From: Chloroflexota bacterium
Lineage (GTDB): Bacteria > Chloroflexota > Dormibacteria > CF-121
Assembly (NCBI GenBank): GCA_005889225.1
Contig: VBEW01000078.1
Location: 703 to 64,702, forward strand
DNA: 64,000 bases
Direction of reading: 5' to 3'
This document shows positions 1 through 64,000 of the stretch, piece by piece. Within the stretch, counting starts at the first letter, position 1, and each line of letters starts with the position of its first letter. The notes under the pieces were generated by a model. That model saw nothing but the letters and a program-made list of their open reading frames with translations, made no database searches and was not told where the DNA came from. The position numbers were made by a program, and so were the translations under genes.

Positions 1-911
1 TCTTTGCCTACGGCCTGGGCAACGCCCTGACCTTTCCCTTTGCGGTTGGCGCGACCACGATCCTCTGGCCGGGCCCGCCGACGCCGCCCAATGTCTATGC
101 ACAGATCGAGCGATTCAAACCAACGCTGTTCTACTCGGTGCCGACCAATTACGGGCAGCTGTTGGCCCATAAGCGGGAGGCCCAGGACTTCGATCTTTCG
201 AGCATCCGGCACGCGGTGTCCGCGGGTGAGGCGCTCCCGAAGGCGCTTTACGAGCGCTTCAAGGACCGTTTCGGCCTGGAGATTCTCGACGGGATCGGCA
301 GCACCGAGATCCTCCATATTTTCATCTCGAATCGGGCCGGCCGGATCCGACCGGGGTCGAGCGGCGAGCTCGTACCGGGCTACGAGGCTCAGATCGTTGA
401 TGAGACGGGCGCGGATGTGCCGGACGGGACGGTGGGCAACCTGTTGATCAAGGGTGACAGCACCTGCGCCTACTACTGGAACAAACACGAACGGACGAAA
501 AACACCATCGAAGGCCACTGGATCCGAACCGGCGATAAGTTCTACCGCGATGCGGAGGGCTATTACTGGTATGCCGGCCGCGCGGACGACATGCTGAAGG
601 TGGGTGGAATCTGGGTCAGCCCGGTCGAAATCGAGAACACGTTGGTGGAACATCCGGTGGTGCAGGAAGCCGGTGTGATCGGGCGCCAGGACGCTGACGG
701 CCTGGAAAAACCGATGGCCTACGTGGTGCTGGCGGCTGGCCATGCAGCGTCGCCGGAGCTGGGCCGCGAGCTGCAGGATTTCGTCCGTTCGAAGATTGCC
801 GAATACAAGCGCCCGCGCTGGATCGAGTTTGTCGAGGCGCTGCCCAAGACCGCCACCGGCAAAACGCAGCGCTTCAAGCTCAGGGAGACGGCCGCCTCAC
901 AAACCGTCTAA
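1..911 (+). CDS. AMP-dependent CoA ligase (benzoate/4-hydroxybenzoate-CoA ligase family), C-terminal part; the 5' end lies outside the window
   Basis: The frame is open from nt 1 and reads FAYGLGNALTFPF...PTNYGQLL...ELVPGYEAQIVDETG...WIRTGDKFYRDAEGYYWYAGRADDMLKVGGIWVSPVEIE...PKTATGKTQRFKL, which are typical adenylate-forming ligase A8/A10 motifs. The stop is at 909-911. Confidence 0.8.
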   Translation, partial: FAYGLGNALTFPFAVGATTILWPGPPTPPNVYAQIERFKPTLFYSVPTNYGQLLAHKREAQDFDLSSIRHAVSAGEALPKALYERFKDRFGLEILDGIGSTEILHIFISNRAGRIRPGSSGELVPGYEAQIVDETGADVPDGTVGNLLIKGDSTCAYYWNKHERTKNTIEGHWIRTGDKFYRDAEGYYWYAGRADDMLKVGGIWVSPVEIENTLVEHPVVQEAGVIGRQDADGLEKPMAYVVLAAGHAASPELGRELQDFVRSKIAEYKRPRWIEFVEALPKTATGKTQRFKLRETAASQTV

Positions 912-2108
912 CGCCCTGTAGTACCAGCCCACCGCCGGCAGAAACCAGGGCTTCTCCCGGTAAAGCGGCATCGAGGGAAATGGGCGCTGCCAGCACGCGG
1001 GCAGCTCATCGCCGGCGATCCAATCCGCCGCAAGCTGGCCGAAATACGTCGACATCGCGACCCCGGTGCCGCAGTAGCCCAGCGCATAGGTCACCCCGTC
1101 CATGCGGCCGATGTGCGGCATCCGGTCAAGGGTGAAGCCGACCAGCCCGCCCCAGGCATGCTCGATCTTGACTCCTTTGAGTTGTGGATGGACTCGCGTC
1201 ATCGCGGCGTAGAGCCAGTCGCGAGCCATGGGTGTGGTGGTCGGCGCAAAGCTAGCTCGGCCACCGAACAGCATGCGGTTGTCAGCGCTGAAACGCCAGT
1301 AGTAGAGGAAATTCTTCGAGTCGATCAGCATGCGGCGATTCGGAATGGCACTGTGCGCCAGCTCCGAGGTCAGCGGCTCGGTGGCGATGATGTAGCTCCC
1401 GATCGGAATCACGCGCCGCCGGACTGAGGGCAGGATCCTGTCGGTGTAGCCATTCGTCGCCAGCAGGACATTCCCCGTGCTGATGCGGCCGCGGGGCGTA
1501 CTGACCGTAAAGCCGCCAGGACGCCGGCGCTCGATGCCGGTGGCCGGTGCGTGGTCATAGAGGTGCGCGCCGCGATCGCGGGCCAGCTGCGCAAGGCCGG
1601 CAAAATATTTGGCGGGGTGCAGGCCGCCGCTACGCTCGACCAGCAAGCCCCCGTAATAGAGGGATGTGCCGACTTCGGATGACAGCTCTGCCCGCGGAAT
1701 GACCCGAGTTGCTATTCCGAACTGTTCGCTGAGAATGTGTGCTTCATCTTCGAGATGTCGCGCAAGCGCCGGCTTATGCGCCAGGTGCAGCTGGCCGGTC
1801 TGCGCGTATTGGCACTCGATCTGGTTGACGCGGATCGTTTCCTCAACGAGCGCGATGGCATCCAGCGTCGCCTGGTAGAGCTGCCGGCCGTGGTCGCCGT
1901 ATCGCTTCAGGAGTGAGCCGGGACCAGTCTTGAATCCGGGAAGAACCATACCGCCGTTGCGGCTGCTCGCCCCCCAGCCCAGCTCATTTCTGTCGAGGAC
2001 CGTCACGGATCGGCCTCGCGAGGCGAGTCGCGCCGCCGCCATCGTGCCCGTATAGCCGCCACCGATGATCACCACGTCGGCCTCAGCCGGCAAAGCGGTC
2101 TCCGGCAA
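897..2108 (-). CDS. FAD-dependent oxidoreductase (DAO family)
   Basis: A 403-aa ORF with the N-terminal dinucleotide-binding motif VVIIGGGYTGTMAAARLA, DAO-like throughout. Its 3' end overlaps the convergent CoA-ligase gene by 15 bp. Confidence 0.8.
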   Translation of the reverse strand: MPETALPAEADVVIIGGGYTGTMAAARLASRGRSVTVLDRNELGWGASSRNGGMVLPGFKTGPGSLLKRYGDHGRQLYQATLDAIALVEETIRVNQIECQYAQTGQLHLAHKPALARHLEDEAHILSEQFGIATRVIPRAELSSEVGTSLYYGGLLVERSGGLHPAKYFAGLAQLARDRGAHLYDHAPATGIERRRPGGFTVSTPRGRISTGNVLLATNGYTDRILPSVRRRVIPIGSYIIATEPLTSELAHSAIPNRRMLIDSKNFLYYWRFSADNRMLFGGRASFAPTTTPMARDWLYAAMTRVHPQLKGVKIEHAWGGLVGFTLDRMPHIGRMDGVTYALGYCGTGVAMSTYFGQLAADWIAGDELPACWQRPFPSMPLYREKPWFLPAVGWYYRALDGL

Positions 2109-2192
2109 ACGGATCGGCCTGGCGTCGCGCCACCAGTAGGGCTCCTCGCGATAGGACTGAGCGAGTGGAACCAGTTGAAGTGGCCGGTGTGG

Positions 2193-2474
2193 CTAGGGCT
2201 CGACTTTCACGCCGTGCCAGAACGCGACGTAATCCTTGATCTCAGCCGCCGCCGGCTTGGGGGACGGATAGAACCAGGCTGCATCCCGATTGGTTGTTCC
2301 GTCCACCGCGACGGAGTAGTAGCTGGCCTCGCCCTTCCAGGAACAAATCGTATGGGTCTCGCTCGGTTCAAAGAGCTCGCGGTTGACTGCGTCGGGCGGA
2401 AAGTAGTGATTGCCTTCGACGACGATCGTCTTGTCGCTCTCTGCGAGCGTGGCGCCGTTCCAGATAGCTTTCAT
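2193..2474 (-). CDS. DUF427 domain protein
   Basis: A 93-aa ORF (MKAIWNGATLAESDKTIVVEGNHYFPP...SWKGEASYYSV) that matches the conserved DUF427 pattern. Confidence 0.7.
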   Translation of the reverse strand: MKAIWNGATLAESDKTIVVEGNHYFPPDAVNRELFEPSETHTICSWKGEASYYSVAVDGTTNRDAAWFYPSPKPAAAEIKDYVAFWHGVKVEP

Positions 2475-2500
2475 GCTCGACAGAACACCGTTGCGCCCGT

Positions 2501-3250
2501 TCAGGTAACGCCGCCGGCGGCGGCCATGACCTGCCGGTGGGCATCGAGCGTATAGATATTGTAGGCATGCCGGATCACCGGCTGGGCGACGTTGCGAACC
2601 GGAATGCCGGCCGGAGTTCGCCCCTTCTCCGTCCCATGGTGTGCATGGCCGTGCAGGATCAGGTCTGCGCCGGCATTGTCGACCGCCTCGGCCAGGAGAT
2701 AGCTGCCGAGGAAGGGATAGATCTCGAGTCGCTCGCCTTCGAGCGTGGTCTCGATCGGCGAATAGTGGAGTAAGGCGATGCGCAGGTCGGCCTCCAGGTC
2801 CGACATCACCCGCTCGAGCCGGTCCGACAGCATCTTCGTGTGGCCGACGAACGCCTTCATCTCCGGCTCGCCGAAGTCGCTGGCATGGGCTCCGCGAAAG
2901 CCACCCCCGAATCCCTTGGTGCCAGCGATGCCGATCCGGGCGCCGTCGAGGTCCAGCGTTACCGCTTCACCTTCCAGGACCTTCACGCCAACTTCCTCCA
3001 GCACGCGCCGGACTTCAGTCTCGCGGTTGGCGTGGTAGTCGTGGTTGCCAAGCACGGCAACCATCGGGATCGGGAGGCCGCGAAGGTCTTCGGCGAGCAC
3101 GCGAACCTCTTCCGTTCCGCCACAGCGCGTCAGGTCGCCGGCCAGCAGGAGAAGGTCGGCCCGATCGGGGAGATGTAGCAGGCTCGGTCGGAGTAGATCC
3201 TGCGAGCCGGCGCCATAGTGCAGGTCGCCGACGGCCGCGATCCGGATCAC
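2501..3250 (-). CDS. metallophosphoesterase (calcineurin-like)
   Basis: Carries the motifs GDLHYG...LLLAGDLT...VLGNHDY...LHGHAHHG. Confidence 0.8.
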   Translation of the reverse strand: MIRIAAVGDLHYGAGSQDLLRPSLLHLPDRADLLLLAGDLTRCGGTEEVRVLAEDLRGLPIPMVAVLGNHDYHANRETEVRRVLEEVGVKVLEGEAVTLDLDGARIGIAGTKGFGGGFRGAHASDFGEPEMKAFVGHTKMLSDRLERVMSDLEADLRIALLHYSPIETTLEGERLEIYPFLGSYLLAEAVDNAGADLILHGHAHHGTEKGRTPAGIPVRNVAQPVIRHAYNIYTLDAHRQVMAAAGGVT

Positions 3251-3540
3251 GCCACGGGCTCCTCGCCATCCGGCTCGGTCGCGGGGACAACCGTCGTCTC
3301 GTTCACGATCTCGTAGCCGGGGAGCAGCTCGCGAGCCACCTCGGTGATGGTTTCCCGCAACTGCGGTGTGGCGACATTGCCGCCCAGCATGACTCGATGC
3401 TCCTTGACATCCACCTTGAGGTCCTGTTCCGCAACCCTTGGGTCGTGGATGAGGGACTCGCGGATGTGTTCGGGAAGGTAGTCGGCGCGCAGCTCGCTCA
3501 CTGAGCGTAGACCTCGTCGTAGAGACGACGAATGACCCAA
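3247..3540 (-). CDS. BON-domain protein
   Basis: A 97-aa ORF with a BON-like pattern (DLKVDVKEHRVMLGGNVATPQLRE...GYEIVNETTV). The start overlaps the next gene by about 43 bp, so the true start may lie further downstream. Confidence 0.55.
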   Translation of the reverse strand: MGHSSSLRRGLRSVSELRADYLPEHIRESLIHDPRVAEQDLKVDVKEHRVMLGGNVATPQLRETITEVARELLPGYEIVNETTVVPATEPDGEEPVA

Positions 3541-4106
3541 TGGGGCACCAGGATATCGCTGGACTGAGCGTAGATCAGCAACGCCAGGACCCGGTGGGCG
3601 CCGACCCGAGCGCGACGGAGCAGGTACTCCCAGTCGAGTTCGGACCGCCCGATGATGGCGAGCGCATCGAACCAGTGGCGCGAGGTCTCCTCGCGATGGA
3701 CGATGCCCTTGATCACGATCTGATCTTCAGGACTGGGGATTCGCAGATGCAAGCCCTCGTAGCTGCGCTCGATCGAGTGGCTGAGCATCTCCGCGTCGAG
3801 ATAGATGCCGCCCATCACCATGAAGATGACATCGACCATGACGTCATCTTTGAAGGCCTTGTAGATCCACACCGGGTCCGTCTCCTCGGTGGTAAAGCCT
3901 GCGATTCGGAGCGCTTCCAGGACATCCCGGGCATCGTCGGGCCTGACCATGAGATCGATGTCGTGCGTCCAACGCGGGCGTCCGACCAGCGAGGAGGCGA
4001 GCCCGCCCAGGACCAGGAAGGGGTATCCGGCCTTCTCGACAGCCTCGACAGCCTCCCGGAGCACGTTGGCGAAGGCCGTGTCCGCGGCCGCTTCCCGCCG
4101 CCGCAC
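3498..4106 (-). CDS. nucleotidyltransferase-family protein (function unknown)
   Basis: A 202-aa ORF with a GG...S/HDIDL nucleotidyltransferase-like core (LVLGGLASSLVGRPRWTHDIDLMV). Confidence 0.55.
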   Translation of the reverse strand: MRRREAAADTAFANVLREAVEAVEKAGYPFLVLGGLASSLVGRPRWTHDIDLMVRPDDARDVLEALRIAGFTTEETDPVWIYKAFKDDVMVDVIFMVMGGIYLDAEMLSHSIERSYEGLHLRIPSPEDQIVIKGIVHREETSRHWFDALAIIGRSELDWEYLLRRARVGAHRVLALLIYAQSSDILVPHWVIRRLYDEVYAQ

Positions 4107-4150
4107 CCGCAGGATGTCACTCTTTGGGATATCTGAATTCTAATCGGCGC

Positions 4151-5281
4151 CTACGACTTCGGGATCGCCTTCTTCGGGTCGATGAAGGGCTTGGGCACCA
4201 CCCGTGCGGCCCGCTCGCCCCACGGAGTGGCGATGGTCAGCCTGGTTCCGAGCTCGGCAGCCGGCAGGGGAAGCATCGCGTAGCCGATGTTCTTTTTCAG
4301 GCGTGGCGAGTGAATGGCCGAGGTCACCTGCCCGACTGGCTGACCATCCTGCCGCACCGCCCATTTCGTCTCGTTGAACTCGATGGGAGGGCCTTCGATC
4401 TCGATGCCGGCAATCTTCCGGCGCACGCCCTCCGCCTTGATGCGGCGCAAGGCCGCCCTGCCGATGAAGTCCGCGGACTTTTCGAGATCGACCGTCCATC
4501 CCAGCCCGACTTCATAGGGGTTGTCGGCGAGCGTCATGTCGGCGCCGTAGTTGAGGATCCCCGCCTCGATCCGGCGGATGTCGGAGGGGCCAGTCGGCCG
4601 GATCTGATGGGCCTTGCCGGCGGCCATGATGCGCTCCCACAGCGCATCTCCCAGGCTGCCATCGCGCAGGTAGATCTCGTACCCGACTTCGCCCGTCCAG
4701 CCGGTTCGGGTCACGACGACGGAGATGGCGTCGAGCGATGCCTCGCTGAAGGCGTAGTACGGCATCGATGCGACCGGATCGCCGAACAGATCGGCGACCA
4801 GCGCTTTCGACTTGGGTCCCTGTAACTGAAGAGGCCACACGTCGGGTTCCACGATCTCGACGTTCAGGCCGGCGTTGATCGCGACGCCCCTGGCCCACAG
4901 CAGGACGTCACTGTCGGCGAGCGAAAGCCAGAACCGATTTTCCGCCAGCCGTAGCAGGACCGGGTCATTGATCACGCCGCCGTCGTCGGCGGTGATCAAG
5001 ACGTACTTGCCCTGACCGACAGCGCAGGTGGAGAGATCGCGTGGGGTCAGGCGCTGGGCCAGCGTAAAGGCATCCGGCCCGCTGAGTTCCACCTGTCGCT
5101 CGACCCCAACATCCCAGATGGCGACGTGCTCGATCAGATGCCAGTACTCCGAGATCGGGTCGTCGTAATAGCTCGGCAAGAAGGTGTGGTTGTAGACGGT
5201 GTAGGCCCGGCATCCGTAGCGTTGCGTCGCGTCGAAGTACGGCGAACGGCGCAGGCGAGCGCCGCGCTGGATCAGCCGCAT
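4151..5281 (-). CDS. aminomethyltransferase-family protein (GcvT/DmdA-like)
   Basis: The T-protein folate-binding fold extends to the C-terminus (WDVGVERQVELSGPDA...GYEIYL...KPFIDPKK). The start is set at the internal Met of MRLIQRGARL, because the Cys/Arg-rich extension upstream looks like an ORF artefact. Confidence 0.75.
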   Translation of the reverse strand: MRLIQRGARLRRSPYFDATQRYGCRAYTVYNHTFLPSYYDDPISEYWHLIEHVAIWDVGVERQVELSGPDAFTLAQRLTPRDLSTCAVGQGKYVLITADDGGVINDPVLLRLAENRFWLSLADSDVLLWARGVAINAGLNVEIVEPDVWPLQLQGPKSKALVADLFGDPVASMPYYAFSEASLDAISVVVTRTGWTGEVGYEIYLRDGSLGDALWERIMAAGKAHQIRPTGPSDIRRIEAGILNYGADMTLADNPYEVGLGWTVDLEKSADFIGRAALRRIKAEGVRRKIAGIEIEGPPIEFNETKWAVRQDGQPVGQVTSAIHSPRLKKNIGYAMLPLPAAELGTRLTIATPWGERAARVVPKPFIDPKKAIPKS

Positions 5282-5337
5282 ATCGAAAGGGACCACGCCG
5301 ATATTCTGCCTTGCCTTGGTAGAGGAGGGTTGGGTGG

Positions 5338-5532
5338 TCAGGTGCCCTGATCCCTGCTCGACCAGAGATAGGCTGCCGACTGGCCGGCAATGTACAGGAA
5401 CGCGATCAAGGCAAGCCCCGCACGGATAAACCAGACGACATGCGGCGTGGCAATCACGATGAGGATGGCGGAGGCCAGCCCGCCGCCTATCGGGATCGCC
5501 CAGCGCCACACCCGCCGATTGACGCGTCTCAT
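5338..5532 (-). CDS. small hydrophobic protein (hypothetical)
   Basis: A 64-aa ORF with two predicted transmembrane segments, immediately upstream of the GcvT-like gene on the same strand. Confidence 0.3.
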   Translation of the reverse strand: MRRVNRRVWRWAIPIGGGLASAILIVIATPHVVWFIRAGLALIAFLYIAGQSAAYLWSSRDQGT

Positions 5533-5637
5533 TCTCGTCTCATTCTGCTAACGAGGATGGGACCCGCGCTATTCCCGTTCTGTCTTGACTGCCGGCCTTG
5601 TCCACACCTAAACTGACAGCCTCGGATTGTTGAGTTT

Positions 5638-6114
5638 GTGGATCGTGCGAGTCAACTTATGAGAGACGCTATCAAGGACATACCCCTGTACGATCGGACG
5701 GCGCGGAAGGCGCACCAGTGGACGATGGTCGTGCTGGTCGCTGCTGGGCTCGTCATCCAGGGCGTCGCCGGTGGCCTGCTGATCGCGCTCGCCGGCCTCA
5801 TCATGCTGGTGGGCCGCTTCTGGTGGCCGGCCGACCTCGTCCGGCAGCTGGTCTGGCGGGCGCTCGAGCCGGCCGGCCTCCTCAAACGGGACGACGTTCA
5901 CGAGGACCACGAGACCCGGCGGGTGGCACGCGTGATGGGCGGCGCGATCTGGGTGATCGCAGCCGCGTTCATGCTCGCCGGCAACCCGGTGCTGGCGTGG
6001 GTGCTCAGCATCCCGATCGGGGTGATGGTCGCCCTCGACGCCAGCCTGGATTTTTGCGCCCTCTGCTTCCTGTTGGCGCAGCTGGACCAGCGCGGGCTCC
6101 TTCGGCGGGCTTAG
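5638..6114 (+). CDS. DUF4395 membrane protein
   Basis: A 158-aa protein with four hydrophobic segments. This family commonly pairs with thioredoxin-like genes, and one follows immediately here. Confidence 0.7.
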   Translation: MDRASQLMRDAIKDIPLYDRTARKAHQWTMVVLVAAGLVIQGVAGGLLIALAGLIMLVGRFWWPADLVRQLVWRALEPAGLLKRDDVHEDHETRRVARVMGGAIWVIAAAFMLAGNPVLAWVLSIPIGVMVALDASLDFCALCFLLAQLDQRGLLRRA

Positions 6115-6119
6115 CGTCG

Positions 6120-6554
6120 ATGGCCGGGCGCGCCCTGATCCTCGTCGCAGTGGTGGTCCTTGTCACGGTGACCGTGGTCGCCGTGCGGGCCTGGTCGAGG
6201 CGGCGCGTCGATGGCCTGGAGATCGGCGGCCGGGCACAGCTGTGGTCTGCGCTTGGGGAGGCGCCGGACGGAAGGCCATCCCTGGTCGTCTTCTCAACGC
6301 CAAGCTGCACGGCCTGCCGTACCGCGCAGTATCCCGCGGTTGAAGCGGTGGCCCGGCGGTTCGGCCAGGCGCTGCGCATCCTCATGGTTGACCTATCGAA
6401 GCGGCCGGCTGTCGGTCAGGCGTTCCGGGTGCTCACTGCGCCAACGACGGTGGTTCTGAGCGGCGACGGGCGGATCGCCAGCTTCAATCACGGGTTTGTG
6501 CCGGCCGAGCAGCTCGAGGCCCAGGTCGGCGCCGCGCGATCGTCGCCGCGGTAG
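6120..6554 (+). CDS. thioredoxin-family protein (membrane-anchored)
   Basis: The ATG at 6120 is in frame with the 5718 ORF. There is an N-terminal transmembrane segment and a CxxC motif (FSTPSCTACR). Confidence 0.7.
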   Translation: MAGRALILVAVVVLVTVTVVAVRAWSRRRVDGLEIGGRAQLWSALGEAPDGRPSLVVFSTPSCTACRTAQYPAVEAVARRFGQALRILMVDLSKRPAVGQAFRVLTAPTTVVLSGDGRIASFNHGFVPAEQLEAQVGAARSSPR

Positions 6555-6939
6555 CGGCTGCCGCGAGTTCAACCAGCTCGCGCGGGACCTGGGTGGGGCG
6601 GCCATCGCTGAGCCGGACCCAGACCCACTCGGTCAACACCTCAGCCAGGAGCTCGCCATCCGATATGCGCCGGATCGTGGTTCGCCGGACACCACGTGCA
6701 CCTCGTACCAGCTCCACCTTCACGGTCACCTCGATCTCATCGCCGTAGACCGCCGGCTGGTGGTAGGTGATTTCGGTGCGACGGATCACCCAGCCGCCCC
6801 CACGCTGCTCCGACCACTCCCGGCCGTAGCCGGCGGCCTCGGCATGGGCCGTGGCGATCTCCTCGGCCCAACTCAGGTAAACGGCGTTGTTGACGTGCCC
6901 TCGGCTGTCCAGCTCGTAGCCGCGCACCGGCCACCGCAT
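6484..6939 (-). CDS. acyl-CoA thioesterase (4HBT/YbgC-like hotdog)
   Basis: The start is set at MRWPVRGYELDSRGHVNNAVY. The 3' end overlaps the convergent thioredoxin gene by 71 bp. Confidence 0.7.
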   Translation of the reverse strand: MRWPVRGYELDSRGHVNNAVYLSWAEEIATAHAEAAGYGREWSEQRGGGWVIRRTEITYHQPAVYGDEIEVTVKVELVRGARGVRRTTIRRISDGELLAEVLTEWVWVRLSDGRPTQVPRELVELAAAATAATIARRRPGPRAARPAQTRD

Positions 6940-7037
6940 CGTGAACTCGAGCGGGTCGGCGCGTCGCGGATCGGGAGCCACACACATAGTTTCGCGCGGA
7001 GTAGCCTGAGCCTGAGTTCCGAAGGAGGTGCATCGAT

Positions 7038-7496
7038 TTGCAGGTCAAAGAGCTAGGGCATCTGGTGCTTTACGTGCGTAATCTCGAGCGCTCGCGCCAG
7101 TTCTATCGCGATGTGCTGGGTTGGAAGGAGATCACGGTCCCCGGTGAGGAGATCGGCTTTCCGGCCGCGGCCTTTTCGTCGGGACGCACGCACCACGAAC
7201 TCCTGCTGATCGCGGTCGGCGATGATGCCACCCCGATCCCGCGCGGTCGCCGGGTTGGCATGTATCACTTCGGACTCAAGATCGGGGAGACCGACGCCGA
7301 ACTCCGCGAGGCCCGCGACCAGCTGGTGGCGGCCGGCGCCCGTCTCGTCGGCACCGCCGATCACACCATTACCCATAGCCTCTACATCGAGGATCCCGAC
7401 GGCAACGAGATCGAGCTCTACATCGACGTCCAGCCGGCGATCTGGAAGGAGGATCCGTCCGCCATCTTCGCCCAACCCCGTCCGCTCCGACTCTAG
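7038..7496 (+). CDS. VOC-family protein (glyoxalase/extradiol dioxygenase-like)
   Basis: Reads LGHLVLYVRNLERSRQFYRDVLGW...HH...E and is 152 aa long. Confidence 0.75.
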   Translation: MQVKELGHLVLYVRNLERSRQFYRDVLGWKEITVPGEEIGFPAAAFSSGRTHHELLLIAVGDDATPIPRGRRVGMYHFGLKIGETDAELREARDQLVAAGARLVGTADHTITHSLYIEDPDGNEIELYIDVQPAIWKEDPSAIFAQPRPLRL

Positions 7497-7552
7497 CTCC
7501 AGCCTCGTATTTCCTGGGCGCAAGCAAGGGACGGCGCCCGCGTTCCACGAGT

Positions 7553-7819
7553 GTGAGCCCCTCCAGGCGCGCCGATCGGGTGGAATCCGTGTTGCGCGGG
7601 GTCGACGCGACGCTCGGTCGCGTGCTGGCCAAGGCTCGGACCCGCGGCGCCGGCGCCCTTCGCCAGCCGATCAAGGGGCTCCAGACGGGGCTCAAGAAGC
7701 TCAGTGCCGGACTGGAGAAGATGGAACACCAGACCACGACCGGCCCGGCCAAGCGGGCCGAGCGTCCGGCGGCCGCCCCCAAGGCCACCCGCAACCGCAA
7801 ACCGAAGAAAACCGCCTGA
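7553..7819 (+). CDS. hypothetical small basic protein
   Basis: An 88-aa ORF with a Lys/Arg-rich C-terminus and no recognisable domain. Confidence 0.3.
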   Translation: MSPSRRADRVESVLRGVDATLGRVLAKARTRGAGALRQPIKGLQTGLKKLSAGLEKMEHQTTTGPAKRAERPAAAPKATRNRKPKKTA

Positions 7820-7852
7820 CATCACGCCGGAGCCCGGCCTCCGGTCCGAGAC

Positions 7853-8065
7853 CTAGGCCAGTTTGTGTTCCACGGCGAATCGGGTCGCCGCGCTTCGAGA
7901 TTTCAGGCCGAGCTTCGCGTAAATCGATCGCAAGTGGGCGTCCACCGTCCGGGTACTGACGCCGAGGCGTTCCGCGATTTGTCGATTCATCAGCCCGGCG
8001 GCGACCAGTGAGAGGACCTCGACCTCACGGGCGGTTAGGCCTTCGATCCGGACGGCCCTAGGCAC
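7853..8065 (-). CDS. LuxR-family HTH protein (stand-alone HTH)
   Basis: A 70-aa protein: LTAREVEVLSLVAAGLMNRQIAERLGVSTRTVDAHLRSIYAKLG. Confidence 0.7.
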   Translation of the reverse strand: MPRAVRIEGLTAREVEVLSLVAAGLMNRQIAERLGVSTRTVDAHLRSIYAKLGLKSRSAATRFAVEHKLA

Positions 8066-8134
8066 TGAGAACCGTTCGCGGTCGTCTAGTTGCCGGGGAC
8101 AGCGTCCGGTCGGCTAGAGTATGGGACAAGTTAG

Positions 8135-8152
8135 GCATTCAGCGATGATCAT
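8135..8152. promoter_or_regulatory. perfect inverted repeat ATGATCA-ttgc-TGATCAT (candidate operator)
   Basis: Read directly from the sequence, 22 bp upstream of the HTH-MEDS regulator start in a locally AT-richer stretch. Confidence 0.35.
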
Positions 8153-8173
8153 TGCTGATCATACCAATCAGCA

Positions 8174-8923
8174 GTGAGCGCAATGAGCGATAAATTATTT
8201 ACGACCAGGGAGACGTCAACGTTTCTGCGCGTAAGCGAGGCATCTGTTCGTCGGTGGGCTGACGCTGGGATTCTCCCGGCCAGCCGGGTGGGTCGCCGCC
8301 GCGCCCGTCGTTTTCGAGAAGCCGACCTCCTGCAGTTCATGCAATCCGGTCGGAGCGGACCCACGCCCGGTCCGGGAGCTGCACGCGCCATCGTCATTCA
8401 GGGGATGGCGGTGGCCCTCGGCAGCCACCTGGTCAGCTTCTATTCGAGCGACGCGGGCCGGCTCCGCGTGGCGGTTCCGTTCCTGCGGGACGGGCTGATG
8501 GCGGGCCAGGCATGCTTGATGTTCGTCACGGCACATCTGCGCGAGCTTTACCTGAAGGCGCTCAGCGGCGAGCGAGTTGGTGTCGACGCCGCGATGAGCA
8601 CGGGCTTGCTCACGTTCATGTCGACCCGCCAGGAGTCAGTTGCGGGCTGGATCGCGGATTTCGAGCGTCACGTGGAAGCAGCTCTGCGAGATCATCCCGG
8701 ACCGGTCCGCTTTCTGGGGGAGACCGTGACTGCCGTCTCGAGCCTGCAGTCCGTCAAGGAGTTATTGACCCTCGAGGAAGAGCTGGCGCCGGTCGTCCGG
8801 CGGTTGCCCGTCGTGATGCTCTGTCCATACGACGTGCGCACCTTCGACGGGTTCACGATCGTCGAGGCGCTCAAGCTGCACTTCGATACCTATAGCTACC
8901 AGCTTGCCTATTTCTTGAGCTGA
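8174..8923 (+). CDS. HTH (MerR/excisionase-type) + MEDS-domain regulator
   Basis: The N-terminus (LFTTRETSTFLRVSEASVRRWADAGILPA) is an HTH_17-like helix-turn-helix. The remainder (HLVSFYSSDAGRLRVAVPFLRDGLMAGQACLMFV...) matches the MEDS sensory domain described for DcmR. Confidence 0.65.
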   Translation: MSAMSDKLFTTRETSTFLRVSEASVRRWADAGILPASRVGRRRARRFREADLLQFMQSGRSGPTPGPGAARAIVIQGMAVALGSHLVSFYSSDAGRLRVAVPFLRDGLMAGQACLMFVTAHLRELYLKALSGERVGVDAAMSTGLLTFMSTRQESVAGWIADFERHVEAALRDHPGPVRFLGETVTAVSSLQSVKELLTLEEELAPVVRRLPVVMLCPYDVRTFDGFTIVEALKLHFDTYSYQLAYFLS

Positions 8924-8965
8924 CCCGAGCGGCTAGACTGAAGTCGAGAGGGGAAATAGAGTCCG

Positions 8966-9382
8966 ATGCCTCGCCGGCTACTTCGCGAGCCGCACGTCCT
9001 GGCCCACGAGCTCCGCACGCCGCTGGCCGTGCTGGCCGGCTGGTACTCACTCGTTCGGGATGCTGACATTTCTCCACAACGCACACCCGTGGAGTGGGCG
9101 CGAGCGATGGCCGCCTGCCAGGAGGCGGTGGATCGTCTCAACCTCGTCATCAGCCAGGCATGTAACGAAGCCGATTCCAGCAACCGCCTGCGGGGGCCGG
9201 CGTACGAGCAGTTCAATCAGTTGCTCGAGCGGACCGAGGCGGCGATCAGTCAGTCACGTGAGGTGCTGGTACAGCTTCAACTGCGCCGCCAGGACGCCAC
9301 TGACACAGCTCCGAAGAGGGTCATCCGGGGCGGCCGCGTGAGGCAACATCCGGCCGTCAGCCAGGCGGTCACTCCGCCCTAG
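8966..9382 (+). CDS. HisKA/DHp-only protein (phospho-acceptor H-box, no ATPase domain)
   Basis: LAHELRTPLAVLAGW is a canonical H-box. The remaining 100 aa are helical, with no G1/G2 boxes, and the ORF ends in an overlap with the convergent kinase gene. Confidence 0.5.
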   Translation: MPRRLLREPHVLAHELRTPLAVLAGWYSLVRDADISPQRTPVEWARAMAACQEAVDRLNLVISQACNEADSSNRLRGPAYEQFNQLLERTEAAISQSREVLVQLQLRRQDATDTAPKRVIRGGRVRQHPAVSQAVTPP

Positions 9383-11087
9383 CGGGGGCCGTCGCCCGGA
9401 CCGGTCCTTCGGTTGGCTCACGAACCCCCGAGGACCTCCGATCGGCGGCGACCCGGGTTTCGGGCTGAGCCAGCGGAAGGGAGAGAGCGAAGACTGTCCC
9501 GGCGCCCGGCTCGCTCCGTTCGATCACGATGCGGCCCAGGTGCCGTTCGGCGAGCTGACGGCTGATGTACAGGCCCAGGCCCGTGCCCGGCACATTGCTG
9601 AAGCTCGGATCGTGGACTCGGTGGAATCGCTCGAACACGAGCCCTCGCTCGGTCTCGGGAATCCCCACTCCGTTGTCGGCAACGCGCACGATGCCGTGGG
9701 TGTCTTCGGTCGACACGGCGATCGACAGTCGTGGCGGTCGCACCGTGTAGGTCAGCCCATTGTTGATCAAGTTGTCCATGACCCGACCGAGCTGGACAGC
9801 GTCGGCTTTGACGGGGACGGGCTCGGCGCTCAGGCCGGTCGCGATCTCCGCGTCCAGGAGGTCAGCACGCGCGCGGGCGCGTTCGACCGCTTGCCGGACT
9901 ACGTCGCGTAGGTCGATCTGGGTCTCGGGAGGTCTCGATGCGGAGCCATCGAGGCGGGAAGCCTCGAGGAGCTGGTCGACCATGTTCTTCAGCTCCCGGG
10001 TCTTGGCTGTCAGGATTTCGACCGATCGGCGCCAGGCCGCGGGATCATCTCCGAAAGAGCCGTCGGCGAGCATCGATAGGTACCCATTCAGTACCGAAAT
10101 AGGCGTGCGCAGTTCGTGAGCCGCGAGGTTGAGGAAGGCACTCTTGGCCTGATTCGCGAGCTGCTCGGCGGCGTAAAGGCGGGACAGTTCCTCCTTTCGT
10201 TCGCGGGTCTCAACAAGGGCGGCCAGCACGAAGGATGCCAGCGCCAGACTGACGTTGAAAGCCTGGAGTGCGACCATCTTTTCGAAGAGGTCCTCTGTGG
10301 CGAATGGGCCGGTTCCGTGCACGGCGGACCAGGTCGCGACCGTCGACGCAATCAGCGCGGCGGGCGCCGCTCCGCGCTGGCGGAAGCGCCAGGCCGTGAC
10401 CATGATGAGTGGCAGCACCAGGTACTCGACCCGCAGACCATTCTGGAAAAGCAGATAGGTCACGATCGCAGTTCCGGCCAGCAGGGCGCCGAGTTCCCCC
10501 GCACGCCACCAGTTGAGCTGGGGCCAGGCCGATCCTGGCAACAAGCTCAAGAGGAAGGGCGCCACCAGCAGCACCCCCATCGCGTCGCCCGCCCACCAGA
10601 CGGCCCAGGTCGCCCAGAAGCCGCTGCCCGGCACGGTGCCGGATAGCAGGAGGACCAGGCTGCCTACGGTGGCGCTGACCGCCATGCCCGTGAGCGCCGC
10701 GAGTGTGATGGCGATGGCGTCGAACAGTCGGTCCATCGCAAGGTGGAAGTCGAGCCGGCGGAGGAGCTCCGCCGACAGCAGAGGGGCGAGCGTATTCCCG
10801 GCGGCGATCACCGCCGCGCCGAGTACGGAAGGGCCAATCGGGAGGTTGACCGCAAAGGCCGCCAGCGCGATGGCGGCCGTAGCCCGCCGCCCGACGAGCA
10901 GAATTGCCACCACAGCAATGCCGGTCGGGGGCCAGATCGGGGTGACCTGACCGTGCACCAGCGCCAGGTTCAGGCTGAGTTTGGCCGCCAGCCAGTAGGC
11001 CGCGGCCACCAGCGCCAGCCGGAAGAACTCCTTGCCTGTCAGACGAAGGGTACTGAAGCGGGTCACACCGCTGAGTTCGGGTACCAA
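9369..11087 (-). CDS. sensor histidine kinase with MASE1 membrane domain
   Basis: A 572-aa ORF with about eight N-terminal transmembrane helices (MASE1-like), then HisKA (AAHELRTPISVLNGY) and HATPase_c (DNGVGIP...GTGLGLYISRQL). Confidence 0.85.
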   Translation of the reverse strand: MVPELSGVTRFSTLRLTGKEFFRLALVAAAYWLAAKLSLNLALVHGQVTPIWPPTGIAVVAILLVGRRATAAIALAAFAVNLPIGPSVLGAAVIAAGNTLAPLLSAELLRRLDFHLAMDRLFDAIAITLAALTGMAVSATVGSLVLLLSGTVPGSGFWATWAVWWAGDAMGVLLVAPFLLSLLPGSAWPQLNWWRAGELGALLAGTAIVTYLLFQNGLRVEYLVLPLIMVTAWRFRQRGAAPAALIASTVATWSAVHGTGPFATEDLFEKMVALQAFNVSLALASFVLAALVETRERKEELSRLYAAEQLANQAKSAFLNLAAHELRTPISVLNGYLSMLADGSFGDDPAAWRRSVEILTAKTRELKNMVDQLLEASRLDGSASRPPETQIDLRDVVRQAVERARARADLLDAEIATGLSAEPVPVKADAVQLGRVMDNLINNGLTYTVRPPRLSIAVSTEDTHGIVRVADNGVGIPETERGLVFERFHRVHDPSFSNVPGTGLGLYISRQLAERHLGRIVIERSEPGAGTVFALSLPLAQPETRVAADRRSSGVREPTEGPVRATAPARAE

Positions 11088-11124
11088 AAGTCCACCCGGA
11101 ACCTAGCAGATCGTCGAAAAAGGT

Positions 11125-11529
11125 TCAAGGCAATTCCGTGTCGGCTGCTTGCTGCAACCTGGTAGCGGGCACCCCATCCGGCGATGAAATCCTGACGACG
11201 TAGTCGGACGCGCTCAAATTCGCGCCCTGGTTTCTGAGCTCCTGACTGCGCGAAGCGGCCAGGATGACGGCCGGCAGGTTGGGCCGGCGGGCTGCGCGAC
11301 GAAGATCCTCGAGGATGCCGAGCCGGTCAGGTCTTCCCGCCGGTAACTCCAGGAAAATGATGTCGGGACGTCGGGCGCGGGTTTCCGCCACCGCATTGTC
11401 GAGATCGACCACCCGGACCCAGTAACCGTCGAGTTCAAGCTTTAGCCGGTACATCTCCGCAAGTGCGTCATCCTCGGCGATGTAAAGGACGTCGAGGGTC
11501 TCAACATCCGTCTCGGGCACCACGACCAT
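11125..11529 (-). CDS. single-domain response-regulator receiver (atypical: Glu at the phospho-acceptor position)
   Basis: The CheY-like fold carries EDD acidic residues, but the phospho-acceptor position reads IIFLELP (Glu instead of Asp) and the conserved Lys position reads YVVR (Arg). It lies immediately upstream of the MASE1 kinase. Confidence 0.65.
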   Translation of the reverse strand: MVVVPETDVETLDVLYIAEDDALAEMYRLKLELDGYWVRVVDLDNAVAETRARRPDIIFLELPAGRPDRLGILEDLRRAARRPNLPAVILAASRSQELRNQGANLSASDYVVRISSPDGVPATRLQQAADTELP

Positions 11530-11653
11530 CTTCCAACCTCCTCGGGCACGGACTGACCCCTACACCTTGCGGCCCGAACATAAGCGGCAGCTGACAGTTG
11601 GTTATGAGTTTCCTAAGAGCCCCGACTCAGCAAATTCCATCCAGCGGCCGTGA

Positions 11654-12505
11654 TCAGGCGGCAACCGACGACGCGGCGTCGATACGCTTGCGGCGATCAC
11701 CTCGGCCGCTGAGCAAACCCATCAGGACGAGCTGGACCGCCCACCCGGTGTACACGATCGTCGTGCTGACATAGGGACCGATCACCCCCTCCGCTTGCAG
11801 GACGTAGAGCGAATTCGGCCAGGTGTTCAGCGAGGCATGGAAGAGAAGAACGAGCAGCAGGCTCCTGCGGCTGCCGTTGTAGAGCCAGGTCGAGATGATG
11901 GAGAGCGCGATGGTGCGCACCACGAACAGTCCGAACGGTAGATGGCTCTGCGCCGTAATCGGAATCAGAAAGAGGGGGAGATGCCAGACGGCTGAAACGA
12001 CGCCGATCGCGACCGACGCTTTCAGCATACCGAGGATGGGCTGCACCCGAGGCAGAAGAAATCCGCGCCATCCGAATTCCTCGCCGGATGGGCCGCCAAT
12101 CAGGAGAACGAGGATGAAGGTCGCAGGCGTGGCCAGCCAGCGGGACGAATCGAAGAGGTTCGGAACGATACCACCTTTGAGGACGTGGACCCCGAGGATG
12201 GTTGTCTGGATCACGATGGGCGCGACGAGCGCGGCTGCATACCATTGAATGCCGACGCGCCAGCGCAGTGCCTGACCGAGAAACTCGCGCAGACCGGCAT
12301 GGCCCGAGGTCCGCGAAACCATCGCCACGGCCGCCAGCAGGGGCCCGAATGTCCCGAGCACGAGCAGCACCGGTGTGGCCGTCGGCCCCACGAACCCCAG
12401 TCGATGGTTGGCGGCCACCAGCGGAAGCCAGCAGATCCAGGAAATACCGATCGCATAGGTGGCGAAGACAACCGCCGACCGCCATCCCGAGAGCCGCGGG
12501 CGCAT
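11654..12505 (-). CDS. CPBP-family intramembrane metalloprotease (CAAX protease/Abi)
   Basis: Carries EE...FGWRGFL...H motifs (GGPSGEEFGWRGFLLP; AVWHLP). The start is set at MRPRLSGWRS, because the longer ORF would overlap the divergent queD-like gene. Confidence 0.7.
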   Translation of the reverse strand: MRPRLSGWRSAVVFATYAIGISWICWLPLVAANHRLGFVGPTATPVLLVLGTFGPLLAAVAMVSRTSGHAGLREFLGQALRWRVGIQWYAAALVAPIVIQTTILGVHVLKGGIVPNLFDSSRWLATPATFILVLLIGGPSGEEFGWRGFLLPRVQPILGMLKASVAIGVVSAVWHLPLFLIPITAQSHLPFGLFVVRTIALSIISTWLYNGSRRSLLLVLLFHASLNTWPNSLYVLQAEGVIGPYVSTTIVYTGWAVQLVLMGLLSGRGDRRKRIDAASSVAA

Positions 12506-12568
12506 TAGCGCCAGATGTAACGCGGGAGCAGCGCCCGGGCTTGCTTTAGACTCAGCCGAAGAGGCCGG

Positions 12569-12988
12569 ATGGCAACGCCGACCCGAATCCGTATAAGCCG
12601 GCGCGAAGCGTTTAACGCCGCCCACCAACTGTGGGACCCGGCGCGGTCCGACGATGAGAATCGCCGCCTCTTCGGAAAGTGCGTCAACCTCCACGGCCAC
12701 AACTATGCGGTCGAGGTCGTGGTCCGCGGCGACGTCGACCCGGCCACCGGATATCTGATCGACCTCAAGCGCCTGTCCGACTTGATCGGTCGCGAGGTGA
12801 TCGCCGACGTCGACCACCGCAATCTGAACACAGACGTTCCCTGGCTCACCGACCGGATTCCCACCGCCGAGAACCTCGCGGTGGCGTTTTGGGGGCGGCT
12901 TCGCCCGCATTTGCCAGACGGGTCGCTTCAGTCGGTGCGGGTCTACGAGACCGAAAAGAACTGGGCCGAGTGCTCGGATGCGGAATGA
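12569..12988 (+). CDS. 6-pyruvoyl-tetrahydropterin synthase / QueD-family protein
   Basis: Reads RREAFNAAHQL...GKCVNLHGHNYAVEV..., with the Cys...HGH catalytic motif, and is 139 aa long. Confidence 0.8.
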   Translation: MATPTRIRISRREAFNAAHQLWDPARSDDENRRLFGKCVNLHGHNYAVEVVVRGDVDPATGYLIDLKRLSDLIGREVIADVDHRNLNTDVPWLTDRIPTAENLAVAFWGRLRPHLPDGSLQSVRVYETEKNWAECSDAE

Positions 12989-13760
12989 GCTCGAAACCCC
13001 TCCGACGCGGCCGGTCGAACTCCGCCAGCGGTACTCGACCAGCGACCTCGGTTCCCTGACAGACGCCGAGCGTCGCCGCTTTCTCGCCGGCGGCGATCCC
13101 GACCCGCAGACAAATCCGGCGATCGCCTGGGAGCTGCTCTACCGGCTCGAGCCCGAGCTCTATGACCGCCTTATACGGCCCGAGCGAATCCATCCCTCGG
13201 TCATCGACTGGCTACCCCGTCGAGTTCACCGGATTGTCGAAGTGGGAGCGGGGAGCGGGCGCGTGACGGAGGCGCTGATCGATCGCTGCGATGAGCTGAT
13301 CGCCATCGAGCCGGCCGCGCCGCTGCGCGAGCGGCTTGCCGCCAGGCTGGCCGCGGCCGGCGAGCGCCTGCAGGTGCGTAATGGCTTTTTCGACGATCTC
13401 CCCGTTCCGGACCAGTCCGCCGAGCTCGTCGTGGCTTGCTCAGCCTTGACGCCGGACCCGGCCCACGGCGGTGACGTCGGGCTCCACGAGATGGAACGGG
13501 TTTGCGTGCGAGGGGGGCGGGTCGTCATCATCTGGCCGAACGATCCACACTGGCTGCTGGAGCGCGGCTATGTCTATCAGTCGTTTCCCGGCCGCATGAC
13601 CCTGGAGTTCGACAGCGTCGAGGAGGCCATCGAACTGGCGCAGATCTTCTACCCCGATGCGGTCCAGGAGATCCGTCGCCGCGGCGACCGCCTGGTCCCC
13701 TATGAGGTGGTGGGCATCAATCCGCCGCGCGACCTGGCCTGGAAGACGGTGGCAAATTGA
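12978..13760 (+). CDS. class I SAM-dependent methyltransferase
   Basis: Carries the [15 protein letters not shown] motif I. It overlaps the upstream gene by 11 nt and the downstream gene by 4 nt. Confidence 0.7.
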
Positions 13761-14833
13761 AGATCGCGCTGGTCGCGCCCCTCGTCACAACGATTCGCGA
13801 ACCGCAGGCGGGCGGCTCGCAGGCATTCCTCGCCGACCTCGCCGCTGGGCTCGTTAGCCGGGGACATGCCGTAGACGTCTACGCTGCGACTGGCTCGGAA
13901 ATTCCGGGCGTCAGCGTCATCGACACCGGCGTCGTTGCCGATCGGCTGATCGGCTCGCTGTACCGCGCCAACGGCAGTGGATCGGCGGATCCTGGGCCCA
14001 TCGAGGAGGCGTTCGCCAGCGTGTACGCGGCGATCCGCACGGTGCCGTACGACGTAGTGCACAATCACGCATTCGATGCGCCGGCCGTGCGACTGGCCAC
14101 CTCCCTCAGCTCCCCGGTCATCCACACGCTTCATTTGCCGCCCGACAACGCGCTGCGCGCCGCCATTCGGGAGGCCGAGCGTGCGATGCGGGCGCCGACC
14201 ATCGCGACGGTCTCAGCATGGCAGGCGAAGGCCTGGGGCATCGCAACCACGCTTCCCGACGGGGTCCCCATCGACCGGATCCCGTGGTCCGACGCAGCCG
14301 GTGACGGCGTAGTTTTCGCCGGACGCTTGAGTCCGGAGAAGGGCGCCGCCGAGGCGATCGACATCGCAACCATTGCCGGCGTCCGCATCGACCTCTACGG
14401 CGATCCCTACGATCTCGGGTATGCTGCCGCCCTGGTCAATTCAAGCCGTCGGGTATCGGGCGTCAGCATCCATTCGGGCGTGCCGCGCGAGGCGCTGTGG
14501 CGAATCATGGCCCGCGCGGCCGCTGTACTGTGCCCGGCAAACTGGGATGAGCCATTCGGTCTGGTGGCCGCCGAGGCACAGGCCACCGGAACGCCCGTCA
14601 TCGCCTTCCGCCGTGGCGCCCTGGAGGAGGTCGTGGCCGACGGAGAAACCGGGTTTCTGGTGCCGGCCGGTGACGTCAAGGGCGCCGCCCAGGCGCTGAC
14701 GCGGATCGGGTCGATCGGCCGGCCGGCCTGTCGACGGCATGCTGAGGCGCATCTCACGCTCGACCGCAGCCTCGACGCCCATATCCGGCTCTATGAGCAC
14801 GTGCGCCGTCGCGCGCCGGCACCATATGCCTGA
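13757..14833 (+). CDS. glycosyltransferase, GT4 family
   Basis: The N-terminus (MKIALVAPL...GGSQAF...) and the C-terminal E...[16 protein letters not shown]...G motif fit the GT-B fold. Confidence 0.8.
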
Positions 14834-15551
14834 CCGAAGGCCCTGGTTGCACGGGCGGGTCGCCGTCGTGACGGGAGCCAGTCATGGTATCGGACGTGCA
14901 ACCGCTGAGGCGATGGCGCGGGCCGGGGCGCATGTCGTACTCGCCGCGCGCAGCGCTCCGGCATTGACCCAGCTCGCCGAAGCGGTCCGGAGAGCTGGCG
15001 GGAGCGCCACCCCGGCGCCGGGCGATGTGAGCCGGGCCGATGACGTCGACCGGGTTTTCGCGGTCGCCGACGAGCTTGGTGGCGCCACCGCGCTGGTCTG
15101 CGCGGCGGCCGTCTTGACGAAGGTCCCGCTCGTGGAGACTTCCCTTAAGACCTGGGAACAAACGCTGGCGACCAATCTGACCGGGATGTTTCTCTGCTGC
15201 CGGGCGGCGTTCCGCTCGATGCAGAGCTTGGGAGGCGGGCGCATGGTCAACCTGGCCTCTCTATCCGGGGTCTATGGCACGGAGAAGTTTCCGGGTCTCG
15301 CCGCCTACAACGTGTCCAAGTACGGCGTGATCGGGCTCACCGAGGCGATTGCCGTCGAGGGTCGCGAGCATGGTATCAGCGCGCTGTGCATCAGCCCAGG
15401 CGCGGTGGACACCGACCTTCTGCGCCAGGCCAATCCGTCGCTAAAGCCGGGCCTCAAGCCCAGCGATGTCGCGGAGTTGATCGTGACCCTGCTGGATCAG
15501 CCGATGGATAGCCTTAGCGGCGCCAACATCCCCCTGTTTTCCAACCGTTAG
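14826..15551 (+). CDS. SDR-family oxidoreductase
   Basis: The ATG at 14826 overlaps the glycosyltransferase stop by 8 nt. Carries [10 protein letters not shown] and YNVSK motifs. Confidence 0.8.
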
Positions 15552-15563
15552 AGGAAGGGCTGA

Positions 15564-15731
15564 TTACCGCTCGGGCTGTAGAACGGCCTCGCACCCCGGG
15601 CACCGTTCGATGGTTACCAGGGTGCCCCCCACCATGGACGCGGTATGGGTGGCCTGCGGTCGAACGTCGTGGCCGCAGCTCTGGCAATAGGTCGTCTTCG
15701 CTGCCGGCTCGTCGTCGGGAGTCTTGGGCAT
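15564..15731 (-). CDS. small zinc-ribbon protein
   Basis: The C-terminal 55 aa contain two CxxC pairs (CQSCGH...CPGCE). The long N-terminal extension of the ORF is probably not translated. Confidence 0.4.
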   Translation of the reverse strand: MPKTPDDEPAAKTTYCQSCGHDVRPQATHTASMVGGTLVTIERCPGCEAVLQPER

Positions 15732-15747
15732 CCTATTAATAGGATAG

Positions 15748-16416
15748 ATGGCGGAGCACCTGGTGCCGCTGGGAATGCTTGTCGTGGTGGCAGGCCTGCT
15801 CTGCGTCGCTGCCAGACGCGCGCCTGGGCGATGGCTCGATTGGGTCGCGGCGGCCATCGCGCTCGCCATCGTGCTCGCCGAGCTCAGCTGGCAGCCGTAT
15901 GTCCTGGCCAACCACAGCTGGTCCGCGGCGTCCAGCCTGCCGGTGCAGTTGTGCGACGTCGGTGGCTTCGTCGCGGCCGCTGCGCTCATCTGGCGTCAGC
16001 TCTTGCTGGTCGAGATCGCCTATTTCTGGGGTTTCGGCGGGACGCTTCAGGCTCTACTGACGCCCGACCTCCGGGATCACTTCCCGACATTTCCGTATTT
16101 GCAGTTCTATGCCACCCATGACCTCGTGGTGCTCGCGGCGCTGTTTCTCGTCATTGGCCTCGGGCTCCACCCGCGGCCGGGCTCAGTCCGCCGCATCTTC
16201 CTCCTGACCCTCGTCTTCACGGCCGCGATTGCGATCGTCGACCTGGTTACGGGTGGCAATTACATGTACCTGCGGCGGGTGCCGGCCGAAGTTAGCTTGC
16301 TCAGTTTGATGGGCCCGTGGCCGTGGTACATCGCCGTTGGGGTGCTCGTCGCCCTGATCGTGTTAGCCGTCCTCGATACCCCGTTTCGGTGGTCCCGCGG
16401 CCGCGCCGACCGATGA
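15748..16416 (+). CDS. integral membrane protein (TIGR02206/YwaF-like)
   Basis: A 222-aa protein with 6-7 transmembrane segments. Confidence 0.6.
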   Translation: MAEHLVPLGMLVVVAGLLCVAARRAPGRWLDWVAAAIALAIVLAELSWQPYVLANHSWSAASSLPVQLCDVGGFVAAAALIWRQLLLVEIAYFWGFGGTLQALLTPDLRDHFPTFPYLQFYATHDLVVLAALFLVIGLGLHPRPGSVRRIFLLTLVFTAAIAIVDLVTGGNYMYLRRVPAEVSLLSLMGPWPWYIAVGVLVALIVLAVLDTPFRWSRGRADR

Positions 16417-16469
16417 GTTTTTCGGCTGAGGCCGGTCTAACCAGGCGATAACAACCTCAGGAGGAACCG

Positions 16470-17963
16470 ATGGGTATTCGTAGAAGGCACACCGAGCAGG
16501 CACTTCGGATCGCACAGCCCGCCCAACCGACCGGCTCGCGCTGGCTGTCATTGATGGTCCTCTGTGCCGGCTTTCTGATGATCGTCGTGGACATGACCAT
16601 CGTGAACGTCGCGCTGCCGTCGATCCGGCGCGACCTGGGCTTCTCGCAGGCCGGTTTGGCCTGGGTCGTGAATGCCTACCTGATTGCCTACGGCGGACTC
16701 CTCCTCCTGGGCGGGCGGCTCGGCGACTTGATCGGCCGCAAGCGGATCTTCTTGATCGGGCTCGCCATATTCACCGCGGCTTCTGTGCTTTGCGGCCTGT
16801 CGTTCAGCCAGCCGATGTTGATCGCCGCCCGGTTCATCCAGGGAATCGGTGGAGCGGTGAGCTCGGCGGTGATCCTGGGAATGGTTGTGACGATGTTCCC
16901 CGAGGCCGGGGAGCGCGCACGCGCAATTGGCATCTTCAGTTTCGTTGCCTCCGCCGGCGCATCGATCGGCCTGCTGGCCGGCGGCCTCATCACCCAGGCG
17001 ATCAGCTGGCACTGGATCTTCTTCGTCAATCTCCCGATCGGACTCGCAACCGCTATGGTGGCCGCTCGCCTGCTCGATGCGGACTCCGGCATCGGTCTCC
17101 GCGAGGGAGCCGACCTCATCGGCGCTTTCCTCATCACAGCGTCGTTGATGCTGGGTGTCTACACCATCGTCGAGTCCGCCACCTATGGACTGGGCTCGCT
17201 CCATACGCTCGGGTTCGGCGCCATCGCGCTTGGCCTGATGGGCGGCTTCCTTGTGCGCCAGATGGTCGCCCGAAATCCGATCCTTCCGCTTCGCCTCTTC
17301 CGGTCGCGCAACCTCTCGGCAGCGAACGTCATCCAGGCGCTGATGACGGTAGGCATGTTCGGCATGTTCTTCCTCGGTTCCCTTGATCTCGAGCGGGTCC
17401 TTCACTACCGCCCGCTGGCGATCGGCCTCGCGTTCCTGCCTGTTGCCGTGGCGATGGGCGCGTTCTCGATCGGCGTTTCGGCCCGGCTGATCATGCGGTT
17501 CGGCGCGCGCACCGTGCTCCTGACCGGGCAGGTGATGATCGCCGCCGCGCTTGTCCTCCTGGCGCTGGGACCGATGAACAGCGACTATCTGCGGGACTGG
17601 TCTTTGCCGCTGCTCTTGCTCGGCGTCGGCGGAGGCCTCGCATTCCCGGCGCTGGCGATCCTGGCCATGGCCGACGCGACGCCCAGCGACTCGGGGCTCG
17701 CGTCAGGTCTGCTGAACACGTCCGCCCAGATCGGCGGCGCACTGGGGCTCGCGGTCCTTGCCACCCTGTCGACCAACCGGACCACCGAGCTGATCCTAAA
17801 GGGCCAAACGACCGTCGCGGCGTTGAGTGGCGGCTACCACTTCGCCTGGGCTGTCGGGGCCGCGCTGGTCGTCGTCACGATCGTGTTTGCGGCAACGGTA
17901 TTGAAGCCGCAACTCGCAACCGCGCCGGAAAACTTGGTCGAGATCGAAGAGGCATCGGCGTAG
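16470..17963 (+). CDS. MFS transporter, DHA2 (EmrB/QacA-like, 14-TMS)
   Basis: A 497-aa protein with the RLGDLIGRKR signature motif and a strong RBS (AGGAGG). Confidence 0.85.
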   Translation: MGIRRRHTEQALRIAQPAQPTGSRWLSLMVLCAGFLMIVVDMTIVNVALPSIRRDLGFSQAGLAWVVNAYLIAYGGLLLLGGRLGDLIGRKRIFLIGLAIFTAASVLCGLSFSQPMLIAARFIQGIGGAVSSAVILGMVVTMFPEAGERARAIGIFSFVASAGASIGLLAGGLITQAISWHWIFFVNLPIGLATAMVAARLLDADSGIGLREGADLIGAFLITASLMLGVYTIVESATYGLGSLHTLGFGAIALGLMGGFLVRQMVARNPILPLRLFRSRNLSAANVIQALMTVGMFGMFFLGSLDLERVLHYRPLAIGLAFLPVAVAMGAFSIGVSARLIMRFGARTVLLTGQVMIAAALVLLALGPMNSDYLRDWSLPLLLLGVGGGLAFPALAILAMADATPSDSGLASGLLNTSAQIGGALGLAVLATLSTNRTTELILKGQTTVAALSGGYHFAWAVGAALVVVTIVFAATVLKPQLATAPENLVEIEEASA

Positions 17964-17987
17964 AGAGCCGCTATCGATTGACGGTGA

Positions 17988-18506
17988 TCAGGTCACTTGC
18001 TCGATGCGGAAATCGCTACCGTCCTGAACGACGCGCACCCCGCCTCCCTTGGCGATGGGGGCGACGACCTGCCTGGTGAGCCCATAGATCGCCGCCTCGT
18101 GCATGGGTGAGTGGCCGACGATCAACGCCCTGCCCCCCTCGGGGAGCATATCGAAGACCCGGCGAAGCGCACCGCCCAAGCGCGTCGCCTCTTCCTCGAC
18201 CAGGGCCTTGTCGGCCCTCAGAAAGGCGGCGATGTCGCGGGCGCCGGACTCTCGGGACGCCGTGAACCAGCGCTCCTCAATCGTGGATCGGAATGACTCG
18301 TCGACGGTCACGCCGCCAGGGAAGCGCTGGCCGGAGCCCGCCAGGAAAGAGGCGAGTGTCTGGGTGGCGCGCTGGGCGCCAGACGAAATCAGGAGATCAT
18401 AGGGCGCCTCGAGCCGGCTTCCGATTTCTACCGCCGCCGCAATGCCTTCCGGGGTCAGCCGGTCACCGTCGCTGGCCGTGTGTCGGCGCAGCTCAACCGT
18501 CTTCAC
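17988..18506 (-). CDS. histidine phosphatase family protein (phosphoglycerate-mutase-like)
   Basis: Reads VELRRHTASDGDRLTPEGIAAA...GAQRATQT, which is the RHG catalytic motif. Confidence 0.75.
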   Translation of the reverse strand: MKTVELRRHTASDGDRLTPEGIAAAVEIGSRLEAPYDLLISSGAQRATQTLASFLAGSGQRFPGGVTVDESFRSTIEERWFTASRESGARDIAAFLRADKALVEEEATRLGGALRRVFDMLPEGGRALIVGHSPMHEAAIYGLTRQVVAPIAKGGGVRVVQDGSDFRIEQVT

Positions 18507-18754
18507 TCGCCTACGCGGAATACCTGATCGCCGGTGCGCGCTTTGTCGGTGACCTTGAATGCCACATCGTCGCCGGGACCTGCCTGCGACACCTTCTGGT
18601 GCTCGACCTCGAGCGAGTCGACCGCCTGGCCGAAGTCGGTGGTGTGACCCTTAACGTGGATTTGGTCACCAACCGCGAGCGGGCCTGTCAACTGCACCGC
18701 GGCCACGCCGATGTTCCCGAAGTAGTGAGTGACCTTACCAACGAGCTGCTCCAT
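18503..18754 (-). CDS. small beta-barrel protein (EF-Tu domain-2-like), hypothetical
   Basis: An 83-aa protein with a 4-bp overlap with the downstream phosphatase gene. Confidence 0.4.
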   Translation of the reverse strand: MEQLVGKVTHYFGNIGVAAVQLTGPLAVGDQIHVKGHTTDFGQAVDSLEVEHQKVSQAGPGDDVAFKVTDKARTGDQVFRVGE

Positions 18755-18799
18755 TGGCCCCTTGTAGCACAGCCGTCGTCGAATTGAAAGGGCTGCCTG

Positions 18800-20059
18800 T
18801 TAGCTGCGAGCGAGGGACCAGGCCGTCCCGGAAGGGGTGTCCTGGACCTCGACGCCGCATTGTACGAGGATGGCGCGCAGACGATCCGCGTCTTTGAAGC
18901 GCTGCTGACGCCTCGCCTCGCCACGCAGCGAGAGAAGGACGTCGACAAGGGGCGCTACGTACTCGCGAACATCGTCGTGGCCGCCGCCGCGCGCGAGGTC
19001 GCCGAGGCGGACGACAAGGTTGCGCATCTCGGCCCGCGCCCGATCGCGCTCATCCGTGCCGACAATGTCCGCCGCCCACCGGTCGAGCAGGCTTTCGGTC
19101 TCGAGGATGGCGGCGACGACCCCGTCGATGTCGCGTCGATCGAGGGCGTGACGGCCCTGCAGGGCCCATTCCCGCGCCTGCTCGAGCATTGGCGAGCCGT
19201 CCGTGCCCTCGGGCTCGGGCGGGCGGACGGCCAGGGCCGGAGCAGGAGCCACCAGAGGATGCGACAACTCGCTCAAGGCAAAGGTTGTCCGTTCCCAGCG
19301 CCGGTCGATTCCGCGACTCCGGACGGTGACCCCTCCGCGCCCTCGCACGCTTACGGATTGAGCGTCGATATCGATGATGCATGCGGTGTACTCATCCACG
19401 CCCAGGATCGGGACGTCGTCGGGGAGCATCGATTCGAGGAGGCGCAGTCGCGACTCGCCCATGTAGCAGAACCGCGTGTCGTGTGTTCCGCCCTCGCGGT
19501 TGTCGTAGTGAGGGATAACCGCGCAGCGAAGGCCAATCTCGCCGAGCAGGTCCAGCCCTTCCGTCCACGTTGGATCGGCGCCAACCTTGTAGATCTCGTA
19601 TACGGGAAGGGCGTAGGCGCCGAGGCCGATCGCCGCGGCGCTGGCGAAGGCGACGCATCCGCCTTCCCTGATCTTCGCGGAGAGCCGTTCCCGCACGGCG
19701 ATGTCTCGCCAGTGCCGCAGGGCGTAGGTTGGGCTGCCAGGTCCGGCGAAGACGTAATTCGCATCGCCAAGACGGGTGAGGAACTGCTCGAACTCGAGCG
19801 CCGTGGCCCGGCCGCTATGCCGGAAGGAGGCGAGCCTGATCTCGCATCCCACGTGTTCGCGGAAATAGCTGATGGTTCGGACCGCGACCTCGTCCGCGTT
19901 CTCCTGGAAGCCGAAGGGCGTATCAAGGAGAACGGCGTCGAGGCGGGGGTTGCTAACCCGCCCGATCAGCTCCTGGTGGATCGATGTCATCACCGGGCTG
20001 GTCTCTCCGGACCCGAAAATGGCGATCAGGCGTGCAGGGCGAGGGTGACGCGGGCCCAT
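18800..20059 (-). CDS. fusion protein: type-1 glutamine-amidotransferase-like domain + cysteinyl-tRNA-synthetase-type C-terminal (DALR/anticodon-binding-like) domain
   Basis: The N-terminus (LIAIFGSGETSP...VFAGPGSPTYALRHW...CVAFASAAAIGLGAY) has the GATase1/CobQ-like fold signature. The C-terminus (RDRARAEMRNLVVRLGDL...RFKDADRLRAILVQCGVEVQDTPSGTAWSL) is strongly reminiscent of the CysRS C-terminus. Confidence 0.65.
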   Translation of the reverse strand: MGPRHPRPARLIAIFGSGETSPVMTSIHQELIGRVSNPRLDAVLLDTPFGFQENADEVAVRTISYFREHVGCEIRLASFRHSGRATALEFEQFLTRLGDANYVFAGPGSPTYALRHWRDIAVRERLSAKIREGGCVAFASAAAIGLGAYALPVYEIYKVGADPTWTEGLDLLGEIGLRCAVIPHYDNREGGTHDTRFCYMGESRLRLLESMLPDDVPILGVDEYTACIIDIDAQSVSVRGRGGVTVRSRGIDRRWERTTFALSELSHPLVAPAPALAVRPPEPEGTDGSPMLEQAREWALQGRHALDRRDIDGVVAAILETESLLDRWAADIVGTDERDRARAEMRNLVVRLGDLARGGGHDDVREYVAPLVDVLLSLRGEARRQQRFKDADRLRAILVQCGVEVQDTPSGTAWSLARS

Positions 20060-20113
20060 ACGAAGATGCTACGCAGATCGAATCCAACGGTGCCCGCGTA
20101 GTATCGACCTGAG

Positions 20114-20881
20114 GTGGACTTCGACAGTCTGACTGCGGAGCTGCTGTCCCAACCGTTGGACCAGTTCACGTCGCGCCGCAACACCCGGGTCAAGGAGGCG
20201 AAAGCGTCCGGCCAGGGCGACCTGGCCCGCCAGCTCTCCGCCCTCAAGAAGCCCTCACTCCCGTTATGGGCCGTGAACCAGTTCCGTGATCGGGGCACGC
20301 TTGGCGAGCTGCAGAGCGGCGCCCAGGCGCTCGTCAAAGCCCAGGCTGCGGCCACCTCCGGGCGTTCGAATGCCGGACGAGACTTGCGCGCCGCGTCGGA
20401 GAGGTTCCAGCGGAGCCTCGAGGCGGCCGGCACCGCCGCGGCGACCATTCTTCGCCAAGGTCGCCACGCCTCCGGTGAAGAAACGCTCCGTCGCATCCGT
20501 GAGATCCTTCGGCTTGCGGCCCTCGAGGGCGGCGACACCTGGGACCGGCTGCAAAAGGGGGCGCTGGTCTCCGAGCCGCGGCCCGGTGACGACATGCTTG
20601 AAATGTTCGCTGCCGGGGCGGCGTCGGCCGGCGGAAAGCGAGGCGAGCAGGCGGAGGCTCGACACGCCGCGGAGCTGGCCCAACGGGCGGCGCGAACCGA
20701 CGACGAGCTGGCTGAGCGCGCGACCGCCACCGCCCGCCGCTTACGGCAGGAGGCAACCGATGCGGCCGCGGCGGCCGATCGAGCCTCCGCACGCGCCTCG
20801 GCGGCTGAGGCAGAGGCCGTCCGCGCTCGGGCGCAGGCGCAGAAGTCCCAGCGTGCGGCCCGGCGCCACGGATCCGGATAA
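20114..20881 (+). CDS. hypothetical alpha-helical protein (Ala/Arg-rich C-terminus)
   Basis: A 255-aa ORF in the coding frame, with no recognisable domain. Confidence 0.5.
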   Translation: MDFDSLTAELLSQPLDQFTSRRNTRVKEAKASGQGDLARQLSALKKPSLPLWAVNQFRDRGTLGELQSGAQALVKAQAAATSGRSNAGRDLRAASERFQRSLEAAGTAAATILRQGRHASGEETLRRIREILRLAALEGGDTWDRLQKGALVSEPRPGDDMLEMFAAGAASAGGKRGEQAEARHAAELAQRAARTDDELAERATATARRLRQEATDAAAAADRASARASAAEAEAVRARAQAQKSQRAARRHGSG

Positions 20882-20948
20882 ACCTCCGTGCCTATACTCT
20901 GGCCTCACAGCCGGCCGAACCAGCTGAATTCACGAGAAGGGGATCAAC

Positions 20949-21584
20949 ATGAAGACCACCTACCCGGTTACGTTCGCCGTCGACTTTCCTGATCGGGACC
21001 TCGATCGGGTCAGTACGGCGTTCCGAATTCTCGCCGTGATTCCAATTGGGATCATCCTCAGTCTCCTGACCAGCACGTCGGTGCGATACGTCACAAGCAC
21101 AAACGGCACGAACGAGACCGTGAGCAGTGTTGCGACCGGCGGCGGGCTGCTGTTTCTCCCGCTGGTGCTAATGCTCTTGTTCCGGCAGAAGTATCCCCGG
21201 TGGTGGTTCGACTGGAACCTCCAACTCCTCCGCTTCTCCAATCGGGTGACCGCCTACGTTGGATTGCTGGACGACCACTATCCATCAACGGATGAGGAAC
21301 AAGCCGTTCATCTCGATTTCCCCTATCCGGACGCCGGGCAGCTGAACCGGTGGCTCCCCTTGGTGAAGTGGCTGCTCGCGATTCCCCACTACATCGTGCT
21401 TTTCTTCCTGGCGATTGGAGCCGTGGTGGCGGTCATCATCGCCTGGTTCGCCATCCTGTTCACCGGGCGGTACCCGCGCGGCCTGTTCGACTACGTGGTG
21501 GGAGTCATCCGCTGGAGTAACCGGGTCACCGGCTATGCGATGGTCCTGGTCACCGACCAGTATCCGCCGTTCAGCCTGGACTAA
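20949..21584 (+). CDS. DUF4389 membrane protein
   Basis: Carries the conserved LLAIPHYIVLFFL...FAILFTGRYPRGLFD core. Confidence 0.7.
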   Translation: MKTTYPVTFAVDFPDRDLDRVSTAFRILAVIPIGIILSLLTSTSVRYVTSTNGTNETVSSVATGGGLLFLPLVLMLLFRQKYPRWWFDWNLQLLRFSNRVTAYVGLLDDHYPSTDEEQAVHLDFPYPDAGQLNRWLPLVKWLLAIPHYIVLFFLAIGAVVAVIIAWFAILFTGRYPRGLFDYVVGVIRWSNRVTGYAMVLVTDQYPPFSLD

Positions 21585-22024
21585 CGATGATCCGGCAGGC
21601 TCACGTTTTGGAGACGGACCTGGCCGCGTGCGACAAGCTTCCCATCCTCGCGGGTAAGGGTCACCTGCCAGAGCTGCTGGGTCGCGCCCTGGTGGATCGC
21701 TTCCGCGATTAGCGTCAGGCGACCGCTCACGATCGGGCGGAGGAAGTCGGTGTTGTTGTTGACGCCGACCGCGAACTGGCCTCGATCGACCACGGCCAGG
21801 GAGGCCCCCGCGCTGGCCGCGCTCTCGATGGCGGTGGTGAAGGTTCCCCCATGCACAACGCCCCACGGCGTGTGATGGTCGGGCCCGACATCGATCGAGC
21901 CCACCACCCGGGCCGGCTCGATCACGTCGAATTTCATGCCGAGCGCCTTGAGAAACGCACCGGGCCGATCGAGCTGCGGCAGACCAGATTGGCTCGAGCC
22001 TGCACGCATGCTCATATGACCCAT
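21581..22024 (-). CDS. PaaI-family thioesterase (hotdog fold)
   Basis: Reads GVVHGGTFTTAIESAAS, and is 147 aa long. Confidence 0.75.
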   Translation of the reverse strand: MGHMSMRAGSSQSGLPQLDRPGAFLKALGMKFDVIEPARVVGSIDVGPDHHTPWGVVHGGTFTTAIESAASAGASLAVVDRGQFAVGVNNNTDFLRPIVSGRLTLIAEAIHQGATQQLWQVTLTREDGKLVARGQVRLQNVSLPDHR

Positions 22025-22061
22025 GCTACTGGCTTGATCATCGTATTCTGATACCGCAACG

Positions 22062-22499
22062 ATGGCAACCGAGACTGGCCGAGGACCTGCGAGAAAAGGC
22101 GCAATCGCTCCTTATGCCCTCAAGAAACGAGAGGGTTGGGTCTACGACCTGGGTGTTCCGTTCACTGTCAAATTGGGAGAACGGGGACACGGACGGCGAT
22201 TCGCTGTTCTCGAGTACACGACGGACCAGGATGAGTGGCCGGGCCATACTCACCCGACTGAAGACGAGGTCTTCTATGTCTTGAAGGGGGCCCTGACCTT
22301 CCGCTGCGGCCGTGACGAGTTTGACGTCGATGAAGGCGGCTTCGTCTTCCTTCCCAGCGGTATCGAGCACGGCTACAGGATTCGCGGGGGCAAGCCGGCC
22401 CAGCTCCTCATCGTGACGGCACCGGCGCCCGAGCCCGGCTCGACTGGGGGCTGGGACGGTTTCGTCTCCGGATTAGAAACCGGCGCCGAGCCCGAGTAG
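22062..22499 (+). CDS. cupin-domain protein
   Basis: Carries the HTHPTEDEVFYVLKG...PSGIEHGY motif. Confidence 0.75.
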   Translation: MATETGRGPARKGAIAPYALKKREGWVYDLGVPFTVKLGERGHGRRFAVLEYTTDQDEWPGHTHPTEDEVFYVLKGALTFRCGRDEFDVDEGGFVFLPSGIEHGYRIRGGKPAQLLIVTAPAPEPGSTGGWDGFVSGLETGAEPE

Positions 22500-22503
22500 C
22501 GGA

Positions 22504-22980
22504 TCAGGGCTTCGCCGAAACCTTCGATCCATCCCTTTCGGCGGTGCGCACGAGGGCGTGGGCGATCGCTTCCACCACCGATTCCTCATGGGGGCGGAGG
22601 TAGGTGCGAGCCTCCCGCTGGAGCCGCTTGGGCACCATCTCCCGAATAACCTGTTCCATTGCTCTCGCCCACTCATCGGTCAGGATGTGCGTCAACTCGT
22701 GGACGATGACGACATCGCCACGTTCGAGAAGGATGTCTTGCCGGAACTGGAGCTCCGCTTCCAGGAATTCGGGGCTGATTTCAGCGTAGCCCTCGGCACC
22801 CCGCAGCTTGGGCTTGTACGAAGCGCGGATGGTCCAGGCGCCGAGACCCATCCGCTGCACCCAGGCGGCTTGCCGCTCCTGGAACCATTCAGGGGGCTTG
22901 AGCTCACGGTGGCCCGGCGCTCGTTCCTGTGATTTCGACGAACCTGAGTCTGCGGGGGCTTTTCGCTCCGCCTCGTCCAT
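22504..22980 (-). CDS. hypothetical protein with HExxH motif (possible metallopeptidase-like)
   Basis: Contains VIVHELTHIL and is 158 aa long; no confident family assignment. Confidence 0.45.
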   Translation of the reverse strand: MDEAERKAPADSGSSKSQERAPGHRELKPPEWFQERQAAWVQRMGLGAWTIRASYKPKLRGAEGYAEISPEFLEAELQFRQDILLERGDVVIVHELTHILTDEWARAMEQVIREMVPKRLQREARTYLRPHEESVVEAIAHALVRTAERDGSKVSAKP

Positions 22981-23035
22981 TGGTCGAGGGTACCACCGAG
23001 CGGGCGGTGCGATCCCAGGATTAGAACGGTGGGTG

Positions 23036-24394
23036 CTAGCTGGGAAGATTCAGGAGGTCGCGGATCTTAAATGTGCCTGGCTGGTGTGACGGGAGCGTCG
23101 GACGCCAGGAGGGATCGTTCGCAAGGTAGGACTCGGGATCCTTACGTACGATCTCGACCACAACCTCGGCGACGATCCGACCGCCGACTTCGCCCAAACG
23201 GTCGCCGCCACCATTGACGGCCGCCTCTCGCAGGATGTAGAGCCAGAGCGGCGTTTCACCCTGCCACTCACCAAGTGCCAGTTCGGCGCGCGTCAGAGGC
23301 TTCGCACCGACGGCGCGGGCGACTGCCTCGCCGGACGGGAGACCGGTGCCCTGGCCTCGCTGCAAGTCGCGCGCGGCGAGCGAGCGATAGGCGTTCACCT
23401 CGACGGCGCCCGTGATGGACTCGGGGAGCCGGATCAGCGACGCTGGCAGCTGGCCGTCGATCGGTTTGGCCCGCTGCGCCGGTGAGTGACCGGGCAGGTC
23501 GAAGAGCAATCGCCAGTCGACCGCGTGCTCGGAGGCGAGTGGGCGAAAGCCGGCCAGGTCCGGAAACACCGGGAAACGCGGGCCACCCTCCTGAAGCTGG
23601 TAATCCGCCTTGATCTGCGAGTGGCCGTAGCGGTAGGCGCCGTCGGCAAACTCCACCGGAATGTACGGCTCGCCCTCCGGACGGAAAAACCGCGGCCCGT
23701 CCTGTAGCACCGTGGCGGTGAGCTTGTTGCCCACCAGGGTTGGCAGGAAATCGTGGAGGATCACCCACTGGTAATGCCAGACCAAGGCCAGCCGGGCATA
23801 CTCGAACAGGTCCGAGTCGGGGACGCCGTCGGCTCGCAGGCGGTCGACCAGGTAGTTGTGGGCGCGGATGAAGGCCAGCTGCAGTCCCGTCATGAAGGCG
23901 TGTACATCGTTGCGGGGATCGCCGATCAAGGCGATTCCCTGCTGGTTGCGCGGGAGGTCACCGTCGACGCCAAGCAAGAGTTTTGACGAATCGGCCTGAT
24001 CGAACAGGTAGGGCGAGCCGACTGGGCCACCACCGTAGAGCGCTTCGAGGTTGGCGCGGGGCGAGCGGACGTTGCGCAGGACATTGATGTCGGCGTGGGC
24101 CCGCAATGGCGAGCGATCGGCGGTGATGTCGTGGGCCAGGTACTGCCCGAAGAAGGGCTGGCCTGCCTCGACGTGGCTGTCGGCATCGCACCGACCGCCG
24201 TCGCAGATGCCTCCGGCCATGCCGAGGGCCAGCAGACGATCGGCGTCGAAGCTCGCGGCCGGGAGGTCCGCGAACATACGGCCATAGCGGCCTCCCTCGA
24301 CGACGGGGGCGTCGATGGTGCGGCCGGGCGCAAGGCACAGGTCCCTCGCCGGACGGGCGGTCTGAGGACGGGCTGTCGATGCTGCCAGGGCCAT
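23036..24394 (-). CDS. heme peroxidase, animal-type (An_peroxidase superfamily)
   Basis: Carries GRTID...GRMF, FGQYLAHDI (the distal His region) and YRYGHSQI (the proximal His); 452 aa. Confidence 0.75.
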   Translation of the reverse strand: MALAASTARPQTARPARDLCLAPGRTIDAPVVEGGRYGRMFADLPAASFDADRLLALGMAGGICDGGRCDADSHVEAGQPFFGQYLAHDITADRSPLRAHADINVLRNVRSPRANLEALYGGGPVGSPYLFDQADSSKLLLGVDGDLPRNQQGIALIGDPRNDVHAFMTGLQLAFIRAHNYLVDRLRADGVPDSDLFEYARLALVWHYQWVILHDFLPTLVGNKLTATVLQDGPRFFRPEGEPYIPVEFADGAYRYGHSQIKADYQLQEGGPRFPVFPDLAGFRPLASEHAVDWRLLFDLPGHSPAQRAKPIDGQLPASLIRLPESITGAVEVNAYRSLAARDLQRGQGTGLPSGEAVARAVGAKPLTRAELALGEWQGETPLWLYILREAAVNGGGDRLGEVGGRIVAEVVVEIVRKDPESYLANDPSWRPTLPSHQPGTFKIRDLLNLPS

Positions 24395-24460
24395 TACCGA
24401 CTCATAACAGTTGCCGCTCGAAACTTCAAATGCCGATTTGATTCAGCGTACGCTGGATCG

Positions 24461-25132
24461 GTGAGCCGGCGATGGACGCGGACGGAGCTGGCGGCCCGGA
24501 TCGATCACACGTTGCTTGATCCCGCGGCGACGAATCACGACATCCTGATGGCCTGTGAGATTGCGCGGCGAAACCATTGCGCCACGGTCTGCTTGAACTC
24601 GAACCGCGTGGCGGCGGCTCGCGAGGTGCTGCGGGGAAGCGGCGTCGGGATCGCTGCTGTGGTCGGATTTCCGTTCGGCGCGTCTCACGTCGATGCAAAG
24701 GCGCACGAAGCCACGCTCGCCATTGCCGATGGCGCCACCGAGATCGACATGGTGCTGGACATCGGACGGCTTAAGGACGGCCAACGGGAACCCGTCAGGG
24801 CAGATATCGCGAGCGTCATCGCTTCTGCCGCAGGGCGGCCGGTCAAGGTCATCCTTGAATGCGCCCGCCTGACGGATGATGAAAAACGGACTGGATGCAG
24901 GCTCGCTGTCGAAGCCGGTGCTGCTTTCGTCAAGACATCGACCGGCTATCTCGGCCACGGCGCGACGGTTCATGACGTCACCTTGATCCGGGCTGCCGTC
25001 GGGCCCGACCTCGGCGTCAAGGCCAGTGGTGGCATCCTCTACTACGAAGACGCGGTGGCGATGCTGGAAGCGGGCGCGACAAGACTCGGAATGAGTCATA
25101 CGCAGCAGGTCCTGGATTCGATTCCGATGTAG
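24461..25132 (+). CDS. deoC: deoxyribose-phosphate aldolase
   Basis: GTG start at 24461. The DeoC core reads IDHTLLDP...VCLN...VVGFPFG...EIDMVLDIG...VKVILE...FVKTSTG. The longer ORF from 24095 is an antisense artefact over the peroxidase gene. Confidence 0.8.
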   Translation: MSRRWTRTELAARIDHTLLDPAATNHDILMACEIARRNHCATVCLNSNRVAAAREVLRGSGVGIAAVVGFPFGASHVDAKAHEATLAIADGATEIDMVLDIGRLKDGQREPVRADIASVIASAAGRPVKVILECARLTDDEKRTGCRLAVEAGAAFVKTSTGYLGHGATVHDVTLIRAAVGPDLGVKASGGILYYEDAVAMLEAGATRLGMSHTQQVLDSIPM

Positions 25133-25187
25133 ACGGCCCTCCGATGAATTTTCTGCAGCCAGGCCGTCTAAAGAGACGGACCTGACG

Positions 25188-25394
25188 ATGCCGATGCCGG
25201 AGCGGGGCGCAATCACCCTCGCGATTGACGTGGCTGGCGTCCGCGCGAACGCGGGGACGGTCGACGCACTCGCGCGTCTGCAACTCGCGGCCCGCCGCCA
25301 GGGCTGCCAGGTCAGGCTGACGGGCACGTCCCGTGAGCTGCGGGAGCTCGTCCGCTTTATGGGGTTGCGCGACGTCCTGCCGGAACGGCGTTAG
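25188..25394 (+). CDS. STAS-domain fragment (C-terminal half only)
   Basis: A 68-aa ORF matching only the C-terminal half of anti-sigma-factor antagonists (DALARLQLAARRQGCQVRLTGTSRELRELVRFMGL). Confidence 0.3.
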   Translation: MPMPERGAITLAIDVAGVRANAGTVDALARLQLAARRQGCQVRLTGTSRELRELVRFMGLRDVLPERR

Positions 25395-26389
25395 GACTCG
25401 AGGCGGGGGGGTAAACCGAACAGCGGGAAGAGCCGCTCAGTGTCGAGGAAGAATGTGAACTCAGCGATCCGGTCGCTGCCGAGTTCGAGGACCATCACGG
25501 CCCACGGGTCGTGGCCACTTCCTGATGAACTCGGCCTGTAGTGCCCGAACGCAACTGAGCCGTTCGCCGTCACGGCGGGGACGAGTTTGGAGCCGCGACA
25601 GGTTATGCCCGGCCCGAACCACCACGTCAGGATATCCTCGCGGCCTTGCAACCAGAGGTCATACGGCGGCATCGACTGCCGTGCGTCCTCCTGGATCAGC
25701 GTGGTGAGCGCCTCGAGGTCGTAGCGCTCGAAGGCCGCGACGTAACGGGCGAGCAGCTCGCGCTGCCGATCATCCATGGGCGGCATCGGATCGGAGGAGC
25801 TGACACCGCTCGCCTGCAGCGTCACACGAGCACGCTGCAAGGCGCTGTTCACCGATGCCACGCTCGTGTCGAGGAGTTCGGCGACCTCCTTGGCCTTCCA
25901 GCGCAGGACCTCGCACAGGATCAGCACAGCCCGCTGGCGGGGAGGTAGATGCTGGAGCGCCGCCACGAACGCAAGCCGTATCGTGTCGCGGGTCACCGCC
26001 ACTTCGGCGGGATCACCCTCCGGGGCAAGCAGGCTGTCCGGGATCGGTTGGATCCATGTCGCCTCGGGAAGCGTGTTGAGGTTCGCCGCAACGGGAGCTC
26101 GAGCGGGGCCGAGATCCATCGGACGCGCCCTCCGCGCGCGCCCGTCGAGCATGTCGAGGCAGACGTTCGTCGCGATCCGGTAGAGCCACGAGCGTAGCGC
26201 CGCGCGACCCTCGAAGCGATCGAAGCCGCGCCATGCCTTTAGCAGCGTCTCCTGGACCGCGTCCTCCGCCTCGAACGGGGAGCCGAGCATCCGGTAGCAG
26301 TAGCCGATCAGCTCCGCCCGGTACTGCTCCAGCCGAAGGTCGAGTTCGCTCGGTGCGGCGGTTAGAGACGAACGTTGCATCGAGATCAT
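25391..26389 (-). CDS. ECF sigma factor with C-terminal SnoaL-like extension (ECF41-like)
   Basis: Sigma-2 (YCYRMLGSPFEAEDAVQETLLKAWR) and sigma-4 regions, followed by a roughly 130-aa extension containing YVAAFERYDLEAL. Confidence 0.8.
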   Translation of the reverse strand: MISMQRSSLTAAPSELDLRLEQYRAELIGYCYRMLGSPFEAEDAVQETLLKAWRGFDRFEGRAALRSWLYRIATNVCLDMLDGRARRARPMDLGPARAPVAANLNTLPEATWIQPIPDSLLAPEGDPAEVAVTRDTIRLAFVAALQHLPPRQRAVLILCEVLRWKAKEVAELLDTSVASVNSALQRARVTLQASGVSSSDPMPPMDDRQRELLARYVAAFERYDLEALTTLIQEDARQSMPPYDLWLQGREDILTWWFGPGITCRGSKLVPAVTANGSVAFGHYRPSSSGSGHDPWAVMVLELGSDRIAEFTFFLDTERLFPLFGLPPRLES

Positions 26390-26425
26390 CCTAAATGACC
26401 ATATCGATGCACCGCGGGCGCGATC

Positions 26426-27097
26426 TCAGTCCCTTGCTCCCTTGGGTCTGACCGCAGTCATCTGCCTGTTCCATGCCCACAGGTAGAAACTCGCCAGGCT
26501 TCGGTTGGGTCGCCACTTTTCTCCGATTGCCTCGACTTCCGATGGACTGGGCAGGTGGTCGAGCCGGTGTAGCCGCTGAACCGCGGAACGGATGCCGAGG
26601 TCGCCGATAGGCAGGATGTCGGGCCGCTCGAGGTTGATCAGCAAAAACATGTCCGCGGTCCACCGCCCGAGCCCTTTGCTGGCCGTAATTTGCTCGCGAA
26701 CCTGGTCATCTGACAGCTCATGCAGGTGCTCGATGTCGAGCTCGCCCGAAATGATGTGTTCGGCCAGCGACCGCAGGTATTCGATCTTCATGCGGGACAG
26801 TCCGACGGTTTTCATGGCGTCGGTATCCAGGGTGAGCAGTTCGGCAGGCGTGGGCATCCGGCCGCCAAAGTGTTCCTGGAGGCGCCCGGCAATCGCCCGA
26901 GCCGCGAATCCCGAAATCTGCTGGCCGATGATCGAAAAGACCAGCACGCTGAAGGCGTCGCCTACCGGACGGCTGCTTCGCCAGGCCCCGGGATCGATGG
27001 GCTCGGTCGCATCGATCAGGCGCGCCAGCTTGCGGTCGCTAGCCTTCAAGGCGGCCAGCGCTTGCTTGCGACGTGACGGCGCCCGTGCGCTGGCCAT
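26426..27097 (-). CDS. DNA-3-methyladenine glycosylase II family (HhH-GPD, AlkA-like)
   Basis: The start is set at MASARAP. Carries an HhH-GPD fold signature (GLGRWTADMFLL...). Confidence 0.7.
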   Translation of the reverse strand: MASARAPSRRKQALAALKASDRKLARLIDATEPIDPGAWRSSRPVGDAFSVLVFSIIGQQISGFAARAIAGRLQEHFGGRMPTPAELLTLDTDAMKTVGLSRMKIEYLRSLAEHIISGELDIEHLHELSDDQVREQITASKGLGRWTADMFLLINLERPDILPIGDLGIRSAVQRLHRLDHLPSPSEVEAIGEKWRPNRSLASFYLWAWNRQMTAVRPKGARD

Positions 27098-27126
27098 GGC
27101 CCATCGTAGCCGGAATCCTGAGCTCG

Positions 27127-28008
27127 CTAGCCGCTCAGGATCGATAAGTCCAGCTGGCGAATCCGCTCCCGGTCGGCGATGAGATCGATGGCGACGATCC
27201 TGCCGCCGGCGATCGTGAAGCCGAATATCATACGTGGCCTTCCACCCGGAGCCCACACGAGTCCGGGTAATCCGTTGACGAGCGCCGGCTGCGCGGCTCG
27301 TGCACGCCCTGAGAAAGTTTCGGCTACGGCCGCGGCGCCACGGACCTCGCTCGGTGCTCCAACCTTCGCCGCGGCACGGTCGACTCGCAACACGACGTCG
27401 GGGTCGAGTACCGCGAGAAGCGCCCCGAAGTCACCGCCGCGCGAGGCGGCAAGGAACGCGTCGACGATTTCTCGCTTGCGATTGCCATCGGCGTCGGGGA
27501 CCGTGCTCGATCCCTGCACCCGGCGCCGCGCGCGGCTGGCCAGCTGCCGGGCCGCCGCCGGCGAGCGTCCCACGATCGGGGCAATCTCGTCGAAGGGTAC
27601 CGCGAACATGTCGTGCAAGACGAACGCGACTCGTTCGGCTGGTGCCAGAGTCTGCAGGACCACGAGCAGGGCGGAACCAACCGAGTCGGCCAGCAACACT
27701 TCGCGCTCCGGGTCAGTGCCCTCCTCGTGGCCCACGATTGGCTCGGACAGGCGTGCGGGCAGTGGTTCCTCGCGCCGGGACTTTCGCGAGCGCAGCATGT
27801 CCAGGCATACTCGGGCGACAACCGTCGTCAGCCAGCCGCCCAAGTTCTCGACGCCGTTGGCGCCGGAGCGGCTCAGTCGAAGCCAGGCCTCCTGAACGGC
27901 GTCGTCCGCCTCGCTGGGCGAGCCAAGCATCCGGTAAGCCACGGCCCGCAGGCGGGTCCGGTTATTTTCGAACCGCTCCGCCAGCCAGTCCTGTTCGCCC
28001 ATGGTCAC
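27127..28008 (-). CDS. ECF sigma factor with C-terminal extension (SigJ-like)
   Basis: Sigma-2 region AYRMLGSPSEADDAVQEAWLRL, a sigma-4 region, and a roughly 120-aa C-terminal domain. Confidence 0.8.
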   Translation of the reverse strand: MTMGEQDWLAERFENNRTRLRAVAYRMLGSPSEADDAVQEAWLRLSRSGANGVENLGGWLTTVVARVCLDMLRSRKSRREEPLPARLSEPIVGHEEGTDPEREVLLADSVGSALLVVLQTLAPAERVAFVLHDMFAVPFDEIAPIVGRSPAAARQLASRARRRVQGSSTVPDADGNRKREIVDAFLAASRGGDFGALLAVLDPDVVLRVDRAAAKVGAPSEVRGAAAVAETFSGRARAAQPALVNGLPGLVWAPGGRPRMIFGFTIAGGRIVAIDLIADRERIRQLDLSILSG

Positions 28009-28122
28009 CTTTCCCCGACTCGTCCCATCATCTCAATGACGATTGAAACCCAGCCAATGTGACGACAAAGCAGAGACAGATCAAACCCGCCCCGAGCCTA
28101 ACGTGCGAAAATTCCGGCTACG

Positions 28123-28581
28123 TTGAGCGCACAGAGTGCCGGGTTGGTTCTCTACCGAAAGCGGGACGGGAAGCTGGAAGTGCTCCTGGTCCATCCAGGT
28201 GGTCCTTTCTGGCAGAAACGCGACGACGGTGCCTGGTCGATACCGAAGGGCGAGCTTGCCGAGAGCGAGGCCGGCATCGACGTGGCCCGACGCGAATTTG
28301 AGGAAGAGCTCGGTGTGCCGGCTCCCGACGGCGAGCTCACCACGCTGGGCGATGTGCGCCAGGCCGGGGGCAAGGTTGTCCACGCGTGGGCGGCACCCGG
28401 GGACGTCGATGTCACGCGACTGGCGAGCAACACGTTCGAGATCGAATGGCCGCCCCGCTCGCGCAAGATGCAGCGGTTTCCGGAGGTCGATCGCGCCGCC
28501 TGGTTCGATCTGGATGCGGCGCGCCGCAAGCTCCTGCCAGCGCAGCGCCTGTTCCTGGATAGGCTCGAAGACCAGCTGTGA
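28123..28581 (+). CDS. NUDIX hydrolase
   Basis: The NUDIX box reads GELAESEAGIDVARREFEEELG. It overlaps the ligase gene by 4 nt. Confidence 0.75.
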   Translation: MSAQSAGLVLYRKRDGKLEVLLVHPGGPFWQKRDDGAWSIPKGELAESEAGIDVARREFEEELGVPAPDGELTTLGDVRQAGGKVVHAWAAPGDVDVTRLASNTFEIEWPPRSRKMQRFPEVDRAAWFDLDAARRKLLPAQRLFLDRLEDQL

Positions 28582-30311
28582 CCGTCTCCGAGTTGAGTGC
28601 CTACCTCGACCGGCTGGAATCGACCAGCAGCCGGAACGAGCTCGTGAAGACGCTCGCTGAGCTCTACTCGAAAAGCTCGCCGGATGAGATCCAGCCATTG
28701 ACCTATTTGATCCAGGGCCGCCTCGTTCCTTTCTTCGAACCGGTCGAGATCGGCCTCGGTGAGAAGCTGGTCATCGCGGCCATCGCCCAGGCGTTCGCCA
28801 CGCCGATCGATGAGGTCTCGAAACTCTTCGGCCAGATCGGCGACCTGGGCCAGGTGGCCGCAAAGCTCTCGGCGCATGGGTCGAGCGCCGCGCTGCCACT
28901 CAGTGAGGTGCACGCGAGATTGATGGAAATCGCCGGCGCGGCCGGCGCCGGCTCAGTGGAGAAGAAGCGCACGCTGTTCGCGGCCTTGCTAAAACAGGTC
29001 GACCCCACCTCGGCCAAGCACCTGGTGCGCATCGCGCTTGGTCGCCTGCGGCTAGGCATCGGCGATCCCACCGTGCTGGACGCGCTCTCGTTTGCCAGGA
29101 AGGGCGACCGCTCTCTTCGGCCGGTGCTGGAAGGCGCGTACAATCGCGTGTCCGACCTGGGACTGATCGCGAAGACCTTCTGGTCCGGCGGCGAAGAGGA
29201 CGTGAACGCGCTCAAGGTCACGGTTGGAAGGCCGATCCGGAGCCAGCTCGCAGAGCGCCTGCCAAACCCTGAAGCGGTAATCAAGAAGCTTGGTATGGTC
29301 GCGGTCCAACCGAAGTACGACGGGATCCGGGTGCAGATCCACAAAAACGGCTCGGAGGTGCGCATTTTTTCGCGCAACCTCGAGGACTACACGCTGATGT
29401 TCTCCGAGCTCACTGCGGCGGCTCGAGGGCTGAAGGACGAAACGCTCATGCTCGACGGCGAGGCGATCGCCTACAGCAAGGAATTGGAGGAATACCTTCC
29501 GTTCCAGCTGACCGCGAGCCGCCGGCGGCAGCACGGCATCGAAAAGGCCGCCCAGGACCTGCCGCTGGTCGCCTTCATCTTCGACATCCTGTACCAGAAC
29601 GGCCGGGACCTCACGGAGCTACCGTACGAGCAGCGGCTCGCGCTGGTCGACGAGGTGATCGCCGGCTCCAGCGTTCTCCTCCCTGCGCCGATTATCAAGA
29701 CCGACTCGGTCGAGGTGCTCACCAAGACGCTGCTGGACTCCATCAGCCAGGGCCTGGAGGGAGTCGTGGTCAAGCGACCCGAATCCAAATACCAGGCGGG
29801 CGCGCGCAACTTCAATTGGGTGAAGCTGAAGCGCCACACCAGCGGCGAACTCAACGACACGGTCGACCTGGTCCTCCTCGGCTACTACTTTGGCAAAGGC
29901 AAGCGCGCGGAGTTCGGCGTGGGGGCGCTGCTGGCGGGCGTTTACGATGCGGAAAACGACCGGTTCGCAAGCATTACCAAGCTTGGTACCGGCTTGTCCG
30001 ACGCCGAATGGCGGCAGATCCACGAGCGTGCGGACAAGCTGCAGGTCGATCAGCGACCGGCGCGAGTGGATTCGATCCTGGTCCCCGATGTGTGGCTCGA
30101 ACCCGAGGTGGTGGTCGAGGTAATGGCCGACGAAATTACGCCCAGCCCCAGACATACAGCCGGCAAGGTTGGCGATGAGCCGGGGTTTGCGCTTCGATTT
30201 CCACGGGTGGTTGCCTTCCGCGGGGCGGACAAAAGGCCGGAGGATGCGACGACGGTCAAGGAGATTGCCGAGCTGTTCGGTCAGCAGCGCGAGCGCAAAC
30301 AACCCGCCTGA
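28578..30311 (+). CDS. ATP-dependent DNA ligase
   Basis: Motif I is KYDGIRVQIH and later ligase motifs are present (EGVVVKRP); 577 aa with an N-terminal DNA-binding domain. Confidence 0.85.
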   Translation: MTVSELSAYLDRLESTSSRNELVKTLAELYSKSSPDEIQPLTYLIQGRLVPFFEPVEIGLGEKLVIAAIAQAFATPIDEVSKLFGQIGDLGQVAAKLSAHGSSAALPLSEVHARLMEIAGAAGAGSVEKKRTLFAALLKQVDPTSAKHLVRIALGRLRLGIGDPTVLDALSFARKGDRSLRPVLEGAYNRVSDLGLIAKTFWSGGEEDVNALKVTVGRPIRSQLAERLPNPEAVIKKLGMVAVQPKYDGIRVQIHKNGSEVRIFSRNLEDYTLMFSELTAAARGLKDETLMLDGEAIAYSKELEEYLPFQLTASRRRQHGIEKAAQDLPLVAFIFDILYQNGRDLTELPYEQRLALVDEVIAGSSVLLPAPIIKTDSVEVLTKTLLDSISQGLEGVVVKRPESKYQAGARNFNWVKLKRHTSGELNDTVDLVLLGYYFGKGKRAEFGVGALLAGVYDAENDRFASITKLGTGLSDAEWRQIHERADKLQVDQRPARVDSILVPDVWLEPEVVVEVMADEITPSPRHTAGKVGDEPGFALRFPRVVAFRGADKRPEDATTVKEIAELFGQQRERKQPA

Positions 30312-30348
30312 ACTACTCGAGGCGCGATCTGGTAGACGCCCGCACCCC

Positions 30349-30837
30349 TTAGCGCAGTGAGACCGCGACTTGCTCGAGGTGGTCCATCGCTTCCTGCATG
30401 CCGCCTTCCATGCCCGAGTTGATGACCGCGTCACGGTCCGCCTGGCTCTGGAGCTGCATGAGGATCGTGAGCGTGGTGTGTCCATCTTTTTCGCTGAACG
30501 TGTGCGTGACTACCGCTTCCCCTTCCGGCATGCCCTCGTAGACCTCGGTTGTAACGAGGCGATCGTTCGGTACGACCTCCCGGTACTCGCCGTGGAAGCC
30601 GACCTCGAACCCGCCGTTTGCCGTCATTACATAGCGCCATTTGCCACCGACGCGCAGATCGACGTCGGCTTTCGTGACCTCGCCTCGGTCTCCGCTCCAC
30701 CAGCGCTTGATGAGCTCGGGCGTGGTGTAGGCCTTGTAAACCAGGTGTCGGGGTGCGTCGAACTCCCGTGTGATCAGGATCTGTGTGTCGGTGGGGAGCG
30801 TCATCACAGCCGTACCGCTACTCGTCTTCGCCATCAT
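30349..30837 (-). CDS. SRPBCC-family protein (AHSA1/Aha1-like)
   Basis: A 162-aa protein (ITREFDAPRHLVYKAYTTPELIKRWW). It overlaps the upstream ArsR gene by 20 nt. Confidence 0.75.
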   Translation of the reverse strand: MMAKTSSGTAVMTLPTDTQILITREFDAPRHLVYKAYTTPELIKRWWSGDRGEVTKADVDLRVGGKWRYVMTANGGFEVGFHGEYREVVPNDRLVTTEVYEGMPEGEAVVTHTFSEKDGHTTLTILMQLQSQADRDAVINSGMEGGMQEAMDHLEQVAVSLR

Positions 30838-31174
30838 CGTCCTCCTTCACTTCTTTGAGTTCTTCCAACACAACATCCAACCGATCGAAGCGCCGCGACC
30901 AGGACCGCTCGTAGGTCTTCACCCAGTCGTGGATTGGCTTGAGCGGCTGGCCATTGACCGAATACATCCGCTGCCGCCCTTCGTCGCGAACGCCGACCAG
31001 CCCCACTTCCCGCAGCACCCGAAGGTGCTTCGAGACCAAGGGCTGGGCCAGACCGACCAGCCTGACCAGGTCATTCACGGGGCGTTCCCCTCCGGAGAGG
31101 ACGTCCAGGATCTGCCGGCGTCGGGGCTCGGCCACGGCGTTGAACGCATCGGCCGTCGTTGCCGCTCGTGCCAT
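30818..31174 (-). CDS. ArsR/SmtB-family transcriptional regulator
   Basis: Reads FNAVAEPRRRQILDVLSGGERPVNDLVRLVGLAQPLVSKHLRVLREVGLV. Confidence 0.8.
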   Translation of the reverse strand: MARAATTADAFNAVAEPRRRQILDVLSGGERPVNDLVRLVGLAQPLVSKHLRVLREVGLVGVRDEGRQRMYSVNGQPLKPIHDWVKTYERSWSRRFDRLDVVLEELKEVKEDDDGEDE

Positions 31175-31274
31175 GGAGGAATTATATACCGATATAGGAA
31201 TATGTCAAGTCTCTCAACGGCACATACCGCGCCGTATTGACAAAGGGTCCTCCTGGGCGCAGGCTCAGGCCTCG

Positions 31275-32201
31275 ATGTCAGCGGTACGCCCTGGCCACGG
31301 TCTGACCCGCGCCATCGCCACTCATCCCGTTGGCGCGTACCTCGTGATTCTCTATCCGGTCAGCTGGATCCTCTGGATGCCGGCATTGCTCGGCAAATCC
31401 GGATTGGGTGTCCTCTCGGTCGACATTCCAGTCCAGCTGAGCATCCTCCTGGTCAGCATCTTCGGTCTGACCGGCGTCGCCTTCCTCGTGACCCGGATTG
31501 CAGATGGTAAGCCTGGTACGCGGGAGCTGCGGCGCCATTACCTCCATTTCCGCGCGGGCCCGCAGTGGTATGTAGTTGCGCTGGCCGGTGCACCCACTCT
31601 GCTGGCGCTCGTGGGCTTTCTTACGCACGGCACGGGTGCGCTGGGCCCTTTCGGGCGCCATGCGCTCGAGATTCCGACGCTCTACCTGTTGACGCTGATC
31701 GTCATCGCCATTCTGATCTCGGTGTGGGAGGAAGGTGGCTGGATGTCCTTTGTGACTACGCGCCTGCAGCCGCGATTAGGACCAGTCTGGGCCAGCGTTG
31801 CTGTCGCACCCCTCTTTGGCTTGATTCACTTTCCCTTGTTTTTCATCACGGGCGGGCTCATCGATAACGCCCGCCCGCAGGGCATTCACATCCTTGAGTA
31901 CGCGCTGTATCTCGTCGTCTTGTTTTCCGTGCCCGTGCGAATCCTGATCACCTGGGTATTCAATGCCACCGGCGGCAGCCTTCCCATCGTCGCTCTCCTG
32001 CACGCCTCCATCGACACGACTGCCTCGGGAGCCGTCCTCACGGCGTTCTACCCCGGCACAGACGGCCGGCTGCTCTATGTCGGATTGGCGGCTGCCGCTT
32101 TGGCGGTCGTCATCGCGACTCGGGGTCGCCTTGCCTACCGGCTCATCTCCGATCCGACCCAGCAAGTTCCCGCGTCCAGTCCCGCGCCGGTTACGGGCTA
32201 G
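31275..32201 (+). CDS. CPBP-family intramembrane metalloprotease
   Basis: The ATG at 31275 reads MSAVRPGHG. Carries the motifs WEEGGWMSF...APLFGLIHFP and a paralogue sits at 11654..12505. Confidence 0.7.
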   Translation: MSAVRPGHGLTRAIATHPVGAYLVILYPVSWILWMPALLGKSGLGVLSVDIPVQLSILLVSIFGLTGVAFLVTRIADGKPGTRELRRHYLHFRAGPQWYVVALAGAPTLLALVGFLTHGTGALGPFGRHALEIPTLYLLTLIVIAILISVWEEGGWMSFVTTRLQPRLGPVWASVAVAPLFGLIHFPLFFITGGLIDNARPQGIHILEYALYLVVLFSVPVRILITWVFNATGGSLPIVALLHASIDTTASGAVLTAFYPGTDGRLLYVGLAAAALAVVIATRGRLAYRLISDPTQQVPASSPAPVTG

Positions 32202-32237
32202 CCCAGCGGACCAGGCAACGGGCGAGAACGGCTCGCG

Positions 32238-32435
32238 TTAGTGATTGAGTGAGCCAGCGATATTGCAGTACATATTTTTTACCGTGTTGCCCATCACGAT
32301 GAGGATGACGAGCACGACGATGACGACTAAGACCAGGATAAGGGCATACTCCACCATCGCCTGGCCGCGCTCGCTGCCTCGACCAAACAGCGAAACCAGC
32401 CGCTCCGCAATTACAGTCGCCATCGGGCTCAACAA
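32238..32435 (-). CDS. Flp/Fap-family type IVb pilin
   Basis: Reads GQAMVEYALILVLVVIVVLVILIVMG...NIAGSL, which is the characteristic G/xxxEY processing motif followed by a hydrophobic stem. Confidence 0.6.
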   Translation of the reverse strand: MLSPMATVIAERLVSLFGRGSERGQAMVEYALILVLVVIVVLVILIVMGNTVKNMYCNIAGSLNH

Positions 32436-32582
32436 TGCCCTCGCTACGTTGCCAAGGGGGTTAAACGTCCTGCCTCGCGCGGAATCATTGCGTACCCGTC
32501 ACCGGCACGACCCGTCGTCCCTTCGTCGGGACTGGTCTAAGTCGTAATGAGAACCGGAACATTGAGCGTCTGTCAGCGAACC

Positions 32583-32951
32583 TCAGCGCGCTACCAGGTA
32601 CAGGTCGGCGATCGGCGCGCCGGGCTGTTTGCCCAGCACGATCAGCGCCGTTCCTTCAGCCGGCCCGATCGTCAGGGTGGTCGTGTGGTTGATGAAATTC
32701 TGGTTGCCGCCGAGTCTTCCCTCCGCGTAATTGGGCAGGCTCTCGACCGCCTTCTGCTTCTGACCCACCGACCCAGCCACGGTTAGATTGCTGTCGGTGA
32801 ATGGAACTCGGATCGACGCGCCGATGCCGATGGCGATGCTGAACAGGCTCAGTACGAGGCCGATCGTGAGGACAACCAGAACCGACGCGCAGCCGGCTCC
32901 GCATCCACCACAGGCGGGCCGGAAGCCTCGTCGATCCCTGCTGGCGCTCAC
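32583..32951 (-). CDS. hypothetical small membrane/secreted protein
   Basis: A 122-aa protein with a Cys/Gly-rich N-terminus and one transmembrane segment. Confidence 0.3.
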   Translation of the reverse strand: MSASRDRRGFRPACGGCGAGCASVLVVLTIGLVLSLFSIAIGIGASIRVPFTDSNLTVAGSVGQKQKAVESLPNYAEGRLGGNQNFINHTTTLTIGPAEGTALIVLGKQPGAPIADLYLVAR

Positions 32952-33042
32952 GTTCGGAAGCGTATACCCCGGCGGTTACCGAATCGGGTCGAGCGGAAAC
33001 GTCGTCATCACCGTATGAGCGGACCTTCGAGCGTCGCCGAGT

Positions 33043-33465
33043 CTATTTTCGGCTGAGCTCGCGTCGAGCGGTCTCCACGATGTCGGCCGAAGTGTAAGCA
33101 TGCCCGTCGACGCCCCACCCACCATCGGGCGACTCGTGGATCAGAACCCAGGTCCGTCCAGTTAGGCTCGGATCAGCGGCCGCCGACGCGACGATGTCCG
33201 TCATCTCTTTGACCACGCCGAGCTGCTTGTCGCGATTGAGAACTCCGATCGGAGTCAGAATCTGGACACGGACGTAGTTGCTGTCGCCGGTCGCGTTTGC
33301 CAACGCGTCAGGCCCCAGGTCGTGGATGAACGCCGCCGTGTTGTCTCGGAAGAACGAGATGTCAGGTACCTGCTCCCATCGCATCATGGCTGCGGCGAGC
33401 GCCTGGGCCAGGTCATGTTTGTTCGCGAAGGTTCCGGCGGTGGCGTATACGTCGATCATGGGCAT
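33043..33465 (-). CDS. tautomerase-family protein (4-OT-like, Pro1)
   Basis: The start is set at MPMIDVYA, which gives Pro at position 2 as in tautomerases. Confidence 0.6.
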   Translation of the reverse strand: MPMIDVYATAGTFANKHDLAQALAAAMMRWEQVPDISFFRDNTAAFIHDLGPDALANATGDSNYVRVQILTPIGVLNRDKQLGVVKEMTDIVASAAADPSLTGRTWVLIHESPDGGWGVDGHAYTSADIVETARRELSRK

Positions 33466-33562
33466 AGCTGTCCCCTCCAAGCAATTATGATGGTCGTCAT
33501 AGCAGTCGAGAAGGCAACAGCATGCACTATGTCGAGCGTCATAGTCAAGTTGGAGAAGTAGT

Positions 33563-34126
33563 TTGGCCAGGGATAGCAAGGTCAAGATGGTCCGTAGCGC
33601 GGCGGCGCTGATTGGTACGCGTGGCTTGAGCGCGACGTCGCTTTCAGAGGTGCTCACCCTTAGCGGCGCGCCACGGGGCTCGATCTATCACCACTTTCCG
33701 GATGGTAAGAGGCAGCTCGCCGAGGATGCGATCGGCTGGACCTCTGACCAGGTGCTCGGCCATCTTCGCAGCTGTCGCGCAAGAACGCCCGCTGATCTGC
33801 TGGCCTGCTTCATCGACCTTTGGCGCCAGTCCGTGCTCGCCTCGCGTGGTTCGACTGGTTGTGCCGTGGCTGGCGTCGCGATTGACATCGGCGCCTTCGA
33901 CGACGATCTGATCGGGATTGTGCGCGGCACCTTTCGATCCTGGGTTGACGAGCTCGCCACGCGGCTGATGGAGCTCAAGCTCCCCCCTGGTCGAGCCAGG
34001 TCGATCGCCGTCGCGGCGGTCGCCAGCATGGAAGGCGCGCTCATTTTGTGTCGCGCCGAGGGTAATAGCAAGCCGCTCGAGGCCGTCTCCGGTGAACTCA
34101 TGCGCCTGCTGCACTCCGGTCGTTGA
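33563..34126 (+). CDS. TetR/AcrR-family transcriptional regulator
   Basis: The HTH reads SLSEVLTLSGAPRGSIYHHFPDGKRQL. Confidence 0.8.
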   Translation: MARDSKVKMVRSAAALIGTRGLSATSLSEVLTLSGAPRGSIYHHFPDGKRQLAEDAIGWTSDQVLGHLRSCRARTPADLLACFIDLWRQSVLASRGSTGCAVAGVAIDIGAFDDDLIGIVRGTFRSWVDELATRLMELKLPPGRARSIAVAAVASMEGALILCRAEGNSKPLEAVSGELMRLLHSGR

Positions 34127-34195
34127 GCCCATGGTGCGCTCAAGAGAGACAATCAGGGCCGTCGCTCACCGCAGACGCATTTTTCGAGCGATACC

Positions 34196-35311
34196 GTGAG
34201 CGGCATGCCCGACGGTCCGACTGCGACGTTCGTCCCGGTCACCTTGCGCGAGCCACCGCCGCCGGTGCGTTGGGGGGCGGACGCCCTACGCATGTCTGGG
34301 CTCGACCTGATGCGAGCCGTGCGCGATCAGCGTCTCCCAGAACCGCCGATCAGCCTGCTGACTGGTCTTCGAGCCACGGACGTCGGCCTGGGCAAGACCA
34401 CTTTCGCGATGCCCGCGAGCCCCTGGTGGCAGTCGGGGGCCGGGGTCTTCCTCGCTGGGACGCTCGCATTCGTGGCGGATGCGCCGCTCGGTTGCGCGAT
34501 TCTGACCAGCGCGCCACCAGGTACCGGAGTTTCCACCTCTGAACTCTCGGTGAACTTTCTGCGTCCAGCCGGGATCCGGAGCCAGATCTTGATCGCGCGC
34601 GGTCGCCTGATTCATGAAACCCGCTCCACTGGCCTCGCAGAGGCTCTTATCGAGGATGGCCGGGGACGCCTGCTCGCCCATGCAACAGCGCGTTGCATCA
34701 TCAGTCCGATCCCAGCCGCGGCCGCGGAGGCGCTTGACCGCCAGCAGCCCTCACCGGTGCGACCGACCGGGCAACGGGCTCCCTATCTGACCCAGCCCGA
34801 GGGCGAGGTGTATGGCCAGGAGGTCTGGGACACTACGCCCGGAATTGAGCTGATGCGTCGCTTCATCGACGGACACTTCTCGCCACCGGTTTTTCGCCTC
34901 CTGGGAATTCGCGGGATAGGCCTCGCGGAGGGTGAGATGACCGTCGCGATGCCGCCCTCAGGATGGCACCTGAACGCCCTGGGCGTGATCTACGGTGGCT
35001 CGCTGGCACTCCTGGCGGATGCCGCGATCACGTGCGCAACGGCGACCATCATTCCACCGGCCACGGCCTTCTCACCGCTCGATTTGAAGATCAACTATCT
35101 GCGACCGGTCTTTCCTAGTGATGGCGATCTGGTCGCGAGAGCGCGTCTGGTCCACCGGGGCCGCACCATCGCGGTGGTGACCTGCGAAATTGTTAATGCG
35201 ACCGGAAAAGTGGTTGCCATTGCAAGCGGTTCTGTACTGATTCTGCCGGGCCGGCCCTGGGATCGTCCGGTGCACGTCCAGGATGAGCTTGCGTCCACTG
35301 TGGGCGGGTAG
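34196..35311 (+). CDS. tandem PaaI-type thioesterase (double hotdog)
   Basis: Two repeats each contain a G..H.G...A.AD motif (GVFLAGTLAFVADAPLG; GVIYGGSLALLADAAI). Confidence 0.75.
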   Translation: MSGMPDGPTATFVPVTLREPPPPVRWGADALRMSGLDLMRAVRDQRLPEPPISLLTGLRATDVGLGKTTFAMPASPWWQSGAGVFLAGTLAFVADAPLGCAILTSAPPGTGVSTSELSVNFLRPAGIRSQILIARGRLIHETRSTGLAEALIEDGRGRLLAHATARCIISPIPAAAAEALDRQQPSPVRPTGQRAPYLTQPEGEVYGQEVWDTTPGIELMRRFIDGHFSPPVFRLLGIRGIGLAEGEMTVAMPPSGWHLNALGVIYGGSLALLADAAITCATATIIPPATAFSPLDLKINYLRPVFPSDGDLVARARLVHRGRTIAVVTCEIVNATGKVVAIASGSVLILPGRPWDRPVHVQDELASTVGG

Positions 35312-35337
35312 GAGGCTTGCGAATACCGCTGGTTGCC

Positions 35338-35355
35338 CTTTCGGTTGCCCGAAAG
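35338..35355. terminator. hairpin CTTTCGG-ttgc-CCGAAAG (7-bp perfect stem) embedded in a direct repeat GGTTGCCC x2
   Basis: Read directly from the sequence, 27 bp after the thioesterase stop. There is no T-tract, so it may equally be regulatory for the downstream toxin-like gene. Confidence 0.3.
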
Positions 35356-35408
35356 TCTAGCCCTCGGCCTCTTGCCCAAGGGGACGGCGTAGGGCGAACT
35401 TGAATTAG

Positions 35409-37403
35409 ATGGCGCAACGGGTCCAGGTCCTGCCAGGCAAGGCCCAAAAAAGCCCGGCAGTCGTCCCCAAGCGGGATAAGAACCCTCATCCTGGTTTCCA
35501 GTCCCAAGCGGGCATCCTATTTCTGCAGTCGACCGCGGGCAATGCCGCGGTCAGTGCGCTCCTCGACGTCCAGCGGCAGGCCGTCGCCGTCAAGCCGCGG
35601 ACCACTACGACCGGGTCGCACCCGCTGGTCAAGCGCGGTTCGAGCGGCCCAGTGGTCGAGGAGTTGCAGACCAAGCTCAACCTGATCCCGAGCGGTGCGC
35701 CGGATGCCTTCCTCAATGTCAGCGGCAGTTTTGACGCCCTCACCGAGACTGCAGTGAATGCATTCCAGACGAACGTCATGGGAATGGCCGTCCCGGATGG
35801 AAAGGTGGGAAAGAACACCTGGCCCGCGATCGATAACGCCGTGGTGGCCGCCGAGAACACGCCTCACGCTCACCCGGTGCTCCATCTGAATGACAGCAGT
35901 GCGGCGGTCGGAGAGGCGCAGGAGAAGCTGAATGCGGTGGGAGCCGCGCCTGTGCTGAGTGTCGATGCGATGTTCGGGGCGCCGATGCTGACCGCGGTCA
36001 AGAACTTCCAGCACACGTCGATGGCCATCGCGATCCCGTCCGGGGTCGTCGATGCGCCCACCTGGACGGCGCTCGACAACGCTGCAGCTGGCGGCGGAAC
36101 GCGCGCGGCCCGAGGTGGCACTGGCATCGAGGAGCATGTTGGCCCCGCGGGAGGCGGCTCCCCGCTGGCAGCCGCCATGGGAAGCACCCATGTGGTCGTG
36201 GGAGCGGGCAATGTGCTGAAGGGGATCGCGGTCAAAGAGATGCAGCAGAAGTTGAACGGCTTCCTGCGCGGCAAGGGTAAAGCCTTCATGAAGGCTAACG
36301 GGGTCGCCGTGCTGGGCGAGGACGGGACGTTCGGACCGAAGACGCAGAAGGTGCTGACACTCTTCCAGACCCAGAACGGGCTGCTTCCTCCTACGGGTGT
36401 GGCGGATGCCGCCACCTGGAACAGGCTGGACGCCTTCACCTCCACTGTTGGCACCGAATCGCGCCGGTGGCAGGAGGTAGTGGGCGGTCACACCTATGGC
36501 CTGACCTCGGTCTATTCGTGGGCGCTGACGCCGAAAACCATCACTGTCACCGTCGGGCTGAACTTCGTCCCGCCGGCACCGGCTGTGCCCATGCCACCGG
36601 CTCCCCTCGGAACATGGTTGGGCTTCATCAAGCAGACCTGGAACCAGTTCAAGGCGGTCAATGTGGCCGACCCCACGAAATCGATCAACATCGCCTTCAA
36701 TCCGATCCAGTCCACGGATCCGTCTGCCCGCACAGTGAGGGTGATGCCGGGGGCTGGGCGATCCGACGCGGGCAGGTTCTTCGTGGTAGACCCGAACATC
36801 GCCAACACGGTTTCGCACGAGTTCGGACACATGATCGGACTCAAGGACGAGTATCAGCAAACTGCCGCGGATTACCGCGCCAGCACTGGATACGAAGCAC
36901 CGGTCGGCCAGACAACTGGACCGACCAGCGGCAAGACTCCCGCGCAGGTGGCTCAGCAGCTACAAACCGCGATCGTTAACAGGTCCGCGCCCAGCGTGAG
37001 TCCGAGTCCGGCTGCCCAGGTGGTCGCGGGGATGGGCCAGGGAGCCTTCGCCCAGCGAGTGATTGCGGCCTACAGGGCGCTACCTTCTGTGGCCGTCGCG
37101 GCGGTGGCGCACGTGGCCGCTGCCCCTCCGAACCTCGGCGTCCAGGCATCGCCGGCGTTCGCCACGACTGGCGACCTGGTGAAGGACCTCGACACGGGTC
37201 TGACCAACTTTGACCTCGGCAGCATCCCGAATGACAAGTACCAGGTGATCGAGGTGCTCAGCTACGACAGCGGTTCGATCATGGGCGATCCGTCGCGGCA
37301 GGCCGACCAGCACGAGCATGGGGCGGAGCCGCGCCACGTCCGCGAATTCACCCAGATCGTGGCACACACCAAGGGCGGTGCGTGGGAACCGAGGCAGCGA
37401 TGA
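35409..37403 (+). CDS. DUF4157-type toxin-like protein: N-terminal eCIS-effector signature + 3 peptidoglycan-binding repeats + snapalysin-like Zn-metallopeptidase (HEFGHMIGLKDEY)
   Basis: A 664-aa protein. Residues 35-55 (ILFLQSTAGNAAVSALLDVQRQ) match the DUF4157 'LQRxxGNxAV' core. Three roughly 65-aa repeats match PG_binding_1 (GxxGxxVxxLQxxLN...DGxFGxxTxxAVxxFQ). HExxHxxGxxDEY indicates an Asp-zincin of the M7 type. Confidence 0.75.
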   Translation: MAQRVQVLPGKAQKSPAVVPKRDKNPHPGFQSQAGILFLQSTAGNAAVSALLDVQRQAVAVKPRTTTTGSHPLVKRGSSGPVVEELQTKLNLIPSGAPDAFLNVSGSFDALTETAVNAFQTNVMGMAVPDGKVGKNTWPAIDNAVVAAENTPHAHPVLHLNDSSAAVGEAQEKLNAVGAAPVLSVDAMFGAPMLTAVKNFQHTSMAIAIPSGVVDAPTWTALDNAAAGGGTRAARGGTGIEEHVGPAGGGSPLAAAMGSTHVVVGAGNVLKGIAVKEMQQKLNGFLRGKGKAFMKANGVAVLGEDGTFGPKTQKVLTLFQTQNGLLPPTGVADAATWNRLDAFTSTVGTESRRWQEVVGGHTYGLTSVYSWALTPKTITVTVGLNFVPPAPAVPMPPAPLGTWLGFIKQTWNQFKAVNVADPTKSINIAFNPIQSTDPSARTVRVMPGAGRSDAGRFFVVDPNIANTVSHEFGHMIGLKDEYQQTAADYRASTGYEAPVGQTTGPTSGKTPAQVAQQLQTAIVNRSAPSVSPSPAAQVVAGMGQGAFAQRVIAAYRALPSVAVAAVAHVAAAPPNLGVQASPAFATTGDLVKDLDTGLTNFDLGSIPNDKYQVIEVLSYDSGSIMGDPSRQADQHEHGAEPRHVREFTQIVAHTKGGAWEPRQR

Positions 37404-37427
37404 TAGGGGAAAGATGACGGGGGAGAC

Positions 37428-38111
37428 ATGATCGTCAGCTACGCGCGCATCGGAGGCCGCGTACCTCCGCCCGACAACGAGGGCCTGCAGGTAGAGGACG
37501 ATGGCAGCTTCACGATGTGGCGTTCGATCGCGCCCTCCGTCGGCCGCTTCGCGGGAAAGCTTTCGGCGGATGAGTTGAGCCGGCTCAAAACAGAAGCGGA
37601 GAAGGCGGCTGCGCAGGGCGACGTCAGCCGGCCGCCGACAATGGATGGGTCCGCCGAGCGGTTCCAGGTCGAAGGCGCCACCGCGACGATGGGCAGCGAC
37701 GACTACATAGAGGGACCGTGGGGAGAGCTGGCAACTCACGTGCGCAAGCTGCTCGGCGAGCTGGTCAGCATGCCCCAGGCGGCCGTGGGTCTCGAGGTGG
37801 GGGAGGATGGGCGAAGCGCGCGGCTGGTCCACCTGGGCGACAAACCGCTTGCGGTCGATCTTTCGAAGCTGTCCATCCGGGCCGTCCTCTGGGGGCGCGG
37901 TTTTCGCAAGCTAGGGGACTGGTCAACCCCGGCAAAGCCCGGGCCAGTCCAGGCCGAGGCATCCGATTCGTGGAACGCTCCGCTACCCTTCGACCACGGT
38001 CTCAAGCCGGGCAAGAACAAGGTTCTGCACGTCTACGTAACGTTCGCTGTGTCGGAGAACGGTCAGCGAGCGGATGTTAGGGTCGAGCATACCCCCGCTG
38101 TTCCGGCCTAG
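37428..38111 (+). CDS. hypothetical protein tightly linked to the toxin-like gene (candidate immunity/inhibitor or accessory)
   Basis: The ATG lies 25 bp after the upstream stop, behind a GGGGAG RBS. It is 227 aa, with no signal peptide and no known domain. Confidence 0.5.
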   Translation: MIVSYARIGGRVPPPDNEGLQVEDDGSFTMWRSIAPSVGRFAGKLSADELSRLKTEAEKAAAQGDVSRPPTMDGSAERFQVEGATATMGSDDYIEGPWGELATHVRKLLGELVSMPQAAVGLEVGEDGRSARLVHLGDKPLAVDLSKLSIRAVLWGRGFRKLGDWSTPAKPGPVQAEASDSWNAPLPFDHGLKPGKNKVLHVYVTFAVSENGQRADVRVEHTPAVPA

Positions 38112-38129
38112 GGACTCTCCCCAGCTGAC

Positions 38130-38516
38130 CTAAGAGCCTGTCGAGCGCGGCGTGAGTTTGATCGTCGTGGATCGCGCCTGAGGGGTCAGCACGCTGTTGA
38201 GGATGCTTCCGGCGTAGCGCCGGTATTTGGCCCGGTAAGCAGCGTCGACTTGGTCGTCGATGTCATGGTCGGCGTCCACGAAGGTGACCTCTTTCTCGAC
38301 GCCGCCGGCCTGGATCCGACCTTCGTGCCTCTCCTTCGTGCCACGAAACCAGGCGCCCGAAGACCCCTTCACGGATCGGACGTAGAGGCTATCGCCGTCG
38401 CGGACCACCCAGATGGTCACTGGTTTTCGCAGCGTGCCGTCGCGTCGGCGTGACGCGATCTGTAGCTCCTCCGCGCTTCCGATCCGGGTGAACTCGTCGC
38501 TCGTCCATTCGGTCAT
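38130..38516 (-). CDS. DUF2255-family protein
   Basis: A 128-aa protein (PVTIWVVRDGDSLYVRSVKGSSGAWFRG). Confidence 0.6.
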   Translation of the reverse strand: MTEWTSDEFTRIGSAEELQIASRRRDGTLRKPVTIWVVRDGDSLYVRSVKGSSGAWFRGTKERHEGRIQAGGVEKEVTFVDADHDIDDQVDAAYRAKYRRYAGSILNSVLTPQARSTTIKLTPRSTGS

Positions 38517-38526
38517 CGTCGTGCCG

Positions 38527-39168
38527 TTATTGCCGGGTAGCTTCCTGGCTTGAACTTGTCAGCTCAAACGAGCCCAACTTTACCTCCCCGGCGCGTGCGT
38601 AGGAACTCGCGACAACCCCGCTTGGCGAGATCCGACTTTGTGTAAGGGTGAATCCAGCCGGCATCGTCCCCTCCGCAAATAGGCGCTTTCCTGAGCCAAG
38701 GGCAACCGGGAAGGTCTTGAGCCAGAACTCGTCGACCAGGTCGTTCTTCAGCAAAGTCTGAATCAAGTTGCCGCTACCATGAACCTGGATCTCCGGGCCG
38801 TCATCCTTCTTCAGTTGACTGATCTTCCCGGCGACGTCCCCGCTGATTGGGACGGTTGTTTTCCAATCAAGGTTGACCGGACGATGTGAGACAACGTATT
38901 TCCTGGCCCCATTGATCACGCGCGCAGCCGGGTCGTCATCCCCCAGACGGGGCCAGTAGGCGGCGAAGATGTCGTAGGTCTTCCTGCCGAGGAGCAGATC
39001 GAGCGGGTGTCCCATCTGCTCAGTCATGACGTTTCCCAGGAAGTCGTCGAAGTAGCCGACCGACCATCCGCCGTATTTGAAGCCGCCGCTGTCGTCTTCC
39101 CCCGGTCCACCAGGAGCCTGCATAACCCCATCGAGCGTGATGAACGACAAAACGATGAGCTTTCTCAT
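38527..39168 (-). CDS. dihydrofolate-reductase-family protein (RibD C-terminal-like)
   Basis: Reads MRKLIVLSFITLDGVMQ...GRKTYD...VVSH. Confidence 0.8.
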   Translation of the reverse strand: MRKLIVLSFITLDGVMQAPGGPGEDDSGGFKYGGWSVGYFDDFLGNVMTEQMGHPLDLLLGRKTYDIFAAYWPRLGDDDPAARVINGARKYVVSHRPVNLDWKTTVPISGDVAGKISQLKKDDGPEIQVHGSGNLIQTLLKNDLVDEFWLKTFPVALGSGKRLFAEGTMPAGFTLTQSRISPSGVVASSYARAGEVKLGSFELTSSSQEATRQ

Positions 39169-39334
39169 GTCTGTTGCCCGCGCCTCCTTGTTGGTGATGC
39201 CCTCTCAGACTACGGCATGGTCGAAAACTCATCGGCCGCGCCCAACTTACGCAGCCAATTGGGTCTTGACCGCCAGGCCGGTCGGGTGGCTGGTCAAAAT
39301 TTGGGTGCGAAAGAGCCCAGCGGCCTGCGTCGTT

Positions 39335-39712
39335 ATGGCTATGGAGATGGCCAAGACTCACGCCGAGCAATCGGGCTGGTTCGATTGGTTAGAGCAGGAT
39401 AAATCCCTTGTCCCGGAGACGGCGGAAGATCTCGTCGTTACCTCGGTCGGCGTCTTGCAGCTGAACGGACGCTTTCTCTACCTCAAGCGGGCGACTGATC
39501 TGGCCGACTTCACCCATGGGGAGCGACGGATTCTGGAAGCGCTCACCCGGCAAGGGGACACGGTGTTTGTTGCCCTCGGCTCGGATCCAGCGCACCTTCG
39601 CCTCTCCTACCGCATGCCCGACCTGGAAAACGCCGTCGCGTTCGATGGCGACGGCCTTCGCGCCCTTCTCCGGCTATGGTTCGTCTGGGCGAGTACGGAG
39701 AGCGCCGCGTAG
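39335..39712 (+). CDS. hypothetical protein
   Basis: The ATG at 39335 (MAMEMAKTHAEQ) starts a 125-aa product. The longer ORF upstream is antisense to the DHFR-like gene. Confidence 0.4.
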   Translation: MAMEMAKTHAEQSGWFDWLEQDKSLVPETAEDLVVTSVGVLQLNGRFLYLKRATDLADFTHGERRILEALTRQGDTVFVALGSDPAHLRLSYRMPDLENAVAFDGDGLRALLRLWFVWASTESAA

Positions 39713-39724
39713 TCTGCGGGGTCG

Positions 39725-40546
39725 TTAGGTTTCGAGGAAGGCGAGAGTAACCGCAGCGAATAGTGGCGAAATGCCCATGTTGTAGTGGGTTACGCCCGGC
39801 AGGATCGCGAGTGCGTGCCCGCCCTTGGGCCGGCCCTCGCCCATCCATCCGCCGTCCCTGAGCCCGCCATCGAGCAGCTTGAACACCTCGACGTAGTGGC
39901 TCGGCGGCGCCATGTCGGCATCCCCAGCGACGATGAGCGTCGGCATCTGGAGTCCGCGGACCTCTGCAGAGTAGTCGAAGTCCTTCGACATCGATGCCCC
40001 AATCTTCTCGAGTAGTCGAGGGAAGTCCTCAGGGCGTGGCGCGACCCTTTGGTACAGCTGGTACATCGGCGTGTCCTTCATGAACTCGGCAGCAGCCGCG
40101 TTCACCTGACCCTGCTGCACCCGCATCTCCGGATAGATCGCGTCGGGCCGGATGTTCGCTGAGGCCGCAACGAGCCGGCGGACCTTCGCGGGGTACTGCG
40201 CCGCTGTGTGTAGCGCTACACCACCACCGAGTGAGTAGCCCACGAGGTCCGGTTTGTCCAACCTGAGGTGGTCGATCAGTGCCGCGATGTCGCCGGCCAT
40301 GAGCCGGACGTCGATCGGTCGATCGATGTCCGCGGTACGTCCATGCCCTTGCAGGTCGGGGGTGATCACCTGGTGGCGCTCCGCCAGCTGCGGAAGAACC
40401 GGCCCAAACATCTCGCCCGACCCAAGCCCACCGTGCAGCAGGATGAGCGGGCGTCCCGCCCCATGAGTCTCGTAGTAGAGCTTGAGGCCGTTAACCTCGG
40501 CGTACTGGCCGGTGCCCTTCACATCGGTTGTCAAATCGGTCTTCAT
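39725..40546 (-). CDS. alpha/beta hydrolase
   Basis: Carries the HGGLGSG motif and the nucleophile elbow GYSLGG. Confidence 0.8.
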   Translation of the reverse strand: MKTDLTTDVKGTGQYAEVNGLKLYYETHGAGRPLILLHGGLGSGEMFGPVLPQLAERHQVITPDLQGHGRTADIDRPIDVRLMAGDIAALIDHLRLDKPDLVGYSLGGGVALHTAAQYPAKVRRLVAASANIRPDAIYPEMRVQQGQVNAAAAEFMKDTPMYQLYQRVAPRPEDFPRLLEKIGASMSKDFDYSAEVRGLQMPTLIVAGDADMAPPSHYVEVFKLLDGGLRDGGWMGEGRPKGGHALAILPGVTHYNMGISPLFAAVTLAFLET

Positions 40547-40613
40547 GCTTGTGCTCCTTGTGTGGTCAATGGAAGCTCGTGCCCAGGATCAAGACTCCGC
40601 CTATGCCTCGAAT

Positions 40614-41198
40614 TCATCGGCCAGTGCGCGAGATCGAGGCGAGCCATGCGTAGGCTTGTCCCAGATTCGTCTCGAAGGCCGATGGCTGGATGTAATTGAC
40701 GCGCCAGCCATCGCTAAAGACCGACCTGATCTCGAGCTGAGTTACCCGTCGCGGTCCCCAATCGCCAGGCTCCTCGTCGCTGAAGCACATCAGATAGTAG
40801 GTGCCGCCGAGCCGAATGACTCGCCCGAGGCTATCTCTGAAGCGGGCACGGTCGTCGTCGGAGAACACATGAAACAGCCCCGAATCAATGACGGTGTCGA
40901 ATGGCTGCTTGGGCACGGCGAGGTCTAGCGCGTCGGCGAGCTCGAAGCGAGCTTTGAGTCCACGCCGTCTTGCTTTGGCCCGCGCCTTCCTGATCGCGGT
41001 CGGCGCGCCATCGACTCCTGCCGCGGCGAAGCCATGCTCGGCAAGGTATAGGACGTTTTCACCGGTCCCGCACCCGACGTCCAGGACCAGCCCGGTGATC
41101 TGGCCGGTCTCGGCCAGCCGCATGATCGCGGGCTGTGAGCGGCCAATGTCCCATGGCGGGGTTCCGAGGTAGGCCGATTCAAACAAGTCTGCAGGCAC
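40614..41198 (-). CDS. class I SAM-dependent methyltransferase
   Basis: Motif I reads VLDVGCGTGE. Confidence 0.75.
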   Translation of the reverse strand: MPADLFESAYLGTPPWDIGRSQPAIMRLAETGQITGLVLDVGCGTGENVLYLAEHGFAAAGVDGAPTAIRKARAKARRRGLKARFELADALDLAVPKQPFDTVIDSGLFHVFSDDDRARFRDSLGRVIRLGGTYYLMCFSDEEPGDWGPRRVTQLEIRSVFSDGWRVNYIQPSAFETNLGQAYAWLASISRTGR

Positions 41199-41230
41199 GG
41201 CTGGACGTTTTGCCCCTAGTCTAGATCGGC

Positions 41231-41605
41231 TTAGCCAGCGGGCTGAAACAGCTCGATCAGGTTGCCGGCAGGATCGACAAAGAGCACTTGAGATCCACCT
41301 GGCCCAGTGACGACATCGTTTCGAGGCTTCAATCCGGCGGCCGCGAGTCGCTCAACTTCTCCGGCCACATCATCCACAATCAGCTGGATCCGGTTCCAGC
41401 CCCCAGCTCGCGGACGCTCGCCATCAGCCATGGGTCGGCCCGCCGAACTGCTTGGACCGCTGAGCAGGAGTCTCAGGTCGCCGCGCGAGACGTCAGCGAA
41501 CGCCGGGCCTGCCTGGGAGAGCCGAGTGAATCCAAAGTGCGTGGTGTAGAAGGCCACAGCGGTATTGACGTCGTCGACCATGTACCGCACATTTACCGTT
41601 GCCAT
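41231..41605 (-). CDS. VOC-family protein
   Basis: A 124-aa glyoxalase-like protein. Confidence 0.7.
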   Translation of the reverse strand: MATVNVRYMVDDVNTAVAFYTTHFGFTRLSQAGPAFADVSRGDLRLLLSGPSSSAGRPMADGERPRAGGWNRIQLIVDDVAGEVERLAAAGLKPRNDVVTGPGGSQVLFVDPAGNLIELFQPAG

Positions 41606-41821
41606 GGACCCTTCCCTGCCATCGACGAAGATTGAATGGACTGTACCACCGAGCGCCGGTAGTTAGCTCCATCTCTTCGCTCCGGGTGAGATGTTCCCGC
41701 ATCCTTGCTATAGATAGTGGTGTCCCGGCAGGTGAGCTAGTGTCCAAGATAGACAGGGATCGGATCAGTTGTCCTGGGGTCCAACGCTCTCACTCACTCA
41801 TGATCAACCCGGAGGGATGAA

Positions 41822-42613
41822 GTGCTTCTCGAGAACAAGAACGCGGTGGTCTATGGGGCGGGCGGTGCAATCGGGGCGGCGGTCGCCAGCGCTTTCGCTC
41901 GCGAAGGGGCTCGCGTCTTCTTGGCGGGTAGAACTCGTGTCACACTGGACAAGGTCGCCAGCGAAATCTCAGCCCTCGGCGGCATCGCAGAGGTGGCCGA
42001 GGTCGATGCGCTGGACGAGGGCAAGGTGGAGGAACACGCCGCAGCCATCACCCGGAAGGCGGGCGGCCTGGACATCTCCTTCAATGCGATCAGTCATGGA
42101 GATGTTCACGGCAGCCCCCTGCTCGAAATGCCCTTCGAAGACTTTGCGAGGCCGATATCCACCGCCGTGAGGTCGAAATTCCTGACCTTCCGAGCGGCCG
42201 CGCGGCAGATGGCCACGCGCCGATCGGGCATCATCATGACGATAACTGCCACGACGGCGCGTCAGGCCATCCCCGAGATAGGCGGCACCGGCGTCGCCTT
42301 CGACGCCGTGGAAAGCCTCTGCCGTCAATGGGCGTGCGAACTCGGCCCCCTGGGGATCCGCGTCGTCTGGCTGCAAACAACCGGAATCCCCGAGGCGCTT
42401 CATGATCCCGGCGGTATCCAGCCGGCCTACGGAACCAGTCATCCGATGACGAGCGGCGAGTTGATCGCCTGGATGCGCGACAAGACCATGCTGCGGCGGC
42501 TCACGACGCTCGCCGACGTTGGGAACATGGCGGCGTTGATCGCGTCCGATCACGCTGCTGCGATGACGGCGGCCGGCATGAACATCACGAATGGGGCAGT
42601 TCCGACCAGGTAA
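41822..42613 (+). CDS. SDR-family oxidoreductase
   Basis: GTG start behind a GGAGGG RBS; reads AVVYGAGGAIGAAVA. Confidence 0.8.
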   Translation: MLLENKNAVVYGAGGAIGAAVASAFAREGARVFLAGRTRVTLDKVASEISALGGIAEVAEVDALDEGKVEEHAAAITRKAGGLDISFNAISHGDVHGSPLLEMPFEDFARPISTAVRSKFLTFRAAARQMATRRSGIIMTITATTARQAIPEIGGTGVAFDAVESLCRQWACELGPLGIRVVWLQTTGIPEALHDPGGIQPAYGTSHPMTSGELIAWMRDKTMLRRLTTLADVGNMAALIASDHAAAMTAAGMNITNGAVPTR

Positions 42614-42617
42614 GGGG

Positions 42618-43994
42618 ATGGCTGAGCTGCCCACAGGCACCGTCACCTTCCTGTTCACCGACATCGAGGGCTCGACGCAGTTGCTCAGGGAGCTGGGCGA
42701 TGGTTACGCTTCCGTCTGGAAGCAGCATCAGCTGATCATCCGGGAGGCACTTGCCGCGGCCGGCGGGGCCGAAGTAGGCACTGAAGGCGATTCCTTTTTC
42801 GCTGCGTTCTCCAGCGCTCCGGGAGCAGTCCGAGCCGCGGTCGCCGCGCAGCGAGGCCTCGCCGCCCACGTCTGGCCGCCGGGCCACTCCGTTCGCGTTC
42901 GAATGGGTCTACACACGGGAGACGGCGTCCTCAGCGGATCGGATTATGTGGGGATGGACGTGCACCGTGCGGCTCGGATCGCCAGTGCGGCACATGGCGG
43001 GCAGCTGATCGTTTCCGAGGCCACCCGGGCGCTCATCGAGCACTCTCTTCCGGCTGGAGCGCGTCTTCGCGACCTCGGGAAACACCGCTTGAAAGACATC
43101 CTCCAGCCCGAGCACCTCTACGACCTGATTATTGATGGGCTCCCGGCTGAATTTCCGCCACCACGCACGCTGGAGGCCAGGCCGAACAACTTGCCGCTGC
43201 AGCTGACGTCATTCGTCGGACGTGAGGACCAGATCGGTGAGATCCGCGAATTGCTCTCTCGAGTGCGTCTCCTGACGCTCACGGGTCCGGGAGGAACGGG
43301 AAAGACCCGCCTGGCCCTGCAGGTTGCGGCGGAAACAGTGCGCGACTACACGGATGGAGCGTTCTTCGTGGACCTGTCGCCGGTCACGGACCCCGGCCTG
43401 GTTCCCGCGGTGATTGCACGCGCACTCGGCGTTGCGGAAGTGGCCGGCGTTCCGATACTCGAGACTCTCAAGGCGCACCTGCAGCACAAAGAACTCCTGC
43501 TTGTCGTCGACAACTTTGAGCAGCTCGTCGCGGCAGGCGGGGTGGTCGAGGAGCTCGTCTCAACGGCACCGAGGCTGAAAGTGCTAATCACATCTCGAGT
43601 GGTGCTGGCACTCCGGGGGGAGCACGAGTACGTAGTTCCTCCGCTGGAACCGCCGGACCCGAAGTCAATTGGTGATATCGAGACCCTGAGCCGCTCCGAG
43701 GCAGTGCGGCTGTTCACGGAGCGCGCCCTCGCAGTCCAGCCACGCTTCCGGATCACTACTGATAATGCTCAGGCGGTGGCAGAGATAACGGCTCGGCTGG
43801 ATGGGTTGCCACTCGCCATCGAACTTGCTGCCACGCGGGTCAAGGTGCTGACGCCGCAACAGATGCTGCCTCGTCTCCAGGGCAGTCTCTCCCTGCTGGC
43901 TTCTAGCGGTCGAACGTTGCCCGGACGACATCGACAAGCCCGAGCAGAGCCTGTTCAGGCGGCTTTCGGTTTTCAGTGGTGGCTGGACGCTTGA
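42618..43994 (+). CDS. adenylate/guanylate cyclase + AAA/NB-ARC ATPase regulator, N-terminal segment of a frameshifted gene
   Basis: The cyclase domain reads VTFLFTDIEGST...FFAAF and the P-loop reads LTGPGGTGKTRLA. The frame terminates at 43994, but the protein continues in the +1 frame (see the next feature). Confidence 0.6.
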   Translation: MAELPTGTVTFLFTDIEGSTQLLRELGDGYASVWKQHQLIIREALAAAGGAEVGTEGDSFFAAFSSAPGAVRAAVAAQRGLAAHVWPPGHSVRVRMGLHTGDGVLSGSDYVGMDVHRAARIASAAHGGQLIVSEATRALIEHSLPAGARLRDLGKHRLKDILQPEHLYDLIIDGLPAEFPPPRTLEARPNNLPLQLTSFVGREDQIGEIRELLSRVRLLTLTGPGGTGKTRLALQVAAETVRDYTDGAFFVDLSPVTDPGLVPAVIARALGVAEVAGVPILETLKAHLQHKELLLVVDNFEQLVAAGGVVEELVSTAPRLKVLITSRVVLALRGEHEYVVPPLEPPDPKSIGDIETLSRSEAVRLFTERALAVQPRFRITTDNAQAVAEITARLDGLPLAIELAATRVKVLTPQQMLPRLQGSLSLLASSGRTLPGRHRQARAEPVQAAFGFQWWLDA

Positions 43995-45210
43995 AGCCGG
44001 CGAGGCTGTCGCTGAACCGGAACGGCTGGAAATGGAGCCTCTGGAAGGGCTGTCGGCGCTCGTCGACAAGTCGCTGGTTCGGCCACTCGACCCCGCGGAC
44101 GGTCTTCCACGATTCGTCATGCTCGAGACGATTCGGCAGTTCGGTCAGGAAGCACTCTTGACTGAGGGCGAGCTTGATCCCACGCGTCGTCGTCACGGTG
44201 AATATTTCCTGAACCTCGTCCGGCAGGCCGAGGGACAGCTGACCGGAGAGGAGCAGGCTGGGTGGCTCGGGCAATGCGAGCGAGAGCTCGACAACCTCCG
44301 GGCGGCGCTGCGCTGGGCGATCGACGCCGGCGAAGCCGACCTCGGCCAAGAGGCGGCCGGGGCGCTATGGCGGTTCTGGCAACAGCACGGGCACCTGGCC
44401 GAGGGCCGCGGCTGGCTCAACGAGCTGCTGGCGATGCCATCAGGGCAGGGCAGGACAGCGGCCAGGGCGAAGGCGCTGACCGGCGCGGGCGGCATCGCCT
44501 GGTGGCAGATCGACCGCGACCGTGCCGGAGCGTTCTACGGCGAGGCACTTGCGATTGAACGCGAGCTGGGCGAGCCAGCACGAATTGCTGAGGCGCTATA
44601 TAACCAGGCCTTCGTCGCCGGGGCGTCCGGAGATGTTGACCGTTCAGCAGCCCTGCTCGAGGAGAGCCTCGATCTGTTCCGGGCCGCGGAAGTCGAGCAT
44701 GGCGTTGCTCGGGCTCTAGCGATGCTGGTGATGCGTGATGCTCAGGCCGGCGACTGGCAGAGCGCGATCGCAAGACTCGAAGAAGTCGTCGCGATCTGGC
44801 GCCGCCTGGGCGACCGTCTTCAGCTGGCGTTCGACCTGATCTGGCTTGCCTTCGCCTATGGTCGCGCCGGCCGCCCGCGCGAGGCCCGGTCGGCGGCGCT
44901 GGAGGCGCTGGCTTTGTTCCGTGAGGCCGGCAACGCGACCGGGATCGGGTTGGCGTTCCGGGACCTGGCCTTCCTGGCGGTGTGGGAGGGACGCCCCCAG
45001 GAAGCATTGAGGTTGGTGGGTGCGGCGGAATCCTTGCGGGATCGGATCGGCGGCGGTCCGCCACCTGGCTTCGGCGGCATGCTGGAAGGAGACCCGGCTG
45101 CTGAGGCGCGAGCGCAGCTCAGCGAGGACGAGGCGGAGCGATGCTGGCAGCAGGGACGCAGCATGGAGCTGGAGGAGGCGCTGACCCTGGCGCGCCGAGC
45201 CGAAGCCTGA
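43852..45210 (+). CDS. C-terminal segment (TPR-rich) of the same cyclase-ATPase regulator, in the +1 frame
   Basis: The +1 frame is open from 43852 and reads ...PEQSLFRRLSVFSGGWTLEA..., the conserved continuation of this protein family. The first ATG is at 44032. TPR-like repeats run to the stop. Confidence 0.6.
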   Translation, partial: RRNRCCLVSRAVSPCWLLAVERCPDDIDKPEQSLFRRLSVFSGGWTLEAGEAVAEPERLEMEPLEGLSALVDKSLVRPLDPADGLPRFVMLETIRQFGQEALLTEGELDPTRRRHGEYFLNLVRQAEGQLTGEEQAGWLGQCERELDNLRAALRWAIDAGEADLGQEAAGALWRFWQQHGHLAEGRGWLNELLAMPSGQGRTAARAKALTGAGGIAWWQIDRDRAGAFYGEALAIERELGEPARIAEALYNQAFVAGASGDVDRSAALLEESLDLFRAAEVEHGVARALAMLVMRDAQAGDWQSAIARLEEVVAIWRRLGDRLQLAFDLIWLAFAYGRAGRPREARSAALEALALFREAGNATGIGLAFRDLAFLAVWEGRPQEALRLVGAAESLRDRIGGGPPPGFGGMLEGDPAAEARAQLSEDEAERCWQQGRSMELEEALTLARRAEA

Positions 45211-45310
45211 GCGATGGACCGATGAATTTGACCGCAGGCGACGGTCTTAAGGTTGTTACTGGGAGCAGACCAAGTCTTGGAACTCCGCGGTTGCGATAGG
45301 AGGCATCGAG

Positions 45311-45865
45311 ATGGACCAGAAGAACCTCGACATATACGGCAGCGAGCCCATCCCCTGGTCGCGTGCGCTCAAGGAACTCGAGGCGGCCAGCAGGAAGCCG
45401 TCCGGGGAGGCAGCCGCCCACAAAACGTGGTGGCTGGCCACGGTTCGCCCCGACGAGCGGCCGCACGTCGCTGGGGTGGGCGCACTGTGGGCCGACGGCA
45501 GATTGTATTTCACGAGTGGCGCCGGGACGCGCAAAAGCCGGAACCTGGCCGTGAATCCGAACTGCGTCATCTCAGTAGCTCTCAGCGGGCTCGACCTCGT
45601 GGTGGAGGGTACTGCCCACTTGGTGACCGACGAGCCGACGCTCCGTCGCCTCGCGGAACTCTACAACGCGCAGGGATGGCCGGCGAGCGTCAGTGACGGC
45701 GCCCTAACCGCCGACTACAGCGCACCGAGCGCGGGGCCCGCGCCGTGGAACCTCTACGTCATGACCCCGTCGACCGCCTTCGGTGTGGCCACAGCCGAAC
45801 CATTCGGCGCGACCCGCTGGCGTTTCGAGCCGTCACGCGTCGAATCGCTCCAGTTCAAGACTTGA
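45311..45865 (+). CDS. pyridoxamine 5'-phosphate oxidase-family protein
   Basis: A split-barrel family protein (TWWLATVRPDERPHVAGVGALWADGRLYFTSG) behind an AGGAGG RBS. Confidence 0.7.
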   Translation: MDQKNLDIYGSEPIPWSRALKELEAASRKPSGEAAAHKTWWLATVRPDERPHVAGVGALWADGRLYFTSGAGTRKSRNLAVNPNCVISVALSGLDLVVEGTAHLVTDEPTLRRLAELYNAQGWPASVSDGALTADYSAPSAGPAPWNLYVMTPSTAFGVATAEPFGATRWRFEPSRVESLQFKT

Positions 45866-45909
45866 CATTCCGGGATCAGGGTTCACGATTAACGACAACC
45901 GGGAAGAGG

Positions 45910-46878
45910 ATGAGCACAATCAAAGAGGCAAAGCTGGCCGCGACAGCGCCTGTGCCGGGGATGAACAAGGCATTCGGACCGCTGAAGCAGGCCGATGCTG
46001 GTGTGTTGAATATTGGATACGCGGAAGTGGGCCCCTCGAATGGTCGCCTGGTCGTGCTGCTGCACGGCTGGCCCTACGACATTCATAGCTTTGTCGAGGT
46101 CGTGCCCGTGCTGGCATCGGCGGGCTACCGGGTGATCGTCCCGTATCTGCGGGGGTATGGGACGACCCGCTTTCTATCCGGTGAGACCTTCCGCAATGCC
46201 CAGCAATCGGCGGTTGCTCTCGACATCATCGCGCTCATGGACGCGCTGCGGATCGAGACGGCGATCGTCGCCGGGTTTGATTGGGGCGCTCGCACGGCGA
46301 ACGTCATCGCCGCACTCTGGCCACAACGCTGCAGGGCGCTCGTCGCCGTGGGCGGCTACATAATCACAAGCCTTCAGGCCAACCGCCAGCCGTTGCCTCC
46401 CCAGGCCGAATACGGATGGTGGTACCAGTACTATTTCGCCACTGAACGCGGCCGGCTTGGCTACAGCAAATACACGCGCGAGTTCAACAAGCTCATCTGG
46501 AAGCTGGGGTCGCCGAAATGGGCCTTCGACGATGCCACCTTCGACCGCACCGCCGACGCATTCGACAACCCGGATCACGTCGACATCGTCATCCACAATT
46601 ACCGCTGGCGCCTTGGCCTGGCTCAAGGCGAGCCGCGCTATGACGATCTCGAGCAGAAGCTGTCTGAAGAACCGGTCATCCGGGTGCCCACCATCACCAT
46701 TGGCAGCGATTTCGACGGACCGCGGGCGGACGGGACAACCTACCGCGCGAAGTTTTCGGGCAAGTATTCCCACCGCATCCTGAAGGACATCGGTCACAAC
46801 GTGCCCCAAGAAGCGCCGCAGGCCTTAGCCCAGGCGGTTATGGACGCCGAAGCGTTAGCCAGGGAGGATTCACAATGA
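45910..46878 (+). CDS. alpha/beta hydrolase (epoxide-hydrolase-like)
   Basis: ATG at 45910 behind GGGAAGAGGA; reads HGWPYD...GFDWGAR. Confidence 0.8.
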   Translation: MSTIKEAKLAATAPVPGMNKAFGPLKQADAGVLNIGYAEVGPSNGRLVVLLHGWPYDIHSFVEVVPVLASAGYRVIVPYLRGYGTTRFLSGETFRNAQQSAVALDIIALMDALRIETAIVAGFDWGARTANVIAALWPQRCRALVAVGGYIITSLQANRQPLPPQAEYGWWYQYYFATERGRLGYSKYTREFNKLIWKLGSPKWAFDDATFDRTADAFDNPDHVDIVIHNYRWRLGLAQGEPRYDDLEQKLSEEPVIRVPTITIGSDFDGPRADGTTYRAKFSGKYSHRILKDIGHNVPQEAPQALAQAVMDAEALAREDSQ

Positions 46879-47903
46879 AGGCGAAAGAACTGTCGCTGGC
46901 CGCGCTCCATCCCGGCTCCATCTGGGCTGGTGAAGGGCGCTCCGGTCGGATGCCGCCGCTCGCCGGGGCCACCGGGTGGCTCAACTCGCCGCCATTGACC
47001 CCGGATGACCTGCAGGGAAAGGTCGTGCTGATCGATTTCTGGACATACACCTGCATCAACTGGCTCCGCACGCTGCCCTATGTCCGGGCCTGGGCCGAAA
47101 AGTACAAGGACCGCGGCCTGGTGATGATCGGCGTCCACACCCCGGAATTCCCCTTCGAGAAAAACGTCGACAACGTTCGCCGAGCCGCCAGGGACATGCG
47201 GGTGGAATATCCGATCGCGCTCGACAGCGACTATCGGATCTGGGAGGCGTTTGAGAACCACTACTGGCCGGCCCTCTATTTCGTCGATGCCCATGGGATG
47301 ATTCGACATCACCAATTTGGCGAGGGCGACTACGAGGAGTCGGAGCGTGTCATCCAGCGATTGCTGGCCGAGGCGGGGGTCGATGGGGTCGACCAGGCGC
47401 TGGTTTTAGTCGAGGGCCAGGGCGCCGAAGCCGCCGCCGATTGGAGCAGCCTGCAGTCCGCGGAGAACTATCTCGGCTACGAGCGCACGGAGAACTTTGC
47501 CTCTCCCGGCGGCGCTGCGCCGGAGGAACCTCGCGTCTACGCGGTTCCCGAACGCCTACCGCTCAATCACTGGGCGCTCGCGGGCGACTGGACGCTGCAG
47601 CCCGGGGCCGTCCACCTGAACCAGACCAACGGCGGCCGGATCGCCTACCGCTTTCATGCCCGCGATCTGCACCTCGTGATGGGACCGGCGCGAGCCGGGA
47701 CGTCTGTCCCGTTTCGCGTCCTCATCGATGGACGCCCGCCGGACGCGGCGCAAGGCGTTGACGTCGACGAGCAGGGCCAGGGCGCCATGAGCGAACCGCG
47801 GATGTATCAGCTGATCCGGCAACGGAAGGCGATCACCGATCGGCGGTTCGAGATCGAGTTTCTCGACTCCGGCGTTGAGGCGTTTGTATTCACGTTCGGG
47901 TGA
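46875..47903 (+). CDS. thioredoxin-like (redoxin/TlpA-like) protein with DipZ-type C-terminal domain
   Basis: ATGA start-stop overlap with the upstream gene. The active site reads WTYTCINWLRTLP. Confidence 0.7.
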   Translation: MKAKELSLAALHPGSIWAGEGRSGRMPPLAGATGWLNSPPLTPDDLQGKVVLIDFWTYTCINWLRTLPYVRAWAEKYKDRGLVMIGVHTPEFPFEKNVDNVRRAARDMRVEYPIALDSDYRIWEAFENHYWPALYFVDAHGMIRHHQFGEGDYEESERVIQRLLAEAGVDGVDQALVLVEGQGAEAAADWSSLQSAENYLGYERTENFASPGGAAPEEPRVYAVPERLPLNHWALAGDWTLQPGAVHLNQTNGGRIAYRFHARDLHLVMGPARAGTSVPFRVLIDGRPPDAAQGVDVDEQGQGAMSEPRMYQLIRQRKAITDRRFEIEFLDSGVEAFVFTFG

Positions 47904-47908
47904 CGCGG

Positions 47909-48901
47909 CTACGTTCGGGTGATTCCGACAGGGTGGGTCGGAAGGGCCTGGTGGCTTAGCTCGTACCAACGGAGGACCCGCAGCGCGCGCAGCGTGTTCC
48001 ACCGGCTGGGACGACCATCGCCGTCCTCGAGCGCGAATTGGACCGCGCCGGGATAGGTGTTTTCCAGAAGCCACGTGCCGTCAGACTGCTGCTTGGATCG
48101 GAGCAAATCAATCGCTTCGGCCACGCGCGGGTCCGGGGGATCCCCAGCCGCCTGGAAGTACTCCAGAGCACGCAGCACGTCGTAGTGCCAGCGGGTGGGA
48201 AACGAGAATTGCAGCCAGGCGGGGTCGACGACGGTACCGGTGCTCTTACGCCGAAACAACCTCCGTTCGAGGAAGTACTCCTCTCCCCGGCGGCGAGTCG
48301 CGATGGATTCCGCCGAGCCGCCAGTTGCGCGCTCGTGGGCCAACAGCCCTTCCAGGACTCTGATTGTGGTATGGAAGGAAGAGCGAACCGAACCGTTCTC
48401 CACTTCGCAGTTCCACCCTCCATCCTCGAGCTGCTCACCGAGGAGCCGGGCGACCACGCCATCGACATCTTGATCGAAGTAGGCACCGAGCACGACGGTC
48501 ATACCGTTGATGCACGGCTCAACTTCGCCGCTAAAGAACGGCTGGCCGGCGTGCTCCCAACGGCAGTGTTCTCGGACCTGCGCCACTGCCCGGCGCACGA
48601 TGCCAGAGTGGGGGTCGACACCGAAGTCGCGCAGGAGGACGAGAGTGTATGCAGTGGCATTCCAGGGTTGGCCCTTGGGTTGCTCGCCTTTACCTGATTT
48701 AGCCCTCTGCGCGGGGAATAACGCGCCTCCCGCCCACTGGCCGTCTTCGCCTTGCAAGGCCAGCAGCCGGGCACCCCACCCTTCGGTCGCCACGCGGGCG
48801 CGCTCCGCCGCGACGATTTCTGCCGGCGCATCGGCAAGATCGCGCAACACCTGCCAGCGGATGGCAGGGTCGGAGTCGAGCAGCCAGTCCAGTACGGCCA
48901 C
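47909..48901 (-). CDS. hypothetical protein (possible alpha/alpha-toroid, prenyltransferase/cyclase-like repeats)
   Basis: A 330-aa ORF with repeated QW/DG-W motifs (GEDGQWAGG; LEDGGWNCE; QQSDGTWLL). Confidence 0.5.
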   Translation of the reverse strand: MAVLDWLLDSDPAIRWQVLRDLADAPAEIVAAERARVATEGWGARLLALQGEDGQWAGGALFPAQRAKSGKGEQPKGQPWNATAYTLVLLRDFGVDPHSGIVRRAVAQVREHCRWEHAGQPFFSGEVEPCINGMTVVLGAYFDQDVDGVVARLLGEQLEDGGWNCEVENGSVRSSFHTTIRVLEGLLAHERATGGSAESIATRRRGEEYFLERRLFRRKSTGTVVDPAWLQFSFPTRWHYDVLRALEYFQAAGDPPDPRVAEAIDLLRSKQQSDGTWLLENTYPGAVQFALEDGDGRPSRWNTLRALRVLRWYELSHQALPTHPVGITRT

Positions 48902-49037
48902 ACGCCGAGTCTAGCGGCCGGGGCCGCTTCAACGATGGCCCGGTGAATGCAGGCGCAATAGCCGTTCCGGGCCGATGAGTTCGGAACTGCGGCCGGGTCT
49001 TATTGTTTGAACCCGATCACTGAAAAGGAGACCGACG

Positions 49038-49481
49038 ATGAAGGAATTCCAGTCGCTAATCGGCGAATGGCACGGCGAAGGAGAGGTCCCAATGGAACCT
49101 CCGATGAGGATCTCCATGCAGGCGAAGATCGAGCGCCTCGGCGAGTTCATCGTCTTTAGCTCGGTGGGCGAGCCCGCGGACGTGCCCGACAGCGTCTCGA
49201 TCATCGGCGGCGCTCCCGAAGGTGAGCCGCAGCCGATGCACTACTTCGACTCTCGAGGGGTCAAGCGGCTGTTCATGATGGCCCTCGAAGGCTCCACCTG
49301 GAAGATCTGGCGGGCTCCCGGCGAGGATTGGAAGGGCCCCCACGGCCCCGGCTTCAACCAGCGCTTCATCGGCGAGATCTCGGCTGATGGCAAGACGATC
49401 GAAGGCCGGTGGGAGCGCGGCACGGGGGACGCCGGCGATGAGTGGGAGATCGACTTCCCGATCAACTACTTCCGCAAGTAG
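49038..49481 (+). CDS. hypothetical protein
   Basis: A 147-aa ORF behind an AAGGAG RBS. Confidence 0.5.
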   Translation: MKEFQSLIGEWHGEGEVPMEPPMRISMQAKIERLGEFIVFSSVGEPADVPDSVSIIGGAPEGEPQPMHYFDSRGVKRLFMMALEGSTWKIWRAPGEDWKGPHGPGFNQRFIGEISADGKTIEGRWERGTGDAGDEWEIDFPINYFRK

Positions 49482-49579
49482 CGCAGCACGCTCTTGGGCG
49501 TGATCGCCAAGGACGTTGTTGACAGCGTCGAGGGTACACCGATCGCCCGCGATGGCTTGGCTCTCGGCATAATCGAACA

Positions 49580-49957
49580 GTGGAACCAAGGGAGATCGTT
49601 GCCGAGCTCTGGCGTCGAATTCAGTCGCGTGACTGGGATGCCGTTCGCGATCTGCTCGCCGATGACTTCGTCCTCGAATGGCCCAACGCACGAGTTCGCA
49701 TTCGCGGCCGAGCGAACTTCGTCGGGTTCAACCGCAGCTACCCGGAAGGCTGGTCGATCGAGGTCCTCCGAATCGTTGCTGCCGGAAATATTGCGGTCTC
49801 AGAGGTGCGTGTCCCTCATCCCACCGTGGGTCCGCACTATGCACTCTCGTTCCTCGAAGTCGAAGGCGGCCAACTTGTGCGCGGCCGCGAATATTGGGTC
49901 GAGGAGCGCTACGAGAAACCAGCCCCAGATCGCGCCCGCTGGTTCGAGCCGCTGTGA
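49580..49957 (+). CDS. SnoaL-like/NTF2-fold protein
   Basis: GTG start; reads AELWRRIQSRDWDAVRDLLADDFVLEWP. Confidence 0.5.
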   Translation: MEPREIVAELWRRIQSRDWDAVRDLLADDFVLEWPNARVRIRGRANFVGFNRSYPEGWSIEVLRIVAAGNIAVSEVRVPHPTVGPHYALSFLEVEGGQLVRGREYWVEERYEKPAPDRARWFEPL

Positions 49958-49992
49958 GGCGTCACGGTGCCGGCTAAAGAGAGCGGGTCGGC

Positions 49993-50411
49993 TCAGCGCA
50001 TCTCGTTGATGCGGATCAGGTTGCCAGCGGGATCGCGGAAGGCGCAGTCGCGAACCCCATACGGCTGCGCGGTCGGCTCCTGGACGACTTCGGCGCCGCT
50101 GGCCTGCACCCGTGCGAAGGTGCCGTCGAGGTCGGCTGTGGCCAGGATGATGGCGGCGTAGCTGCCCTTGGCCATCATCTCGACGATGGTGCGGCGCTCG
50201 TCGTCGGTGACGGGGCCGGGGCCGACGGCCGCCGGGTGCAGGACGATGGACGTGCCGGGCTGGCCGGCGGGGCCGACCGTGATCCAGCGCTTGCCGCCGT
50301 ATCCGACCTGGTTGCGGACTTCAAAGCCGAGGGTGTCGCGATAGAAGGCCAGGGATGCGTCCGGATCGTCGTGCGGGAGAAAGGTGGCGTGAATCGTGAG
50401 GTCCATGGCAG

Positions 50412-50415
<4 letters not shown>
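49993..50415 (-). CDS. VOC-family protein
   Basis: The C-terminus reads YGVRDCAFRDPAGNLIRINEM. Confidence 0.7.
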
Positions 50416-50912
<497 letters not shown>

Positions 50913-50965
50913 TTACAATGCTATAAAAAGAAATAGGTGCAGGCGGTACCCCGACCAGTTCGGTG

Positions 50966-51376
50966 TCACCGCTTCTGGCTGAATCGCACTATATTGCCCG
51001 ATGGGTCGCGAAATGCGCAGTCGCGAACGCCGTAGCCCTGGTCCATCGGCTCCTGGAGCACCTCCGCCCCGGCTCGGCATACGTGCTCGAAGGTGGCGTC
51101 GCAGTCGTCGGTAGCGAAGATGACGGCGCGCAGCATGCCCTTGGCCAGGAGCTCCGACATCACCTGCTTGTCCTGCGGTGGGGCGTTCGGATTGGCCGTC
51201 GCCCGCTCGAGCACGATGTTGACGTCGGGCTGCGTCTTCGGGCTCACCGTCAACCAGGGCATGCCCTCGTCCTTGGTGTCGTTGCGAACCTCGAGACCAA
51301 GAACGTCGCGGTAGAATGCCAGGGCTTCGGGGTGGTCGTGGACGGCAATAAAGCAGTGCGAGACTTTCAATTCCAT
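50966..51376 (-). CDS. VOC-family protein
   Basis: The start is set at MELKVSHCFIAVHDHPEALAFYRDVLG. The longer ORF would overlap the divergent VOC gene. The C-terminus is almost identical in motif to the 49993 VOC gene (YGVRDCAFRDPSGNIVRF). Confidence 0.7.
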   Translation of the reverse strand: MELKVSHCFIAVHDHPEALAFYRDVLGLEVRNDTKDEGMPWLTVSPKTQPDVNIVLERATANPNAPPQDKQVMSELLAKGMLRAVIFATDDCDATFEHVCRAGAEVLQEPMDQGYGVRDCAFRDPSGNIVRFSQKR

Positions 51377-51538
51377 GTCTCTCACGTTAGGTAGGTCGCG
51401 CGGGCGATGCTTCTCTATTCCTGACCGATGTGGGGCGTATTCTTGAGACCCGTCAGAAATCAAGAAGCCATCGCGGAGCGCGGGGCCTAGGCTGATGGTA
51501 TGACGTGCCAACGCCGCGAATTGCAGAGGAGGAAACCA

Positions 51539-51952
51539 ATGCAGATCAAACTGACCAGCATTTACGTCGACGACCAGGACAAGGCCTTGCGCTTCTACAC
51601 CCAAGTGGCCGGCTTCGTGAAAAAGGCGGACGTTTCGCAGGGGGGGTATCGGTGGCTCACCGTGGCGTCGCCCGAAGAGCCGGATGGCACCGAGCTGCAA
51701 CTCGCGCGCAACGACAACGCCGCGGCCAAGGCCTACCAGGAGGCGCTCTTTCAGCAGGGCCAGCCCGCAGCCATGTTCTTCACAGACGACGTCCAGCGCG
51801 ACTACGAGCGGATGAAAGCGGCTGGCGCCGAATTCACGATGCCGCCCACCAAGGTGACAGGCTCGACCATCGCTCAGACGAATGACACGTCTGGCAACCT
51901 GATCCAGATCGCGCAGCTGGACCGAGTACGAATCGGAGCGGGGCGCCGGTAA
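51539..51952 (+). CDS. VOC-family protein
   Basis: ATG behind a GGAGGA RBS; reads MQIKLTSIYVDDQDKALRFYTQVAGF. Confidence 0.7.
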   Translation: MQIKLTSIYVDDQDKALRFYTQVAGFVKKADVSQGGYRWLTVASPEEPDGTELQLARNDNAAAKAYQEALFQQGQPAAMFFTDDVQRDYERMKAAGAEFTMPPTKVTGSTIAQTNDTSGNLIQIAQLDRVRIGAGRR

Positions 51953-51997
51953 GCCGGTCGAAGGCATACAACAGGGAGCAGCGGGTCGCGCCGGGAC

Positions 51998-52186
51998 GTG
52001 TCAACGTCTGGGAGGGCGCGGCCCGTCGCCCTGTGTTCGACTGCGTTGCTGCGGGACTCCAGAGCGCGCCGCCTGCTCGCCGGCCTGGCCGTCTCATCAT
52101 TGGGCGACGGGATGAGCATCGTCACCATCGCCTGGCTCGCGCTGGCGATCGCGCCATCCGGCGACGCCGGCGTCTACGTCGGCTAG
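51998..52186 (+). pseudogene. N-terminal fragment of an MFS transporter (remnant)
   Basis: Reads RRLLAGLAVSSLGDGMSIVTIAWLALAIAP, a typical MFS first transmembrane helix, and stops after 62 aa. Confidence 0.3.
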
Positions 52187-52326
52187 CACGGGGGTCGGCG
52201 GTAGGTACAGGATTCCGGGCAACACGAACCCTGCGACGTCAACCGGCCGTCACACTCGGCTCAGCGATCGCTGCGAAGATAACCGAATGGGACCAGTTCC
52301 CGGACGGGGCCGAGGCGAGCGAGCGC

Positions 52327-53586
52327 GTGGCTGACGCCCGCGTCGATCCTGGGCGAGCCCATGGCGCCCATCCGGTCACTCCGCTGGAGCTCTTCTTCGA
52401 CCTCGTCGTGGTCTTCGCCATTACCCAGGTGTCGAGCTTCTTATCGCGTCGTCCGACGCTGGGCGGCCTGTTCGAAGGGCTGCTCCTGCTGGGCGCCATT
52501 TGGTGGGCCTGGTCTGGCTACGCCTGGCTCACGAACATGCTCGATCCCGAGGAAGGCGTTGTCCGGCTGGCGATGCTTGCGGCGATCGGCGCGATGCTTG
52601 TCATGTCCCTTGCCGCGCCCGGAGCCTTCGGGTCGGACGCCGTCACGTTCGCCATCGCTTATGCCGTCGTGCGCGCATTTCAGCTCGTGCTCTTGGCCAT
52701 CGCTGCTCGCGGTGATCGAGAACTCATGCGCGCCGTCGCGCGGCTCGTCCCGGCCGCCGCCCTTGCCACCGTCATGCTGGTCGCCGCCGGATTGGTCCAG
52801 GGTTGGGAGCGGCTGGCGCTCTGGTGCGCGGCGCTGCCCATCCTCTACCTGGCTCCGCTGCTGGGGCACATGCGCGGATGGCGCGTCTCGCCGGAGCACT
52901 TCGTCGAGCGTTTCGGGCTGATCATTATCATCGCTCTCGGCGAATCCATCGTGGCGATCGGCGTCGGCGCGGCCGGACTCCCTCTCGATGCCGGCGTGAT
53001 CGTCGCCGCCCTCCTCGGGATCACCGTCGTGGCATGCCTCTGGTGGGCCTACTTCGACTGGGTCGTCTATGTCGCCCAGGCGCGGCTGGCCGAAGCCATG
53101 GGACCCGCACGCGCGGCGCTCGCGAGAGACGCGTATTCCTACTTGCACCTTCCGATGGTGGGGGGCATCGTTCTCTTCGCGTTTGGGCTGAAGACGACGC
53201 TCGCCGACGCGAGCGGTGCGCTCGCGGTTATTCCGGCACTCGGCCTGTGCGGTGGGGTCGCGCTCTACTTCGTGGCGCACATCGCCTTCCGCTTGCGGAT
53301 CGGTGGAGGCTTCGGGCGAGGCCGGCCGGTCGCGACCGTTCTGCTGCTGGCGCTGATCCCGGCCGCAACCATGATCCCTGCCCTGCTCGCGCTCGGCCTG
53401 GTCGCGGCGGTCTGCGTCGGCCTCATCGTCTACGAGGTCTTCCGGCACCGACAGGCTCGCGCCTGGATCCGGAGCCGACGTGGCGCCTTCACCACGGAAG
53501 AGGCCCTGGCCGTCCAGAGGAGCCGAGGCCGGGGGCGGCGCCGCCAGCCAGGTCATGATGGTGCTGAAGATTCGATTCGCGAATGA
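52327..53586 (+). CDS. low-temperature-requirement protein A (LtrA)-family membrane protein
   Basis: The probable GTG start at 52327 is uncertain. Reads VTPLELFFDLVVVFAITQ, with about ten transmembrane segments. Confidence 0.65.
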   Translation: MADARVDPGRAHGAHPVTPLELFFDLVVVFAITQVSSFLSRRPTLGGLFEGLLLLGAIWWAWSGYAWLTNMLDPEEGVVRLAMLAAIGAMLVMSLAAPGAFGSDAVTFAIAYAVVRAFQLVLLAIAARGDRELMRAVARLVPAAALATVMLVAAGLVQGWERLALWCAALPILYLAPLLGHMRGWRVSPEHFVERFGLIIIIALGESIVAIGVGAAGLPLDAGVIVAALLGITVVACLWWAYFDWVVYVAQARLAEAMGPARAALARDAYSYLHLPMVGGIVLFAFGLKTTLADASGALAVIPALGLCGGVALYFVAHIAFRLRIGGGFGRGRPVATVLLLALIPAATMIPALLALGLVAAVCVGLIVYEVFRHRQARAWIRSRRGAFTTEEALAVQRSRGRGRRRQPGHDGAEDSIRE

Positions 53587-53732
53587 GGACCTGTCTACGC
53601 GGTTTTCTCAATGCCCTACTGGAGAAGGCGGAAGGAACGCGTTCTGGAAACATGGAGATCTCGACGTGAGGGCGCAGACATCTAGGTCACGGAATTCATG
53701 ACCGCCATCGGGCTGCGGCCTGGGGAGAGGAC

Positions 53733-54659
53733 ATGAGAGCCGCCGTTTGTACGGCGTACGGGCCGCCCGAGGTGCTCCATATCAGGACTGTGCCCGACCC
53801 GCGTCCCAGGGACAAGGAAGTGTGTATCCGGCTTTTCGCGACCGCGGTCACAGCCAGTGACTGCATCGTGAGAGGCCTCAAGCTGCGCGGCATCTACCGG
53901 CTCTTGATGCGAGCGGCGTTCGGCATCAGGGCACCGCGGAAGGGGATCATCGGCATGATCGCGGCCGGCGAGATCGAGTCGGTCGGCCGCGAGGTAACCT
54001 CCTTCAAGCCAGGTGACCAGGTGTTCGGAATGGACGGTTTCCGCGCCGGTACATACGCCGAGAAGGTGTGCTGGCCGGCGAGCTCGGCGCTCGCGCTTCG
54101 ACCTGCAAACTTCACGTACGAGGAATCCGCCGCCCTACCCTACGGCGGGCTGATCGCCTCGTTCTTCGTGCGTCGGCTGAAGCTTCAGAAGGGCCAGCGG
54201 GTGCTGGTCTATGGAGCGTCGGGGGCGATCGGCACGTCCGCGGTCCAGCTGGCAAGGAATCTCGGTGCCGAGGTGACCGGCGTCTGCAGCACCGCGAACC
54301 TCGAGCTTGTGCGGTCGCTGGGTGCGACATCGGTGATCGACTACACGAAGGACGACTTCACGCAGGGCGGCAGGCGTTACGACGTCATCTTCGACGCCGT
54401 TGGCAAACGGAAAAGTGCGAAGTCAATGCTCAACGCCGGCGCGGCACTCGCATCGGGCGGACTATCGATGTCCGTCGATGACGCGTTCCCGAGGACCAAG
54501 AAGTCAGACCTGTTGGTGCTGAAGGAACTCGCCGAGAGCGGCGCGTTTCGGCCGGTGATCGACCGCCGCTACACGCTGGCTGAGATTGTGGAGGCGCACC
54601 GCTACGTCGATCTGGGTCACAAGAAGGGCAACGTGATCGTCACCATCTCACCACGCTGA
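53733..54659 (+). CDS. NAD(P)-dependent oxidoreductase, MDR (quinone oxidoreductase/ADH-like)
   Basis: The Rossmann motif reads VLVYGASGAIGTSAVQLA. Confidence 0.8.
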   Translation: MRAAVCTAYGPPEVLHIRTVPDPRPRDKEVCIRLFATAVTASDCIVRGLKLRGIYRLLMRAAFGIRAPRKGIIGMIAAGEIESVGREVTSFKPGDQVFGMDGFRAGTYAEKVCWPASSALALRPANFTYEESAALPYGGLIASFFVRRLKLQKGQRVLVYGASGAIGTSAVQLARNLGAEVTGVCSTANLELVRSLGATSVIDYTKDDFTQGGRRYDVIFDAVGKRKSAKSMLNAGAALASGGLSMSVDDAFPRTKKSDLLVLKELAESGAFRPVIDRRYTLAEIVEAHRYVDLGHKKGNVIVTISPR

Positions 54660-55055
54660 TTCAAAGTTATCAAGGGATCACAGCGATATGGATGACGGCC
54701 GAGGGCGGCCGACTCGATGGGAACCAACGATGATCGGCATCGTCAGTGCGAGCCCGACTGCGAGCATGCTTGCGAGTACGAACAACAAACCCGACACCTG
54801 GACTAGCCTGGCGATCGTGTTGCCAAGATCCAGCGCAAGCATTGGCGCAAGAACGTTCACAGAGTTACGATGGTCGCCCTCGAAAGAGAGGTGTCCAACG
54901 GCGTAGCGCGAGTCTTTTGTCGCGGCGCCGGAACCGAACATATGCGCCGCCCAGTCTTAGCAGGCCATTAAAACGTCGCACCATCTCGCCGTCAATTGGC
55001 AGCGCTACATGGTGCTTGACGCGAGTGGGCGAATGGTCTAGGCTGCAACGAACGC

Positions 55056-55508
55056 GTGGACTCCTCCCAGGGTGAATCGCAGGCCGGGCGCAAGCCCGAC
55101 GCGGCACAGATCCGGGTCTTGATCGTAGAAGATCATGCCGTCGTCGCTCAAGCGCTCTCGGCGATGCTCGAGGCCGACGCCGGTATCAAGGTCGTAGGAC
55201 GCTTTGGTAGTGTCGCTGGCGCAATCGAAGGGGCCCGGCGCGCGGCCCCCGATGTTGTCCTGCTGGACTATCGGCTGCCGGATGGCACCGGTGCCGAGGC
55301 GACCGCCGCGATCCGGCGACAAGTGGATCCGCCAGCGATCCTCCTGCTCAGTGCTGAAAACACAGAGGAGGCACGACGCCGGTGCTTCGAGTCTGGTGCC
55401 TGCGATTTCCTTCTCAAATCTGCAGACGTCGCCGAAATCCCGCGGGCGATCCGTCAGGCGGCGTTCGGCAAGGTCCCGTCGCCCCGTCTCGTACCAGCGC
55501 TGCGCTAG
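55056..55508 (+). CDS. stand-alone response-regulator receiver (NarL-class, no output domain)
   Basis: GTG start; reads RVLIVEDHAVV...VVLLDYRLPDGTG...LLLSA...FLLKS, so all canonical receiver residues are present. Confidence 0.7.
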   Translation: MDSSQGESQAGRKPDAAQIRVLIVEDHAVVAQALSAMLEADAGIKVVGRFGSVAGAIEGARRAAPDVVLLDYRLPDGTGAEATAAIRRQVDPPAILLLSAENTEEARRRCFESGACDFLLKSADVAEIPRAIRQAAFGKVPSPRLVPALR

Positions 55509-55910
55509 TCGGCGGCTGGTTCGTCAGGCCCGGGTTCCGGCTCCAGGCCGCAAGACGCCTGAACCGAGACCCAGCTTAAGGTAATCCTTTCGGCACTTCC
55601 ACGCGCCGCAAATTCTTGTAATCGTGGGTGTGGGCGGTGCATAGTACGCGAGTGCCTTTGGGTGTCGCGTTGGCACTACCCAACTTCCCCCGGACTTGGG
55701 CCGCGATCGTGAGACCTGCGGCCCAGTCATGCGTTCCGATCCCGTGCGGCGGCGGCCTGCTCGGCAGCGAACTCATCCGGGTTGCGGCGCACGGTACACA
55801 GTCAATCACTCCACGTCCCCAGATCGTTCCCTTGCCTTCTGACAGGTAGGACCGGCCTGATCCGATCGACCCTGTCGAAACCAACTGCTGGGTGCGACTC
55901 TCATAGGTAG

Positions 55911-57995
55911 ATGCCCTACGAAAGTGGCAGCGCCCACGGGCACGCGGCACAATACTCCCTAGAGGAGGGGGTTTGGGTGCCTGCGGTAAAAAGCTCGGCT
56001 CGCAACCAGGCAGTCGTTGCAACGCGTCTTCACAAGGCACTCGAAGCAGAACACCACCGAGCGTTCATAAGATCGCTCAGACAGCTTCTGACGGCGCGCG
56101 ACCGCACCACGCTTCTGCGGGAAGCGATCGTCATCTTGAAATGGTCGGTCCGACCGAAATCGGTCGCAATTCTGACACCCCATGGCAGCGACCACGCATT
56201 CGCAATCGCCGCGGCCGAGGGGGTGGTCTGGAAACCGAAGAGGTCGACGGCGCCGTCGACTCTGGCGCGCCTCCTTGCGAGAGGGCTGCGCCTGCGCCGA
56301 CCAATGATAATTCCCGACTTGATCGTGCCGCCCGTAACGAAAACGAGGCGGCATCATCGGCAACCTTCTTATGCCCGAGGCATGCTCGTACCAATTACTG
56401 GTATTTCTCGGCGCTTTGGCCTGCTGACGCTTCGGTCGCGACGCGATACGCCATTCGGCGCAGCTGACGCCCGGGTTGCCGGCGCCGTCGCCGATTTGCT
56501 TTCACTTGCCCTCAAGCGGTTCGACAAAGCTGAGCAACTTCGGGAGCACGCGCGCCGCTACCGGCGCCTGGTCGATGGCGCCGGCGAAGTCATCTTTCGC
56601 GCTTCCCTCATCCCGGAGCCTCGGATCGGTTACGTGAGCCCGTCTATCAAGATCCTCACTGGGTACACGGCCTCCGAGTTCTACGCCAACCCGCGGCTCC
56701 TCACTCGGCTAATCCATGCCGAGGACATGCCGGATCTCCTTGCTAAGCTCGAACATCCTGAACAGATCGTGGGTCGGATCCGGCTGCGCCTCATCGGCAA
56801 AGATGGGCGGCGCAGCTGGGTGTCGGTGGCGAGCGTGCCAATTTATGACCGGAGGGCAAGGCTGATAGGAGTGCAGGGTAGCGCCTGTGAGATTTTCGAC
56901 CCCGTTGTCGCGGGGGAGCAATTTCGCGCGGCGTCCGAATCGATGGAGGCCATCCTGCAAGGTCGCCGGGGCGAGACCGTGCTGCGCATCATCGTCCATC
57001 ACCTCCGTTACGTACTGGATGCGGACGAGGTGCTGATTGCGGCGGCCGGCGGAGGCAAGTCCTCGCTGACGATCATCTGCCACGATGGCACGAATCTGCG
57101 CGGCCACCGGACTGGCGGCACGGTGTCGCGAACTGATCCACTGGTTGGTCGTGCGCTTAAGGCTGATCGGCCAATTGTGACCGGACGAGGTATCGCCACG
57201 GCGATACCGTGGTCGAGCGGCAAGCCTGGGGTGCTCATCGCAGGGGGGGTGGCCGGCGACGAAGTGCACCTCGCAAAAGCTGTTGGAGCGGTCGAGCGTT
57301 TCGCGCGCGAGATCGGTACGACCCTCGAATCCATGCGGGTGCACCAGTCATATCTCCGGCAGGCTATCCAGGAGGATCGGTCGCGTATTGCGCGAGAGCT
57401 CCACGATGGGATCGTTCAGTCGCTGTACGCCCTGGAAATGGTTTTGCAGATGAATGCCGCCTCCGTTCCAGACCCGGCGCGCGGCCGTGTCTCCCAAGCC
57501 GCAGCTGGCATTCGTGAGGCGATTCAAGACATTCAGCAATACGTCTTCGATCTGGAGCCTAGCGTGCTCAGCGACGGTGGACTCGCAAATTCACTCCAGC
57601 GCCTGGCCGTGGAGTTCGAGGCGAGCTCGCGGATTATCGTCAGCCTCCACAGCGAGCCGGATGCGGTCGCCTCGCTCGAACCGGTTGCGACTCACGTGCT
57701 CCAAATCGTACGCGAGGCCCTATCGAATGTCCGGCGTCACTCGCACGCCCGGAGCGCCGGGGTCACCATACGGACGGTTGGTCGGCGGATAAAGCTCGAA
57801 ATCAACGATGATGGCCGCGGTTTCAGCCAGGAGGCCGCACAGGGCCTCGGAATGCGGAACCTTCGAACGCGTGCCAGGCTGCTGGGTGGGAAATTGGAGT
57901 TGAAGTCAGATTCGAAACATGGGTCACTCGTCCGCCTTACGGTTCCGTCGGCGGCGCGTGAGTCCCCACCGGATTCGGTCTCGCTATCCTCCTGA
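55911..57995 (+). CDS. sensor histidine kinase, GAF/PAS - HisKA_3 - HATPase (NarL-family partner)
   Basis: The H-box reads RIARELHDGIVQSLYAL, and HATPase_c (NDDGRGF...GLGMRNLRTRARLLGG) is present; 694 aa. Confidence 0.8.
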   Translation: MPYESGSAHGHAAQYSLEEGVWVPAVKSSARNQAVVATRLHKALEAEHHRAFIRSLRQLLTARDRTTLLREAIVILKWSVRPKSVAILTPHGSDHAFAIAAAEGVVWKPKRSTAPSTLARLLARGLRLRRPMIIPDLIVPPVTKTRRHHRQPSYARGMLVPITGISRRFGLLTLRSRRDTPFGAADARVAGAVADLLSLALKRFDKAEQLREHARRYRRLVDGAGEVIFRASLIPEPRIGYVSPSIKILTGYTASEFYANPRLLTRLIHAEDMPDLLAKLEHPEQIVGRIRLRLIGKDGRRSWVSVASVPIYDRRARLIGVQGSACEIFDPVVAGEQFRAASESMEAILQGRRGETVLRIIVHHLRYVLDADEVLIAAAGGGKSSLTIICHDGTNLRGHRTGGTVSRTDPLVGRALKADRPIVTGRGIATAIPWSSGKPGVLIAGGVAGDEVHLAKAVGAVERFAREIGTTLESMRVHQSYLRQAIQEDRSRIARELHDGIVQSLYALEMVLQMNAASVPDPARGRVSQAAAGIREAIQDIQQYVFDLEPSVLSDGGLANSLQRLAVEFEASSRIIVSLHSEPDAVASLEPVATHVLQIVREALSNVRRHSHARSAGVTIRTVGRRIKLEINDDGRGFSQEAAQGLGMRNLRTRARLLGGKLELKSDSKHGSLVRLTVPSAARESPPDSVSLSS

Positions 57996-58407
57996 CCGCC
58001 GAGCATCGTCCTGCGCAGTGCCTATTGGTTGGGGCTCCGTACGTTATCGCCAGGGCCACAACCGGGCCGACAGGTTGTGGTCTACCGGGGGCGCCGGCCT
58101 GGGTGTCAAACCCAGACCGGCGAAGCCAATGAGGAGCGGCTGCTGGGGTTGCTTATCCACAGTGATGACGGCGGGACCGAGAGTGATGCGGGGTTGCCGA
58201 CCGTTGTCGCCCGTCGTCAGATGAAGATCCAGAGAGCTTCTCGAGCTGCCGATCGGAGCCGCCAATACCGCTGCAAGCGGGAGGGCAGGTACGTTCATCG
58301 ACGATCCAAGCATGCAATTGGTAGGCGGACCGCCTCTAGTGCCGAAGGACACGACTGAGAGGTACGGCGCTCAGGTCTACCCGGGTATCGAAGGGCCTAC
58401 CGGCTGA

Positions 58408-59058
58408 TTACCCAAATGGATTGCGATGCTGAGCCACATAGGCTGCGGCTTCTGTCCGCCGCGCGACTTCCAGCTTGCCGAGGATTGTCGAGACATGATT
58501 CTTGACCGTCTTCTCCGAAATGTGAATGTCCCGCGCAATCTGCGCGTTCGTTTTGCCGGTCGCCAGGAGGCCCAGGATCTGATCCTCGCGAGCAGTAAGC
58601 CGCGAGAGCTTTTCGTCCCTGGCAAACACCGGGCTTTGACGGACACGAGTGAGGACCTGCCGAGTTACGGATGGATCGAGGAGACTCTCGCCCTGACCTA
58701 CGCGCCGCACCGCCCGGATCAGCTCACTCGGAGTGGCGGTCTTCAGCATATAACCCGCCGCTCCCGCCATGATGGATGCGAAGAGCGCTTCGTCGTCCGG
58801 ATAGGAGGTCAGCATCAGCACATTACTCCTCGGGACTCGGGACTGGATTTCGCGCGTAGCTTCGATTCCGCTCCCGTTCGCGAGGCGAACGTCCATAAGG
58901 ACGACATCGGGTTGTGCACGCACAGTTGCGGCGACTGCGTTCGGCACATCGCGCGCTTCGGCCACGACTCGGATGTCGGGTTCCGCCTCGAGGACCAGAC
59001 GGATGCCTGCGCGTACCACATCGTGGTCTTCGGCAACGAGCACTCTCACGTCAGCCAA
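58408..59058 (-). CDS. response regulator, NarL/LuxR family (REC + HTH)
   Basis: The REC domain reads RVLVAEDHDVV...VVLMDVRL... and the LuxR HTH reads LTAREDQILGLLATGKTNAQIARDIHISEKTVKNHV. Probable TTG start. Confidence 0.85.
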   Translation of the reverse strand: MADVRVLVAEDHDVVRAGIRLVLEAEPDIRVVAEARDVPNAVAATVRAQPDVVLMDVRLANGSGIEATREIQSRVPRSNVLMLTSYPDDEALFASIMAGAAGYMLKTATPSELIRAVRRVGQGESLLDPSVTRQVLTRVRQSPVFARDEKLSRLTAREDQILGLLATGKTNAQIARDIHISEKTVKNHVSTILGKLEVARRTEAAAYVAQHRNPFG

Positions 59059-59191
59059 CCGTTTCGCAAGCCCCCCACCACGCAGCTCTTGCGGGTCAAA
59101 TGGATCGGCTCATCAGCGAGCCGACCAACCCGACGTGGAGCATAGCGCGGATTGCGGAAAGATGTCCTCCGTATTGGTACGGATTTCTTGA

Positions 59192-59272
59192 TCAAAGACC
59201 GCACAAATTCCCCACAGTGCGCTTACCGATGTATAGCTGCTCGGCGATATCACGCGCGGTAAGCGATTGCAT
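59192..59272 (-). pseudogene. 26-aa LuxR-type HTH remnant
   Basis: The minus strand reads MQSLTARDIAEQLYIGKRTVGNLCGL*, which resembles the C-terminal HTH of the adjacent NarL-type regulator. Confidence 0.25.
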
Positions 59273-59337
59273 GAGGTTCGCGTGGGGGTCAACGTCGGTT
59301 GCAGCAGCGCGACGCGCAGGTTGCAAGGGTTTGCGGA

Positions 59338-59604
59338 TTACGCTCCGTGCAGGATCTTGCCTCTTTCCGTGTCGAATTCTTGTTGTGTCAAGACGCCTTG
59401 GTCCAGCATCTTCTTAAGCTTTCCTAACGTAGCTATCTTGGCAGCTTCCATCTGCTCAGTATGCGTCTGCTTCTGCATCTGCGCCATTTGAGCGTCCTGT
59501 TGTGCCTCATGCGCGGACGTCTTCGCGGCCGCATGACCGGCAACGGCTCCGACTGTGCCTGCGACGACGGCCGTCCGCAATAGGGGTCGCCTTCGAATCA
59601 ACAT
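59338..59604 (-). CDS. SHOCT-domain protein
   Basis: The C-terminus reads LGKLKKMLDQGVLTQQEFDTERGKIL, and there is an N-terminal hydrophobic segment. Confidence 0.55.
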   Translation of the reverse strand: MLIRRRPLLRTAVVAGTVGAVAGHAAAKTSAHEAQQDAQMAQMQKQTHTEQMEAAKIATLGKLKKMLDQGVLTQQEFDTERGKILHGA

Positions 59605-59785
59605 TGGCGTTCTCTCCTAGGTGCTTGTGGGGGATTCCGACAGCTTGGCAGGTGCCCCCCTGTCCCACGGAAGTGCCGAAGGGACCTTGAAGGTTAGGCC
59701 CTAAATCCGCCGTTGGGCACTAGGAAGCACGCTGGCCTTCATGGCAAGGTCTGAGCAGTCGAATCTGACGATAAGGGAGGTAGTA

Positions 59786-60223
59786 ATGAAAACGAGGGCC
59801 GCGACTCCGTTGCGACGACGCAGCCGGACGGCAGCATTTCCATCAGAGGAGGATCTGATCTCGGTACTTTTCATCGAGGATGACGCGCATCTTGCTGAGA
59901 TGTATCGACTCAAGCTCGAGACGGACGGTTACCAGGTGACGATCGCCGAGTCCGAGGAAAGCGTCAAGCAGGTGCTTCCCGACCTGATCTATCTCGACAT
60001 CCGAGCTCCGCATCGCGACCGGGTCCGCGTTCTGCGACGGCTCCGAGCTCACGACGCCACAAAGCCGATTCCCGTTGTCATCTTGTCGGACTACCCTGAG
60101 CAAGAACTCATCGACGCCGGTGCCGACCTCGGTGTGGGTGAATACGTCGTCAGATCCGCTGGCCCAACGAGCCTTAGTCAAGGGATCGAGGAATGGGGCA
60201 CACAGCGCACGGAAGTCGACTGA
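59786..60223 (+). CDS. single-domain response-regulator receiver (divergent; paralogue of 11125..11529)
   Basis: ATG behind a GGGAGG RBS. It shares the unusual AEMYRLKLExDGY motif with the other receiver. Asp is present (LIYLDIRAP), but the conserved Lys position is Arg (YVVRSAGP). Confidence 0.6.
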   Translation: MKTRAATPLRRRSRTAAFPSEEDLISVLFIEDDAHLAEMYRLKLETDGYQVTIAESEESVKQVLPDLIYLDIRAPHRDRVRVLRRLRAHDATKPIPVVILSDYPEQELIDAGADLGVGEYVVRSAGPTSLSQGIEEWGTQRTEVD

Positions 60224-60295
60224 CGCCGGCGGGGCCAGCGCAGAGAGGACGGCTTCCCCGGTGCACTGGCTCCCGTTCGAGTCAAACGCAGGCGC

Positions 60296-60742
60296 CTATT
60301 CGATCTCCCGGTTTACGGCGAGCGCATAAATAACGATCACGTCGACCGAAATGATGATCAGCGCCCAGATCGGGAAGATCGCGATAATCGTCAGTTGGGC
60401 GAGGGCGTTCACCACTGTAAGGATGATCCCCACGATGCGCGCCCAGATGCTGCCGCTGAATAGGCCGAACCCAGTCGCGATCAGAAGTACGCCGACGACC
60501 AGATTCCACCACCCCCAGGCCTGTAGGTTGCCTACTAGGAGGTTGTAGTGCGCGCCGTAGTATCCGGCATTGAAGAGGGCAACGAGCCCGTCAATGAATG
60601 TAAAACCTCCTACCAAGACCAACATGGTTGCCGCGAAGATGACCCAGCCGGACCACGCGGTGCTCCGAGTGCCGGCGGGATAGTCGGCGCTCGAGTAACC
60701 CTGCCCAGCCCCTGACATCCCCTGTCGCGTAGATGTAGACAT
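60296..60742 (-). CDS. hypothetical membrane protein (4 TMS)
   Basis: A 148-aa protein with a Gly/Ser-rich N-terminus followed by four hydrophobic helices. Confidence 0.5.
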   Translation of the reverse strand: MSTSTRQGMSGAGQGYSSADYPAGTRSTAWSGWVIFAATMLVLVGGFTFIDGLVALFNAGYYGAHYNLLVGNLQAWGWWNLVVGVLLIATGFGLFSGSIWARIVGIILTVVNALAQLTIIAIFPIWALIIISVDVIVIYALAVNREIE

Positions 60743-61092
60743 TCCGCTACCTCCTCACATAAATTTGTCCGATGCCGTCCAAGCACAAGCTAGCGGCAAG
60801 GCGAGCCGGCAAAAAGTGCTGAAGGACCTAGATCCCATGGGATCGCGGCCCGCGCGTCGTTACGCCTCAGGCGACGGTGAGGGTGGCGGTGCCGTCCGCG
60901 ATTTCGCCCAGGCCAGCGCACTCACTGTGGATTACGGTCGGCTGATGGCTGACAAGCCGATGATCGCGACCCATGCGATTGTTGTCGCATAGATCATCCA
61001 GCCGACGGCCGCGACGACAGAGCGGGAGAGCCTCCGTGCGCCCCGGCGGCGCCGCCACTGCCGGCTTCGTCGCCCAGCCGTATCGACTTTGC

Positions 61093-61500
61093 TCAAACCG
61101 ACCACCCGTTCGCCTGCAGTAGCTCCCGCTTGGCGGTCGCGAACTCACCTTCGGTTAGTGTTCCAACTCGGCGGAGCTCGTTGAGTTCCTGGATGCGTGC
61201 CAGCCGACGGGCCGTCGTGGCTTCACCTCGCCGAAGGCTGGGCAGCTCAGTATCAGCGACCAGCTGTGCGTTCGCTTCGGACAGGGCCGCCTGGAGCCGC
61301 GCTGGCCACAGGTGCTCGACGACCACGACGGCAACCGCCGACCGACGATCGTCATTTCGCGAGAGGACCTCGAGGTCACAGATTCGCAGGATGCCGTCTC
61401 GGGCAAGATCATCGAGGACCGAAACGATGACCTCGGCGGAGCGAGCCCGGCTCAAGCGGATGACGAGGACCTGAGTGGCACTGCTTACTAACGCCGGCAT
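61093..61500 (-). CDS. SHOCT-domain-containing protein
   Basis: The C-terminus reads LNELRRVGTLTEGEFATAKRELL. Confidence 0.45.
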   Translation of the reverse strand: MPALVSSATQVLVIRLSRARSAEVIVSVLDDLARDGILRICDLEVLSRNDDRRSAVAVVVVEHLWPARLQAALSEANAQLVADTELPSLRRGEATTARRLARIQELNELRRVGTLTEGEFATAKRELLQANGWSV

Positions 61501-62766
61501 GTCGATACGGTAGGTAGCGCGCCGCCGTCCTGACTAGTGCCCTGGGAATCATAAAGTGATAGGCCCTTCGACCGAATCGGCGGCTCGGAATCCTGCGTCG
61601 ACTGAGTCCTTCTAGTCCTCGCACCATTCGCAGAATGGTTCAAGAGGCGACGCTGACTGTCTGGAAATTCCGAACGCCAACGGGTGCGGCCCAGGCGGTG
61701 CAGGGGTCTCCTCTTCGGTCTCATCTTCTTCGTGCCTACCCTGAGTCTTGCGGTTGCGGCGTCCATGGCCGCACGCGTCTTACTCCAGGCTCTGCACAAC
61801 CTCGCGGGTGCCGTGACGGCCAGGCAGCCTGAGAAGAGCCCGGAGAACAACAACGGAACACCCAAGCGCCACGGCCCTTCTCAATCGCATCGATGGGAAC
61901 ATCACCAGCACCGTGCCGGCTGCCGATTCTCCGATAAGTCCGGTTAGCAGCAGCCTCCCCGCAATTCGCGGGAGCGCCCGACGCCAGGTGTAGCGGCCGG
62001 TCATCGTTGCCATTCAATGAGGCTCTCATGCCGAGTCAAGGCCGTCGAGTGCCGAAAGCCCTATCGGCGATCGGCCCGAAATGTCCGCGAACCGGTCTTT
62101 CGGGCACCCACCGTTGCAAGCGAAGCGCGTCGCCAGCCGCAGGCAAGCGACGAAGACCCGATATCGTCGAGCTGTCCTAGCACCGGGATAAAGCTCGGGA
62201 TCAGCTGGATCGGCGAGACAAACTAGGCGAGGGGGACCGCGGCGAGCACCTTCGGCAAGGGGTCCGACGCGCATCAGCGAGAAGACGTTGGGCGAGCACA
62301 ATCGTGGTGCTAATTGGCGACGACGCCTGCTCGACCCTTGCGATGCGTCGTCCGAGCCACCAGATTGCTGCGGCTGAGGCGACAGCACGGGCCGCAAACA
62401 GTGCGAGTATGGCGGCAGGTTGGCACGCGTGGCTAAGGCCAAACGACGTTGAATGACCCGGTCACCGCCTTGGATAAGGTGGGCCGTTCGGCACTCGACC
62501 GCGCCAAGCCCCTGTGAAAGGCTCGCTACCATGGCTACTCCAGTTGCGACCAGGTCGGCCGGCGTTCAAATCGTTGACTCAGCCCGGACGGATGCTTTTT
62601 GGGCGGGCTCGCGAGCGCAAGCAATGACTCGCGGTTTGGGTTTCGGCTGGACGAGCAAACCCCTGCGGACCATCGAAGTGCCGCAACCTAGCTCAGAACC
62701 GTTCGTCGTTCCTGACCCTCCTGACGAACCTGCGTTCCCATCGCCGGACGAGGTGACGTCGCCCGA

Positions 62767-63366
62767 ATGGTCGCCGGCAGCCCCCTGATGCCCGCCATCG
62801 GTTACCGCACTTGGCGCATCGAAAGGATCCATGGAGAGATGGGCGTGTGGCTCGTCTCTCCATACTGTCCAGCGTATTGGCCGCGCTCCGAGCGGCTTGA
62901 GGCGGTCTGCCGCCGGGAGCCGGGGGAGGTGATGAAACGGCGCGTTCTGCAGCCGCACCAGCAGGAACCCGACTGTGCGCCACCAGTCGCCGGGTGCGGT
63001 TGTGGAATTTACGCCTATCACGACGTCGAGACCATGCTGGGCAGCATCCATGAGCACTCGGTCGGCGGGGCCGTCCTGTGTTGGGGCCGCGTCACGATTC
63101 ATCCCGAGGGCATCCGCGTCCAATTTGCTCGTCCAATCGCGCTTTGTCTCCCCGTGCCTAGTTACCCGAACTGCGGGGTAGAGCCCGAAGCAAAACGAGT
63201 CGCCGACACGTACGGTGTGCCCTTGGTTGAGGCAGGCTATTTGGCGGCCTACGCCTCGGAGTTTGGTGACTCTTATCGGCCCGCGTCAGCTGAAGCCTGC
63301 GACGCGTCTGGCCATTTCCGGGCGAGCGGCCTGCGCAATTTCCTCAGGAAGCTAATTGATGTCTGA
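62767..63366 (+). CDS. hypothetical Cys-rich protein
   Basis: A 199-aa ORF containing GCGCGIYAY and several other Cys. No family is recognised. Confidence 0.3.
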   Translation: MVAGSPLMPAIGYRTWRIERIHGEMGVWLVSPYCPAYWPRSERLEAVCRREPGEVMKRRVLQPHQQEPDCAPPVAGCGCGIYAYHDVETMLGSIHEHSVGGAVLCWGRVTIHPEGIRVQFARPIALCLPVPSYPNCGVEPEAKRVADTYGVPLVEAGYLAAYASEFGDSYRPASAEACDASGHFRASGLRNFLRKLIDV

Positions 63367-63625
63367 GGGTCAGCGGCTGGCTGGCACGAAGATCGGGCGT
63401 CAGGCGGCCGCTAGCTGGACTGCTCCGCGAGGCCGACTCCCAGATGAGTGTGACGCGCGATCCATTGTGGCGCGAGAGGCCAACGGCTCATCCGGGCCAA
63501 TGCACGTCCCGCACCAATCTGGGCGCAATGCCTACGACCTATCGGGCCAGTCGGCAGATTGCAAGTTCGCGGCCTCGTGGTACTCTGCGCGCCTCGATAA
63601 GGCTCTGGGCGTACAAGTGAGGTGA
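63359..63625 (+). CDS. hypothetical protein (start overlaps the upstream stop: ATGTCTGA)
   Basis: An 88-aa ORF with no recognised domain. Confidence 0.2.
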   Translation: MSEGQRLAGTKIGRQAAASWTAPRGRLPDECDARSIVAREANGSSGPMHVPHQSGRNAYDLSGQSADCKFAASWYSARLDKALGVQVR

Positions 63626-63629
63626 CAGC

Positions 63630-63920
63630 TTGTGTTGTTTGGTCACGGTCCTGGCGTTCCTGGGGCCACGAGCGGGCATCCTCTTTTGGTTTCTATTCGA
63701 CCCTGTGCGCTGGCAGAACGCGTTCAGCGGGTTCCACACGTTCCTGGTGCCACTAGCCGGAGCGCTGTTTTTGCCTTGGACAACGCTCGCCTACGTTCTA
63801 GTGGCGCCCACCGGATTCGTGCGAGTCGGCGGGTGGCTCTGGATCGTCGTTGGCGTGTTGTTCGATCTCGTCAGCTATTCGGGTAGCGGCTACGGCAACC
63901 GGGGCCGTCTGGCGATGTAG
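63630..63920 (+). CDS. hypothetical small membrane protein
   Basis: TTG start, with three hydrophobic segments. Confidence 0.3.
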   Translation: MCCLVTVLAFLGPRAGILFWFLFDPVRWQNAFSGFHTFLVPLAGALFLPWTTLAYVLVAPTGFVRVGGWLWIVVGVLFDLVSYSGSGYGNRGRLAM

Positions 63921-64000
63921 AGCAAGCAAATGGAGACGGAATGCGAGGTCCGCAGGCGCCCGATGTGCCGAAGGGATTGGGTGGTGGGGGGCCGTTCTGC

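Follow-up and report, generated by a model that had tools for sequence, protein, structure and literature searches.

The locus lies within a window of 64 kb (the whole stretch of DNA that was analysed) and comprises an HTH-MEDS regulator gene, a gene for a free-standing DHp domain, and their neighbours on the opposite strand. Domain content, fold, conservation, purifying selection, distribution and neighbourhoods were computed here. The genes are as follows.

7853..8065, minus strand: stand-alone LuxR/GerE-type HTH protein of 70 aa (GerE 74.7 bits), without a receiver domain, divergent from the HTH-MEDS gene
8183..8923, plus strand: DcmR-type one-component regulator of 246 aa, HTH_17 + MEDS by Pfam; also readable from GTG 8174
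8966..9382, plus strand: stand-alone HisKA/DHp protein of 138 aa, identified from its HisKA match, homologues and model
9369..11087, minus strand: MASE1-HisKA-HATPase_c sensor kinase (Pfam), convergent, with its 3' end overlapping the DHp gene by 14 nt
11125..11529, minus strand: single-domain receiver-like protein of 134 aa, upstream of the kinase (Response_reg 26.2 bits, under the 30.2 cut-off)

The product of 8174..8923 had been read in the first-pass annotation as an HTH joined to a MEDS domain, a call borne out by Pfam with scores of 49.7 bits for HTH_17 (residues 8-59) and 96.4 bits for MEDS (PF14417; residues 85-236, both counted from 8174). The conserved start is placed instead at ATG 8183, with homologues that all begin ATGAGCG and have 244-250 aa. 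More than 200 homologues were returned, and the HTH_17+MEDS architecture, at about 247 aa, is kept in all of the more than 120 relatives listed. None of these is fused to a kinase, and the refuting case named beforehand, a locus decayed from a MEDS-kinase gene, finds no counterpart among them. The regulator has the complete, widespread HTH-MEDS architecture and is not a kinase sensor stripped of its kinase. The combination of an N-terminal HTH with MEDS in one protein of about 250 aa is the DcmR type: DcmR itself is built this way and is a stand-alone repressor (bioRxiv 10.1101/2024.02.19.581074). The profile of the RsbA-family anti-sigma factor NF041045, which spans MEDS and a GHKL kinase domain, matches the regulator at 56.7 bits over profile positions 3-145 of 303, below its cut-off of 210.

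The AlphaFold2 model of the regulator has a mean pLDDT of 87. Its MEDS part resembles the RecA-like fold of FlaH, KaiC and Rad51 (Foldseek E 1e-5, probability 1.00), and the KaiC CI-SasA structure (PDB 6x61) is among the matches. No Walker A motif GK[ST] is present in the regulator sequence. As modelled, the MEDS domain is a RecA/KaiC-like fold without a P-loop, an assignment that would bear on how DcmR-type sensors might work.

The commonest neighbour of HTH-MEDS genes is the divergent GerE gene: the pair occurs in L015 (two copies), L016, L017/18, L024, L026 (two copies) and about 20 metagenome loci, and the GerE gene is missing in L020-23. The regulator probably controls its own promoter region, which is shared with this divergent 70-aa HTH gene. 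The region upstream of the regulator contains the following elements.

8115..8120, plus strand: candidate -10-like hexamer TAGAGT (TANNNT), read from the sequence
8145..8162, no strand assigned: perfect inverted repeat ATGATCA-ttgc-TGATCAT (ATGATCAttgcTGATCAT), candidate operator
8153..8173, no strand assigned: second, overlapping repeat TGCTGAT-N7-ATCAGCA, from the inverted-repeat search
8159..8170, plus strand: conserved element TCATAnCA(G/A)TCA, 13-24 nt before ATG 8183, overlapping the right arm of the inverted repeat

A hexamer TAGAGT, TAAAAT or TAGAAT stands at a similar place upstream of HTH-MEDS in related loci; consensus scans for sigma-70 promoters and intrinsic terminators over 7700..9700 returned nothing. 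A perfect inverted repeat had been announced at 8135..8152, 22 bp before the regulator, as a candidate auto-operator. The repeat exists, but at 8145..8162, leaving 11 nt to GTG 8174 and 20 nt to ATG 8183. The candidate operator is not conserved in its inverted form outside near relatives: perfect copies occur in the window and in L048, L017 retains arms of 6 bp, the L018 copy is broken, and the upstream regions of L015, L016, L020, L022, L024 and L026 have none. It is also statistically ordinary, as perfect inverted repeats of this kind (7-bp arms, spacers of 0-8 nt) number 75 in the window, against a mean of 59 in shuffles. Because TGATCA is self-complementary, 8145..8162 can equally be read as two direct copies of TGATCAT at a period of 10 bp. 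No Rfam match was found around the repeat at E <= 1, and an RNA hairpin was rejected (fold z-score -1.74, with 14 of 200 shuffles folding equally well). The element at 8159..8170, in which eight of the 12 columns are invariant in all nine aligned upstream regions (about 50% protein identity, three genomic contexts), may be an operator half-site or a promoter element. Candidate protein-binding sequences within 8066..8182 are ATGATCA/TGATCAT and TCATACCAATCA.

The protein encoded by 8966..9382, labelled 'hypothetical' (TMF60149.1), had been described as a DHp domain lacking the ATPase boxes and ending inside the convergent kinase gene, and both descriptions are confirmed. Its sole Pfam match is to HisKA (PF00512), at 29.7 bits (gathering cut-off 26.9) over residues 11-65. 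It is not a complete sensor kinase, since Pfam detects no HATPase_c even at E <= 1, and neither Hpt (PF01627) nor a family of Spo0B/ChpT or Spo0E type matches at the same threshold. NCBIfam gives partial matches alone, to DHp segments of PhoR-like kinases. The H-box reads H14-E15-L-R-T18-P-L, with the acceptor His followed by the E/D-x-x-T/N expected of HisKA; the role of the Thr/Asn in this box has been described (PMC3510030). The 3' end of the ORF (9382) sits 14 nt inside the kinase ORF 9369..11087.

In the AlphaFold2 model, helices at residues 9-31, 41-75 and 79-113 are followed by a disordered tail (115-138), and pLDDT is above 90 across residues 11-60. The first two helices form the antiparallel hairpin expected of a HisKA DHp, and there is no alpha/beta domain; three helices and a disordered tail leave no room for N, G1, F or G2 boxes. 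The top Foldseek match is the DHp-CA structure of SrrB (6paj_B; rmsd 1.4 Å over 63 columns, probability 1.00, E = 0.1), and SrrB is also the best sequence match among solved structures. Two Cys residues (C51 and C66) are near-invariant in the DHp-only family, at positions that SrrB occupies with hydrophobic core residues.

Long spurious ORFs are plentiful in DNA of 64% GC, and the MEDS and DHp ORFs share frame 2 in the window (8174, 8966). Both points would suit a spurious ORF or the decayed remnant of a MEDS-kinase or truncated kinase, but this explanation is refuted. The first-pass annotation had itself named the lack of a HisKA hit and of conserved homologues as the mark of a spurious ORF; besides the HisKA match there are 78 DHp-only homologues, every one of 82-158 aa and most with a precomputed PF00512 assignment. 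The N-terminus and H-box are invariant in the family (MPRRLLREPHxLAHELRTPL, from the same starting Met). In 32 sequences with identity down to 46%, 21 columns are invariant, among them L5 L6 E8 P9 H10 and L12 A13 H14 E15 L16 R17 T18 P19 L20. The dN/dS ratio is 0.17-0.27 overall, with 0.07-0.22 in the core and 0.38-1.36 in the tail. The gene is under purifying selection and is a real conserved gene.

The family profile was also searched against 1.84 billion protein representatives. Nine matches fell below 1e-10, all of at most 127 aa, and generic kinases came next at no more than 41.5 bits, against 59-189 bits within the family. No close relative among these representatives carries a MEDS or CA domain, and the lack of fused or full-length close relatives argues that the protein is not a decayed kinase. 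A MEDS-DHp fusion or read-through in the shared frame was rejected on account of three in-frame stops and of spacers of 40, 41 or 42 nt, in which frame is not conserved. A scan of genome contigs with the family alignment was swamped by generic LAHELRTPL and returned L008 as the only true relative; a custom degenerate DNA pattern applied to metagenome contigs gave 27 true loci. An apparent continuation of the DHp into a kinase CA domain in L033 was rejected as a weak, spurious alignment of 25%, the ORF being a DHp of 122 aa with a membrane protein after it.

The first-pass annotation had joined the regulator and the DHp protein into a split MEDS signalling module. Its adjacency component stands: the MEDS-then-DHp order on the same strand is found in about 30 loci of one clade, is kept wherever a contig holds both genes, and has a spacer of 40-42 nt in the loci measured (77-96% identity). 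The two genes are still neighbours at 51-65% identity in L015/L016, with an opposite-strand GerE gene and a 398-nt gap between them in L015. The lineage in which the two genes are neighbours is Dormibacterota-like (NCBI: 'Chloroflexi bacterium'). The organism of the window is a soil bacterium. Beyond adjacency in this clade the survey does not bear the module out, as the genes also occur apart. Six of the seven contexts of the DHp gene are free of MEDS, and HTH-MEDS occurs without DHp in L020-26. A 152-aa gene after HTH-MEDS in L024/L025 was considered as a diverged DHp and rejected, its translation being an unrelated membrane protein. Within the clade the whole neighbourhood is syntenic (GCV_T, DUF4395, thioredoxin-like, 4HBT thioesterase, GerE and Rce1-like genes), so the MEDS-DHp adjacency may reflect shared ancestry alone. 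The spacer contains one further element.

8934..8939, plus strand: -10-like hexamer TAGACT, 27 nt before the DHp start codon, within the 42-nt spacer

Hexamers of this kind (TAGACT, TAAACT, TAGAGT or TACAGT) lie 25-32 nt 5' of the DHp start in the MEDS-linked loci and, among the five MEDS-free contexts compared, in L019 and L002; no TANNNT was found at the corresponding place in L005, L033 or L001. This pattern suggests that the DHp gene has its own promoter. Together with the seven contexts, it points to the DHp gene as a self-contained unit.

A true split module would consist of a non-covalent complex of MEDS and free DHp, equivalent to the MEDS-HisKA portion of fused kinases, in which ligand sensing by MEDS gates the DHp or the DHp gates DNA binding. 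The constant strand and spacing in every measured clade member are in its favour, as are the neighbours in L015/L016 and the survival of the adjacency in L027 and L045, where insertions have moved DHp and kinase genes apart. Fusions of MEDS to histidine kinases exist (10.1101/2024.10.04.616672), the MEDS-only EtnR2 is needed together with the separately encoded EtnR1, and the KaiC-like fold of MEDS recalls the binding of kinase SasA by KaiC CI (PDB 6x61). Against these points stand the MEDS-free DHp contexts and DHp-free HTH-MEDS loci, the absence of a MEDS-DHp fusion from the close relatives of either family, the synteny, the intervening gene in L015, and the hexamer, which is present in two MEDS-free contexts as well as in the spacer. 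We judge such a module unlikely. For the link to MEDS in the clade, a positional or transcriptional basis is more likely than an obligate non-covalent sensor-transmitter pair; since the two genes stand apart in related bacteria, a split sensor ranks as possible and no higher. A more far-reaching proposal, which we regard as highly speculative, would make the free HisKA stalk a new accessory class with phosphotransfer or phosphatase activity made redox-dependent by C51/C66 and, in the clade, physical control by the KaiC-fold MEDS. If it were true, a one-component sensor would be coupled directly to a two-component pathway, loosely like KaiC-SasA.

The MASE1 kinase is the sole HisKA-type kinase in the 64-kb window and holds its sole CA domain (tblastn). 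A kinase lies tail-to-tail with the DHp gene in two of the seven contexts (MASE1 kinase in the case of the window, GAF kinase in that of L005/L006), and none is nearby in the other five. In L027 and L045 (3.5 kb inserted) the DHp-kinase adjacency is gone while the MEDS-DHp adjacency survives. Over 67 aa, the DHp of the MASE1 kinase and the DHp-only protein share 31% identity, too little for a recent duplication of the kinase DHp, which was rejected. At His+7, +11 and +12 the DHp-only protein has A/G/W and the kinase S/G/Y, a comparison that says little about specificity, since G-Y/F/W is common in PhoR-like kinases.

Histidine 14 and the full H-box are invariant, and the tail-to-tail pairing with a HisKA kinase recurs in two unrelated contexts, both as expected of a split kinase or phosphorelay in which His14 receives its phosphoryl group in trans, from the CA domain of a complete kinase (MASE1; GAF in L005), and the DHp then hands it on to a response regulator. 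Domain A of EnvZ can reportedly be phosphorylated in trans by domain B (Park, Saha and Inouye 1998). A further precedent is the HK1/HK2/TcrA system of M. tuberculosis (listed in PMC9321153). The window departs from that organization, since tblastn with a CA domain finds no CA-only gene in its 64 kb, and the adjacent genes include no response regulator with an output domain. The complete kinase's own DHp would compete, five of the seven contexts have no kinase nearby, and L027 and L045 no longer show the adjacency. On balance this phosphorelay is rather unlikely.

The same convergent kinases would be the targets if the free DHp were dominant-negative, blocking the autophosphorylation of a full-length kinase by heterodimerising with its DHp. 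The DHp is a dimerisation module, and the H-box regions of the two proteins are alike. DHp dimerisation is normally paralogue-specific, and the 31% identity and the gap between kinase scores and those within the family speak against such pairing, as does the lack of a kinase in most contexts. A pure blocker needs no invariant His, Glu or Thr; strict retention of the H-box argues instead for chemistry at or around the His, over mere dimerisation. We consider dominant-negative action quite improbable.

The reading that we tentatively prefer is that two signalling genes, each conserved in its own right, are neighbours at this locus in one lineage, and that the lineage-specific DHp-only protein acts on a receiver domain. 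From the features above we infer dimerisation, a receiver target, phosphatase or phosphotransfer chemistry, and possible regulation by the HTH-MEDS protein. The DHp-only protein would dimerise like other DHp domains. It retains the putative acceptor His14 together with the Glu15/Thr18 pair used by HisKA kinases for phosphatase activity and, being without an ATPase domain, cannot charge itself. Most likely it would dock onto a receiver domain via the usual DHp alpha-1 surface and, once docked, could serve as an auxiliary phosphatase or as a phosphoryl sink or acceptor, through reverse transfer to His14 or Thr18-assisted hydrolysis. A two-component pathway would thereby be damped or re-routed, and that of the convergent MASE1 kinase is the obvious local candidate.

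Several observations weigh against parts of this preferred reading. The invariant His is no less suited to phosphotransfer than to a purely phosphatase role. No receiver partner for the DHp-only protein was found, and the receiver-like protein of the kinase operon has Glu for the phospho-acceptor Asp and Arg for the conserved Lys (FLELPAG in place of L(D)V/I in six of six orthologues, aligned with paralogues and canonical receivers). With Glu at the acceptor position it cannot be a conventional substrate. As for the link to the kinase pathway, the clade keeps the MEDS-DHp adjacency where that between DHp and kinase is broken in some loci, which favours the MEDS link there, and the low identity of the kinase DHp and the free DHp also counts against it.

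Histidine kinases are normally described as a DHp with a CA domain, and to our knowledge natural DHp-only proteins with a perfect H-box and purifying selection are essentially uncharacterised. Should the family turn out to be a free phosphatase, a phosphoryl sink or a trans-phosphorylated relay, it would let two-component pathways be wired or damped in a simple and portable way, and DHp-receiver recognition without a CA domain could be studied in a minimal natural system.

Among known systems, the regulator shares its domain order, its length of about 250 aa and the lack of any further domain with DcmR of Methylobacterium sp. strain DM4, the archetypal HTH+MEDS repressor; the likeness is one of architecture. 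Some homologues are named 'transcriptional repressor of dcmA and dcmR' by JGI, and H035DRAFT_2935 of Methylohalobius crimeensis is another HTH-MEDS regulator with the same domain order. In contrast to DcmR, the neighbours in the window are not dichloromethane or alkene catabolism genes, and the recurrent one is the 70-aa GerE-type HTH gene. EtnR2 of Mycobacterium NBB4, a MEDS-only sensor that works with the separate DNA-binding partner EtnR1 (bioRxiv 10.1101/2024.02.19.581074), is a precedent for a MEDS protein needing a separately encoded partner. However, EtnR2 has no HTH and its partner is a GAF/PucR-type activator rather than a DHp, whereas the MEDS protein of the window has its own HTH.

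The DHp-only protein is like the HisKA DHp of SrrB (6PAJ), HK853 and EnvZ domain A in its HELRTPL, Glu +1, Thr +4 and helical hairpin. Unlike kinase DHps it is free-standing, without sensor, linker or CA, and it has the invariant MPRRLLREPH, a third helix (79-113) and the two near-invariant Cys. Isolated EnvZ DHp is reported to have phosphatase activity (Zhu et al. 2000). In the M. tuberculosis system, HK1 (Rv0600c) is the CA part and HK2 (Rv0601c) the H-box part, with the CA-only gene and a response regulator adjacent. There, too, the His-bearing part of a kinase is a separate protein, but what lies next to the DHp gene in the window is a complete kinase, encoded on the opposite strand. The Spo0B and ChpT phosphotransferases and the Spo0E-type phosphatases are small or have a helical-hairpin core, and act on receivers without ATP. 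Of these, Spo0B and ChpT retain an alpha/beta domain resembling CA and have no HisKA H-box, and Spo0E has no His and carries an SQELD motif; with respect to the role proposed for the DHp-only protein, all three are functional analogues.

The four genes of the locus, taken from the ORF listing and a reading of 7900..9600, are as follows.

Genes of the locus and their Pfam matches
7853..8065, minus strand: GerE-70, 70 aa, GerE (74.7 bits)
8174..8923, plus strand: HTH-MEDS regulator, HTH_17 (49.7 bits) and MEDS (96.4 bits)
8966..9382, plus strand: DHp protein, HisKA only (29.7 bits, cut-off 26.9; residues 11–65)
9369..11087, minus strand: MASE1 kinase, 572 aa, MASE1, HisKA and HATPase_c

The NCBIfam scan contributed partial matches only, and the domains that the first-pass annotation had read from the sequence are correct. 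A spacer of 42 nt separates the HTH-MEDS and DHp ORFs, and the 3' end of the MASE1 kinase ORF overlaps the DHp ORF by 14 nt. The shared frame of the MEDS and DHp ORFs was considered as a sign of fusion and is a coincidence, since three in-frame stops lie between them and the spacer in relatives is 40, 41 or 42 nt. GerE-70 is a LuxR/GerE-type HTH protein without a receiver domain; its score with the PedR model is 53 bits, under that model's cut-off of 120 bits.

The DHp protein (TMF60149.1, annotated as a hypothetical protein) has 78 homologues in a search of 5.8 billion proteins, all of 82–158 aa and in the majority annotated as HisKA, from soil metagenomes and from MAGs that bear the label Chloroflexi or Candidatus Dormibacteraeota. 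When 1.84 billion representatives were searched exhaustively with an HMMER profile, nine proteins fell below 1e-10, all of 127 aa or less, and there were no fused or full-length close relatives; a wide gap in bit score separates DHp relatives (59–189) from ordinary kinases (at most 41.5). This makes the family a tight one, restricted to its lineage. Values of dN/dS are 0.17–0.40 against close and distant relatives, and among close relatives 0.07–0.22 for the core (residues 1–114) and 0.38–1.36 for the C-terminal tail. The ORF is thus real and does not stem from truncation or decay of a kinase, the family being short throughout. A remnant or artefact is the last-ranked reading and highly improbable in view of this conserved short family and its constrained core.

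A 32-member alignment, extending to 46% identity, has 21 columns that never vary, among them L5, L6, E8, P9, H10, L12, A13, H14, E15, L16, R17, T18, P19, L20, G25, W26, D34 and W44; conservation of C51 and C66 is 90% or higher. The AlphaFold2 model from this alignment comprises helices 9–31, 41–75 and 79–113 followed by a disordered tail, with pLDDT above 90 across residues 11–60. The top PDB match from Foldseek was the DHp domain of SrrB (6paj_B; 1.4 Å rmsd over 63 columns, probability 1.00, with an E-value of 0.1 that is weak as expected for a helical hairpin), followed by HK853 and VC2136. SrrB also tops the sequence matches among solved structures. C51 and C66 lie on helix 2, at positions occupied in SrrB by hydrophobic core Val and Leu, and the invariant H10 is one turn ahead of H14; a redox or metal switch is conceivable.

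The HTH plus MEDS arrangement is that of DcmR itself, a stand-alone repressor, and EtnR2, a MEDS-only protein, is needed jointly with EtnR1 as its separate partner (10.1101/2024.02.19.581074; PMC11507031); archaeal kinases also bear MEDS (10.1101/2024.10.04.616672). Within the DcmR-type HTH-MEDS class the regulator is unexceptional. It has more than 200 homologues and, among the matches listed, all are two-domain proteins of about 247 aa. The conserved start is ATG 8183 and not 8174, as first annotated: homologues all begin ATGAGCG and are 244–250 aa long. In the AlphaFold2 model (mean pLDDT 87) the MEDS part belongs to the RecA-like FlaH/KaiC/Rad51 fold class (Foldseek E about 1e-5, probability 1.00). 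Direct reading of the regulator sequence found no Walker A motif GK[ST], so the MEDS part is an inactive version of this fold.

Neighbourhoods of homologues in related bacteria and metagenomes (loci L001 onwards) were gathered by exact-protein look-ups and by scanning metagenome contigs with a custom degenerate DNA pattern. The window shares the order GerE-70 (opposite strand), HTH-MEDS, DHp, MASE1 kinase (opposite strand) with L008, L017, L018 and the majority of 27 metagenome loci, with DHp identities of 77–93% and MEDS–DHp spacers of 40–42 nt where measurable. The same order is seen in L015 and L016, at identities of 63–65% for DHp and 51–55% for HTH-MEDS. Within the clade, MEDS–DHp adjacency is steadier than DHp–kinase adjacency, which is interrupted in L027 and L045 by a 3.5-kb insertion that marks this junction as a rearrangement site. 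The insertion, seen in some close relatives, carries a gene for a 516-aa polytopic membrane protein (L027 6720..8270, minus strand) and other ORFs.

The steadier adjacency and the near-constant spacer would be in keeping with the DHp protein acting as an obligate non-covalent partner of MEDS. However, flanking genes are syntenic in this clade too (GCV_T, DUF4395, thioredoxin-like, 4HBT thioesterase, Rce1-like), MEDS and DHp in L015 are separated by a second, oppositely oriented GerE gene and a gap of 398 nt, and six other contexts hold DHp homologues of about 55–66% identity without a MEDS gene.

DHp neighbours in MEDS-free contexts
L001: SBP_bac_11 / sigma-70
L002–4: MscL / HSP20
L005–7: LCAT / convergent, overlapping GAF-HisKA-HATPase kinase
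L019: cold-shock protein
L033: a membrane protein on either side
L054: SBP56 / GATase

HTH-MEDS genes in turn occur without a DHp neighbour in three settings: ahead of OsmC (L020–23), ahead of an unrelated membrane protein (L024/25) and amid HisKA_3 systems (L026). An obligate MEDS partnership is thus doubtful, and the title 'split MEDS module' given by the first-pass annotation overstates the comparative data. The most frequent HTH-MEDS neighbour is a divergent 70-aa GerE-type HTH gene, two copies of which flank the MEDS gene in each of L015 and L026. Near the L026 regulator gene, 6280..7215 encodes a 311-aa PAS and HisKA_3 protein whose record has no HATPase_c match, possibly another CA-less kinase-like protein, within a cluster containing several receivers and a REC-HisKA_3-HATPase_c protein. 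Redox and stress genes are frequent near DHp genes: MsrA and YceI (L033), MsrB, HSP20 and MscL (L002), AhpC/Redoxin (L005), the cold-shock protein (L019), and the thioredoxin-like and DUF4395 genes of the window clade.

The inverted repeat ATGATCAttgcTGATCAT, a candidate operator originally placed ten bases further left and 22 nt from the regulator gene, sits at 8145..8162 and so ends 20 nt upstream of the conserved ATG 8183 and 11 nt upstream of GTG 8174. It is statistically unspecial: the window contains 75 perfect inverted repeats (7-bp arms, 0–8 nt spacers) against a shuffle mean of 59. TGATCA reads identically on both strands, so the site can also be taken as a direct repeat of TGATCAT with a 10-bp period. 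Only the window and L048 have the inverted repeat in perfect form; its arms shrink to 6 bp in L017, L018 has a broken copy, and more distant loci lack it. Better conserved is the 12-nt element TCATAnCA(G/A)TCA (8159..8170), which overlaps the right arm and is present in nine of nine upstream regions, 13–24 nt ahead of the HTH-MEDS start codon at every examined locus, GerE- and DHp-free contexts included. The RNA hairpin of a second repeat (8153..8173) has a non-significant z-score of -1.74, and Rfam gave no match around the repeat. GATC occurs 532 times in the window versus about 210 expected from base composition, candidate causes being codon usage or a methylation-related bias.

Two hexamers resemble -10 elements.

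-10-like hexamers, each preceded by GGC
8934..8939: TAGACT, inside the 42-nt spacer before the DHp gene; GGCTAGACT
8115..8120: before the HTH-MEDS gene; GGCTAGAGT

TAGACT, TAAACT, TAGAGT or TACAGT is found 25–32 nt upstream of the DHp start in MEDS-linked loci, and a hexamer of the form TANNNT also precedes DHp, at about -25 to -32, in two of five printed MEDS-free contexts (L019, L002). Consensus promoter scans of the locus found nothing; the hexamers ahead of DHp suggest that this gene may bring its own promoter.

As the DHp protein has no CA (HATPase_c) domain, it cannot autophosphorylate. The entire H-box, with His14 and the Glu+1/Thr+4 pair, is strictly invariant, which speaks for chemistry on or beside the His while bound to a receiver or CA domain. 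Thr or Asn at +4 is the residue that HisKA kinases need for phosphatase activity (PMC3510030). Our first-ranked reading, held tentatively, is that the DHp protein would bind a receiver domain and act as an auxiliary phosphatase or phosphoryl sink; no receiver partner could be named. The invariant H-box argues against a passive dimerisation block, and a heterodimeric kinase inhibitor is improbable, ranking after the MEDS partnership.

It is also possible, although unlikely and ranked second, that a complete kinase phosphorylates the DHp protein in trans, which then serves as phosphodonor, a split-kinase or relay logic with a precedent in HK1/HK2/TcrA of Mtb. In two contexts that are unrelated to each other, DHp converges on a HisKA kinase (MASE1 in the window, GAF in L005/6); this mildly favours a link to kinases in general, but five of seven DHp contexts have no kinase and there is no CA-only gene within the window. 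In L005 (6001..6360 / 6265..7575) and L006 the DHp-only gene overlaps the convergent kinase gene by about 95 nt; this GAF-HisKA-HATPase_c kinase has a core 40% identical to that of the MASE1 kinase.

Upstream of the MASE1 kinase, 11125..11529 (minus strand) encodes a 134-aa single-domain receiver-like protein of the kinase operon. In all six orthologues (window, L008, L018, L027, L045, L048) the phospho-acceptor Asp is replaced by Glu (FLELPAG) and the conserved Lys by Arg. The protein seems to represent a pseudo-receiver family, with MYRLKLExDGY as its motif. Paralogues (window 59741..60223; L001 2808..3335) keep the Asp and likewise carry Arg, and the Asp-retaining member of L001, a context with no other relation to the window, is 2.7 kb away from the DHp gene.

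Overall, what the first-pass annotation observed is largely right, repeat and start-codon coordinates apart, and its interpretation is partly supported. The DHp protein agrees with a HisKA domain in the features that could be tested. It differs from a complete kinase in missing the CA domain and from an Mtb-type split kinase in having no CA-only neighbour, and does not qualify as an HPt or Spo0B/ChpT phosphotransferase. The most fitting description is a HisKA stalk that is free-standing by nature and confined to this lineage, distinguished by an additional helix, an N-terminal motif that does not vary and a pair of conserved cysteines in the core.

Follow-up and report, generated by a model that had tools for sequence, protein, structure and literature searches.

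A leader-tagged, peptidoglycan-binding protease and its partner as a putative detached cargo module of Streptomyces-type contractile injection systems

Several proteins carried by contractile injection systems (CIS) are the closest described counterparts of the gene pair reported here. In AlgoCIS, the Bacteroidota extracellular type of Algoriphagus machipongonensis, the N-terminal domain (NTD) upstream of DUF4157 is needed for AAA+-dependent loading into the tube lumen, and DUF4157 is dispensable (10.64898/2026.05.27.728243). Its proteins Cgo1 and Cgo2 are encoded with the CIS and have a disordered N-terminus, no Sec signal and a variable C-terminal effector domain. The tube lumen houses Cgo1 (ALPR1_12695), which has a predicted metalloprotease C-terminal domain (CTD) (PMC8894135). 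Under stress, cytoplasmic injection systems of the Streptomyces type kill the cells that make them, and for these Casu et al. suggested effectors aimed at the envelope, without naming a biochemical activity. Sco4256-58 of Streptomyces coelicolor have a similar N-terminus in common and occupy the lumen; CIS-mediated death depends on them, and they have been proposed as envelope-targeting effectors (PMC10066040). Two of them carry a carbohydrate-binding domain. Small DUF4157 (eCIS_core) proteins such as Sle2/SLIV_17110 (PMC13277306) carry an LQRxxGNxAV leader.

The window, that is, the whole 64-kb stretch of DNA analysed, contains two adjacent genes, and both open reading frames predicted earlier agreed with the ORF list. 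The edges of the PG_binding_1 repeats below were set by a conserved HP...LQxKLN...TW..ID pattern.

35409..37403 (stop included), plus strand: protease gene, 664 aa, with leader, three PG_binding_1 repeats and a metzincin-like peptidase (ORF list)
35409..35513, plus strand: N-terminal stretch, aa 1-35, basic, Pro/Gln-rich and hypervariable among homologues (unconserved columns)
35514..35579, plus strand: leader motif ILFLQSTAGNAAVSALLDVQRQ, of the form LQxxxGNxAV...QR, aa 36-57 (invariant columns)
35619..35840, plus strand: PG_binding_1 repeat 1, aa 71-144 (PF01471; edges by conserved pattern)
35871..36083, plus strand: PG_binding_1 repeat 2, aa 155-225 (PF01471; edges by conserved pattern)
36207..36437, plus strand: PG_binding_1 repeat 3, aa 267-343 (PF01471; best Pfam stretch aa 274-340)
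36429..37400, plus strand: C-terminal metzincin-like peptidase domain, aa 341-664 (outside every curated family)
36816..36860, plus strand: zinc-binding/catalytic motif HEFGHMIGLKDEYQQ, aa 470-484 (invariant columns, zinc-helix alignment)
37269..37289, plus strand: SGSIMGD, candidate Met-turn, aa 621-627 (conserved M625, G626)
37311..37349, plus strand: conserved block HEHGAEPRHVREF, aa 635-647 (H635, H637, R642, H643)
37419..37425, plus strand: Shine-Dalgarno-like GGGGGAG ahead of the partner ATG (sequence read)
37428..38111 (stop included), plus strand: partner gene, 227 aa, modelled as a Mago-nashi-like alpha/beta platform and an Ig-like beta-sandwich

Neither protein has a signal peptide or a transmembrane (TM) segment by hydropathy, which counts in favour of a cargo role and confirms what had been stated for the partner. 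Sec or Tat secretion of the enzyme was rejected because the hydropathy analysis showed no signal. The first 70 aa of the protease hold 9 K/R against 2 D/E, with 6 P, 8 Q and no hydrophobic signal, and its N-terminal stretch is probably disordered. A word-indexed search gave 26 homologues of the 664-aa protein, all metagenomic. In the homologue alignment L39, Q40, G44, N45, A47, Q55 and R56 of the leader are invariant and the flanks are hypervariable. ILFLQSTAGNAAVSALLDVQRQ is the sole leader match within the 64-kb window; the leader is family-wide in variant forms, and at least 63 of 115 representatives of at least 340 aa carry it.

The earlier note took this motif for the core of DUF4157 (PF13699), an assignment that has to be withdrawn. 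PF13699 is unmatched in the 664-aa protein even at E <= 1. The positive control, the DUF4157 protein of a related cluster, matched at E 2.6e-34 over aa 84-161, with its motif at aa 49-57. The distance from the motif to the PF13699 envelope downstream of it is 27 to 115 residues in true DUF4157 proteins (in a second example, aa 76 versus 191-268). Because the motif lies upstream of the match, the leader is separate from DUF4157 and not its core. With the DUF4157 domain absent, the claimed architecture of DUF4157, three peptidoglycan-binding repeats and an M7 peptidase does not exist here. The PF13699 profile itself, of about 79 aa and ending in HELTHVVQQ, is an HExxH domain different from the peptidase of the window.

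The association of the motif with injection systems proved sound. The leader heads the DUF4157 protein in all five CIS clusters that have one (5/5), which argues for a cargo role, and also heads other cluster neighbours, for example a GW + VanY peptidoglycan peptidase. The window protein thus shows the marks of cargo, a polar basic N-terminus and a leader common to DUF4157 proteins and to other neighbours. Fusions of leader, PF13699 and the same peptidase family, found in locus L058 and in 11/81 family representatives, likewise count for cargo. Judging from their domain order, the fusions put the peptidase in the slot of the variable effector domain of proven AlgoCIS cargo, so that some relatives have the NTD, DUF4157 and peptidase layout of Cgo1/Cgo2. 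By analogy with AlgoCIS, the leader may be a CIS loading signal. Against a cargo role, the PROCIS authors report no conservation of loading sequences from one system to another. A 45-aa leader profile had zero matches in a 5.8-billion-protein index, the motif being too short for significance.

We collected 55 loci of the pair from species-representative genomes and metagenomes. CIS clusters contain or adjoin the pair in eight relatives (L003/L034, L011, L024, L043 from Nocardioides speluncae, L048, L049, L053 and L072, plus the P0063 contig). The operon order is LuxR - Pvc16_N - AAA+ - PGB-peptidase - partner - eCIS_core - sheath - tube - ... - VgrG. Over its full length the operon's peptidoglycan-binding (PGB) protein is homologous to that of the window (39% identity over 664 aa, E 1e-107), and the two partners share 44% identity. 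At E 1e-220 and in almost identical register, the sheath of L003 matches the Streptomyces cytoplasmic CIS models PDB 8BKY/8BL4. The linked clusters are of the Streptomyces cytoplasmic type, unlike AlgoCIS. No Streptomyces locus of the pair appeared in the genome scan. Within the clusters the pair sits after the AAA+/cap genes and before the sheath gene, as Sco4256-4258 do in the same CIS lineage, and the genes for the small DUF4157 proteins directly adjoin it. Sle2 is a cargo-spike bridge (PMC13277306), unlike the wall enzyme of the window. Sco4256-58 differ by description in having a TM segment and ricin-type domains, with no protease, PG_binding_1 repeat or partner gene described.

Our data suggest, with a probability of about 0.6, that the two genes form an 'orphan' cargo module, detached from the Streptomyces-type CIS that it would serve. 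The protease would be synthesised in the cytoplasm without a Sec signal, and its disordered basic N-terminus with the LQxxxGNxAV leader would steer it to the CIS. The co-translated cytoplasmic partner would bind the enzyme before delivery, either as a chaperone or adaptor or as an inhibitor that keeps it latent. Firing of the CIS would move the protease across the membrane, where the three PG_binding_1 repeats would anchor it on peptidoglycan. The HExxHxxGxxD peptidase could then cut wall peptides or wall-bound proteins, which would promote lysis, either of the producer or of a target cell. Like Cgo1/Cgo2, the window protein has a probably disordered N-terminus, no Sec signal and a C-terminal effector domain, and some of its relatives are encoded with a CIS. 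It differs in lacking DUF4157, in having three PG_binding_1 repeats instead, in its dedicated partner gene and in lying away from a CIS cluster; the Cgo1 CTD and the window peptidase are likened by description. We place the pair among the known CIS effector modules, in which a leader, three PG_binding_1 repeats and a peptidase, together with a partner, form a new variant.

The three PG_binding_1 stretches reported earlier are genuine (PF01471 100.2 bits against a cut-off of 23, whole-protein E 7.3e-29). Repeat 3 is kept in all family members, including those without repeats 1-2. The earlier note knew of no prior account of the combination, but the architecture is not unique: PG_binding_1 is present in 51/81 diverse relatives of the peptidase domain, and the leader is widespread in the family as given above. 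In PHROGs the repeats match the wall-binding modules of phage endolysins. An endolysin-like enzyme that opens the producer wall for release or passage of CIS particles, regulated by the partner and not loaded into the tube, would fit this match and the missing signal peptide, which holin-dependent endolysins also lack. The position of the pair among core genes in some clusters would also fit, and lysis is the accepted eCIS release model (PMC8213781). However, the leader common to DUF4157 proteins and the fusions behind DUF4157 favour the cargo route, the window has no holin-like gene alongside the pair, the peptidase domain and the partner are absent from 2.9 million viral contigs and from PHROGs, and most copies are distant from any CIS cluster. 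We regard such a lysis accessory as unlikely. Origin as a phage module or endolysin was rejected because only the repeats match PHROG endolysin families and the other two parts have no viral relatives among those contigs.

The peptidase motif was also read correctly: HEFGHMIGLKD within HEFGHMIGLKDEYQQ has the HExxHxxGxxD form, and its residues are kept in homologues. The site HEFGHxxGLxDEYQ is invariant, which counts for a cargo role: H470, E471, H474, G477, D480, E481 and Y482 never change among 16 homologues, and the corresponding H, E, G, H, D, E and Y columns are constant across 81-97 diverse members of the family. The zinc helices of myroilysin, IgA protease and snapalysin can be aligned with HEFGHMIGLKDEYQQ. 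Among metzincins whose third ligand is Asp, snapalysin (M7), thuringilysin/InhA (M6) and igalysin/IgA protease (M64) have the same HExxHxxGxxD, and the GLxDEY extension of the window peptidase is found in M64 too. Since M6 and M64 share the motif, it does not discriminate M7. The M7 label given earlier falls away, as similarity specific to snapalysin, which has a small catalytic domain of about 130 aa, is missing beyond the zinc helix and snapalysin is no closer to the window peptidase than are other metzincins. Membership of M6 or M64 was rejected as well, every match being under the cut-off, and the domain reaches the cut-off of no Pfam or NCBIfam family model. The peptidase is assigned to an uncurated metzincin-like family of 967 cluster representatives. 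SGSIMGD contains a conserved S-x-M-G and, following the S-x-M pattern of metzincins, is a candidate Met-turn; M625 and G626 do not vary among 16 sequences and reach at least 90% conservation among 81-97, and the structure model around SGSIMGD is of low confidence (pLDDT < 50). The window peptidase differs from these metzincins in a helical insert of ~135 aa between the zinc motif and the putative Met-turn, and in an additional invariant HxHG..PRHV block, in which H635, H637, R642 and H643 of HEHGAEPRHVREF are invariant or at least 90% conserved.

Co-conservation of the partner, proposed earlier as a check, was observed: it follows the protease in 47/55 loci across several phyla. Of the three findings by which the earlier note said it would fail, two did not arise, since homologues keep the HExxHxxGxxD residues and the downstream gene is syntenic, and the third arose by half, as PG_binding_1 is significant and DUF4157 is not. 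Pairwise identities of the two proteins correlate (r = 0.69), which counts for a cargo module. As had been noted, the partner has no known domain (it is unmatched in Pfam, NCBIfam, PHROGs and PADLOC), and it is modelled confidently as a two-domain protein. The empty PADLOC search led us to reject a defence system. The earlier note had left the partner as an immunity protein, an inhibitor or a chaperone. In a classical toxin-immunity pair, the protease would act as a toxin against competing bacteria, into which it is injected, and siblings would be guarded by the partner. The tight and conserved linkage of the genes and the lower mean pairwise identity of the partner (35% versus 51% for the enzyme), which implies faster evolution, are in line with this, and adjacent antitoxins exist for some eCIS toxins (PMC8213781). 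However, a signal peptide, a lipobox and a TM segment are all missing from the partner (maximum KD19 0.83), which leaves it no way to reach an enzyme bound to peptidoglycan on the far side of the membrane. The partner is also unusually conservative for an immunity protein, being recognisable at 35-45% identity across phyla with 17 invariant residues. Its place in the CIS clusters is with core genes, the AAA+ ATPase to one side and the DUF4157 and sheath genes to the other, and not in a variable 3' toxin-immunity cassette. Its match to Ipi is weak, and beta-sandwiches are ubiquitous. Because peptidoglycan is extracytoplasmic and the partner has no export signal, immunity is the weakest of the three roles, and a chaperone or inhibitor fits better. 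A toxin-immunity pair therefore seems improbable to us.

The window copy stands apart from any CIS cluster. Searches by tblastn and with HMMs built from related clusters were negative throughout the 64-kb window for sheath, tube, baseplate, AAA+ and DUF4157 genes, as the earlier note had reported for the structural genes, and the pair is thus not encoded in or next to a CIS cluster within this stretch. Close relatives of the Dormibacterota type are detached in 6/6 contexts (the window, L001, L002, L004, L005 and L071), and a CIS gene within 10 kb is missing at about 40 of the roughly 50 full-length loci. Both counts weigh against a cargo role. Actinoplanes sp. CA-142083 and Agromyces sp. MMS24-K17 also carry a detached pair. 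The counts would suit a housekeeping or developmental wall protease with an unrecognised, leader-reading export pathway, of which the CIS-linked copies are secondary recruitments; most loci, including all of the Dormibacterota type, are detached among ordinary genes, and the family is large. A known export signal is absent from this protein, however, and its leader is that of DUF4157 proteins. DUF4157 is highly specific to eCIS loci, with an odds ratio of 2614 (PMC8213781), and PF13699 itself occurs in 11/81 representatives. We consider a CIS-independent protease the least likely of the alternatives. Our literature search found no paper connecting Dormibacterota with CIS.

If the pair is orphan CIS cargo, LQxxxGNxAV...QR might be a short, portable address tag that works across phyla, for CIS of the Streptomyces type and for others. 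Effectors could then be encoded anywhere in the genome, orphan cargo would far outnumber cluster-encoded cargo, and the partner, with its Mago-like platform and Ig-like domain, would found a new class of cargo chaperone or inhibitor. We put this broader idea forward tentatively and with less than even confidence. If it is true, cluster-based surveys badly under-count CIS effector repertoires, and the peptidoglycan-anchored protease would be an executioner of CIS-mediated regulated death in Actinomycetota, Chloroflexota and Dormibacterota. A leader-tagged peptidoglycan-binding protease in Streptomyces-type clusters of several phyla is a testable candidate for the executioner that breaks the envelope, and its conserved partner may help to show how so harmful an enzyme is quieted or loaded. 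The leader could mark effectors that are encoded far from the machine and missed by current cluster-based catalogues, and it may help in the design of loading tags for engineered particles. For the window alone, two annotations are corrected (neither DUF4157 nor M7) and a likely delivery route is suggested for the pair.

A folded 664-aa protein is large for the tube lumen unless it is unfolded for loading, which counts against a cargo role; unfolding for loading has been proposed for Alg15. In Streptomyces davawensis, the peptidoglycan-binding protein of the BN159_7588/BN159_7587 pair forms a heterocomplex with its neighbour's product, belongs to a CIS cluster and binds mycelium (PMC11126660). 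That pair lies downstream of baseplate genes, is described as replacing a tail-fibre binding domain, and has no peptidase described. Its primer-derived termini (MAKPLSA... to ...EGAGTGPN; MHADLSR...) do not fit the family termini, and from these termini and the cluster position we judge the resemblance to be an analogy. Promoter and terminator scans around the pair gave nothing above shuffled expectation. The partner has its own ribosome-binding site, as previously noted, and begins 24 nt past the upstream stop behind GGGGGAG; in relatives the partner start overlaps the upstream stop by 4 nt.

The gene pair was found in the ORF list where the earlier note had placed it, with the same lengths:

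35409..37403, + strand, large protein gene (664 aa)
37428..38111, + strand, partner gene (227 aa)

The partner ATG lies 24 nt past the upstream stop and 2 nt past GGGGGAG, as read from the sequence. The three PG_binding_1 (PGB) repeats claimed for the large protein were recovered in Pfam (three stretches at E 7.3e-29; score 100 bits, cut-off 23). Its residues 1-70 form a basic segment with a high content of Pro and Gln. Hydropathy revealed no signal peptide in either protein, and neither has a convincing transmembrane segment. The sequence observation of the earlier note is partly confirmed.

The large protein has no Pfam match to DUF4157 (eCIS_core, PF13699), even at E <= 1, and the label given to it on the basis of LQxxxGNxAV has to be dropped. 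This motif is a separate leader rather than part of DUF4157. In a related cluster, a genuine DUF4157 protein has LQRAAGNAGV at aa 49-57 and PF13699 at aa 84-161. The leader starts homologues of the large protein and also the DUF4157 protein in 5/5 clusters possessing one, and it is found on further neighbouring proteins, for example a GW + VanY peptidoglycan peptidase. In a 16-sequence alignment, the N-terminal block is invariant at L39, Q40, G44, N45, A47, Q55 and R56. The strict leader expression matched 63 of the 115 peptidase-family representatives of at least 340 aa, and many of the others carry variants such as MQRTYGNRAVQRSLQR. Actinoplanes members have the form LLQAGGNAALARLLQ, duplicated in some. 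No Sec signal was present in any family member examined. At ~4820-6290 (+) of locus L016, a 491-aa protein combines leader, GW and VanY (PF02557, E 1.7e-16), a second peptidoglycan peptidase type with the same leader as the large protein. In L001, a Dormibacterota-type contig, a 442-aa protein directly upstream of the pair (8016-9344) combines this leader with a HELTHVDQ zincin at the C-terminus that is weakly eCIS_core-like (E 0.0025). It is therefore a second leader-bearing gene there, without CIS (contractile injection system) genes nearby.

Assignment of the peptidase to M7, or to any other curated family, was not borne out. Pfam gave sub-threshold scores only (M64 0.049, M6 0.08, Reprolysin_5 0.12), NCBIfam agreed, and a PDB sequence-profile search gave marginal matches (E 0.04-0.5) limited to the zinc helix. 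The active site is probably metzincin-like. A word-indexed search found 26 homologues of the large protein, all metagenomic, one labelled Candidatus Dormibacteraeota. In the 16-sequence alignment the zinc-motif block (H470, E471, F, G, H474, G477, L, D480, E481, Y, Q483) and a C-terminal block (M625, G626, H635, H637, R642, H643, W659) are invariant. Distant homologues keep leader and peptidase and lose the first one or two PGB repeats. When only the peptidase domain was used for an exhaustive profile search, 967 cluster representatives matched at E <= 1e-3, and 128 did so at <= 1e-30. Its position is nearly always C-terminal, and H, E, G, H, D, E and Y are invariant across 81-97 diverse members. 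Among 81 diverse relatives, PGB occurred in 51, eCIS_core in 11, Annexin repeats in 9, and M6, with weak scores only, in 3. The invariant HxHG..PRHV block (window 37311..37349) follows the putative Met-turn. Such a block is not known to us from described metzincins and may form a second metal site or contribute to substrate binding. At L058, leader, PF13699, linker and the same peptidase type are fused in one protein, so the peptidase occupies the slot of the variable effector domain in the NTD-DUF4157-CTD order of proven AlgoCIS cargo.

The partner has no match in Pfam, NCBIfam, PHROGs or PADLOC, and its family comprises 68 homologues. Scanning one genome per species gave 67 loci, in Dormibacterota, Chloroflexia, Limnocylindrales, Anaerolineae, Acidimicrobiia, Agromyces, Actinoplanes/Paractinoplanes, Nocardioides and Pseudonocardia. 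The proposed linkage held: in 47 of 55 loci the partner gene lies 3' of the peptidase gene, in the same orientation. The two proteins correlate in their pairwise identities (r = 0.69), with faster divergence of the partner (mean identity 35% vs 51% for the peptidase protein).

Two distant partner homologues (about 45% identity) are situated within complete CIS operons, in the order GerE/LuxR - Pvc16_N - AAA+ - PG_binding_1 protein - partner - eCIS_core - sheath - tube - DUF6760 - ... - tube - LysM-tube - VgrG. The PG_binding_1 protein encoded there is homologous to the window protein along its whole length (39% identity over 664 aa, E 1e-107) and bears the leader and HEFGHLIGLRDEYQQ. The sheath of the same operon matches PDB 8BKY/8BL4, models of the Streptomyces cytoplasmic CIS (PMC10066040), at E 1e-220. 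CIS genes lie within 10 kb of the pair at eight places only (L003/L034, L011, L024, L043, L048, L049, L053, L072). The CIS link is thus supported in relatives, but tblastn and HMMs built from CIS-linked clusters found no CIS gene in the 64-kb window. The genes around the pair there are unremarkable (TetR, thioesterase, DUF2255, RibD_C, hydrolase, methyltransferase). Close Dormibacterota-type relatives are detached too and their neighbourhoods differ, leaving the two-gene unit as the sole conserved block. None of the papers searched links Dormibacterota with CIS.

DUF4157 is an eCIS core domain and is commonly N-terminal to toxins (PMC8213781). In AlgoCIS, loading is mediated by the AAA+ ATPase Alg15 and needs a disordered region upstream of DUF4157, which is itself dispensable (10.64898/2026.05.27.728243). 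Cgo1, whose CTD is a predicted metalloprotease, lies inside the tube lumen (PMC8894135). The S. coelicolor proteins Sco4256-58 resemble one another at the N-terminus and fill the lumen; CIS-dependent death requires them, and envelope-targeting effectors were proposed as the cause of lysis (PMC10066040). In S. lividans, cargo is connected to the spike by a small DUF4157 protein whose gene adjoins that of the sheath (PMC13277306). A peptidoglycan-binding domain was reported on 68 predicted eCIS toxins, so that the general idea was already anticipated (PMC11297309). BN159_7588/7587 of S. davawensis are an analogous pair, but they are positioned after baseplate genes, and their primer-derived termini match neither of our families.

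The best reading is that the pair is a detached cargo module of a Streptomyces-type CIS. The leader would direct loading into the CIS, the PGB repeats would target the wall, and the metzincin-like peptidase would cleave it, the wall being the presumed substrate. An endolysin-like role of the large protein is weakened by the leader, which ties it to the cargo route, and by viral contigs, on which neither protein was found. The cytoplasmic partner would act as chaperone or inhibitor. The immunity function also suggested for it is unlikely because it cannot reach the wall compartment.

At L024, where a sheath gene comes immediately after the pair (sheath match from 8577), two large leader-bearing proteins of 610 and 754 aa without Pfam match are encoded on the minus strand, opposite to the adjoining pair (motifs at 1870 and 4146). 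A further, divergent copy of the peptidase is encoded on a different contig (L051) of this Ilumatobacter MAG. In the window, the gene at 28578..30311 (+) encodes an ATP-dependent DNA ligase with N, M and C domains (E 1.7e-49), a routine repair enzyme without relation to the pair. An Rce1-like/CPBP intramembrane protease gene (30939..32201, +) lies ~3 kb upstream of the pair, and in L002 the homologous pair has another such gene (1717-2577, -) directly upstream. The association may be recurrent or a matter of chance. In L071, 17 nt separate the end of a GAF/HisKA_3 histidine kinase gene (3426-5108) from the pair, and a GerE regulator is encoded nearby (15503-16087); GerE-type regulators also head CIS-linked operons.
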